Positions 1 to 38,517 of a stretch of 38,517 bases of DNA are shown here, piece by piece. How positions within the stretch are numbered: the first letter of the stretch is position 1; the number at the start of each line of letters is the position of its first letter. The notes below the pieces were generated by a model. That model made no database searches and was not told where the DNA came from. It worked only from the letters and a program-made list of their open reading frames with translations. The stretch comes from a virus. Lineage: Duplodnaviria > Caudoviricetes. The position numbers and the translations under genes are program-made. The stretch is taken from positions 1 to 38,517 of IMG/VR virus record IMGVR_UViG_3300048599_000148, one strand, 5' to 3'.

Positions 1-127
1 CCGGCCGCATCGTAAAACTGCACTTTCTTTGCGCGCGCACTTGCCTCAGGCAATTCACCGCCCGCCGCATCCGCCGCCGGAAAACGCAAGGTGCGATCGC
101 TGCGCCCGTTGATTTCCTGCTGCCGCA
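1..127. repeat. Terminal direct repeat, copy 1 (identical to 38391..38517); probable assembler k-mer overlap of a circular genome
   Basis: The first 127 nt (ccggccgcat...tgccgca) recur exactly at the end of the window, and the tail fibre reading frame runs unbroken across the join. Confidence 0.95.
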
Positions 128-461
128 TCACGACGCGATCCAGCGCCGTCTCAAGTTGGGCCATCGAGAAACCCGAAGCCTCGCGCAGCGCCGCATCCTG
201 AATGCCTGGAGTGACGCGCTCCACGTCCACGTTTCCCGTTTCAGTGCGCGCCGGCGTGAAGACGATCGTTCCGCCGGTTTCCGTATCGCCGCCCGTAGTG
301 GTGAAATCGACGCCATACACGAGCGCCGCCGGATCTGGATCCGCGACAGTTCGGACCTTGACCGACAATTGGCCAGGCTCAAAACGCCATCCCACGTTCA
401 CGCTGGCCGTGGCGCCGCTGATCGCGATCCGCGAAAAATAGGAGGTTTGCTTGACAGTCAT
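1..461 (-). CDS. Tail fibre protein, 5' part (T7 gp17-like N-terminal attachment domain); continues across the circular join to 37205, about 548 aa in total
   Basis: Manual translation from ATG at 461 gives MTVKQTSYFSRIAISGATASVNVGWRF...VDVERVTP...LETALDRVVMRQQEINGRSDRTLRFPAAD, in frame with ORF 37205..38479. The RVTP and LDRVVMxxQE pattern is typical of T7-type fibre N-termini. This part is missing from the ORF track. Confidence 0.85.
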   Translation of the reverse strand, partial: MTVKQTSYFSRIAISGATASVNVGWRFEPGQLSVKVRTVADPDPAALVYGVDFTTTGGDTETGGTIVFTPARTETGNVDVERVTPGIQDAALREASGFSMAQLETALDRVVMRQQEINGRSDRTLRFPAADAAGGELPEASARAKKVQFYDAA

Positions 462-468
462 GCGGCAA

Positions 469-511
469 AGGTTAAGCGGCGCGCCCGTGCGGGGGGAATC
501 TTGCCCCCCGC
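469..511 (-). promoter_or_regulatory. Putative late promoter 1 (palindrome plus -10 TAACCT), upstream of the tail fibre gene
   Basis: GCGGGGGGAATCTTGCCCCCCGC at 489..511, then 14 nt, then TAACCT on the minus strand (474..469), then ATG 7 nt later. Confidence 0.75.
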
Positions 512-524
512 CGCTCAAATTCGT

Positions 525-3455
525 TTAGCCGCCCACGACTTGCGACGGCGGCAGGATGAATTCCTGGCCATCGCGGTTTTCTTTCAAGCGCTCTTCCATG
601 CGCCGCATATAGCCCGGCGAGACAGCTTCCTGCAGCTGGTACAGAAACAGATAATTCATGGCCAGGCGCGTGTAGAACAGATTCACAAACGGCGTATTGT
701 CGACGGCCAGACCGAAGGACTGCCCGGCCGCATCGCCCAGATCGCCATCGCGCGCCGTTGCGAAGATCTTCAGCAGGCGCTCCAATTCACCGACCGCAGG
801 CCCACCGAGCGCACCAATAGGCGAGCGACCTTGTCGATCGTAAGATCCGAAAATGAAATCGCCATAGATCCCGGCGCCGCCGCCCTGGATGAACGATCGC
901 AAAAACACCTTTCCATTGGGCGCGCCATTTTCATCCTGCAGCGGTTGCGGCTCAAGGCCGCGCGCCAGATCCTTCATCACCGTGGCGACATAACCAAGCC
1001 CCGTGGACGCCATCATGAAATGCGCCAGCGGCGCATAGGCTTTCAGCGAGCCGCGATCCGACATAGCCTTGGCGAACGCCGGTTTCAGATGGCGCACCAC
1101 CACGGCCGTGGGAAAGCTCTTGAACTGCATGAACAATTCCAGCGCCGTGCCAGCGGCCGTTCCCGTCCGCGTGCCCATACGCAACGCGGCGCGCTCACGC
1201 GCGCGCGGCTCCGTCATCGCGGTGTCAATCTGATCGGTGAAATAGGCCTGCGCCCGCAGCAGCAATTCGCGTTGCGCGTCCTGCATATCCTCCGCGCGAT
1301 AGATCCGCTTTATCTTCAGCTCACGCGCAAAGGTTTCCAGCTTGATGCCGTTCAGCACATCGCGGCCGATCGCGCCGCCTTGCCGCTTGGCCGCGTCGCG
1401 CATCAGGCCAAACAGCTTTGGCGTTACCCCGGCTTTTTCCAGGGTCTTGCGCTCCGCCGGCGGTAGCTTTGCCCAGGTGGCGTCCGCCGTCACCCCATAG
1501 TCCAGCGCTTCCCCGATGCGCTGGCGCGCCAACTGCACTTCCGCCGGATCCGGAATCGTCTTTTTCCCGGCCCATTTGGCGGCCGCATCGCCGGCGATCT
1601 GTTCCGCGGAATCGGGCGTGATCACCCATTTTCCGTTCACCTCGACGGCATTGGCGCGCAGAAGATCCCAGGCGTCGGCATCAATGCCGTAGCGCACCAG
1701 GGCTTCCCGCGACGCCTCATCCAACGCGCCATGCGCCAGCTCGCGCAGACCGCCCAGATGGTGCGCCAGGATAGACGCCGCGCCAGCGCGGATCCGCGCT
1801 TGCCAGAACCCGAAAAGGTTCATCCGATAGAAGAGGCGCTGCGCCTTGAAGGTCCAGCCCAGGTTCGCGTCCGGCGCCACGAATTGCGCGGCAATGTCGC
1901 CGGCCATGGTCGCCGCGCCTTCGCCCACCAGGTTCGCCACTTCGCGCTTGGCCACCGGCTCCATGCCCGCCACGGATCCGATCAGACCGGAATAGATGTC
2001 CAGATAGGCGACGCCGGCGCGCGAAAGCGCCTGCGCGCCATTGCCCAGATCCGTGACGCTGGAAAAGATCATGCCGCCCAATTTGGCCAGGCCTTGCTGC
2101 GTCCGGATTGCGCGGCTGACCGTGGCGACGCGATGGCTTTCCGGCATTTCCGCCGCGCCCGTCAGCTGATCAAACTCGCCCTGGCGCAAGCCGGACTTCA
2201 GGCGCTTGATTGCGTCAATGTCGTTTTTCTCGCGCGCCGCGTCCGTCAGGCGCTGCCGATCAGCCATAAATGCCGCTTCCGGCGCAGGCCCGAAGGTGCG
2301 CATCAGCGCTTCAGTGCGTGATGATCGTCCGAGGAAGGACAGATGCGCCACAAAGAGCGATCCGGATCCAAATTCCCGATTGTACGCAATCCACGAATCC
2401 GCATCCGCCCAATGCAGCACGCGCCGGCGGGACAGCGACCTGGCCAGCGACGCCGGCGGCGTAAATCCGTCCAGATCATTCACATCGTCAGACGCGCCCT
2501 TGCGATAGCCGGACACAATATCGGTCCAGATCTGCGCCAGAAACTCGCGCCGCGCCTTCGCGATTTCTGCATCAGCCATCGCCGCGATCTGACGCTGGAT
2601 CTGCGATTCTATAGGCGGATTCTTCTTGTCGTATTGGGCGCGCAGCCCCTCTTCCAGTTTTGTCAGCGCCGATTCGTCCACCGCCTCAAATGTGCGTTCA
2701 TGCAGCCGCGCCTGGACAAACTCGATCCACCTGGCCTTGGCCAGCTCGCGCGCCTTGGCGTTCATGCCTTTGAAGAAACCGCCGCTGATCTTGATCGGAT
2801 CGTGCATGGTCCGGCTGATATAGCCCGGCAATTCGCCGATCCAGGCGCCCAGGCGATTCATGCGCTGGCGCGTCCGTTGCTGATCGCGCACCACGGCTTC
2901 CGCCACCTTGCGCGCCATCTCATCCTTGGACGGCGCGCGCTCTTCACCGTTCAGGCGCGCCACTTCGCGCGCCACTTCGTCTTCAAAATCGCGATCCGGC
3001 GCGAACGCACGGAATGGATCCGCGAGGCGGGACAGCGCGCCGACTTCATCCAGCTCTTGCGTGAAACGCGATCGCGCTTCCACTTCGGCCGCCTTGCCTT
3101 GCGCATCGACGGAGAAGCCGCGCCGCGCGCCGGCCTTTTCCGATCCCACCATCAGGGTTTGCAGCGCATCGGCGGAATCGCCGGCATGGCCCGCATAGAA
3201 TTCCTTGCGCTTCGCGCCGGCGAGCGCCGAGGCCGCTTTAAGCCGCGCATCAATCAGATCATCGCGCGCGCGCTCTACCACATAAGATTGCCAGGCCTCT
3301 TCCCACAGATCCTTGTCCGCTTTTTGCGCGCCGGCGCTGCCCCGCTTCAAACGCTGAAAACGCGCCGTCAGGCGGCGCAGCATGTCGTCAATTTCATCGT
3401 CCGTGAACACATCACCCACAGCCGCGCGAATAGGCGACGTACAAACGCGGCTCAT
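525..3455 (-). CDS. Large internal virion (ejection) protein, T7 gp16 position
   Basis: 976 aa, alpha-helical, with C-terminal hydrophobic segments (FKSFP, GGGAGIYGDFIFG, NTPFVNLFY) as in podophage internal core proteins; last of the ejection-protein genes. Confidence 0.7.
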   Translation of the reverse strand: MSRVCTSPIRAAVGDVFTDDEIDDMLRRLTARFQRLKRGSAGAQKADKDLWEEAWQSYVVERARDDLIDARLKAASALAGAKRKEFYAGHAGDSADALQTLMVGSEKAGARRGFSVDAQGKAAEVEARSRFTQELDEVGALSRLADPFRAFAPDRDFEDEVAREVARLNGEERAPSKDEMARKVAEAVVRDQQRTRQRMNRLGAWIGELPGYISRTMHDPIKISGGFFKGMNAKARELAKARWIEFVQARLHERTFEAVDESALTKLEEGLRAQYDKKNPPIESQIQRQIAAMADAEIAKARREFLAQIWTDIVSGYRKGASDDVNDLDGFTPPASLARSLSRRRVLHWADADSWIAYNREFGSGSLFVAHLSFLGRSSRTEALMRTFGPAPEAAFMADRQRLTDAAREKNDIDAIKRLKSGLRQGEFDQLTGAAEMPESHRVATVSRAIRTQQGLAKLGGMIFSSVTDLGNGAQALSRAGVAYLDIYSGLIGSVAGMEPVAKREVANLVGEGAATMAGDIAAQFVAPDANLGWTFKAQRLFYRMNLFGFWQARIRAGAASILAHHLGGLRELAHGALDEASREALVRYGIDADAWDLLRANAVEVNGKWVITPDSAEQIAGDAAAKWAGKKTIPDPAEVQLARQRIGEALDYGVTADATWAKLPPAERKTLEKAGVTPKLFGLMRDAAKRQGGAIGRDVLNGIKLETFARELKIKRIYRAEDMQDAQRELLLRAQAYFTDQIDTAMTEPRARERAALRMGTRTGTAAGTALELFMQFKSFPTAVVVRHLKPAFAKAMSDRGSLKAYAPLAHFMMASTGLGYVATVMKDLARGLEPQPLQDENGAPNGKVFLRSFIQGGGAGIYGDFIFGSYDRQGRSPIGALGGPAVGELERLLKIFATARDGDLGDAAGQSFGLAVDNTPFVNLFYTRLAMNYLFLYQLQEAVSPGYMRRMEERLKENRDGQEFILPPSQVVGG

Positions 3456-6190
3456 GTATTGCCCCCAGATCCTGGCCCAGAAGAACCTGGCCCATATTGC
3501 AGACAGAAAGCGGCCGCCTTGATCGCGTCGAATAGCTTGGCGTTCTTTTCGGGCGTCATGCTTGGCGCCAGGGCGGCCGCCGCCTCCGCCGTGTCGATCG
3601 CGCCGGACTCCGCCAGGCGCGCCACATCGTCCTGGACGCTGGCTACCTCGTCCGCAATGCCTTGGATTTCTGCATTGAGCTTGGAAATTCTTGGATCGAG
3701 CGCCCCACCATTCGCCGCCGGCGCGCCCGCTCCTCCGCCGCCTTCGCGTCCTCCGCCGCCTTGATCGCCGTTTGGCGCGCCTGATCGCTCAGATCCACCA
3801 GGCTGCTGGGAAATGCCAGCGTCGTCGAATAGCCCAGGCTCTTGACGTAAGCCGCGATCGCCGCCAGCTGCGCCGGCGTCAGATAATTGATCGGGAAGTA
3901 ATACACCATCGCCCCCTTGGTTTAGCGGGCGCTCTTGTCCAGATCCGCCAGCACCCGTTGCATCAGCGCCGACGGCGCCGGATCCGCGTTCCGCAGCGCC
4001 GCCGCCATTGCCTTCGAATAACCCGGACTGAACCGCCCCGGACTCGCGGCCGGTTGCTCTTGCGGCGGCGTCGAAGGCTTTGGCGGGCGTGATTCTTGCG
4101 TCATCGAATAAAACAGGCTCCGGACTGGCTAAGGCCGCTTTAGCATAGATCTCGAAATTTTCGGCGATCTTAACGCGGGCGCGCACCCGGCCGGTTTTAT
4201 CGTCCACCATCAAAAGCAGGATCTGCAGCGTTTCGCCGGACGGCCCGCCGCCAAACATGTCGCCTTGGCTTTCCAGCTCGCTCAACAGGGTGCGGATCGA
4301 TTTTCCCGCCTGGCCGGCGCGGCGCATCAGCGCCATGGCGGCGGAGATATGCCCCCGCAGATCAAATTCCGCGCCCACCTGGCCAGAATCGAGCGCATCC
4401 GCCAGGCGCGCCATGATCGGCGCCGCATCCTGCAGCGCCCCGCCGGCCGTCTTCAGGGTTTCGTCCAGATCCTCAAACCGCGCGGAGATCACGCGTTCAT
4501 CGCCGTAAGCCTTGGCCATCAGCGCCGCTTCCAGGCGTTGTTCGCCCGCCTTGGACAAGCGGCCGCTGGAATCGATCAGCGCGCCCCGCTCTTGCTCAGT
4601 CGTCAGCGCCTCGATCGCCGCGCGCTGGAAATGGACGTTTCCGGCCATGCCGGCATCGCCGCCTTGGTGCAGATCGAGCACGGCGGCCGACAGGCGGCGC
4701 GCATCGGAAAACGCGGTTTCCGCCGCGCTCATCACCGCCGACGCCGGTTTGTTGAGATCTTCCGCAAAGCGCACCCGCTGCGCCGGCTCCCGCGTCGCCG
4801 GCAGCACGCGCACCAGGACAGGATTTTTTACCCCGTCCACCGGATAGCCCTGCGACTTCAGCCAGGCGCGCATTTCTTCGGCGCGCGGATCCCCGCCGCG
4901 ATAGGCGCGGCGCAGCCAGATGGTGCGGCCGTTGCCGCTTTCCACCACACCGTCCGATCCGATCACCGGCGCGCCGGAATCGCCCTGCGCCGTCTCGCCC
5001 CAGCGCGCCGGCTGGAAAGGCTCGCCAAACTTGCGCACCTGCATTTCCGACGCCGCCCGCGTGCGATCGCGCGGCTGCATCGCGCCGGGATAATCAGGAT
5101 TGACGGTTAAATCGTCACCATTGGACGTCACCAGATCTTCCACGTCCACGATCGCATAATGGCCGGCCTCCGCCATGCCGCCGGGGGAATAGACGTCCGC
5201 CGGCTTCAGCTTCCGCACTGGAATGTCCGGCCGGCCGGCGATCTCCGCCAGCTTGGCCTCATCCACGCGCGAGAACACGGGCGCCACGTCCACCGGCTCA
5301 CCCGCCGCCAGCTGACCGATTGACGCCGCCGTGGCGGCTTCCCTGGCCTCCTGTGGCGCGTTTGCGACCCGATCGGGCATTGGCTCCACCCGCGCTTCAG
5401 GTTCGGGCGCCCTGGCCGCTTCCAGCGGATCCGCGCCGGCCAGCACGCGCGGCCCATCGATCGCGCGGCCGCCGCCCTCCAGCGCGCCGCCAAGCGCGCC
5501 GCCGGCGCCGCCCAGAATGCCGCCCATCGCCACATTGGCCAGCGCGTCCGTGAATTCATAATCCCGCCCCTCGCGCCAGGTCATCAGCGGATAGGCCGCC
5601 AGCTCATAGGCGCCGCCCAGGATCGCGCCTTCAGAGACGCCCAGCACCGCACGGCCGAAAACCCGCGTGGCCAGCACCTCAGAGCGCGCCAGCGAGCCCA
5701 GCGGCTTCACCGCCTTGGCCAAAAGGCCCAGCTCGCCCATCGGGATGGCCGCCAGGCCCCATTGCACGGGATCCGTCATGGATCCGGCGAAGCTGGATCC
5801 GAACACGCGAGCGCCGCCCCAGAAGCCCTTGGTGGCCGACGAACGCGCCAGCGCGTCATCGGCCGCCAGCTCGCGCTGTTTGATCGCCCAGCGCTCCGCC
5901 GCATAGGTTTCCGACACGCGGCCGTCAAAGCTCAGCGCGTCTTCAATCCCATAAAGATCGTTCGCCTCTTCCGGATCCAGCATCCGCACCGCCGGCAGCA
6001 TGCCCGTGCGCTGGCCAAGCACGTCCACGCCTTGCTTGGCGGCGCGCAGGATCAGCGGCCCCAGCGACTCTTCCGCCGCCATGTCAAACGACGACTGAAA
6101 CGCGTTTTCGCCGGGATCGCGCGTGGGCGCCAAGGCCTGCAGCTCGCCTTCCGACGCACCCGCCGGATCATTGATCAGCCAGCCAGCCAT
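3452..6190 (-). CDS. Internal virion / polyvalent protein with a DdrB-like ParB domain
   Basis: 912 aa with an N-terminal Gly-rich hydrophobic region. The central segment YAIVDVEDLVTSN...NPDYPGAMQPRDR...GAPVIGSDGVVESGNGRT matches the ddrB-ParB signature as I recall it. Confidence 0.75.
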   Translation of the reverse strand: MAGWLINDPAGASEGELQALAPTRDPGENAFQSSFDMAAEESLGPLILRAAKQGVDVLGQRTGMLPAVRMLDPEEANDLYGIEDALSFDGRVSETYAAERWAIKQRELAADDALARSSATKGFWGGARVFGSSFAGSMTDPVQWGLAAIPMGELGLLAKAVKPLGSLARSEVLATRVFGRAVLGVSEGAILGGAYELAAYPLMTWREGRDYEFTDALANVAMGGILGGAGGALGGALEGGGRAIDGPRVLAGADPLEAARAPEPEARVEPMPDRVANAPQEAREAATAASIGQLAAGEPVDVAPVFSRVDEAKLAEIAGRPDIPVRKLKPADVYSPGGMAEAGHYAIVDVEDLVTSNGDDLTVNPDYPGAMQPRDRTRAASEMQVRKFGEPFQPARWGETAQGDSGAPVIGSDGVVESGNGRTIWLRRAYRGGDPRAEEMRAWLKSQGYPVDGVKNPVLVRVLPATREPAQRVRFAEDLNKPASAVMSAAETAFSDARRLSAAVLDLHQGGDAGMAGNVHFQRAAIEALTTEQERGALIDSSGRLSKAGEQRLEAALMAKAYGDERVISARFEDLDETLKTAGGALQDAAPIMARLADALDSGQVGAEFDLRGHISAAMALMRRAGQAGKSIRTLLSELESQGDMFGGGPSGETLQILLLMVDDKTGRVRARVKIAENFEIYAKAALASPEPVLFDDARITPAKAFDAAARATGRESGAVQSGLFEGNGGGAAERGSGAVGADATGAGGSGQERPLNQGGDGVLLPDQLSDAGAAGGDRGLRQEPGLFDDAGISQQPGGSERSGAPNGDQGGGGREGGGGAGAPAANGGALDPRISKLNAEIQGIADEVASVQDDVARLAESGAIDTAEAAAALAPSMTPEKNAKLFDAIKAAAFCLQYGPGSSGPGSGGNT
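3643..3909 (-). CDS. Nested (overprinted) small ORF, 88 aa, +1 frame inside the ParB-domain gene
   Basis: AAGGGGG lies just before the ATG. Codons are host-like (CTG, GCG, ATC, AAG, TTC) while the outer frame here uses rare TTA/GTA/CTA. Confidence 0.6.
   Translation of the reverse strand: MVYYFPINYLTPAQLAAIAAYVKSLGYSTTLAFPSSLVDLSDQARQTAIKAAEDAKAAEERARRRRMVGRSIQEFPSSMQKSKALRTR
3922..4104 (-). CDS. Nested small ORF, 60 aa, same +1 frame, directly upstream of 3643..3909
   Basis: Upstream GGAG and a TATGCT -10-like hexamer (4147..4142). The second half has GC3-rich codons, and the stop is 12 nt before the next nested ATG. Confidence 0.45.
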   Translation of the reverse strand: MTQESRPPKPSTPPQEQPAASPGRFSPGYSKAMAAALRNADPAPSALMQRVLADLDKSAR

Positions 6191-8616
6191 CAGCGCCCCA
6201 TTGCGCCGCCCGGCGCCGTTCCCTGGAAGAGCGCGCCGCCGTCCGGCTTAGCCTTGGCCGGCCGCGCCAGCAATTCGTCCCAGCTTGGCGCGATCGCCTC
6301 GCCGTTCTTCATCGTCACAGCCTGATTGTTTTCGTCGACCAAGATCAGCCCACCGTCATCGGCCCGCGTGATCCAGCGCACATTGGCGGCCATCGCCTGC
6401 AGCTGCGCCTTGCGCGCCGCGTCGCCCTTGATGCGCGGATCGCCCACCGGCCAATTGATTCTGTCCGAATCCTGCAGCGCGATGAAATGCGCGGCCGCGC
6501 CTTGTGCGATCGCGGAGGTTTTGACCTCTTGCCCCTTCCAGACTTTGGGCGCGCGCCAGCCGTCGCGGAATTGATACTGGCCCAGATAGGGCGTGGCGTA
6601 TTTGTTAACCGCCGCATCTGGCGACGCGCCGGCCGCGACATCAGCCGCCGCCGCGCGCACGATGGCGTCCCGCGTTTTTGAAATGGCCTCCTGGCCGCCT
6701 GGCGACGCCGCCAGCGAGCGATAGAGGCGCTGCAGCTTTCCATCCACCTTTGCAGCCAGATCGCGCTTGACGCCCTTCTGCAGCTGGCCCGTCACATCCG
6801 GCTTTCCCACCGCCTCGCTCATGCGGATCATGGCCTGCGGATCCCCGGCCAAAGGCGCGAGCACAGCCAGTTCATCGCCGCCGCCGGCGGCCGCCGCCAC
6901 CTCACGCATGACCGCGCCGGCATTGCCGCCCCAGGCCGTGGCCTGTTCCACCACGGCGCGCAATTCTGCGCTGCGCTGCGCCGGATCCGCGTTCTGGATC
7001 CGGCTGGCCATTTCCTGCGCCACGCCGGCCGGCAGGATCTTTTGAGCGCCGGCCGGAATGCCCCAGAGCTTTTGCTGTTCGCGCGTGATGTTCGCCCAGG
7101 CCGCCATCGCCTTCGGATCGTCCGCCTGTTTCTGGAATTTTTGCCACGCGGCGTTCACCACGGGATTGTCCAAAGATGCGCCGGCCGGATCCTTGGCCCG
7201 GCGCTCCAACAGATCCGCCGCGATCCGCTGCGCCGCTTCAAACCGGCGCGCGCCGGCCACAAGTCCAGCGCCGGCCTTTGGCTTGGCCGCCTGCAGAGAC
7301 GCATTGATTTCCGCCGCGCTCATCGACTTGAACGGCGCGACCAGCTTCCAGACTTCATCCGCCTCCTTTTGCGCGATCGCGAATTCAGTGGCGGCCGCCG
7401 GCCCCAATATGGACCCCACTTCCTGCACGGACACATTGGCGCCCTTGCCGAAGGTCTGGCGCGACGCGACATCATCCGCCATTCGATCTTTCAGCGTGAC
7501 CGCCGCCACCGCGCGATTGATCGCCTCTTGTTGTTTGGCTTCCGCTTCGCGCCGGCGTTGCTCCTCCTCGATTGCGTTGCTGAAGCCCACCAGAAGCCGC
7601 GTCTTGTCGCCTGGATCCAGATAGGCGTCATGGCGGCCGGATTGGAGCTCAAGTTTCGCCGCCCACGGATTACCCTGCCCGATCGAGATCAGCCGCGCTT
7701 CCGCCAGCCGCCCGGCGAAGCTGCGCACCTCTTCCTTGCGTCCGTCGATCGACAATCCAGCCAGCGCCGGATTTTGCGCAAACGCCGTCAGGGTCGAATC
7801 AAACGCGGCCGGCTTATCCAGCACGCCGTTGATCAGCTCATCTTGCAGCGGCGCGAGCATCGCGCGCGCTTCTTTGTCGCGCACATCGCGTTCACGCTTC
7901 ACCGCATTGATCAGATCGAGTTTCTGCGCGACGGAAAAAACATGATCCCACTGATTGCCGTTCAGCTCGCCCAGCGCGGAATCCGGATCCAGCTTGGCCA
8001 TGCCGATCATGCGCGAGCTGGCCAGGCCCGCCGTCAGATCGTCCCAGCGCTTTTGCTTGATCGCCTGCGGAAGTCCGGATTCGATAATGGCGCGGCGCGA
8101 TGTTTCCAGCGTGGGCTCGAATTGCGTTGGATCCGCAAACACAGTCTGGCCGGCCAGATCAATCTGATCGTCCAGGAGGCGCGTTTGATGGTCAATCTTG
8201 CGCGCGTTCACCACGTCGAAGGCGCGCAGCTCAAGCCCGTCCCGCATGCCGGCGGCTTCAGTCAGAAACGCGGTGCGCAAACGATCGGGCAACAGCTCCG
8301 CCTGGCCGGCCGCGTTTTCGTTGAAGCTCGCCGCAAAACGCTGATCGAATCCGTCCAGATCCGAATCGGCCAGCGAATTGCCTTCATTCACCAGGCGTTC
8401 GCTTTCAGCCGCGCGCAGCCGCGACGCAGCGTTGGCCAATAGCAGGCGATCTTCTTCCGCACGCTGACGGGCGCGCTTTGCATTTTCTTCGTCCGCGATG
8501 CGCGCCAGCGGCTCCGCCAGCGCGCTGATCCCAGAATCCAGCGCGGACGCCGGCATGCGCGGCCCCTGAAAAGCCGGCGCTTCGTTCCGGTTAATCGTGG
8601 TGGGCATTTTGGCCAT
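6190..8616 (-). CDS. Internal virion (ejection) protein, T7 gp15 position
   Basis: 808 aa, Ala-rich and helical; lies between the gp14-like and gp16-like genes; 1-nt stop/start overlap with the next gene. Confidence 0.65.
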   Translation of the reverse strand: MAKMPTTINRNEAPAFQGPRMPASALDSGISALAEPLARIADEENAKRARQRAEEDRLLLANAASRLRAAESERLVNEGNSLADSDLDGFDQRFAASFNENAAGQAELLPDRLRTAFLTEAAGMRDGLELRAFDVVNARKIDHQTRLLDDQIDLAGQTVFADPTQFEPTLETSRRAIIESGLPQAIKQKRWDDLTAGLASSRMIGMAKLDPDSALGELNGNQWDHVFSVAQKLDLINAVKRERDVRDKEARAMLAPLQDELINGVLDKPAAFDSTLTAFAQNPALAGLSIDGRKEEVRSFAGRLAEARLISIGQGNPWAAKLELQSGRHDAYLDPGDKTRLLVGFSNAIEEEQRRREAEAKQQEAINRAVAAVTLKDRMADDVASRQTFGKGANVSVQEVGSILGPAAATEFAIAQKEADEVWKLVAPFKSMSAAEINASLQAAKPKAGAGLVAGARRFEAAQRIAADLLERRAKDPAGASLDNPVVNAAWQKFQKQADDPKAMAAWANITREQQKLWGIPAGAQKILPAGVAQEMASRIQNADPAQRSAELRAVVEQATAWGGNAGAVMREVAAAAGGGDELAVLAPLAGDPQAMIRMSEAVGKPDVTGQLQKGVKRDLAAKVDGKLQRLYRSLAASPGGQEAISKTRDAIVRAAAADVAAGASPDAAVNKYATPYLGQYQFRDGWRAPKVWKGQEVKTSAIAQGAAAHFIALQDSDRINWPVGDPRIKGDAARKAQLQAMAANVRWITRADDGGLILVDENNQAVTMKNGEAIAPSWDELLARPAKAKPDGGALFQGTAPGGAMGR

Positions 8617-8625
8617 GACGGGATC

Positions 8626-9117
8626 CTAGTGCGCGTTTGCCGAACCGCCGGCCGGCGCAGCCTTCGCGCCGCCGCCGAAACTGAAACTGGACAGCAATTG
8701 ATGGCCGCCATTCAAAAGCGCGCCGGCCTGGCCATAGACGCCGCGCTTTACCGCCGCTTTTCCTTGCAGGTTTTGAATCTTCGCTTCCTGCAGCAAACCC
8801 TGGCGCGCCAATTCGCCTTGCCAGAGCACTGTCCGCACATTCGCTGATCCCTGGCGCGCCAGGTCCGCGATCACATCCACGGCGGATCCGCCGACAGTAA
8901 AGCCCGACGCACCGGCCGCCACTTCAGCCGTTCCGATGGCCCGGCGCGCATCTTCGGCCGTCGCGCCGGCATCCACCGCCGCCTTGTTATAGCGGGACTC
9001 AGCTTCCAGCTTTGCTTGTTGCTCATTGTACGCCGCAGCCCGCGCCTCCGCCTTCGCCTGCGATCGCGCTGACGCCATATTGAGAAGCGTTGATCCAACC
9101 GTAAAAGCGCCGCTCAT
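8626..9117 (-). CDS. Small internal virion protein (gp14-like)
   Basis: 163 aa, Ala/Gly-rich, with the AGASGFTVGGSAVDV motif typical of this gene class; synteny. Confidence 0.7.
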   Translation of the reverse strand: MSGAFTVGSTLLNMASARSQAKAEARAAAYNEQQAKLEAESRYNKAAVDAGATAEDARRAIGTAEVAAGASGFTVGGSAVDVIADLARQGSANVRTVLWQGELARQGLLQEAKIQNLQGKAAVKRGVYGQAGALLNGGHQLLSSFSFGGGAKAAPAGGSANAH

Positions 9118-9560
9118 GCCGCCATCCCCAATTCCGCCGGCGCGACGCGCTCAAACAGATAATGATCTGCGCCGTCCGCCCCATAGGCGCGCAGCAACGT
9201 GACGCGCTGAAAGCCAACCCATTCGGCGAATCGCAAGCCGGCGGCGAAGTCCGCGCGCACAAAGGCGTCAACCCGCCGGAACGCGCTGCGCGCCACGATG
9301 CGCCGCGACGCGGCGGCGACCAGGCGCAGCTGCTGCATCCCCTGCAGCGCCCCCACCAACATGATCGCGTGCGCATAGCCGCGCCATTGCTGGACCAGCG
9401 CACCGGCGGAAATCGCGGCGCCGTTCAGCTCCGCCGTCCAGCCAATGCCCAATAATTCGCGATCTGCAGCATCCAACGCCATCAGCTCGCCCAGCCGCGC
9501 CTCTAGCGCCTCAACCTGGAAAACGTCGCCCGCGCGATATGGCCGAATAATCACGCTCAC
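9114..9560 (-). CDS. GNAT-fold virion-associated protein (gp13 position)
   Basis: 148 aa; RRVDAFVRADFAAGLRFAEWVGF...LLRAYGADGADHYLF is a GNAT-like C-terminus; follows the tail nozzle gene. Confidence 0.7.
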   Translation of the reverse strand: MSVIIRPYRAGDVFQVEALEARLGELMALDAADRELLGIGWTAELNGAAISAGALVQQWRGYAHAIMLVGALQGMQQLRLVAAASRRIVARSAFRRVDAFVRADFAAGLRFAEWVGFQRVTLLRAYGADGADHYLFERVAPAELGMAA

Positions 9561-12046
9561 AGCTTCAATTCCTTGACGAAGCCCAGCACCTCAAACGGCA
9601 GCGGAACATCATTCTTGATCGTGATCTGTCCACGGTCATTCCAAGCGCCAGTGGGCAAAACGCCATAATAGCCGGCGCGGCCAACAGGCGGCGCGTCCGT
9701 CGCTTCATCCCAGCGCCGCAGCTGCACGAGATCCCAATTCGCGCCCGACTGAATACGCGCGCCGGCGCTTTGCGTCTCCGCGACAATCCAGGCGCGAGCC
9801 ACTTTCTTGGCGGAGGCCACTGACGACCACCCCGAAGCGGCTTCCTGCGTCACCGGAAGATCCGTCAAATACGCCGCGACCGGCAAGCCGACAAAGCCGC
9901 GCGCCGCCGGCGCTTTCAGCGTCACTTGACCACCGCTCACCACCAGATCCGTTTGCGGGTTGGCATCACCCAGGACGGACACCGCTTGACCTTCCAGCCG
10001 CCCAAGGCCGGACAGCGTGGTGGCCATTTTTGCCCATCGCACCATCCACGGCCCCGCGAAGCCAACAGCCGCGCCATTGAGGACGCCAGGCCCGCCATCC
10101 TGCACTAAAACGCCCGTGGCGGCCGTCCCGCTTTCGATCGTGTCGATTTTCACCATCGCCATGCGCGCGGCAGCGCCAGGCGCCAGACCCACGTCCGGAT
10201 CCGCTGCGCGGAGTGCAATCGTCACACCCACATCGCCGCCGCTAAACGCGGACGTTTCCGTTTCCACGCGCGCGCGCCGATCGGCGTTGATCATGGTCAG
10301 GCGCGCGCGCGCCGCTCCATTCGTGTTCCATAAATCGAAATAGCCCGCGGAATCGACGCAGCAGGCTTTTTCCAAGGGCAGCGCCAGCTTGTCCCAGGCC
10401 GGCGGCATCAGCTCGATCGTGTACCGCCACGCGCCGGCGATCGCGCGCCGGATCACCGCCCAGACCTCATCCATTCCATCAGGCTTTGGAAACGCCGCCA
10501 TGGACATGATTTGAGCGCCGCCGGCCATCGGGTGGCGCATGAACGCCACCACGCGTTCCGGCGCGTCATGCGTCACTGAGGCCAGCTCGCCGCTTCCAAG
10601 GCGCAGCCATAACACGGGAATCGGCGACGCCACGAACGCAAGGCCCTTGATCTGTTTTCGCGCGATATGATCGGCCGCCACCGCGAGCTTTTGCGCGCCG
10701 GCCTCCTCACTCATCGCGCGCAGATCGCGGCCGCCGCGCGCCACATAATAAATCGCATCGCCGGAATCGACGGGCGCCACATTGGCTTCCGCGCCGGGAA
10801 AAGGCAGTTTCCGCGCCGCGATAGACGCCGGCGTGATCGGCTCATCCACGCTAGCCCCGTTGACATAATGCACGCCGGCGCTGGTGAACATGAAAAGCCG
10901 GCGCGCGGATAAGGCGTGCAAAATGGGCTCGGCGCGCCCGCCCTCAAGCGTTCGCGAAACTGCATCTGAATCGATCACCTCGCCCGTGCCGAGGCCTGGC
11001 TTAAATTCCGCATAGGTCGGGCCAAATCGGTTTGTCTGGCCGAAATGCAGCGTGTCCGGCGTCTGCAATGTGCCGCCCAGTAAGAAACGCTCCTGGTGAA
11101 TCGTGCCGGCGGCGGGATAGCCATATTTTGCGCAGAAGCCGCCAAACTGCCAGAAGGGCGAAGCATTCGTGGACGGCAAGGTGGATTGGACATCCGCCAC
11201 CGCTTGCGAGGATGAATTGATGCCCGTGATCTTAGCGACGCCAGCGCCGTGGTGCAGATAGCGCCAGGTCACCGCACCATCCGAGACATCGCCGGAATCG
11301 TGAATCGGCGAATTGTTGCCCGTGGTCCCCGTGGTCAGCGATTGATAGACATAGCCGGCGGACTCGCACAAATCCCCGCTAGTCACCGCCTTGTTGGTTT
11401 CCCAGCGTTTGTTCGGACTGGCGCCGGCGGTCTGCCGGATCCGCACCAGGGCGCCAATCAATCCCGAATCCAAAATCCCGCTGTTAAAATTCAGCAGAAT
11501 GCCGGAACCCGTTGTGGCGTTTGGCGTCACCGTGACGCCGCCTCCCCAATCCGGAAGCCAAGGCCCTTCTCGCGCATCGAGCGCGGAGATTGCCCAGCTT
11601 GTCAGGGAATTGCGGCGCAGACATTGCATCGCCGCCGTGCGCCGCGTGTCGCCAATGTAAACAACGTCTTTGGATTGAAACGCGAACAGATAATCCAGAT
11701 CTGAATCAGACCAAGGCACGGAGATTTCAACCGGCGTTCCAGCGTTGCGGATATAGTCGCGCGACGCCACCGAAATGAAGCGCATGACAGTCCGCTGGAT
11801 CAGCAGCACGATCGCATCATCCACCGCCTTGATGAACGGCAACACCAGCGCGGGCGCATTGGTCACCGGCGGATCCACCGCAAAGATCCAGCCGGAGCGC
11901 TGTTCCGCGCCGCCCGTTGGATGCACCACCATGTTTTCACCGCGCGCCAGGCCTGCGCCAAATCGATCGACGTCCGAACGATTGACGACGCGCGGCGACA
12001 ACTCGCCAGAGGTGAAATTTGATTGTGAAACGCGCGGTTCTGGCAA
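9557..12046 (-). CDS. Tail tubular protein B / nozzle (T7 gp12-like)
   Basis: 829 aa; N-terminal QSNFTSGELSP...R.D, internal GYP..HQERF, C-terminal PLPFEV. Confidence 0.85.
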   Translation of the reverse strand: MPEPRVSQSNFTSGELSPRVVNRSDVDRFGAGLARGENMVVHPTGGAEQRSGWIFAVDPPVTNAPALVLPFIKAVDDAIVLLIQRTVMRFISVASRDYIRNAGTPVEISVPWSDSDLDYLFAFQSKDVVYIGDTRRTAAMQCLRRNSLTSWAISALDAREGPWLPDWGGGVTVTPNATTGSGILLNFNSGILDSGLIGALVRIRQTAGASPNKRWETNKAVTSGDLCESAGYVYQSLTTGTTGNNSPIHDSGDVSDGAVTWRYLHHGAGVAKITGINSSSQAVADVQSTLPSTNASPFWQFGGFCAKYGYPAAGTIHQERFLLGGTLQTPDTLHFGQTNRFGPTYAEFKPGLGTGEVIDSDAVSRTLEGGRAEPILHALSARRLFMFTSAGVHYVNGASVDEPITPASIAARKLPFPGAEANVAPVDSGDAIYYVARGGRDLRAMSEEAGAQKLAVAADHIARKQIKGLAFVASPIPVLWLRLGSGELASVTHDAPERVVAFMRHPMAGGAQIMSMAAFPKPDGMDEVWAVIRRAIAGAWRYTIELMPPAWDKLALPLEKACCVDSAGYFDLWNTNGAARARLTMINADRRARVETETSAFSGGDVGVTIALRAADPDVGLAPGAAARMAMVKIDTIESGTAATGVLVQDGGPGVLNGAAVGFAGPWMVRWAKMATTLSGLGRLEGQAVSVLGDANPQTDLVVSGGQVTLKAPAARGFVGLPVAAYLTDLPVTQEAASGWSSVASAKKVARAWIVAETQSAGARIQSGANWDLVQLRRWDEATDAPPVGRAGYYGVLPTGAWNDRGQITIKNDVPLPFEVLGFVKELKL

Positions 12047-12049
12047 TGC

Positions 12050-12643
12050 CTACTCCATCCAACCAGGCCCACGCTGCGAAGCCAGCAGCCAGTTAGAGCT
12101 TAAAAGCGGCTCTTCCCGCCGGTTCATGGCGTCAGATCCGGCCGCTTCCAGCTCAGCATTCAGCGCCAGCTTGTTGTAGGTTTCCAAATCGGACGTGCGG
12201 TCCCGCTGTTTCGGAACGATCCGCGCAGCGAGGCGGTGCGATATGGCGTTGATCAGCAGCGGATCCAATTGCGCCGGCTCGATGTTCGCCGCAAACTCAA
12301 GCAGGAGGACAGCAGGACCAGCCCAGGCGATTTTCCGCCGCGCCAGCACCGTGTAATTATCGGCGCCCACTTCCCAGCACTTGAGCCAGGCCGCCGGCAA
12401 CGTGCCGACATAGGAAAAATTCGGCGGCACCACCGCATCAGGCTCCGGCTGGACCTTTCCCCACTCGGTTGCGGAGGTCCATTTCTGTTTTTGCAGAATC
12501 TCACGGCGCACCTGATCAACGACCGCGACCGCTTCGCGCTCAAGTTCGGAATTAGGCTCCGCCGTGTTGGCCATTCGGCTTTGGCCCAAGATCCCCAGCG
12601 CGGCGTTGATCAGAATGCTGTTGTCCATGGATCTGCTTTGCAT
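12050..12643 (-). CDS. Tail tubular protein A / adaptor (T7 gp11-like); the start may be the ATG at 12628
   Basis: LINAALGILG...W..A...LP...DPLLINAISHRLAARI pattern; synteny. Confidence 0.8.
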   Translation of the reverse strand: MQSRSMDNSILINAALGILGQSRMANTAEPNSELEREAVAVVDQVRREILQKQKWTSATEWGKVQPEPDAVVPPNFSYVGTLPAAWLKCWEVGADNYTVLARRKIAWAGPAVLLLEFAANIEPAQLDPLLINAISHRLAARIVPKQRDRTSDLETYNKLALNAELEAAGSDAMNRREEPLLSSNWLLASQRGPGWME

Positions 12644-12697
12644 AAGCCCATAGGGGCGACCGCGCGCCAGATAGCCGGCGCGCGGCCCGTCACATCA

Positions 12698-13171
12698 TCA
12701 ATCGTTCGAATAAACCAGCAGCCACGTCATCCAAGCCGTGGCGGTGCTGACATCCGCGCCGGCCAGCTTCGCAAACAGATCAATCATCGTGTCCGGATCC
12801 TTGGCATAGCCCAGATGTTCCCAGAGACGTTTCGAATAAGTCTGCGCCGTCATCGCTTCCAGAATGCCGGAGTTGCCGGCGGAAGCGACGGCGATGAGCG
12901 TGGCCAGGCCATCATCATCATTCGCATCACCGATGTTAAGGGTGCAGCTTGTCCCGAACGCTCCGAAATAGATGATGGATTGCGGGCTCAGGATCGCCGC
13001 TGATGGAACCTTGCCCAGAAACATCCTGGACGCCACCGTATCGCCGTTAGCGAACGCGCCACCATCAAGAATCTGGCGCTGACGCCCACCTTGAAAACCA
13101 GCCGGAGACAGCACAGGCGGGAACGCCTCCTGCAGTCCGCGCTTGGCGCCGTATTTATCAACCACTGCCAT
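12698..13171 (-). CDS. Capsid cement/decoration protein (Bbp16-like)
   Basis: 157 aa, beta-rich (ANGDT...LGKVP...TLNIGD..DDDGL); immediately after the capsid gene. Confidence 0.65.
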   Translation of the reverse strand: MAVVDKYGAKRGLQEAFPPVLSPAGFQGGRQRQILDGGAFANGDTVASRMFLGKVPSAAILSPQSIIYFGAFGTSCTLNIGDANDDDGLATLIAVASAGNSGILEAMTAQTYSKRLWEHLGYAKDPDTMIDLFAKLAGADVSTATAWMTWLLVYSND

Positions 13172-13218
13172 GGGAAAACCCTTCTAAAAATTTGAAACAG
13201 GCACGCAAAAGCGAAGGC

Positions 13219-14097
13219 TTATTGGTTAGTCACCTCCACCACGCCTTCATCTAAGTGACGGTGCGCCCCCTGATCAAAGGACGCGTAGGCATACCAGGCG
13301 CCCTTCTTGTCCCAGCGCTGGCCGATCCAGACTTTTTCGCCCTCGATGATCGGCCGCGAGCGATACCAGATGGCCGGCTTGACCCACGCCATATTGCGGC
13401 GATAGCCGCTGGCGTCTTTGGGCACGCGCTTGTCCGCGAACCATTTGAAGGTGAAGCCCAGGAAGGTGTTGATTTCACCATTCACCAGCGCCTTGACCGT
13501 GTTGTAATCGGAGCTGGTCGCTTCCGTGGTCGCCAGCAGATTGTCTTTATCCGACGCACCACCCGCCCAGAATCGCTCCCCTTCGACTTCGCCATTGTCC
13601 AGCAGCTTTGACGCAGCGCGCAGCTTTGCGATGGTCAACCCTGTGCCGCCATGCGCGATCTTTTGGCCTGCCGGAAACGCCACAGAATTTTCCAGCGTTT
13701 GGCCTTCCCGCGCCGCGCCAAGACCGGCCGCCCAAATGAATTGATCGCGGCCGCGCCGGATGCCGAATTGCATGGCTTCCACGGTGCCGTTGGCGGGATC
13801 GACGAGCTGGCGCGCTTTATCGACATTATCGATAAAGTTCCCGTCTTCGTAGGCGTAGAAATAGCCGCCGCGCCGCGCCCGATCGAGCGCCTTAGTGGGC
13901 GAATCGCCATAGCGGTTTGTGATCAGCGCGGGATCCGAGGTCCCCAGAATTTCGTCCGTGTAGTAACCGCCTGGATCCGTGAAGCTCATATCGCTATCCA
14001 CACAATCCACCAGCTTGGCCATTTTCTGTTGCGGCGGGTGCGACAGGTTGCGCGCGAAGGCAACAACGTGATGTTTCTCAATCGTATTGTCTGACAT
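13219..14097 (-). CDS. Major capsid protein
   Basis: 292 aa; QQKMAKL, TSSDYNTVKALVNGEINTFLGFTF and GA.R..EGVVEV motifs typical of BPP-1-like podophage capsids. Confidence 0.9.
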   Translation of the reverse strand: MSDNTIEKHHVVAFARNLSHPPQQKMAKLVDCVDSDMSFTDPGGYYTDEILGTSDPALITNRYGDSPTKALDRARRGGYFYAYEDGNFIDNVDKARQLVDPANGTVEAMQFGIRRGRDQFIWAAGLGAAREGQTLENSVAFPAGQKIAHGGTGLTIAKLRAASKLLDNGEVEGERFWAGGASDKDNLLATTEATSSDYNTVKALVNGEINTFLGFTFKWFADKRVPKDASGYRRNMAWVKPAIWYRSRPIIEGEKVWIGQRWDKKGAWYAYASFDQGAHRHLDEGVVEVTNQ

Positions 14098-14246
14098 GTT
14101 CGATCCGTCGAAAAAATTGATAAGGTTTCGACGGGACTCCCCGGTTTCCCTGTGCGGGCCGGACCCCCTCTCAGCCGAAGCGCGGCTGTAACGCGCCGGA
14201 TGCGGCGGACCTGGCGTCGCCAGACTCCCCGCCGCTCACACGAGCC
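14098..14246 (-). ncRNA. Structured 5' UTR of the capsid gene (candidate cis-regulatory RNA)
   Basis: Several stems can be read by eye, with two copies of a CGG-GGAGU-C / G-GU-CCG internal loop and a hairpin CCGUCGAAA...UUUCGACGG ending 7 nt before the AUG. Confidence 0.5.
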
Positions 14247-14251
14247 CGCGA

Positions 14252-14294
14252 AGGATAGGAGGGGCAAAAATGCGGGGGGAAACTTGCCCCCCGC
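14252..14294 (-). promoter_or_regulatory. Putative late promoter 2 (capsid)
   Basis: GCGGGGGGAAACTTGCCCCCCGC at 14272..14294, then 14 nt, then TATCCT (14257..14252). Confidence 0.75.
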
Positions 14295-14299
14295 AGCGA

Positions 14300-15226
14300 T
14301 CAGCCAGGATTTGCAGCCTTGATCAGCTCAGTGCGGCGCGCCACCAGCGCCTTGTGGTCAGGGTGCGAGCGATCGCCCAGCGCCTTCGCGTTGTCGCGCT
14401 CAAAGTCCCGCAGATTGGATTCAGCCATGGCCGGCGTCATCTTTCCGCCCGATGCGCCGCCGGCGCCGCCAGGAAGATCCGATGGATCCGCCAGCTTCGC
14501 CGCGATCGCGTCCACCATCTTGATCAACGCCTTGTTGTTTCCAAGGCCCGATGTTTCGAGATACTGGCCCAGCTCATCGCCGCCATATTCGCGAATCAGC
14601 GCATTAGCCGCCGCCAGGCGCGCATCACCCTCCGCGCCCCATTCTTTTTTCAGATCCACCAGAAGATTGTCGCGCGTTTGCACGATCGACGCCTGTTCGG
14701 CCGCAACGCCGTCGCCATACCACTTCAGGATTTCCTGCACCTGGCCGGGCAGAAGGTGCGCAGCGTGCGCCATGTTCGCGAAGCTCTTCAGATTGTCGCC
14801 GGCAATGCCGCGATCCGCATCCTCTTTGATGCCGTATCCCTCGACAGTATCCGGCAAACCGAGCGCCTTAAAAACCGGCTCCATGGCCTTAGGATCCGAG
14901 CGATCGGCCGGGATGCGCAACACCGTGTTTTTGTCGGCGCCCACCAGCGTTTCCAGATTGCGCGCGGACTTAACGACATCGCCCCAGTTTTTAAATCCGT
15001 TCTTTTCCAGAAAAACCGCGCCGTCTTTGTCGAAGTCCTTCCCATACCAGGGGTCACCTGCGCCGCCGCCATCGCCCGCCGGCGGCGTTCCACCCGCTGG
15101 CGGCGTTCCGCCATCCCCGGCCGGGGGCGTTCCACCTGCAGGCGGCGTTCCGCCACCGCCGGCCGGCGGCGTCCCGTCACTCATCAGCATGGGCGCCAGC
15201 AAGCGCCCAAGAGGCATTTCAAACAT
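14300..15226 (-). CDS. Capsid scaffolding protein
   Basis: Low-complexity N-terminus; motifs VKSARNLETLVG, LKKEWG and L.D.SHPDH; lies upstream of the capsid gene. I chose the ATG at 15226 because it overlaps the upstream stop. Confidence 0.75.
   Translation of the reverse strand: MFEMPLGRLLAPMLMSDGTPPAGGGGTPPAGGTPPAGDGGTPPAGGTPPAGDGGGAGDPWYGKDFDKDGAVFLEKNGFKNWGDVVKSARNLETLVGADKNTVLRIPADRSDPKAMEPVFKALGLPDTVEGYGIKEDADRGIAGDNLKSFANMAHAAHLLPGQVQEILKWYGDGVAAEQASIVQTRDNLLVDLKKEWGAEGDARLAAANALIREYGGDELGQYLETSGLGNNKALIKMVDAIAAKLADPSDLPGGAGGASGGKMTPAMAESNLRDFERDNAKALGDRSHPDHKALVARRTELIKAANPG
15063..15178 (-). repeat. Coding tandem repeat, five GTPPAG units, in the scaffold N-terminus
   Basis: Protein reads DGTPPAGGGGTPPAGGTPPAGDGGTPPAGGTPPAGDGGG; the DNA has repeated ggcgttcc units. 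Confidence 0.85.
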
Positions 15227-15551
15227 CCAGGCCTGAATCCGCATTATCAAAAGCTCCACTTAGATCATCGTTCAGAATCGCCATCGCCAGCGTCTTTTGT
15301 CCGACGCCGGACCATTCCAGAATCTGCAGGGCGGCCCAGCGTGCGCCGGCGTCAAATGCGTCTTTGTATGGATCGACAGGCGGCGCGGCCGTCACCACGC
15401 CAAGGCTCATCGCAATATCCGCCAGAACCTCTTGGCCGGCCGGCGTCGAAAACAAATCACGATAGGCTTGGCGCCGCCGCACCTCTGGATCATCCAGGCC
15501 ACGCCAAAGATGAAACAGCGTCTGGCCTATCCGCCGGATGCGTCCGATCAT
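15219..15551 (-). CDS. Bbp19-like head assembly protein
   Basis: AYRDLFSTPAGQEVLADI...AFDAGAR motif; lies between portal and scaffold genes. Confidence 0.75.
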   Translation of the reverse strand: MIGRIRRIGQTLFHLWRGLDDPEVRRRQAYRDLFSTPAGQEVLADIAMSLGVVTAAPPVDPYKDAFDAGARWAALQILEWSGVGQKTLAMAILNDDLSGAFDNADSGLDV

Positions 15552-17224
15552 GCCGCCCGCCGGCGCAAGGGCACTTCCGCGGCGCCCGCTTGGTTTTCTG
15601 CCTGCGCGAGAGACGCGATCGCCTGCGCGCCCTGCTGCGCGGCCGCGCCAGCCATTTGCGCCACCTGCGCGTCATGCTGATCCTGCTGCTGCTGCGCCAT
15701 CTGCTGGCGCTGCGCCTCGATCTCTTCAAACGGCCGCAGCTCTTTCTCGGATAGCCCGAGATAACGCGCCGCCTTGCGCAGCGCTTCGTCCGCACGGATC
15801 ACCTGGACGGCCGTTGGATCGAGCTGCGCCGCCTGAGTCGCGAGCATGAAAGTCTTCTGGATCGCGTCCACATGCTGGCCACGCTGCGCGAGCGCCAGCG
15901 GCGAACGATAATGAAAGCCGATTTCCTCTTCAGCCAGGCTTTGCGGCGGCGTTGGGAACATGCCGGCATCCAGCATTCCGAAAAAGAAATCTTCCACCAG
16001 CGGATTGAGCCATTCCTGTTCCATCCGCGCGGAAACCGGCGCCAACATACGCAGGCGCATATCCCGGCGATCGACGATTTCCGTGGCCGTTTTTTGCGGC
16101 CCTTCGTTCATGTCCAGCCAGTCGATATAAAACATGGCTTCGACCTGGCTCCGCTGCGCGCGCAGCAGCTCGACGCCCAGGCGCACATCGCCGCCCAGAT
16201 CGAGCTTGCCCACCATCTGATTGACGTCGCGCCCGAACAGCGATGGCCCGTTCAGTGGATTGAACGCGCCCGGCCGGCGATCGAGCTTCCCGCCAAAAAT
16301 CGCGGTGTTGCCAAACAGGATCGGATCCACCGCGAGTTCAGCGCCCCGGAGAATGGATTCGGCGATCGCGTTGCAGCTAAACACGGCCGGATAGGCGTCC
16401 CAGCTTGGCCCTGTTCCGTACACCTCGCCCGAGCGCCGATCGAAACGCGAAAACTGGATGGGCATCCGGTCAAAGCCCTCATCTTCCAGCAGCTCTTTCT
16501 GATCCAGCCAGATCACCGTGGACGTGTACGGCTTGCGCTTTCTGATCGCGCCCACCTCGCCGCCGGCGCGCGGCTCGATCGCATGCAGGAAGCTCAATTT
16601 TTTGCGCGGATCTTTCTCCGCCGCTTCCATCAGCTTTGCGCTTTGCCAGTTTTTGTTTTTGGCGTCTTCTTTGGCCTGGCGCGCGGACAGCTCAAATGGC
16701 CTGTAAACCGTGTCTGTTTTGCCTTCGGAATTTTCGTCGACATAACACGACATGAGCGCGAGCGATTGCAGGCGCGGCGGCTGGCCCTTGCGACGCGGCT
16801 TGTAGAGCGCATTCGATCCGAAGGCGCACAGATCCAGCGAGGCCTCGAAAAGGTTTGTGGCGATCGGCGAGGTTGGCCCGCTGAAATATGCGTGCATGAT
16901 CCATTCGCAGCGCTCAAACCATAGCGCCTCTTCAGACGAGGGATCCCGCGAAAGCAGATGCGGTTGCGTCCACGGCTCCGCCGGCGAAAGCTGATAACCG
17001 TACAGAAACGCCGCCAGGCGCTTCACCGCCAGCGTGCCGATCGGATCCCTAAGATTGCGGGTGCGCAGCTCGCCCGGCAATCGCTGCAGCGTGAACGTGC
17101 GGCTAGGCAGCATCAGTTCACTGATCTTTTGCCAGCTGCTATCGAAATTGGAGCGCTTAGATTTCAGCTCCTCAAAACGATCCAGGCAATGCTTGACGCG
17201 TGGGTGCAGTTTATCGTCAGCCAT
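15548..17224 (-). CDS. Portal protein (head-to-tail connector)
   Basis: 558 aa; DLCAFG, R...GEVYGTGP, TATEI..R and Y.SPLALAQR motifs of T7/BPP-1-type portals. Confidence 0.92.
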   Translation of the reverse strand: MADDKLHPRVKHCLDRFEELKSKRSNFDSSWQKISELMLPSRTFTLQRLPGELRTRNLRDPIGTLAVKRLAAFLYGYQLSPAEPWTQPHLLSRDPSSEEALWFERCEWIMHAYFSGPTSPIATNLFEASLDLCAFGSNALYKPRRKGQPPRLQSLALMSCYVDENSEGKTDTVYRPFELSARQAKEDAKNKNWQSAKLMEAAEKDPRKKLSFLHAIEPRAGGEVGAIRKRKPYTSTVIWLDQKELLEDEGFDRMPIQFSRFDRRSGEVYGTGPSWDAYPAVFSCNAIAESILRGAELAVDPILFGNTAIFGGKLDRRPGAFNPLNGPSLFGRDVNQMVGKLDLGGDVRLGVELLRAQRSQVEAMFYIDWLDMNEGPQKTATEIVDRRDMRLRMLAPVSARMEQEWLNPLVEDFFFGMLDAGMFPTPPQSLAEEEIGFHYRSPLALAQRGQHVDAIQKTFMLATQAAQLDPTAVQVIRADEALRKAARYLGLSEKELRPFEEIEAQRQQMAQQQQDQHDAQVAQMAGAAAQQGAQAIASLAQAENQAGAAEVPLRRRAA

Positions 17225-17227
17225 GCG

Positions 17228-17458
17228 CTACCCTCCAAGAACCGTTTTCACCGGCTTGGCGGCGCTCGCAGGCACGCCAGGCGCGCTTGCGCGATCCATT
17301 GTTAGGACCGTGGATCCTCGCCCCACGTTCTGGAACGATTTCTGGACGCGCTCCGCCGCCATCCGCGCCGCCTCATCCGTCGCGCTTGGCGGCGTCGTCA
17401 CATTGACGTTTTGCGCCGGCGGCGCCGGCTGCTGTTTGGTTTTAACCTTGAAGCTCAT
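17228..17458 (-). CDS. Small virion-associated protein upstream of portal (76 aa)
   Basis: MSFKVKTKQQPAPP...GRGSTVLT...KTVLGG is typical of small pre-portal genes; ATG at 17458 is 6 nt after a -10 box. Confidence 0.7.
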   Translation of the reverse strand: MSFKVKTKQQPAPPAQNVNVTTPPSATDEAARMAAERVQKSFQNVGRGSTVLTMDRASAPGVPASAAKPVKTVLGG

Positions 17459-17462
17459 GGCG

Positions 17463-19004
17463 TCAGAATATTTGCTGGACTTGGGCGGGGGGATTATTGC
17501 CCCCCGCAGCAATCAGCGCGACGCGACTGGCGCCCGCGTCGCCCATCAAATGATCCTGGCGCTCGATCGTGTCGATCACATAGCGGTTGGCGTCGTGCAC
17601 GTTGGCTTCAATTGCTTTTTTGTCCACCTCACCAGACGCCACGCCGGACTGGCCAGGGACAGGCTTGAGGCGATATGCGCCGTTGAACCCCTTCAGCAGA
17701 ACCTTGCAGCGCGGATCCACCTGATAGGCCGGAAAGCCCTTCGGCATGTACGTCAGAACCTGGCGCATGGTTTCCAGCCCGCCGTTTTCTCCCGTCATCT
17801 TGTTGGAGATCGCCGGCATGCAGGGCCATGGAAACGCCCCGGCGAATTCCTCGATCCAGGACAACGCCTGTTCCGTGGACATGCGCGCTTTGGCCGCCGG
17901 ATCCAGCACCGCCAGGACGTTCATTCCCGGCCCGAACACTTGCACGATGAGATCCGCCAGATCTTCCGCGAACTTGCCGGCGGTTGTGATTTCATCCGCC
18001 GGCGTGGTCAGCTCCGCCAGCGTGCGCCAGACTCTTTTGGCCAGGCGCTGATTGATCGCGGCCGCCGCCTTGTGGCCCTGGTCGACGCCAATCAGCAGCG
18101 GCAGCGTGCGCACTGGCTTGATCGTTTCTTTGGCCGTGTGCAGCAACGGATTCCAGTCGCTGTAAACGACGAAGCCAGGCCGATCAGGGACAAAGCGATT
18201 TTCAATTAGGCGCGCGATTTCCCACGGCTTCAGCAATTGGCATTGCTGCGTGTAGTAACCGCGCCCCACATTGTGGATGTTTTCAGCCTGATCGCTCAGC
18301 GCGGACGGCTGCACATAGACTTCGCGTCCCGCCGGCTTCTCGTCAAAACATTCCGCATACAGCCAATGGTCCGGATCGAAGGCGTTGCAATCGCCCCAGA
18401 CCTGACGCGGCAGCAGATCCTGTTCCTCGCCCGTGGGCATTTTTGGCCAGCGCCCAAGACGGCCGGCGAATTTGCTGATCGTATCCTTCGGCAGCGTGTC
18501 CACTTCGTAGATATAGCAGCCGGTCAATTCCAGGCCGTGCGTGATGTCATCCAGCGAGCGATCAGCCACGCCGATGAAATCCACCTGGATCTGCAGGATG
18601 ATTTCAACGCCATGCGCATCGATTCCGGCGCGCATCTGAAACTTATGCTCCGCCGGCTCGCCTTCGCCGCCCGTCCACTTCCCCCAATCCTTCGGAAAGA
18701 CTTTCCAGTAACTGGGAAGAAGGTTCTTCCACAAAATGCGATGCGTGGACGCCACGACCGCGACGCGACACGACTTGACGCGGCGTAATTTTCCGTTCAC
18801 GTTTTCCAGCGCGCCCGGCAAGCGCTGCGCGAGGCCCACGATCTTCTTCACGGAAGTGGTGGTTTTCCCCGAACCCACCGGCCCGACGATTAGCGGATTG
18901 AATGACGTATCCGCTTCAAACGCGGCCGCCACCGGCCCCGGCGGTGTCCAGTACACGGACAAAGCCGCGCCCGCCGGAATGATCTGCTGGCCAGCCTGGA
19001 TCAC
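17463..19004 (-). CDS. terL: Terminase large subunit
   Basis: Walker A GPVGSGKTT, GLELTG..IYE Walker B region, nuclease IGVDQG and C-terminal NVHDANRY. Confidence 0.9.
   Translation of the reverse strand: MIQAGQQIIPAGAALSVYWTPPGPVAAAFEADTSFNPLIVGPVGSGKTTTSVKKIVGLAQRLPGALENVNGKLRRVKSCRVAVVASTHRILWKNLLPSYWKVFPKDWGKWTGGEGEPAEHKFQMRAGIDAHGVEIILQIQVDFIGVADRSLDDITHGLELTGCYIYEVDTLPKDTISKFAGRLGRWPKMPTGEEQDLLPRQVWGDCNAFDPDHWLYAECFDEKPAGREVYVQPSALSDQAENIHNVGRGYYTQQCQLLKPWEIARLIENRFVPDRPGFVVYSDWNPLLHTAKETIKPVRTLPLLIGVDQGHKAAAAINQRLAKRVWRTLAELTTPADEITTAGKFAEDLADLIVQVFGPGMNVLAVLDPAAKARMSTEQALSWIEEFAGAFPWPCMPAISNKMTGENGGLETMRQVLTYMPKGFPAYQVDPRCKVLLKGFNGAYRLKPVPGQSGVASGEVDKKAIEANVHDANRYVIDTIERQDHLMGDAGASRVALIAAGGNNPPAQVQQIF
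17465..17507 (-). promoter_or_regulatory. Putative late promoter 3, embedded in the terL 3' end
   Basis: GCGGGGGGATTATTGCCCCCCGC at 17485..17507, then 14 nt, then TATTCT (17470..17465). Confidence 0.75.
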
Positions 19005-19217
19005 ACCCCACCCCCGGCCCAGACCGAAATTTGAAAAATTTTCCGCCCACGGAAAATCCGTTTCATAAAAATCGTGATCGCTTGTTTGAGCGACACCCGG
19101 TCAGAGGGAGGGGGGGCGCCCGCTGGCCGGGGTAACCCTTCGTTAACCCAGGGGGTGGGTGCGCGCCCGGCAGCTGATGCGGGATCAGCTGCTGCGCCGC
19201 AGGAAACAGCAGCAATA
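19005..19217. other. terS-terL intergenic region; candidate packaging (pac/cos-like) site
   Basis: About 210 bp non-coding, with C/G runs (CACCCCACCCCC, GGGAGGGGGGG) and several A/T tracts. Confidence 0.35.
19132..19147 (+). promoter_or_regulatory. Near-consensus CtrA box
   Basis: GTAA-CCCTTCG-TTAAC versus the TTAA-N7-TTAAC consensus; one mismatch; intergenic. Confidence 0.4.
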
Positions 19218-19865
19218 TCAGAGCGCTGCGCCATGCGACCCTGCATCCTGCGACTGTTCGCCTGCGACTGCCTCCTCAAACGGGACATGAGCCAGCAGCG
19301 AAGCCATTGTTTTTCCAGCGTTTGGTCCGAAGATCGCCTGCGCCGCCTCGCCCTGGACAATCACCTGCTGAATCGACGGCAGCGGCTTGTCCTCGCCCGC
19401 GTCAATCGCGATCGGTTGCTTGCGGTGGACATAGGCCGCCAGGCTCTCCGCCGCCTGTTTCTGCAGCGCCAGGACGTCAATCAGCCGCGTTTCGCGATCG
19501 CCCACGCCCTGCGCCCGATCGGCATCGCGCAGCGCCTCATGAAGCGCGAATGCGTCCGCCGCGATGAAGTCCGCCAGAAAAAGCAATGGCGACCGATAGT
19601 TAGCCAGGATGAAATCGCGCCAGGCGTCCGTGGTCTTGTTGGTGGATCCCGCCGGCCGGCCGCCCTTGCGCGACTTCGCCAGGAGCGCAGCGCCCTGATC
19701 GCCGCCGAACAGCGAGGATCCGGCGAACAGATCGGCCGTTTCCTGCGCGGCGCCAGGTGGAGCGCCGGGATCCAGCCGATCGAGCGCGGCCGGCAGGCCG
19801 GATGGATCGCGCGGCAAACTGGCCAGCGCCTCCGCCCCTAAACCGGCCATTCCAGCGCCCTGCAC
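19218..19865 (-). CDS. terS: Terminase small subunit (start may be the ATG at 19850)
   Basis: KGGRPAGSTNKTT and AAESLAAYVHRK motifs; upstream of terL. Confidence 0.7.
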   Translation of the reverse strand: MQGAGMAGLGAEALASLPRDPSGLPAALDRLDPGAPPGAAQETADLFAGSSLFGGDQGAALLAKSRKGGRPAGSTNKTTDAWRDFILANYRSPLLFLADFIAADAFALHEALRDADRAQGVGDRETRLIDVLALQKQAAESLAAYVHRKQPIAIDAGEDKPLPSIQQVIVQGEAAQAIFGPNAGKTMASLLAHVPFEEAVAGEQSQDAGSHGAAL

Positions 19866-19893
19866 GAATATCCACCCCCGAAAAAACTTTGCG

Positions 19894-19936
19894 ACGCTAG
19901 CGCAGCCGTTTTGGCGGGGGGAAAATCTCCCCCTGA
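19894..19936 (-). promoter_or_regulatory. Putative late promoter 4 (terS), degenerate palindrome
   Basis: GCGGGGGGAAAATCTCCCCCTGA at 19914..19936, then 14 nt, then TAGCGT (19899..19894). Confidence 0.65.
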
Positions 19937-19978
19937 TGGACAGCCAAGCGATTGAAGGCGCGCGCCTTTCTGTCTGAC

Positions 19979-20251
19979 TGTCCCGGCTGTCCCGGCGCAG
20001 CGGGACAGTCGCAGGGACACTAAGCGCCTATATTCATTCATTTATCTGAGGGAATAAGGGTTTGTCCCGTTTGCAACGCGCGCACGCTCGCACACGCGCG
20101 TTATATGCGCGAGCGCATGACGCATACGCATGAGCCCAGGCCGGGACAGCCGGGACACTTACGCCAACCGGCCTAAACCACTGTCTCCTTTAATATCTTC
20201 GGACACGAAGTGTCCCTGCGGCTTGTCCTGTGCTGGCCACTGGCCGGGACA
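19979..20251. repeat. Iteron cluster (GGGACA/TGTCCC); putative replication origin
   Basis: Nine exact copies in both orientations (19979, 19988, 20002, 20014, 20063, 20143, 20152, 20211, 20246), AT-rich spacers and a central purine-pyrimidine alternating tract. Confidence 0.65.
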
Positions 20252-20570
20252 CATGCGCCGAGCGCGCGGAGGCACAGGACGCCGCATCCCCACGCCCGGC
20301 GGCGGTGCAAGCCCTTCGGATTTTCTCCACTGGTTTGGGGTGTGGGTGCGGGAAAGGGTCAGGGATCGAGGCGCGCCAGGCCTGCGCCAGGCGCTGCAGA
20401 TCTTAACCGGCGCGCGCGGCGCGATCGCGCATCAGCACAACCAAGGCGAGCAATCGGCGCTCGCCTCCCCTCGCCACAGGTCTTAATGGCCCTACGTAGC
20501 GCCCCAGATTCCTACGTAGAACGCGCGGACCTTTCGTTAAATCGAGCGCGAGAAGAGGGGAAAAGCAGGC

Positions 20571-20606
20571 AAAGAAAAACCCGCGAGAACCGAAGTCCTC
20601 GCGGGT
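20571..20606 (-). terminator. Rho-independent terminator after the 20635..21462 gene
   Basis: Minus strand reads ACCCGCGAGGAC-TTCG-GTTCTCGCGGGT-TTTTCTTT. Confidence 0.8.
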
Positions 20607-20634
20607 AATGATTTGTAGAGTGAAGTAAACCGCT

Positions 20635-21462
20635 CTAGCGGTTGCGCACCACCCGGATCGGCGGCCTTTCATCCGCATCGGGTCCGGGTTGCGGGGCCTG
20701 GCGATCCTTCCGGCAGGCGTTCAGCGCGCGGCCCTTCTCGCTTGGCGTCATCGGCCGTTCTTCCGGAATGTCCGCGCCCTGGCGTCCGGAATGGCCGCTG
20801 CGCTCATTTCTGCGGCCGCTGGTGCGCGTCGCGCCTGCGCCCGCACCAAAGACGACCCAGCCAAACGCCTTCGCAAGCTCGACGCCCACGCCGCGCACGA
20901 TCGCCAGCCAGTCATCCTTTGGCGGCGGCGTCGCCTTTTCCAGCCGCGCGTCCGCGTCCGCGCGCACACTGCGCCAGGAATCCACCGTGGCCGCCTTGCC
21001 GGCGTTCCAGGCGTTGATCCGGTAGGAATTGAGCCCGTCCGGCGGAACGGCCGCCAGCGCGCTCTGCAGGCCATTGGCGGCCTCCTGAACATCCTTCAGC
21101 GCCTGCTGATAGGTCACGTCCGCCGCCAGCTGGATCTGGCGCTGTTCCAGCGCGTCCGCCTGCAGCTTCTCGAATGTGGTCAGGCCACACCATCCGGCCG
21201 CCATCGCCGTTATCAGCGCCGCGCCTGCAGCCTGGCGGCCGGCGCCGCGGTCAAAGGCATCCTTGGCCAGGTGGAAGCCCACCAGGGCCACCGCTTCGGC
21301 CGAGATCGTCAGCAGGGCCAGGGAATCCTCACCCTGATCCAGCCAGTATTCAACGCCGATATGGGTGGAAATGGCCGTGAGGCCAAAAATCGCGATCTTT
21401 GCGATCGCCGTGGAAAGCGCCGGCCCTTCAAAAGCCGGCGCCTGAATGCTAATGCGCGCCAT
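20635..21462 (-). CDS. Multi-pass membrane protein with coiled coil, function unknown
   Basis: Three N-terminal hydrophobic segments, a helical linker, a fourth hydrophobic segment and a basic tail; followed by its own terminator. Confidence 0.7.
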   Translation of the reverse strand: MARISIQAPAFEGPALSTAIAKIAIFGLTAISTHIGVEYWLDQGEDSLALLTISAEAVALVGFHLAKDAFDRGAGRQAAGAALITAMAAGWCGLTTFEKLQADALEQRQIQLAADVTYQQALKDVQEAANGLQSALAAVPPDGLNSYRINAWNAGKAATVDSWRSVRADADARLEKATPPPKDDWLAIVRGVGVELAKAFGWVVFGAGAGATRTSGRRNERSGHSGRQGADIPEERPMTPSEKGRALNACRKDRQAPQPGPDADERPPIRVVRNR

Positions 21463-21623
21463 CCCAATCACCTTTGGGCTGTGCGGCTTTGTCGCGCGGG
21501 GATCTGGTGTTGACGCACCAGGTCCCCAAAGCCGCTATGTGAGAGAAGCGCCCGCGACGCGGCGCCGGCCCTCACAATAGCGCCGACCTGTTGACGGGCA
21601 GATAAGGCGGCGTGAACAGCGCC

Positions 21624-21833
21624 TTAATAGCAGACGTTCGCAGCGCAGTGGATTGGCCTCAGGATCAGCCAATAGATCGGCCAGATCTGCGACAGCAGCA
21701 CATTGATCGGAACAGCGATCATCCAGTTCCACCAATTGTATTCGTAATAATCGAAAAACGTCAGCTTCCCGAAGGTGAAGAGCGCGCCGATTTCATAGGC
21801 GATCAACGCCACTACCGTGAGAAAGCCCTGCAT
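21624..21833 (-). CDS. Small aromatic-rich membrane protein (moron-like, 69 aa)
   Basis: AGGGG RBS before ATG 21833; sequence MQGFLTVVALIAYEIG...YNWWNWMIAVP...IWPIYW; lower GC than its neighbours. Confidence 0.65.
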   Translation of the reverse strand: MQGFLTVVALIAYEIGALFTFGKLTFFDYYEYNWWNWMIAVPINVLLSQIWPIYWLILRPIHCAANVCY

Positions 21834-21870
21834 ACGCGCCCCTTGACCTTTTGCCGAAAACCATGAATGG

Positions 21871-21907
21871 TTCTTAAGGGTTTGAAACACCCTTGAGAAG
21901 TAGCAAG
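21871..21907 (+). promoter_or_regulatory. c4-type upstream target (a1 hairpin plus b1)
   Basis: Stem TTCTTAAGGGT/ACCCTTGAGAA with loop TTGAAAC, followed by GTAGCAAG; TTGACC -35-like hexamer at 21843. Confidence 0.7.
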
Positions 21908-21937
21908 CGATTGGCGACCGTCATCCGCCTTTCCAAT

Positions 21938-22022
21938 TGTCCGGAGTCCGCGCGCGCATGTCCAGGGCGCAAGCCTAAAGGCGCGCGGACGCGTCTTGCT
22001 ACGCGTGTTTCAGCTCCGGGCG
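21938..22022 (+). ncRNA. c4-type antisense RNA (c4/c4-2-like)
   Basis: Closing stem GTCCGGAG/CTCCGGGC, an arm with a GGC-GCAA-GCC tetraloop, and hairpin ACGCGT-CTTGCT-ACGCGT. The segments CTTGCTAC and GTGTTTCA are complementary to targets on both sides. Confidence 0.75.
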
Positions 22023-22072
22023 CCAGGAATTGAAACCCACTGGCGCTCCAACCTTTGTTGGAGATTAGCAAG

Positions 22073-22444
22073 ATGGAACACTGCCCCGTCGCGGCCATGG
22101 CCGCGCAAGCCAGCCTGATCATTCGCCGCAGGCTTTACCTGGAAACGCGCGACGCCGCCGCTTTCGATCTTCTCGATCGCCGCCTGGCGTCGATCGAGGA
22201 CAGCGCCTGGCGCATCCCGGCCGCCTCAGCGCACGGCGGCGTTTACCAGCTGATCCTTGGCTATGATTCCATTGCGCGCACGATGGATGAATCGGATCTG
22301 CCGCGCGCGCCGCGAGAGCACCTCAGCCGCGGCATGGTTGCCTTGCTGCACGCGGCCGAGGCGCTTCACACGCCGGACATGGATGCGCTGTTCAGCCACT
22401 ATCTCCTGCGTGAACATGACCCTGGCGCGCTGGCGACAGCGTGA
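22073..22444 (+). CDS. Hypothetical protein (123 aa) under c4-type antisense control
   Basis: GGAG RBS inside hairpin CTCCAAC/GTTGGAG; ATG at 22073; good codon usage; terminator follows. Confidence 0.75.
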   Translation: MEHCPVAAMAAQASLIIRRRLYLETRDAAAFDLLDRRLASIEDSAWRIPAASAHGGVYQLILGYDSIARTMDESDLPRAPREHLSRGMVALLHAAEALHTPDMDALFSHYLLREHDPGALATA

Positions 22445-22449
22445 GAAAC

Positions 22450-22480
22450 AAAAAACCCCGGCGGATACCGCCGGGGTTTT
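22450..22480. terminator. Bidirectional rho-independent terminator
   Basis: AAAACCCCGGCGG-ATA-CCGCCGGGGTTTT between convergent genes. Confidence 0.85.
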
Positions 22481-22596
22481 CGTCCAGCTCTGAGGCTTGC
22501 AACTGGCTACCTCCGCGCGGCACCCTCCAAGTGTCCGTTCCCACATCGGCCGCGCGTTGGTCGCAGATGTGGCGGGTGGCTCGTCGACTCGCGAGA

Positions 22597-22848
22597 TTAC
22601 GCCGGCAAACCAGCCCGCACAGCCGCGTCCTTCGCTTCCAGCAATTTGCGCAGCGCCACCGTGCGTTCCGGATTGCGCGGCGTGGTGTCCACGATCGTGC
22701 GCGCCAGGTCGCAGAATGGCTTTGATCGCGCCTGCAGCTGCGCAGGCAAATGCGAATAATGGAAATAACGCAGCACATGATCCACGCCGACTTCCGCCGG
22801 CGTGAACTCGCCCGGCGCTGGATGAATCCCGCTGTTATCCGGTTCCAT
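22597..22848 (-). CDS. Conserved small phage protein, possible Acb2/Tad1-like helical hairpin (83 aa; an in-frame ATG at 22959 is an alternative start)
   Basis: Strong GGAAGGAAG RBS; sequence LRYFHYSHLPAQLQARSKPFCDLA...RNPERTVALRKLLEAKDAAVRA. Confidence 0.7.
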   Translation of the reverse strand: MEPDNSGIHPAPGEFTPAEVGVDHVLRYFHYSHLPAQLQARSKPFCDLARTIVDTTPRNPERTVALRKLLEAKDAAVRAGLPA

Positions 22849-22955
22849 TGATTTTCTTCCTTCCACTGATCTGCGCCGGGCAGCCATGCAGGCGGCCTTG
22901 TTGCGCTGAATGACGCGCCCGAGCGCGCGGAATTGCCGCCACGTCAACAGCGATT

Positions 22956-23051
22956 TCATTGCACGCCCAGCAACACGACGAATTGCACCGCGATTGACGC
23001 CAGGCACACAAGCCAGGCGCGCCAATCGCCGGCGCTATTGTGCGTCGTCAT
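22956..23051 (-). CDS. Very small membrane peptide (31 aa)
   Basis: MTTHNSAGDWRAWLVCLASIAVQFVVLLGVQ; fills the gap between tightly packed genes. Confidence 0.35.
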   Translation of the reverse strand: MTTHNSAGDWRAWLVCLASIAVQFVVLLGVQ

Positions 23052-23244
23052 GGCTATCCACCCAATCCGCGCCGCACTTCTCGCAGGTATAGGATCCAAG
23101 GCGCGGCGCGGCGCCATCCTGGCAATGCGGACAGGCGGGCGGCGGCGCGCCGTCGCCTTCACCGATCACGCGGATCTTGGCGGGCGCGTCGCTCTCCCGC
23201 CGCGCCTGGTCCTGCAGATAGTTCTGGACGATCGACCAGCTCAT
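23035..23244 (-). CDS. Small zinc-ribbon protein
   Basis: CPHC...CEKC; ATGA overlap with the upstream gene. Confidence 0.6.
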   Translation of the reverse strand: MSWSIVQNYLQDQARRESDAPAKIRVIGEGDGAPPPACPHCQDGAAPRLGSYTCEKCGADWVDSHDDAQ

Positions 23245-23552
23245 TCCACTTCCCCCACGTCTTCGCTTTGCTCCTGCGGCATCATCGTGACGCCGCACGC
23301 GATCGCCACCAGCATCGCGAAAAATGTCATTGCGCCGGCCGCCATCTTGGCCAGGCCACTGGCGATTTCGGCCGGGTAACCCATCAGGACGACAAACGCC
23401 GCGTAAGGCCCCTTCAGCAAAGAATAGACGACCACGCCCAGCAATGGGGCGAGACAGAACGCCAGCACCATGACGAAAAGCCCCACCACGCCGCGCATCA
23501 GATCTTCAGCAGGATCCACCGGCTCAGGATCCGGCGCTTGATTGTCCGTCAT
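23241..23552 (-). CDS. Small membrane protein
   Basis: MTDNQAPDPEP... followed by 2-3 hydrophobic helices. Confidence 0.6.
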   Translation of the reverse strand: MTDNQAPDPEPVDPAEDLMRGVVGLFVMVLAFCLAPLLGVVVYSLLKGPYAAFVVLMGYPAEIASGLAKMAAGAMTFFAMLVAIACGVTMMPQEQSEDVGEVE

Positions 23553-23554
23553 CG

Positions 23555-23794
23555 TCACATCCTTTCCGTCCGCGCAGCCCAGGGATTTTTCTTCCCGGCC
23601 TTGGCGTAAAGATCCTTCAGCCAGGCTTCTGCCGGCGCATCGAGCGTCGCCGCTTCCAAATCCGCTACGGGCACGCCCTCCGCTTTGGGCTCGCTCCGGC
23701 CATCGCCGGCGATCGCCGCAAAATTTGGCGCGGCCCACGGCCGGAATTTCACCTCGATGGCGCCGCGAATTGTCTTTTCCGTCGACTCGCTCAT
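23555..23794 (-). CDS. Hypothetical phage protein (79 aa)
   Basis: GGAGG RBS and ATGA overlap with the gcrA-like gene; MSESTEKTIRGAIEVKFRPWAAPNF. Confidence 0.65.
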   Translation of the reverse strand: MSESTEKTIRGAIEVKFRPWAAPNFAAIAGDGRSEPKAEGVPVADLEAATLDAPAEAWLKDLYAKAGKKNPWAARTERM

Positions 23795-24603
23795 GCCGCG
23801 ACCTCCTCCGGCTGATAGCGCGCCCGCGAGCGCTCCAGATGATCCTGGCAATAAGGATGCGCCTCGCCTTCAACGATCGGCCGGCCGCAGCAGCGCGTTT
23901 GCTCGCGCGCGGTAGGGCCAAGGATCCAGGCGCATTCATTCCATTGCCGCTGATCAAACAGGATCCCGCCTTTCACCACCGGCGCTTCAGCGAACGGAAT
24001 GGCCGCGCGCACCCCACGCAACGCATCCTGCTGCATTGGCAAATTCAGACGCACAGGCGCACAAGTGAATTTTATTCCCAATCGCGCCGCCTTACCAATT
24101 ACCGCGCAACGAGACATCCCAAGCGCTCGCGCAGTCGCGCCACCGCTTTCACCTTCCGCCGCCATGCGCCGCAGCGTCTCGATCGCTTCATCCGGCCAGG
24201 CCGCTTCGGCGCGGCCCTCATTACCGAGCAGATCCACGCCCAGACGGATCGCCTGATTTTGCACCGCGCCTTTACCGCAGCCCAATTCCTCCGCGATCAT
24301 TCGCGCCGAAGCTTTTTCGGCCACCCGAGTGCGCAAATAGGCGCTGCGCTCTTCCGTCCAGAATCCGATCCGCTGCCTTTGCGCCGGCGGCGGCGGCGCG
24401 TTCGTCTTTCGCTTGCGCGCCGCGTGCGTGCGCTGATGATTGATTTGCTCAGCCGCCGCCTTGATTTCGACGGCCGTACACCCCGGCCAAAGATCCTGCA
24501 GATCATGCGCGATCCGATACGCCTTCAGCCCGGCGATCGTCTGGCTGGCGATCACCGCTTGAATTTCCTTTTCCTTCCCTTTTGGCATCGCAAGCTTGCC
24601 CAT
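23791..24603 (-). CDS. gcrA: GcrA-like regulator with a duplicated N-terminal domain
   Basis: Two copies of the GcrA N-terminal motif (WTEERSAYLR...SARMIAEELG...AIRLG and WPDEAIETLR...SRCAVIGKAARLG) plus the C-terminal CAW.LG...CG.P.....PYC..H motif. Confidence 0.8.
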   Translation of the reverse strand: MGKLAMPKGKEKEIQAVIASQTIAGLKAYRIAHDLQDLWPGCTAVEIKAAAEQINHQRTHAARKRKTNAPPPPAQRQRIGFWTEERSAYLRTRVAEKASARMIAEELGCGKGAVQNQAIRLGVDLLGNEGRAEAAWPDEAIETLRRMAAEGESGGATARALGMSRCAVIGKAARLGIKFTCAPVRLNLPMQQDALRGVRAAIPFAEAPVVKGGILFDQRQWNECAWILGPTAREQTRCCGRPIVEGEAHPYCQDHLERSRARYQPEEVAA

Positions 24604-26552
24604 CAGTCAAAACCCTCCTCAGCTTCCAGCGCGATGTCCGCGCGCACCAAAATCCCGTGTTCGCGGCCGCCCGTGGTGCGGAAGCGCTCCGCCTTCCAGA
24701 GCGAATCCGGGGCCTGCTGCAGCGCGTTGACCCAGGCGCCGTCCGCGCCGCGCCTGGCGCTCCAGTCCGTGCCCTCGTACACGCGCGCCAGCGCGCTCGA
24801 TCGCTTGGAGAAGGCGAGCCAGTAAACGGGATCCGCCGCGTCATTGCCTTCACGCACCAGCGACAATCCGACCAGGGACAGACGCCGCCGCAGATAATCC
24901 AGCGAAGGCTTGCGGCTTTCCGCCATGTCCTCTTCCGTTGGGTACAGGAACACCTTGAGCGCGGCGCCGATCTGTTTGTGTTGCCAGTCGCGCCAGGAAT
25001 CTGGCGCGGCCGTGAGAATGTGATTGAGGCAGCGCCGCCAGTTTGGCGCGCCCGCGTCCGAGACGCCGAAGCCGATCAGCGGCGCGATCAGCTCTTCCAT
25101 TTCATCGCTGCTGGACGGCAGATCCTGCAGCACCAGGTCCGCCGCCGCCAGCAATGTGCCCAGCTGATCCTGCGCCCGGTTTGAAAGGCCGGCCGCGCCC
25201 AGCGCTTCGCGGAACTGCGTCAGCCGTTCCGGCCAATATTTCCAGGTGGACACCACGCGCGCCAGCAGCGCCGAGCCCAGCGCCGCCGCCTCTTCCGCGC
25301 TCACCTTGGGCGCCTTCGCGCCCGGCTTTGGCGGCCGCAGCGCCAGGATCGTGGTGCGGCTTTGCTCCGCCGGCCGCAACGCCGGCGGATTGATCGCCGA
25401 AAACAGGAACGCGCCGCGTGCCTGGTAATTCGTCGGCACGCCGTCCGCGCCGCCGCGCGCCACCTTGCCGCCCGAGGCCGCGAGGCGCGCCAGGCGCATG
25501 ACGGCGGCGCCCTTGGCCTCATCCTCGTTTTCAAACTCATCGAACGCGACGCCCAGCGCGTCATGCGACAGCGTTTGATAAAGGCCGGCGGCCGTGGCGT
25601 CCGCCACGTCCAGCAGGCGATCGCCCATCACAGCCTTGATCAGATATTGCAGCGTGGATTTGCCCATGCCGGCGTCGCCGGTCAGCATCACCTGCGGACG
25701 CCAATCGACGGCCGCGCCATACATCGACACAACGCACCAGCCCAGCAGCAGCCGCGCATCCAGATCCCCGCGCGCCCAATTCCAGCAATTGAACAATTCC
25801 AGCAGCCGGCGCGCCGCTGCTCGCGAATCCTCGCCGCCGTCGCCTTTCGGCGGCGCCAGCTTCGGCCCGGCCGGATAAACGTGCGCCCCGAAAATGCCCG
25901 GCTCCTGCACCTCGCCGTCAATCACAACCTGATCGCCGTAATGCAGGATCAGTTCGCCGCGATCGCCTTTCCAGGCGCCGCGCCCGCGCACCCGATCATT
26001 GGGATCAAACACGCCCTTGCGCCCGCAGGCGTCCATCAGATCCCGGCGCACCGTTTCATATTGCACGCGGCGCTTGTTGGTTTTGCTGGCCGCGCCCCAC
26101 ATCGTCACCAGGTACGCCGTTTGCGGACAAAAGAGCGCATCAATATGCGCCTGGCCAAAATTGCCCGCCGGCATGGCCGACAATTCGCGATCCGGCGTCA
26201 GATAAAAGAATGTGGCGTTCTTCTTACCCAGCGGCACCACCGGACAATGCGGCGGCAGGCCCAGATCATCCGGCTCCCAGATGAAACCATGTTCTTTACG
26301 CTCAAGCTCCGCATCGGCCGCCACCAGGCGCTCAACATCGATGCGATCCATATCCATGATTTCCGAGCGCAGCCGATCGGAAACATCCAGGCCATGCTTG
26401 GCCGCCACGTCGATCGTTTCACGCACCGCGTCTTCGCGGCCGCGCTTTACGGCATCAATCCCGCCTGCAGCCGCAGCAGCACGCTTGGCTTCCAAAAACG
26501 CACGATCGCCAAAGCGATCATCCGGCCCAGCGTTTGCCCCGTCCGCGCTCAT
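24603..26552 (-). CDS. Replicative P-loop NTPase/helicase (partner of the primase)
   Basis: Walker A GDAGMGKST, Walker B VAFDEFE, FLFSAIN; directly downstream of the primase gene. Confidence 0.8.
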   Translation of the reverse strand: MSADGANAGPDDRFGDRAFLEAKRAAAAAGGIDAVKRGREDAVRETIDVAAKHGLDVSDRLRSEIMDMDRIDVERLVAADAELERKEHGFIWEPDDLGLPPHCPVVPLGKKNATFFYLTPDRELSAMPAGNFGQAHIDALFCPQTAYLVTMWGAASKTNKRRVQYETVRRDLMDACGRKGVFDPNDRVRGRGAWKGDRGELILHYGDQVVIDGEVQEPGIFGAHVYPAGPKLAPPKGDGGEDSRAAARRLLELFNCWNWARGDLDARLLLGWCVVSMYGAAVDWRPQVMLTGDAGMGKSTLQYLIKAVMGDRLLDVADATAAGLYQTLSHDALGVAFDEFENEDEAKGAAVMRLARLAASGGKVARGGADGVPTNYQARGAFLFSAINPPALRPAEQSRTTILALRPPKPGAKAPKVSAEEAAALGSALLARVVSTWKYWPERLTQFREALGAAGLSNRAQDQLGTLLAAADLVLQDLPSSSDEMEELIAPLIGFGVSDAGAPNWRRCLNHILTAAPDSWRDWQHKQIGAALKVFLYPTEEDMAESRKPSLDYLRRRLSLVGLSLVREGNDAADPVYWLAFSKRSSALARVYEGTDWSARRGADGAWVNALQQAPDSLWKAERFRTTGGREHGILVRADIALEAEEGFD

Positions 26553-27748
26553 GCGCTTTCCCCGTTCATCTCAGCCAAGAAGGCCTGCAGCACATCGTTG
26601 AAATCTTTTGCGCCGTTCTTCGGCCGCGCCACGTAAAGCGCCGCACCCAGCTTTTTCGCCTGCTGCGCCGCGCCCATTTGCGTGCGGTCCCAGGCGCGCC
26701 GCGCCTGATCGATCGCCTTGGGATCGCGCCCAGCCAGATCGTCATTGTCCTTGATCAGAATGATCGCGCGCACGCAGGCCGGGATCTCCACCAGGCCCAT
26801 GCCCATCAGATTGCCGGCGGCCCACACGCGCCATTCCGGACACGCCAGCGCTACAGTCAGCGCATCTTCCACGCCTTCCGTGATCGCCAGCACATCGTCA
26901 TCACAGCCGGCCGCCAGCGCCTTGGCCGGCGAAAGCCCGGATTTGCCTTTGGCGATCCGGATGGCGCCGCCCCAGAAATCCGTGGGCCAGATCCGGCGCG
27001 GATTCTTCAGCGCCGCCTTGCGGCCATCCTTCAGAAAGGTGCGATGCACCGCCCAGGGCTTGTCATCCGGCCCCGTGATCAGCGCCGTCATGCAATCGAA
27101 TCGTGCATCCGTTTCCTTGTCGATCGCGTTGGCGCGCCAGCGCAGCGAATTGGGCACGGCGCGCCGCGCCGCGAGGTGCGCTAGGTCCACGCCGCGCGAT
27201 TGCTTCAGATAGGTCCAGACCGGATCGCCCGGCGCCAGCGGCTTGTCATTGCGCCAGCCGTCAAACGCGGATTTGCGATTGCCGGCCAGTTCCGCCGCCG
27301 CCTTGTCGCGCGCGTCCTTTTCCTCTTTCTCCAGCTGCGCCTTGGCCTTGGCCTGTTCCGGCCGCGAGGCGTCGAACGCGCCCGCGCCGGCCCAGCCGAC
27401 AAAGCGCAGCGCGATTTCAAACGATGTTTTGCGATCGCGCGGATTGCCGGTTTTGACATAGCCGCACAGATCCATCGCATCCCCAGAATCGCCCGTGGCG
27501 AAATCGGTCCAGCCGCCTTGCTTGGCGTGGCCCTGGCCATAAATCACGAACGATCCGGGGTGGCGATCGCCGCGCGTTGGATTCAGCGGCGTGAAGATCC
27601 CCGCCGATTTGTGCAGCGGCGCGAGCTGCAGCCAGGCGCACAGGGAATCGATGCGCTTGGCGCATTCCGCCGCCACCAGTTTGGGCTCAGGCGGCCGCCG
27701 GGAAGATGAGGCTTCAGGCACCGGATCAGGCCGCGTCCAGCTCTTCAT
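26549..27748 (-). CDS. DNA primase (Toprim domain, P4 alpha-like N-terminal half)
   Basis: WTDFATGDSGD, YLKQSRG, AVHRTFL, ITEGVEDAL, DND and KDFND motifs. Confidence 0.88.
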   Translation of the reverse strand: MKSWTRPDPVPEASSSRRPPEPKLVAAECAKRIDSLCAWLQLAPLHKSAGIFTPLNPTRGDRHPGSFVIYGQGHAKQGGWTDFATGDSGDAMDLCGYVKTGNPRDRKTSFEIALRFVGWAGAGAFDASRPEQAKAKAQLEKEEKDARDKAAAELAGNRKSAFDGWRNDKPLAPGDPVWTYLKQSRGVDLAHLAARRAVPNSLRWRANAIDKETDARFDCMTALITGPDDKPWAVHRTFLKDGRKAALKNPRRIWPTDFWGGAIRIAKGKSGLSPAKALAAGCDDDVLAITEGVEDALTVALACPEWRVWAAGNLMGMGLVEIPACVRAIILIKDNDDLAGRDPKAIDQARRAWDRTQMGAAQQAKKLGAALYVARPKNGAKDFNDVLQAFLAEMNGESA

Positions 27749-28163
27749 CGATCAGCGCGCTGACATAGCCGCCGCACTGAATCACATGCTCAAACGCGCC
27801 CGACATTTCCCAGCGCACGATCGCGAAGATCGCCTGCGCCTCAAGATGTTTCAGCCCGTTCAGGCGCACGAAATTTTCCACCGCTTCCATGCGCTGGAAA
27901 CTCTCAGGCTGGCTCAGCGGATTAGCGCGGAACACATGGCCGCGCGTCATCGCCTCGCGCACCTTCTCGCAATAATGGAGCGCCTTGCGCAGATCCTCGA
28001 TCCGCGTCGATCGACGCCGGCGCGCAATGTAGCGCGTGATATTGCCGGACCAGACGCAGAGCCCGGCTTCCAGCCACAGATCCCAGGTTTCCTTCACCTG
28101 CTTTTTGTAGTGATCGCCGCCCACCTGGCGCGCGTTTGCGTCGATCGAAATCAGTTCGCCCAT
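27726..28163 (-). CDS. DUF3310-family protein (related to the T7 gp1.7 nucleotide kinase domain)
   Basis: QVGGDHYK...GNITRYIAR...IEDLRKALHY; GGAGG RBS before ATG 28163. Confidence 0.8.
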   Translation of the reverse strand: MGELISIDANARQVGGDHYKKQVKETWDLWLEAGLCVWSGNITRYIARRRRSTRIEDLRKALHYCEKVREAMTRGHVFRANPLSQPESFQRMEAVENFVRLNGLKHLEAQAIFAIVRWEMSGAFEHVIQCGGYVSALIDEELDAA

Positions 28164-28164
28164 G

Positions 28165-28368
28165 TCAGCCTCCGAATAATTGCCGCCAGAAAACCATCGA
28201 CGTGACGCCGGCCACGAAATTGCAGGAGCCCCAGAACACGCGGCCGGCGCGCACAAACACAAAGGCGCTGCGCACGCTGGAAATGGCGATCACGCCGGCG
28301 CCGAGCACCGCACCCACTTGGCGTGGATCCAGCTGCTGCGCGGCGGCGAGAAAATGCTCCGCGCTCAT
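28165..28368 (-). CDS. Small hydrophobic hypothetical protein
   Basis: GAGG RBS, ATGA overlap, 67 aa. Confidence 0.55.
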   Translation of the reverse strand: MSAEHFLAAAQQLDPRQVGAVLGAGVIAISSVRSAFVFVRAGRVFWGSCNFVAGVTSMVFWRQLFGG

Positions 28369-28655
28369 GCCGCCTCATCCTCTTTCGACGCACAGCTGCG
28401 CTGAAGCAGCTTAAAGCCGAACTCCAACCCACCAATCAGAACCGCAACCGCGCAGAGCAGGGCCAAAAAAACCGATGCAATCTGATCAAAGCCAGTTTCT
28501 GGACTCATCGAAAAATTCAGCCCGATGACATTGCAGAACCAGAAAAACGCAAGATAACTGACGCGCCCCGCAGCCAAGGCCAGAAATGGCGTTGCAATCA
28601 CTGCAGCCAATCCAGCGGCTTTGCATTGCAGGCACTTTTGATTTTCGCATTTCAT
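28365..28655 (-). CDS. Small membrane protein (96 aa)
   Basis: MKCENQKCLQCKAAGLAAVIA... with 2-3 hydrophobic helices; ATGA overlaps at both ends; lower GC. Confidence 0.55.
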   Translation of the reverse strand: MKCENQKCLQCKAAGLAAVIATPFLALAAGRVSYLAFFWFCNVIGLNFSMSPETGFDQIASVFLALLCAVAVLIGGLEFGFKLLQRSCASKEDEAA

Positions 28656-29086
28656 GCCGCCACCGCCACGGCGCGACGCACCGTTTCCAGACCTTGTTCG
28701 ATCAGTGGCGCGGCGCGCCAGCGCTCCACGAATTGAATCATCCGGCGCAGATCGCGCCGATCGGCGCGCATCGCTTCGGCCAGATGCCGCAGCGGGACTT
28801 CGCAATGGACATTGGCGGAATAGACCGCCAGCGCCGTGGCCAGCTTCACCGCCGAGGAGGAATAAAGCTCCTTGCCGCCGCCGCCCGGCGCCTCGCGCAG
28901 ATCCGCGCCGATCATCGTGATCCTGACGACCGCGACGCACGCCGCGTAGGTGCGTTCCGCGCGCTTCACATCCATCTTTTTCGGCGCCGCGTCGCGCGAG
29001 GCTGGCCGCCGGCTGGCTGTTCGCCCGATACGCGAGACGCTGGCGGAATCCGCGCACGCCAGCGCATTACTTGAAAGCGCACTCAT
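28652..29086 (-). CDS. DnaA C-terminal-like helix-turn-helix protein
   Basis: ALAVYSANVHCEVPLRHLAEAMRADRRDLRRMIQFVERWR resembles alphaproteobacterial stand-alone DnaA domain IV-like proteins. Confidence 0.6.
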   Translation of the reverse strand: MSALSSNALACADSASVSRIGRTASRRPASRDAAPKKMDVKRAERTYAACVAVVRITMIGADLREAPGGGGKELYSSSAVKLATALAVYSANVHCEVPLRHLAEAMRADRRDLRRMIQFVERWRAAPLIEQGLETVRRAVAVAA

Positions 29087-29108
29087 CGAAATGACCCCCC
29101 GGTTAGTT

Positions 29109-29345
29109 TCAGTTGATGATGGATTGCCCCAGCAGCGTGGTGGTGAAGCCGTGCGCGCGGATGTCGCCGCGCTCCGCCAGGTGGCCCAGCTCTTCCAGAA
29201 CGCCTTCGAATAATTCCGGATCGGCGCCCGTCATGCCGATCTGCACCGCGCCCGATGGATCCAGGCGCAGCACCAGAAATTCAGCGTCCGGATCCCGGCG
29301 CGCCGCGTTGCTTAAAATCCAGGTGAGGAGAAGCGCGGCGCTCAT
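29109..29345 (-). CDS. Hypothetical protein (78 aa)
   Basis: GAGG RBS; ATGA overlap with the cro stop. Confidence 0.6.
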   Translation of the reverse strand: MSAALLLTWILSNAARRDPDAEFLVLRLDPSGAVQIGMTGADPELFEGVLEELGHLAERGDIRAHGFTTTLLGQSIIN

Positions 29346-29611
29346 TCGACCACCTCGCCATTGCGCGGCGCGAATTCTTCCAGGACCAGGGCGATCCCGC
29401 GCTTTTTCGCGTTCGCCACCATGCGCAGCTGCGCCGACATAGGAACCGCGCCGCCAGTCCCGCCGCTCTTCCGCGGCTTTAACCATTCGTAAAGGCGGCG
29501 CGGATGCCGGCCTGCTAGATCTGCCGCGACATCGAACCCCCCGAGCTTGCGGATCACGCGCGCGGCTGGCGTGTTGGATGTTTGCAGAACGGCGGGCAGC
29601 GGATGCGGCAT
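29342..29611 (-). CDS. cro: Cro-like HTH regulator
   Basis: PAARVIRKLGG..VAADLAG....LYEW.......GGTGGAVP; divergent from the CI-like gene. Confidence 0.75.
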   Translation of the reverse strand: MPHPLPAVLQTSNTPAARVIRKLGGFDVAADLAGRHPRRLYEWLKPRKSGGTGGAVPMSAQLRMVANAKKRGIALVLEEFAPRNGEVVE

Positions 29612-29707
29612 TGCTTAATCCGTTTTCACGAAAATCGTCAATCTCTGTAATACCAATTTTCAGTTTTCGTCAATCAATGATTGAACGAAACTTTCCACAA
29701 TAGGGGC
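29612..29707. promoter_or_regulatory. Lysis/lysogeny switch region with operator-like TTTCACGAAA sites and TTGACG -35 boxes
   Basis: AT-rich; TTTCACGAAA at 29624..29633 with variants near 29665 and 29681; TTGACG occurs twice on the minus strand. Confidence 0.7.
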
Positions 29708-30283
29708 ATGCGTGGAAAAGAGATCAAACGCCTGCTGAAGGAACGCGGCCGCTCGCAAGCCGAGCTGGCCCGCTTTCTCAACAAGACGGACGCCAGCGTG
29801 TCGCGCCTGGTGCGCGAGGAGCGCGAGGCCAAGGCGTCCGAGGTGGCGGCCATCCGCGACTTCTTCAATCAGCCGCCCGAGGCCGCCCCGATCCGCAGCG
29901 GCCATGCCGGCGTGATCCCCCTATATGGATACGCCGCCGCAGGCGACGGCGAGCGCATCGCTATGATCCAGGAACAGGTTCTGGAATGGCTGGATCCGCC
30001 GGACATTCAAGGTCGCGCCAACGCCACGGCCGCCTTCCGGGTATCCGGCGAGAGCATGGAGCCCCGCTTGTTCGCCGGCGAGCTTGTCTATGTGGCCTTA
30101 GGCCTGGCGCCCGCGCGCGGCCAGGATTGCATTGTGGAGCTGCAGGACAACAGCGCGCTGGTGAAGACCTACGATGGAAGCCGGGATGGCCGGATCTATC
30201 TGAAGCAATACAACCCCGACAAGCAGCTGGCCTTCACATGGGACCAGATGCGCGGACTCCATGCTGTTGTGGCCCGCGCATGA
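29708..30283 (+). CDS. cI: CI-type repressor (XRE HTH plus S24 peptidase)
   Basis: SQAELARFL...ASVSRL HTH, AAG cleavage-site region, catalytic Ser in VSGESMEP and Lys in LVK. ATG at 29708 preferred over TTG at 29681. Confidence 0.92.
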   Translation: MRGKEIKRLLKERGRSQAELARFLNKTDASVSRLVREEREAKASEVAAIRDFFNQPPEAAPIRSGHAGVIPLYGYAAAGDGERIAMIQEQVLEWLDPPDIQGRANATAAFRVSGESMEPRLFAGELVYVALGLAPARGQDCIVELQDNSALVKTYDGSRDGRIYLKQYNPDKQLAFTWDQMRGLHAVVARA

Positions 30284-30292
30284 TCGCAAATA

Positions 30293-30340
30293 AACCGTGA
30301 AATTCCCTGATTGACGTTTGCCGTTTTTCGTGAAAGTTTC
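30293..30340 (+). promoter_or_regulatory. Promoter/operator for the rightward early operon
   Basis: TTGACG at 30311 and TTTCGTGAAA at 30326..30335, the same dyad as in the cI/cro region. Confidence 0.65.
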
Positions 30341-30366
30341 CGCCTCCTTAAGCAAAGGAGGCCGCA

Positions 30367-30786
30367 ATGGCGCGCGAAAAGTCAGACCAGACACAAACAA
30401 ATGATGAGGCGGAACGGGTCGCCAACACCACCCAGCAGGCGAGCCAGGACGCTGGCGCCGCTCAGGACGCGAGTGGATCGCAAGACGGCCTTTCCGAAAA
30501 TCGAGACGGCGACGGAATCGAAGACGCCACGGACCCGGACGATCTTCTGACCGACGACGAACGCCAGGCCGCCGCGACGGCGCAGGCGCAACAGCGCGAG
30601 CGCACAGGCCTGGCCCTGTTTGAAATGCGGCCCATCAGCGAATTGGCCATGAACTACCGCAAGCTGGCCGACGAAGGCCGGCTGGACTCCCGCACGTCCG
30701 AGCTGTTCGCCGGCGTGATCAGATCGCTCGAAGCGATTTCCGAACAGCTCGACGAACTCCGCGCCGTAACGACTCCCCCCCTCTAA
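30367..30786 (+). CDS. Hypothetical protein with an acidic disordered N-terminus
   Basis: AAGGAGG RBS; 139 aa. Confidence 0.75.
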   Translation: MAREKSDQTQTNDEAERVANTTQQASQDAGAAQDASGSQDGLSENRDGDGIEDATDPDDLLTDDERQAAATAQAQQRERTGLALFEMRPISELAMNYRKLADEGRLDSRTSELFAGVIRSLEAISEQLDELRAVTTPPL

Positions 30787-30854
30787 CGGCGCGCGACAGG
30801 CGGCGCGCGCAATCCCGTGGCGCGCGCCGCCGCTTTCTTCCTGGAGGTTTTGCA

Positions 30855-31121
30855 ATGATCGATCTGGAAACCATCGACTACTTGAACGGCAAAGTCCGCC
30901 TGCAGACATTTCAACCCGCCGCGATCGATACGTTTTTTGAAGTCGATAAATCACACGAAGGCCGACCAATCACACGCATCTTTGTTCGCGGCGGCGTAAG
31001 CTGGGACGCCTACGTGACGCGCGCCGACCTGGCGCAGCAGATCCGCGCATTCATGGCCGAAGGCACAGAGCGCGACGAAACCGCACCCGGCCTATTTCAG
31101 ATTGAGTTCGGCGGCCGCTAG
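30855..31121 (+). CDS. Hypothetical protein (88 aa)
   Basis: GGAGG RBS. Confidence 0.75.
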   Translation: MIDLETIDYLNGKVRLQTFQPAAIDTFFEVDKSHEGRPITRIFVRGGVSWDAYVTRADLAQQIRAFMAEGTERDETAPGLFQIEFGGR

Positions 31122-31125
31122 CGCC

Positions 31126-31413
31126 ATGCATCGCCTCCCGCCGGCCAGAAAATTCAATCCCGACACCGGGCCACAATGCGCCTGGTGCCGGGAGTATCTG
31201 GAAGATGCGCCGCTGACGCTCAGCGCCGCGATCGACGGCGTGCACTTCGACGATTCTCTGCGTCTGATCCTGGCGGATTTTGATGTGGACTGCCCCAGCT
31301 GCAGCCGCCCGAACAAGGTGCGCCTTTTGTTGCCCGGCGACAGCACCCAAAGCGGCGAGGTTGAAGCCCTACGCACCGACAAGGACAAGCGCTATCTAGG
31401 CGAGGCTGACTAA
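31126..31413 (+). CDS. Small zinc-binding protein
   Basis: CAWC...CPSC; TAATG overlap with xis. Confidence 0.65.
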   Translation: MHRLPPARKFNPDTGPQCAWCREYLEDAPLTLSAAIDGVHFDDSLRLILADFDVDCPSCSRPNKVRLLLPGDSTQSGEVEALRTDKDKRYLGEAD

Positions 31414-31724
31414 TGTCTGGCGTCTATACCCTCCGCGAACTGACGGCCTTGCTAGGCTACAAGGACCGCGACTCCTTCCGCCTGCATCGCCGGCGGATCG
31501 AGGCGCAGGGCTTTCCCGCGCCATTGCCGGGATCCACGCATCCCCTGAAATGGTCGCGCGCCCAGGTGGACGCCTGGCTGGAAAATCCACGCCCGGCCCA
31601 GAAAAAAGTCGCAGAGCAAAAGCCCGGCGCGCCCGCGCCGATCGACGAATTATCCGCCGCCCGCGCGAGAATCCGCGCACGCTTAGGCCAAGAAATATCG
31701 GCCGCGACGCATCCCGGCAGCTGA
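31413..31724 (+). CDS. xis: Excisionase / AlpA-like winged-HTH protein
   Basis: YTLRELTALLG...GFPAP.....LKWSRAQVDAWL; upstream of the integrase. Confidence 0.75.
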   Translation: MSGVYTLRELTALLGYKDRDSFRLHRRRIEAQGFPAPLPGSTHPLKWSRAQVDAWLENPRPAQKKVAEQKPGAPAPIDELSAARARIRARLGQEISAATHPGS

Positions 31725-31730
31725 CTTTCA

Positions 31731-31766
31731 TTGACGATTAACGTGAAAGCGCAATCATTCGCGAAA
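31731..31766 (+). promoter_or_regulatory. Integrase promoter overlapping operator-like sites
   Basis: TTGACGATTAACGTGAAA matches the reverse complement of 29624..29641 at 16/18 positions; a second site ATTCGCGAAA lies at 31757. Confidence 0.6.
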
Positions 31767-31782
31767 CAGCGAAGGCTATCCC

Positions 31783-32973
31783 ATGTCGAAAATCGCAAAA
31801 AGCAAATCCGCCGCCGCCAAGGCGAAGGCGTTCAAATATCTCTCCCCCGTGCTGGAACGCGGCGAGCAAATTGGCTGGCGCTTCAATCCGGGGCCAGGCC
31901 TGCGCGATCGCGGCGTGAAGTCGCAAGTGCTGCGCCATGAAAAGACCGGCGCATGGCTCACCCTTGAAGAGGCGCAAGCCTATCGTGACGCATTGCTGCA
32001 GGGCCACGCGCCGAAGGTGAAGGCGTCCGCCGCGCGCCAGGAGCCCCGCACCTTGAATGCTTTGTGGGCGGACTATCTGCGCTCGCCGGCGTTCACTGCC
32101 GAATATGGCGTGCATGACGAGGCGCTGCGCGCCGATACCCGCCGTTTTTACAAATCCATGGTGAAACGCTGGCTGGACATTTCCGGCACGGAGCTGGTGG
32201 CCGCGCTCGATCAGGATCTGATCAGCGAGTGTTATCAGGAAATCAAGGCGGCGACGTCGCACCATACCGCGCATGCGTCCCTTCGCGCGCTGCAGGCCGT
32301 CCTGGCGTTTGGCGTGAAGAGGCGCTGGCTTGCATCCAACCCGGCTTTAGGCCTTGGCCTGTCCCGTCCGGAAGGACGCCTGCGCCTTGGCACGCCAGAA
32401 GAAATGGCGGCGCTGGTGGCGGCCGCCGATGCGCTCAACCTGTCCGGCATTGGCGATGCGATCGTGGCGGCGCTTTGGACGGCGCAGCGCCAGGCCGACA
32501 TTTTGAAAACCGATCTTGGCCGCCAGTTCGACGGCGAGTTTCTATCCTACGGCCGCACGCACACCGACGACACCAGCCAGCAGAAGACGGCCGCCCAGGT
32601 CCTGATCCCTGTCATGGCGCCATTGCTCGAGCGCATCGACGGCCGCCGGCTTGGCGCCCTTGCGCCGGCGCAGGATGGCCTGTTCTGGAATCCGCACACA
32701 TTCCGCCACCGCTTCGCGGACGTGCGCGCCAAGGCGGCCGAGGCCGTCCCGAGCGTGGCGGATTTTGAATTTCGGGATCTGCGGGACACCGCCGTGACGC
32801 GCCTGTTCGACGCCGGCAAAAGCGAGCTGGAAATTGCGCAATGGTCCGGCCACAGCCGCAAGAGCGTGGGCGACATCCTGCAGAAACACTATCTGGTCAC
32901 GAACCGGGAAAAGCAGCGCGAGAGCGGCGCGGACTTCGAAGCCTGGCGCCAGCGCAAAGGCATCAAATATTGA
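31783..32973 (+). CDS. int: Tyrosine recombinase / phage integrase
   Basis: TAQRQADI (catalytic R), FRDLRDT (H/RxxR), WSGH and KHY (catalytic Y); adjacent to attP. Confidence 0.93.
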   Translation: MSKIAKSKSAAAKAKAFKYLSPVLERGEQIGWRFNPGPGLRDRGVKSQVLRHEKTGAWLTLEEAQAYRDALLQGHAPKVKASAARQEPRTLNALWADYLRSPAFTAEYGVHDEALRADTRRFYKSMVKRWLDISGTELVAALDQDLISECYQEIKAATSHHTAHASLRALQAVLAFGVKRRWLASNPALGLGLSRPEGRLRLGTPEEMAALVAAADALNLSGIGDAIVAALWTAQRQADILKTDLGRQFDGEFLSYGRTHTDDTSQQKTAAQVLIPVMAPLLERIDGRRLGALAPAQDGLFWNPHTFRHRFADVRAKAAEAVPSVADFEFRDLRDTAVTRLFDAGKSELEIAQWSGHSRKSVGDILQKHYLVTNREKQRESGADFEAWRQRKGIKY

Positions 32974-33080
32974 GGCCGGGAGAGCGCCCGCGTTCTCCTA
33001 ATGTCCGGTTAAAAGTCGCACGCTGCGACTTTTCGTTCCTTCAGCGTTCTTGTTTGGAAATCAGAAAACCCAGTGAAAAC

Positions 33081-33126
33081 TGGTGGGTGATGTAGGATTC
33101 GAACCTACGACCCGCTGATTAAGAGT
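33081..33126 (-). mobile_element. attP core: 3' half of tRNA-Lys(CTT), not a complete tRNA
   Basis: Minus strand reads ACTCTTAATCAGCGGGTCGTAGGTTCGAATCCTACATCACCCACCA, i.e. anticodon loop CTT, T arm, acceptor 3' strand and CCA. There is no D arm or 5' acceptor strand. Confidence 0.9.
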
Positions 33127-33143
33127 AAGCGGCTACCTAATAA

Positions 33144-33156
33144 AATCAATGGCTTA
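33144..33156 (+). promoter_or_regulatory. IHF binding site in attP
   Basis: AATCAATGGCTTA matches WATCAANNNNTTR exactly. Confidence 0.7.
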
Positions 33157-33227
33157 CAGAGCCAAAATCGCGACTTGTGCGGGTTTTATGCCGGAAATCG
33201 CACGGTTTCTAGCGGGTGAAAATCGCA

Positions 33228-33256
33228 AAGCGCGGCCACAATTGTGGCCGCGTTTT
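33228..33256. terminator. Palindromic hairpin, probable terminator between int and the late operon
   Basis: Perfect 22-bp palindrome CGCGGCCACAATTGTGGCCGCG flanked by AAA and TTTT. Confidence 0.55.
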
Positions 33257-33332
33257 CTTCGCCGAAATCGCTCCGTTTGTCCACATGCTTAGCCCTCCAA
33301 AAACCCGCACGAAACCGGGCGCCAGTCGCACG

Positions 33333-33755
33333 CTATTCCCCGGCCGGCGTCACCGGCGGCGGGTTTTGCTTTGCCTTTTCCCAGGCCTCCGCCTCAGCCT
33401 TGGCGCGGCGCTCCTCGCGCTCAGCCTTCGCCGTGCCGATCGCCACGCCCTGGCCGACCACGGACGCCATCTGATCGGCGACTTGCTCATAAGTCTGCGA
33501 CTGGATCACCAGCGCGCCGCCGGCGCCCAGGCCGATGCCCAGCAGCAGCATCACCATCCCGAACAGCGCCGAGCCCATCCAGAAGCCTTGCCGGCGGCCG
33601 TGGCGATGTTCGCGATCGTGCGTCTCATCAAACGCCTGGCGCCGGCCAGCGGCGGGCGGATCGAAGATCTGCGCGCTTGGCAGGCTCTCCGCCGGCGGCC
33701 CCGGAAATAAATCGGCGTGGCGGCCCTTTCCGGCTTGCTGTGTGCGTTCAAACAT
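33333..33755 (-). CDS. Single-pass membrane protein
   Basis: 140 aa; hydrophobic segment FWMGSALFGMVMLLLGIGLGAGGALVI. Confidence 0.7.
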   Translation of the reverse strand: MFERTQQAGKGRHADLFPGPPAESLPSAQIFDPPAAGRRQAFDETHDREHRHGRRQGFWMGSALFGMVMLLLGIGLGAGGALVIQSQTYEQVADQMASVVGQGVAIGTAKAEREERRAKAEAEAWEKAKQNPPPVTPAGE

Positions 33756-33773
33756 TGGGCCGGCCCTTGCGCC

Positions 33774-34811
33774 TTAGAACTTAAACAGTGTTTCCGTGGC
33801 GTCCCGGTGGCGCTTAAACTCGTCAAAATCCTTCTGAATATTCAGGAGCCGCTCGCGATCGCGCTTCAGGCGCGCTTCCTGTTCCGGCGTCAGACCAGGC
33901 TTGGCCAGTTCCTTGTCGATGTCTTCAATCGTGCGCTCCGGCTTCACATCCGCATTATCCGGATTCTGGCGCGCGATCGTCCAGGGAAGGAAAGACGACA
34001 TCAGATCCACGAACACGGCCGCCAGCATGACCAGCGCATAATAGGTCGCCAGCTTGGATTTCATGCCCAGCGGCGACCACACATCCAGCGCCGCGGAAAT
34101 CATGTCGCCGGATTGTTTGGAATCGTCCGCCAGATTTGCCGCCAGCGCATCCTCATCCTTGCGCCGTTGCTCCGCTTCCGCCTTGCGCGCCTTCAGATCC
34201 GCAATCTCCGTGCAGGCGTCCGCCGTGGACATTTTCGAGCTAACGCAGGTTTGGCCGCCATTGGTCAGGAAGCCCACCGTGCGCGGCCCCCTCTTCGTTT
34301 CCACGGTCCTGGCCAGCACGGCGTTAATCTGCGCCTGCAGCGCCTCCGGCGATTCCTGCGACGCGCCGGCCGTGGCCTCGCCCAGACGCCCTTCCTGGAT
34401 CATGGCGATGCGCGCCTGGCGATCTTCCGCGCGGATCCGCTCCGCGATGCGGCCGCCGAATTTGCCCATCCCGGCCGTCATCGACAGCACCGCCGCAAAA
34501 AACCAGATTGTCAGCATCAGCAGCGCTTGCCAGCGCCGGCGCGCCTTCCAGTCCTTCAGAGCCAGCACCAGAAAAGTGGTGTTCACCATGGCGATCACGA
34601 AGCCAAGGCCGACGCCTGGCGCGCCAGCTTGATCGCCCCAGAACACCATTCCGACGCCATACACGATAATGGTGGCGACCACCGCGCCATAACGCAAAAC
34701 AGTCTGCTGATCTTTATCGACGCTCACGAGCGCTTTCAGAAACGCCGCCGTGTCGCGCAGGCCGCCTTCCAACCCCGTGTCGCGCGCCAGTTTCCTTATT
34801 CCAGTTGTCAT
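33774..34811 (-). CDS. Multi-pass membrane protein with a periplasmic coiled coil
   Basis: Three hydrophobic helices, a helical region with a Cys pair, a fourth hydrophobic helix and a charged tail; ATG at 34811. Confidence 0.75.
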   Translation of the reverse strand: MTTGIRKLARDTGLEGGLRDTAAFLKALVSVDKDQQTVLRYGAVVATIIVYGVGMVFWGDQAGAPGVGLGFVIAMVNTTFLVLALKDWKARRRWQALLMLTIWFFAAVLSMTAGMGKFGGRIAERIRAEDRQARIAMIQEGRLGEATAGASQESPEALQAQINAVLARTVETKRGPRTVGFLTNGGQTCVSSKMSTADACTEIADLKARKAEAEQRRKDEDALAANLADDSKQSGDMISAALDVWSPLGMKSKLATYYALVMLAAVFVDLMSSFLPWTIARQNPDNADVKPERTIEDIDKELAKPGLTPEQEARLKRDRERLLNIQKDFDEFKRHRDATETLFKF

Positions 34812-34812
34812 T

Positions 34813-35148
34813 TTACAGCCCCAAGACTTTCGCAATCGGCCCCAGCGCCGTCACCAGTTTCGGAAAATTTTCGTTGGCCTCGCGTAGTAAGAGCCAGACG
34901 AGAAAGAGGAAGAACAAGAACGCGAATGGCCGGCCGATATATTGGCGCCCCAGCGCGCCGAGCCCGGCCGGCTCCGCTGATGCGGCTCGCTTTTCAAGTG
35001 CCTGTTCAATACCCTCAAGGATCTCTGCGAATCGATCATCTGTGTTCGCATCATCGCGGGCGCGCGTCTCTGAGAGCCGCCAATCTTCCAGGCTGGAAAC
35101 GCGATATTCCAAGCCCACGATGCGCTCAATATCAGCCCTATCAAGCAC
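34813..35148 (-). CDS. Coiled-coil protein with a C-terminal TM helix (holin-like position)
   Basis: LEYRVSSLE coiled coil followed by FAFLFFLFLVWLLL. Confidence 0.55.
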   Translation of the reverse strand: MLDRADIERIVGLEYRVSSLEDWRLSETRARDDANTDDRFAEILEGIEQALEKRAASAEPAGLGALGRQYIGRPFAFLFFLFLVWLLLREANENFPKLVTALGPIAKVLGL

Positions 35149-35176
35149 GCCAGCCCCCGAACAAATTCCATCGCCG

Positions 35177-35497
35177 TCACCTTTCCTTCAGGTGCCAATC
35201 CACGCAGGCGTCATGCGTTCGCGCATTCTCAACGCCCACCTTCTTGAAGCCCGGCAGGATCGGCAGCAGCTGATCCAGAAACGCCGAGTCGCTCAGCCCC
35301 TCCTGTTCCGGCAGCAGCGGAAATTGCTGGCTCTTCTGGTAGCACTGCAGCGGCGCCGGCGGCCGGATCCGGTCCTGCACCACTGGCGCCGGCGGCAGCG
35401 GCCGGGACTGACTCAATTCCGATTTTGTTGATGTCGCGCATGATGCGGCCAAGGTCGCCGCGCTTAGGATCGCCAGCCTGGCGGGCAGTGATGCCAT
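35177..35497 (-). CDS. Lipoprotein, o-spanin (Rz1-like)
   Basis: Signal peptide with lipobox LAASC and a Pro-rich mature region; largely overlaps the 3' end of the i-spanin candidate in another frame. Confidence 0.75.
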   Translation of the reverse strand: MASLPARLAILSAATLAASCATSTKSELSQSRPLPPAPVVQDRIRPPAPLQCYQKSQQFPLLPEQEGLSDSAFLDQLLPILPGFKKVGVENARTHDACVDWHLKER

Positions 35498-36029
35498 GTT
35501 GCACCTTTTCCAAACGATTGATGATGAGCGCCTGATTTTTGGCCTGCGCTTCCTGGAAATCGCGCGTGGCCTGGACAGCCTCCACCGCCCGCGCTTCGGC
35601 GCGCGCGCGCTCCGCTTCGGACGCCTTCAGCTGCGCGTCCGTGTAGTTTAGCTGGCCTTGCGTGGAATCCAGTTCCGCCTTGAGATTTGCAATCTCTTCC
35701 TTCTTAGCCGGCAGCTCCTCGCGCGCGTCATTCAGCCGGATATAGAAAACCAGAATGATCACGCCCACGAGAATGGCGACGATCGCGCCGCGCTTGCCGC
35801 GTGATGAGGTGAAGCCCAGAACCGGCGTCGACTCAAAAAATCCCGGCTCTTTGACCGCCGCCGGCGCAGGCAATCCGGCCGGCGCAGCGGCCGCCCGGCG
35901 CATGAAGATCCGGCCGGCGATCGCGGATACCGCGTCGCGCTTGACCACGCCAAGAATGATCGCGGCCAGGCCCGCGACGATCGGCACGGCGAAAGTGGAG
36001 GCGAACCAGGTGAAAACGGCAATGGTCAT
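35229..36029 (-). CDS. i-spanin-like (Rz-like) membrane protein
   Basis: Two hydrophobic segments followed by a long coiled coil; overlaps the lipoprotein gene. Confidence 0.7.
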   Translation of the reverse strand: MTIAVFTWFASTFAVPIVAGLAAIILGVVKRDAVSAIAGRIFMRRAAAAPAGLPAPAAVKEPGFFESTPVLGFTSSRGKRGAIVAILVGVIILVFYIRLNDAREELPAKKEEIANLKAELDSTQGQLNYTDAQLKASEAERARAEARAVEAVQATRDFQEAQAKNQALIINRLEKVQHGITARQAGDPKRGDLGRIMRDINKIGIESVPAAAAGASGAGPDPAAGAAAVLPEEPAISAAAGTGGAERLGVSGSAAADPAGLQEGGR

Positions 36030-36032
36030 GAG

Positions 36033-36125
36033 TCATTCCCCGTTATTCGCCGGCGACCAATCGCGAGACGCTATAAAGACCGCCGCGCAGAAACACAGCA
36101 GAATCACCCAATCGAGCGTTTCCAT
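36033..36125 (-). CDS. 30-aa membrane peptide
   Basis: METLDWVILLCFCAAVFIASRDWSPANNGE, with GGGGG RBS; fills the gap exactly; below the ORF-track cutoff. Confidence 0.45.
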   Translation of the reverse strand: METLDWVILLCFCAAVFIASRDWSPANNGE

Positions 36126-36136
36126 CGCTTCCCCCG

Positions 36137-36685
36137 CTACAACGTCCAAGGACGATAACCCGGCATGCGCGCCGCCACCTTGGCCAGGACAGTCCAGAGC
36201 CCGTCCTCTCCGTCCGCATTGTCCTCAGACCGCGCGGCGCCGATCATGGTGGCGCCCAGCTCCTCAAACTCTTCCAGCTGCAGGATCCGCGCGCGCCGGT
36301 CCCGTTCGCGCTGCAGCTCGCCTTCAAGGAAGGCGTCTTTTTCCATGCCGCACGCGGACGCCACCGGCGCCAGACGATCCCAGGCCTGCGCATCGCCAGC
36401 CTTTGCCCGCGCCGCAAACTCCGCCCGCAGCGCCAGCGCCTGTTCCTTGCGCAGCAGAACGCCAGAGCGCAGCGCCTCGCATTCATAGGCATGATGCAAT
36501 AAAGCAGCGGCGAGCTTCTCGGAGAATGACAACGCCGGCGGCGGCGGAAACGGCGACTCAGGCGGCGGCGCCTTAATGGCCCCGTCCACCACCGCATCAT
36601 TAGGCGAGCCGGCGCGCGCCCAGCCATAGCCGAAACGCTCAAAGGCCACGGGCGCGGCGCCATTAGATTGCGGCGAGTTGTCCAA
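36137..36685 (-). CDS. Tail fibre assembly/chaperone-like protein
   Basis: AAGGA RBS before TTG; Pro-rich linker then a helical domain; downstream of the fibre gene. Confidence 0.55.
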   Translation of the reverse strand: MDNSPQSNGAAPVAFERFGYGWARAGSPNDAVVDGAIKAPPPESPFPPPPALSFSEKLAAALLHHAYECEALRSGVLLRKEQALALRAEFAARAKAGDAQAWDRLAPVASACGMEKDAFLEGELQRERDRRARILQLEEFEELGATMIGAARSEDNADGEDGLWTVLAKVAARMPGYRPWTL

Positions 36686-37205
36686 TGTAATTTTCCTTCA
36701 CAGCATCGATCGCGGAAACATCATCTGGCGCGGCGGCGATCGCCTCCTGCGCTTCTTTGCGCAGCGTGTACGTCACCCGGAGCACGTCCACATAAGCATC
36801 ACGCTTTGCGCGAATGGCGTTGGCTTCATCGGTCAGCGAATTACCGGACAGCGCGGCGGCGACAGTTAGAAATTCCAAGCCCGTCGCATCGGCCGGATAA
36901 CCCGCCAACACATAGGCGTCCGCCTCCTGCGCCAACATCTGATATTCCGTTTCGATATAGGCGACGCCTGGCACGCGGCGCAGGCGCGCGGCGGACACTT
37001 CATCAAACACCGCATGAAGCGCGGCAGCCCGCAGCGACACAAAATCCGGCGCTGCAGCAACCCAGGGCGCAACCTCATCAAGATTGCCACCCCGCTCTAC
37101 AAAGAGTCCAACCGGGAAAAAGCCGCCATTCGGCGCGCCAAGGTCGGCGCCCTCTGCGGCGCTGACTTCAATCATGGTTTGAAATTCGTCTGTGTAGCGC
37201 ATCAT
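36663..37205 (-). CDS. Tail fibre assembly/chaperone-like protein
   Basis: TAATG overlap with the fibre stop; EY....QEADAY...FL...A...G.SL...A..I pattern of fibre-associated helical proteins. Confidence 0.65.
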   Translation of the reverse strand: MMRYTDEFQTMIEVSAAEGADLGAPNGGFFPVGLFVERGGNLDEVAPWVAAAPDFVSLRAAALHAVFDEVSAARLRRVPGVAYIETEYQMLAQEADAYVLAGYPADATGLEFLTVAAALSGNSLTDEANAIRAKRDAYVDVLRVTYTLRKEAQEAIAAAPDDVSAIDAVKENYIGQLAAI

Positions 37206-38517
37206 TAAAGCCTCGCATCTAGCGGCCACTGACTGCGAACAAACCAACCCGATGCCGATGCTGGCGTCACATTCACGCGCGCGTTTCGCGTATTGAATTG
37301 ACTGATCGTTATAGTTCCGACGTTGGTGTCAGCTTCAAGCTGCACCCGTGCGGCAGCCGCTGGGGTGGTGCGCTTCTCAATAAAATTTGCCGTAAAATAC
37401 TGAGTGTTTGTACTCGCTGGTGTATTCCCCCCGGCGAAACCGAGAAGTTCATACTCTCGCTGGCAACGAAGCAATTCCAGCGTCGGATCTGGCGGAATAT
37501 AAAGCCCCGGCGCAACGTCGCCAATTACAAGCTCCCATGCAGTAATGTCGAGCGTTGCGCCGTTGGTCGCCATGAGGCCAGCGCCCGCAACGCCAATCTT
37601 GTTTGCGCTAGCCCACGCACCCGCAACGCCGCCGCCAGTTGCGCCGATACCCAACGCCATGCGCAAGCGCAGGCCGACCCCGTTGTCCGTGAGCCAAGTT
37701 CCGTCAGTGCACCCCGGCACTTCGAGCGCAATATCAGTTGTGGTGTTGGCCGCGAGAGCCTGCGACATTGGAAATGATCGGTCGTAAGCACTGTTTTGAA
37801 GGCTGAAGCCTATTGAACATGCAATTGATGCGCGCGCGGTCGCGCATAGCCACGCCTTGCGGGCGCTAGCGCGTCCGTATTGTAGACGAGAGGCGCGGAG
37901 CCCTTCGATCCGCATGTCTGCGACGTAAACATCGCCAGCGCCCGGCGACGCCGCCGCCGCCGTCACGGTGTAGCGGTCGCAAGTTATGACGGGATTACGC
38001 GCCGTGAGTAGGTTTGCGTTTGTCTGGCGTTGCCAAGAAAAACCGCCCGCGCCAGATTTTGCGATAAAGAGGCCATCCCGGCAATAAACCCCGCCAGTCG
38101 CCGCAACGCTCGCGCCCGCGTTTGGCTGGTCAATCGCGCAATCGCCATTCAGCAAGAGCGGACCCCTGTCCGGATTGACCGAATAAACGCCCAACGCCGC
38201 GCGCACAGCGGCAGGCGTCGCGCTGGCAAACAACGTCTGAAGCGCAGATAACCCATCAGGATCATCCAAGACGGTCGCCATAAAGGCCGAGACATTGGCC
38301 TGCGGCAATTGCGAAACAAGATTGGCTGGCAAGCCAGACAGATCAAAGCCAAACAACGCGCCAGGCGTTCCCGCGAAGAACGCCGGCGCGCCGGCCGCAT
38401 CGTAAAACTGCACTTTCTTTGCGCGCGCACTTGCCTCAGGCAATTCACCGCCCGCCGCATCCGCCGCCGGAAAACGCAAGGTGCGATCGCTGCGCCCGTT
38501 GATTTCCTGCTGCCGCA
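37205..38517 (-). CDS. Tail fibre protein, 3' part (continues from 461..1 across the join)
   Basis: VSAFMATVLDD, LLNGDCAIDQ and ELLRCQREY motifs typical of fibre/receptor-binding proteins. Confidence 0.85.
   Translation of the reverse strand, partial: RQQEINGRSDRTLRFPAADAAGGELPEASARAKKVQFYDAAGAPAFFAGTPGALFGFDLSGLPANLVSQLPQANVSAFMATVLDDPDGLSALQTLFASATPAAVRAALGVYSVNPDRGPLLLNGDCAIDQPNAGASVAATGGVYCRDGLFIAKSGAGGFSWQRQTNANLLTARNPVITCDRYTVTAAAASPGAGDVYVADMRIEGLRASRLQYGRASARKAWLCATARASIACSIGFSLQNSAYDRSFPMSQALAANTTTDIALEVPGCTDGTWLTDNGVGLRLRMALGIGATGGGVAGAWASANKIGVAGAGLMATNGATLDITAWELVIGDVAPGLYIPPDPTLELLRCQREYELLGFAGGNTPASTNTQYFTANFIEKRTTPAAAARVQLEADTNVGTITISQFNTRNARVNVTPASASGWFVRSQWPLDARL
38391..38517. 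repeat. Terminal direct repeat, copy 2
   Basis: Identical to 1..127. Confidence 0.95.

Follow-up and report, generated by a model that had tools for sequence, protein, structure and literature searches.

Two probable small genes nested in the +1 frame of a phage DdrB-ParB protein gene, one of them a possible inhibitor of the adjoining module

The Rz/Rz1 spanins of phage lambda are encoded by a small gene that lies in the +1 frame, on the same strand and wholly within a larger one, and their products work together. A small helical gene adjoins an enzyme domain in type II toxin-antitoxin systems and in pairs of polymorphic toxin and immunity protein, for example epsilon-zeta and toxSAS. The DdrB-like ParB domain (PF18763) was described in phage polyvalent proteins by Iyer et al. 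in 2017, and that description shares with the protein studied here the conserved arginine, the late-gene context and the proposed injection and NTP sensing or degradation (PMC5512222). The words 'overlapping', 'linker', 'frameshift' and 'iddB' do not occur in the main text of that paper, and its relevant passages do not propose cognate immunity genes. In phage P1 (NC_005856), a small gene, iddB, is annotated inside ddrB; a table in PMC10695390 gives both as non-essential and iddB as having no assigned function. No description of nested genes in the linkers of such proteins was found in the literature.

In this study, a stretch of 38,517 nucleotides of viral DNA (the window) was analysed. The outer gene (3452..6190, minus strand) encodes a protein of 912 aa that matches PF18763 (E 8e-26; 91 bits, cut-off 27.6). 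Its neighbours, beside which it lies in a late-gene context, match internal virion, head and tail PHROGs (phrog_684, 992, 418, 376), which suggests that the product is an internal-virion (ejection-module) protein. The DdrB-like ParB domain (aa 344-462; 4805..5161, minus strand) was recognised by profile match and motifs; QPRDR and ESGNxR are invariant, the latter in 102 rows, and the conserved active-site arginine is present. The AlphaFold2 model of this domain had a pLDDT of 95. Its best structural matches were ParB-N, KorB, PadC and sulfiredoxin (Z 5.8-7.5, rmsd 2.6-3.3, 81-100 aligned), all VIA-align Z scores were below 8, and Foldseek returned no match for the module at E 0.001. The second domain of the module is helical (aa 537-712; 4055..4582, minus strand; model pLDDT 93) and ends in a conserved LF motif and a helix at 702-712 (pLDDT 88-95), where L694, F695, A705 and F706 are hydrophobic in 97-100% of 86 rows. 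Fold and gene context together suggest an NTP-binding or NTP-hydrolysing enzyme delivered at infection. Unlike the polyvalent proteins of Iyer et al., a class with 2-15 domains to which many of its relatives belong, the window protein carries this one Pfam domain only, in solo form.

Both ORFs that the initial annotation had reported within this gene were recovered with the same coordinates, strand and frame. The first, orfA (3922..4104, minus strand, 60 aa), and the second, orfB (3643..3909, minus strand, 88 aa), are 12 nt apart and lie in the +1 frame, entirely inside the outer gene and on its strand. The N-terminus of orfA is Ser/Pro/Lys-rich and is followed by two predicted helices, and its net charge is +3. 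Like iddB of P1, these are small genes wholly within a DdrB-ParB gene; iddB, however, is antisense and within the module (aa ~185-318), whereas orfA and orfB are on the same strand, in +1 and after the module, so that neither is of the iddB type. P1 ddrB has no orfA by position and profile tests. Unlike Rz/Rz1, orfA and orfB have neither a cysteine nor a lipoprotein signal (lipobox), the outer reading is a spacer between virion-protein domains, and two nested genes stand in tandem.

The reported switch of codon bias between frames was confirmed: the CAI of the nested ORFs is 0.65 and 0.67, against 0.40 and 0.37 for the outer frame over the same DNA, and outer aa 1-640 score 0.70-0.75. The core of orfB reaches 0.80, and its last ~20 codons are a shadow of the outer C-terminal helix. 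When the outer protein was held fixed and its codons were resampled from phage usage, an outer CAI as low as that observed occurred in 0 of 2000 draws, for orfA and for orfB alike, and the +1 frame agreed with phage codon usage in the recoding analysis. ORF length was dropped as evidence because the +1 length was no better than chance under recoding; on recoding, outer aa 696-850 had an average of 1.99 stops in +1, and the actual number is 2. The case for nested genes thus rests on the codon signal and on conservation. With the nested proteins recoded synonymously, the outer frame would be open across both ORFs with a chance of ~0.03. Another +1 ORF (5559..5206) was taken as a shadow frame. 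The start of orfA is preceded, 13 nt 5' of it, by GGAG (4118..4121, minus strand), a weak Shine-Dalgarno sequence with poor spacing and an AT-rich run after it; in relatives, the motif at the corresponding position is stronger. The Shine-Dalgarno sequence of orfB, AAGGGGG (3912..3918, minus strand), lies within the 12-nt spacer, as had been noted. In relatives, the nested gene at the orfA position keeps a start, ribosome-binding site and stop of its own.

In relatives, a +1 ORF was found at the orfA position in 33/83 clusters (70% identity) when at least 40 aa, an ATG, a Shine-Dalgarno match of at least 4 nt and a start 270-310 codons past ESGNxR were demanded. The same type of ORF was present in 1-8 of 51-90 clusters in the 13 other position intervals and in none in the +2 frame. 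The +1 frame is therefore kept open in homologous genes, and the dual coding proposed by the initial annotation is borne out by codon usage and by these relatives. From sequence, the region 4104..3643 is open in two frames, of which +1 likely codes for two separately translated small proteins, and a similar predicted orfA-type gene recurs in this place in dozens of phages that are distant relatives. These ORFs make up a helix-hairpin family, which is basic (mostly +3 to +7). Profiles built without the tested cluster ranked the ORF of that cluster first, against 55-260 six-frame segments, in 22/36 clusters; matches of the core profile (seeds chosen by eye) at E<0.01 were all nested in +1 at the orfA place, four unseeded loci included. 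The window orfA ranked 192/225 in the leave-out test and is not matched by the core profile; it is tied to the family by position and by two near relatives, since its core aligns with the +1 peptides of L190 (z 5.9) and L004 (z 4.2), with 0/300 shuffles each. A search from orfA gave 11 loci, and all nine examined had the ParB motif 287-290 codons upstream. Moreover, no free-standing copy was found in 191 loci, and the distance between orfA and the module is constant whatever follows, with tails from 60 to 2000 residues. These data indicate that orfA travels with the ParB module, as had been supposed. In 41/86 clusters, arranged by a quick tree without bootstraps, orfA is lacking and the catalytic motifs are intact. 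No Pfam or PHROG family above cut-off was found for orfA, orfB or the nested proteins of relatives, the cytochrome c and herpes US8A rows being at chance level, and the ESM Atlas gave no usable match for orfB or one orfA-family member. Gene callers discard such frames, and a predicted small phage protein family in at least a third of the sampled DdrB-ParB clusters thus stands unannotated.

One homologue of orfB, P0030, is 60% identical (E 3e-17), has its start and end in common with orfB and keeps it with in-frame insertions; searches of viral contigs with the outer protein alone, with orfB and with the orfB-P0030 alignment found nothing. In strains 92-99% alike, 3/3 listed orfB variants lie at nested third positions against 2/27 outside (p 0.002), a small sample of 3 nested and 27 outside rows among 40 listed; the other 10 lie close to the end of the gene or where other organisms also match, and 77 further rows are not part of the test. 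In close pairs, orfA showed 56 synonymous and 167 replacement codons in the nested frame against 68 and 171 in the outer frame; a second comparison was mixed, and orfA was often conserved no better than the outer frame. The two-gene operon of the initial annotation consequently stands as tandem ORFs but is not conserved as a pair, since orfB is restricted to its lineage and in other relatives the second gene is a different one or is missing. In this lineage, orfB likely travels as an additional passenger on the orfA transcript.

The alternate reading of the nested genes in the outer protein is a Gly-rich linker (aa 713-832; 3695..4054, minus strand). It had been called Gly/Asp-rich; Gly does reach 32% (Ala 14%), but Asp is merely 7%. 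The outer frame then resumes a helical C-terminal segment (3452..3694, minus strand), as claimed, since the outer CAI recovers and the AAxC end motif common to short family members returns. In short proteins, the tail measures 433 codons with orfA (n=10) and 382 without (n=18), against 496 in the window. The linker is present mainly in proteins that have the small gene, which argues that it is probably the newer frame. At locus L047, the outer frame ends within an intact orfA-like gene. The term 'overprinted' used for the nested pair is thus probably the reverse of what codon usage, linker length and L047 suggest, namely that the small genes came first and the linker is a newer read-through. 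The stop codon of a module followed by a small partner gene was likely lost, and fusion of the module to downstream parts would then have trapped the small gene inside. If this is true, read-through fusion would be one route to nested genes, with the long frame as the newcomer.

A promoter of their own had also been proposed for the nested genes, with TATGCT (4147..4142) as the -10-like element, and this hexamer is indeed present. The candidate is an AT-richer patch (4142..4172, minus strand), in which lie both of the TAnnnT hexamers that the sense strand of the outer gene contains, TAAGAT (4172..4167) and TATGCT. The latter, however, encodes Tyr682-Ala683 of the outer protein; this tyrosine is conserved family-wide and has the codon TAT in 19/32 rows with orfA and 21/31 without, and selection of the hexamer as a -10 box is not supported. 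The sigma-70 scan gave 0 sites at 9 of 12 or better, and a Caulobacter-type motif showed no enrichment. In favour of a promoter, family members with orfA have raised promoter-like scores 5' of it (6.67 vs 5.62, p 1e-6, n=36), unlike those without orfA (5.34 vs 5.50, n=38). An internal promoter is thereby weakly suggested. None of the sequencing runs listed as containing this sequence was an RNA run. The phage is temperate, with an integrase, an excisionase and a CI-like repressor, in agreement with the lysogen setting of the earlier proposal.

We favour the reading that orfA and orfB are real small proteins and that orfA is dedicated to the DdrB-ParB module, which it binds and inhibits, a reading to which we give a probability of about 0.47. 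The predicted complex of orfA with the module reached an ipSAE of 0.83 in three runs, the best of 3 controls being 0.00; the mark that it passed is reached by 116/157 solved and 2/215 mismatched pairs, counts that hold only roughly with the alignments used here. The runs share at least 67% of contacts, the partner pLDDT is 68-69, and the predicted contact surface on the module is aa 608-686. The modelled module ended at aa 688, without the LF motif and helix 702-712 that are part of the domain, and orfA may merely fill a groove left by this truncated construct. In addition, the contact surface is equally hydrophobic with and without orfA (p 0.44; core residues p 0.07), and of the residues that separate modules with orfA from those without it, 3/27 fall in the predicted interface, with no clustering. 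The cognate inhibitor of the initial annotation is therefore strengthened by the passed model and weakened by the construct and by the roughly half of modules that do without orfA. As in toxin-antitoxin and immunity pairs, a small gene adjoins the putative effector domain, and different modules in relatives have different small neighbours; unlike in those pairs, the frame of the putative effector itself encloses the small gene, and the effector often occurs without it. In the proposed mechanism, translation of the virion protein would continue across this DNA as a Gly-rich spacer, by which the protein keeps its C-terminal segment, and the orfA helix hairpin would dock on the helical domain, away from the ParB active site. 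It might restrain the module in the lysogen, while late proteins are being made, or on injection of another copy by a related phage. If orfA binds the module, it offers a handle on DdrB-ParB activity and would explain why polyvalent proteins have Gly-rich linkers.

Other explanations were weighed against this one. It is rather unlikely that the nested genes, though real, merely ride in a linker that tolerates them, and that their products have other targets and no contact with the ParB module, acting as lysogen-expressed superinfection-exclusion, anti-defence or regulatory proteins. Modules without orfA would be expected then, a basic orfA would suit a target that is nucleic acid or an acidic protein of the host, promoter-like scores are raised only in members with orfA, the phage is temperate, and no enzyme module adjoins orfB; but the fixed spacing, the lack of free-standing copies and the complex model with its controls at 0.00 speak for a dedicated partner. 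A further, improbable explanation makes orfA a late-made assembly or loading chaperone, which swaps with the last helix of the module and so keeps the outer protein packageable or inactive up to ejection. The predicted binding site of orfA may be the one that helix 702-712 occupies, and the gene sits in the late internal-virion block; against this, many virion modules manage without orfA, the signs of an internal promoter point to expression apart from late genes, and the coupling analysis of the last helix gave 3/20 top couplings, the chance level.

It is very improbable that the nested frames, as relics of formerly separate genes which read-through has captured, are silent in this phage. The weak Shine-Dalgarno spacing and profile divergence of the window orfA would fit, as would an open +1 length expected from linker composition, but start, Shine-Dalgarno motif and stop are kept across distant clusters, the orfB changes fall 3/3 at nested third positions and P0030 keeps orfB. 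Scarcely credible is a programmed +1 frameshift or an assembly error that joins the nested frame to the main protein, even though the codon bias is wholly in +1 over some 130 codons. Four studies yielded contig pieces without gaps that together tile 3483-4481, so the frames are not an assembly slip and the compensating frameshifts considered by the initial annotation are absent. Furthermore, +1 is interrupted by stops at 4131, 3924 and 3645, the ATG and Shine-Dalgarno motif are conserved, and the outer frame resumes the family C-terminal motif.

Beyond the dedicated partnership of orfA, zeta-toxin, RelA/SpoT and helicase modules of relatives have other, different nested genes. At loose thresholds and with no null model, nested ORFs follow 7/10 zeta-toxin domains and flank 7/11 RelA/SpoT-like domains. 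A tentative generalisation is that polyvalent virion proteins are cassettes in which each enzyme module has an inhibitor gene out of frame in the adjoining linker, the pairs being orfA with DdrB-ParB, zeta toxins with the +1 gene that follows them, RelA/SpoT-like domains with an adjacent antisense gene, and SNF2 helicase modules with the 129-aa gene that precedes them. If so, 'disordered linkers' would be hidden immunity genes, effectors would shuffle with their antidotes, and lysogens would gain module-specific protection against related phages. The nested ORFs in L126 and L099 were judged by eye to resemble TnpV; Pfam gave no TnpV match for them. In the 129-aa nested family of relatives, 313 synonymous and 295 replacement changes were counted in the nested frame against 57 and 568 in the outer frame, and it is only here that selection is clear.

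In this study, two small ORFs, orfA (4104..3922, 60 aa) and orfB (3909..3643, 88 aa), were confirmed to lie 12 nt apart on the minus strand in the +1 frame of the outer gene (6190..3452, minus strand, 912 aa), as the initial annotation had described. The change of frame in codon bias claimed there was also borne out. With eleven clear genes of the same phage as reference, the nested-frame CAI was 0.65 over orfA and 0.67 over orfB, versus outer-frame values of 0.40 and 0.37; the outer-frame CAI was 0.70-0.75 across aa 1-640. For each ORF, none of 2000 codon redraws of the outer protein reached the observed low outer CAI, and by this test the nested frame was consistent with phage codon usage. 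The length of the nested ORFs alone was not unusual, as the recoded outer linker held a mean of 1.99 +1 stops against 2 observed. When the nested ORFs were recoded, the outer frame remained open in 15% of orfA recodings, 22% of orfB recodings and approximately 3% for both, so an open outer frame is less likely by chance than an open +1 frame. Moreover, a whole-window scan ranked orfA and orfB as the top-scoring same-strand nested ORFs of the virion-gene block. The nested pair is a real feature, and the probability that its DNA is dual-coding is about 0.9. Separately, the outer CAI dipped to 0.51-0.59 at 5230-5470 in a Pro/Ala-rich spacer ahead of the ParB domain; a +1 ORF in that spacer (5559..5206) was read as a shadow frame.

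Compensating frameshift errors, named beforehand as a possible refutation, were absent from the contigs of four studies that tiled 3483-4481 gap-free at about 92-99% likeness, no single listed piece covering the whole stretch; the nested frames are no assembly slip. Short insertions at 3724-3729 in one run were dismissed as likely short foreign matches, being absent from a long piece covering the site. Among the differences taken from the contig comparison, 25 of 27 outside the nested region fell at outer third positions, and all three inside orfB fell at nested third positions (two synonymous, one Asp to Glu), a contrast with p 0.002 in a small sample (3 versus 27).

Related loci with DdrB-ParB genes numbered 190 (191 with the window), and the ParB-domain motif ESGNxR, used as distance anchor, was present in 181 of the 191, giving 90 clusters at 70% identity. 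A position test free of any codon model (+1 ATG, SD of at least 4 nt, at least 40 codons) found an ORF 270-310 codons downstream of ESGNxR in 33 of 83 eligible clusters, compared with 1-8 of 51-90 clusters in 13 other distance windows and none in the +2 frame. Loss of the +1 frame in homologous genes, also set beforehand as a possible refutation, was thus not the finding at the orfA position. The peptides there shared a Ser/Pro/Lys-rich N-terminus followed by a helix-turn-helix pattern, and a leave-out profile (seeds picked by eye, tested cluster excluded) placed the cluster's own ORF first in 22 of 36 clusters. The window orfA ranked only 192 of 225 in this test and was not matched by the core profile of the family; it was joined to the family by position and by pairwise alignment with the +1 peptides encoded in L190 and L004, its two nearest relatives; the L004 ORF ranked first in the test. 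In L190, orfA (6781-7005) apparently starts at TTG after GAGGAGG, and the window ATG sits at the place of that SD. Searching 1.84 billion representatives with a profile returned 16 matches, mostly of 50-63 aa, including P0034 (99 aa), in which the orfA hairpin is duplicated in tandem. No free-standing copy was found among the loci gathered, and in close pairs orfA was often not better conserved than the outer frame. The only orfB homologue was P0030 (60% identical, with in-frame insertions); no enzyme module adjoins orfB, which was treated as a passenger.

Codon usage is used to tell the older frame from the newer in overlapping genes, and by this rule the small gene would be the older frame and the linker its read-through. 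The small genes had been described as overprinted, which is probably reversed for the linker. Some 20 codons at the start of orfA and about 20 at the end of orfB share their DNA with conserved outer helices, and at these ends the outer frame is likely older. Where a cluster had orfA, its outer CAI fell from about 0.76 to 0.5 and its +1 CAI rose to 0.72, versus flat values in both frames without orfA; seed choice makes this comparison partly circular. The tail of short proteins with a terminal AAxC motif measured 433 codons with orfA (n=10) and 382 without (n=18), against 496 in the window. In L047, an outer-frame stop lies within an intact orfA-like gene about 290-350 codons past the ParB motif, possibly the un-nested ancestral state. 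The initial annotation also inferred a promoter of the pair's own, with TATGCT as a -10-like hexamer. The promoter scan found no sigma-70 site at 9/12, and TATGCT comprises the codons of outer Tyr682-Ala683, the TAT choice for Tyr682 being independent of orfA presence. On the other side, the gene contains just two sense-strand TAnnnT hexamers, at 4172 and 4147, and the 150 nt upstream of orfA scored 6.67 versus 5.62 for control stretches in clusters with orfA (n=36), and no rise was seen in clusters without it (n=38). An internal promoter is plausible, if unproven.

The outer protein has a single Pfam domain, ddrB-ParB (aa 344-462), and its gene neighbours are internal-virion, head and tail genes. 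The DdrB-ParB module was modelled at pLDDT 95 and resembled ParB, KorB, PadC and sulfiredoxin with intermediate Z scores. In their treatment of DdrB-ParB, Iyer et al. (PMC5512222) proposed injection and NTP sensing or degradation, as inference rather than assay. The modelled complex of orfA and module aa 332-688 had an ipSAE of 0.83 in three runs, against 0.00 for the best of three controls; 116 of 157 solved pairs and 2 of 215 mismatched ones reach the pass mark, and these counts are only approximate for the alignments used here. Contact agreement was at least 67% and partner pLDDT 68-69. The predicted contacts join orfA residues 25-55 to outer aa 608-686, the helical domain and not the ParB site. 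A serious caveat is that the helical domain truly ends near aa 712, past the construct, and that modules lacking orfA have a contact surface of about the same hydrophobicity; in the model, orfA may therefore have been placed in a groove normally covered by the protein's own last helix. Furthermore, orfA was absent from 41 of 86 clusters, its presence and absence being clustered on the tree (12 changes, versus 28.9 after shuffling). A partner role is favoured by the orfA-module distance, which was fixed whatever sequence followed, and by the nested neighbours that accompany other modules within these loci. That orfA is a cognate inhibitor of the module has slightly less than even odds.

Zeta and alarmone-synthetase toxins are known to require antitoxins. 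In a survey with loose thresholds, loci related to one another and no null, 7 of 10 zeta-toxin domains were followed by a +1 ORF, and 7 of 11 RelA/SpoT-like domains had an antisense ORF beside them. The former (L016:4786-4965, L142:5810-5983, L045:6330-6440, L024:8260-8454; also L023, L025, L055) encode 37-65 aa immediately after the domain, mostly with a strong SD, and are candidate antitoxins. The latter, on the minus strand (L180:5709-5939, L134:7263-7430, L120:5136-5390; also L011, L081, L099, L152), are candidate antitoxins for effectors resembling small alarmone synthetases; the same shadow sequence occurs in P0008. A second nested family, distinct from orfB and of 121-129 aa, lies in +1 directly ahead of an SNF2/ResIII helicase module in long relatives (L030:6346-6732, L035:6289-6660, L037:7183-7545, L040:4043-4429, L041:5418-5804, L058:6349-6735, L066:6325-6702). 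It matched no Pfam or PHROG family, and its nested frame was clearly better conserved than the outer, which clearly points to selection in the nested frame.

Embedded genes are already known, such as Rz/Rz1. In phage P1, iddB is annotated inside ddrB in antisense, whereas orfA and orfB are on the same strand; searches of open-access papers and preprints brought up no account of genes embedded on the same strand behind a DdrB-ParB module. The window reads as a temperate podovirus-type genome, since a divergent Cro-like/CI-like pair, an excisionase and an integrase lie at 29342-32973. The early region encodes a GcrA-like domain (PF07750; 23791-24603), which together with the nearest relatives suggests an alphaproteobacterial host. 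Among the remaining +1 ORFs, two ahead of DarB-like methylase regions (L126:9191-9502, L099:8935-9231) had no Pfam match and are by eye presumably TnpV-like. An orfA-like ORF lies upstream of a ParB domain (L119:1109-1285), and others follow a domain that is JAB-like by eye (L044:7156-7326) and orfA itself (L049:7255-7380).
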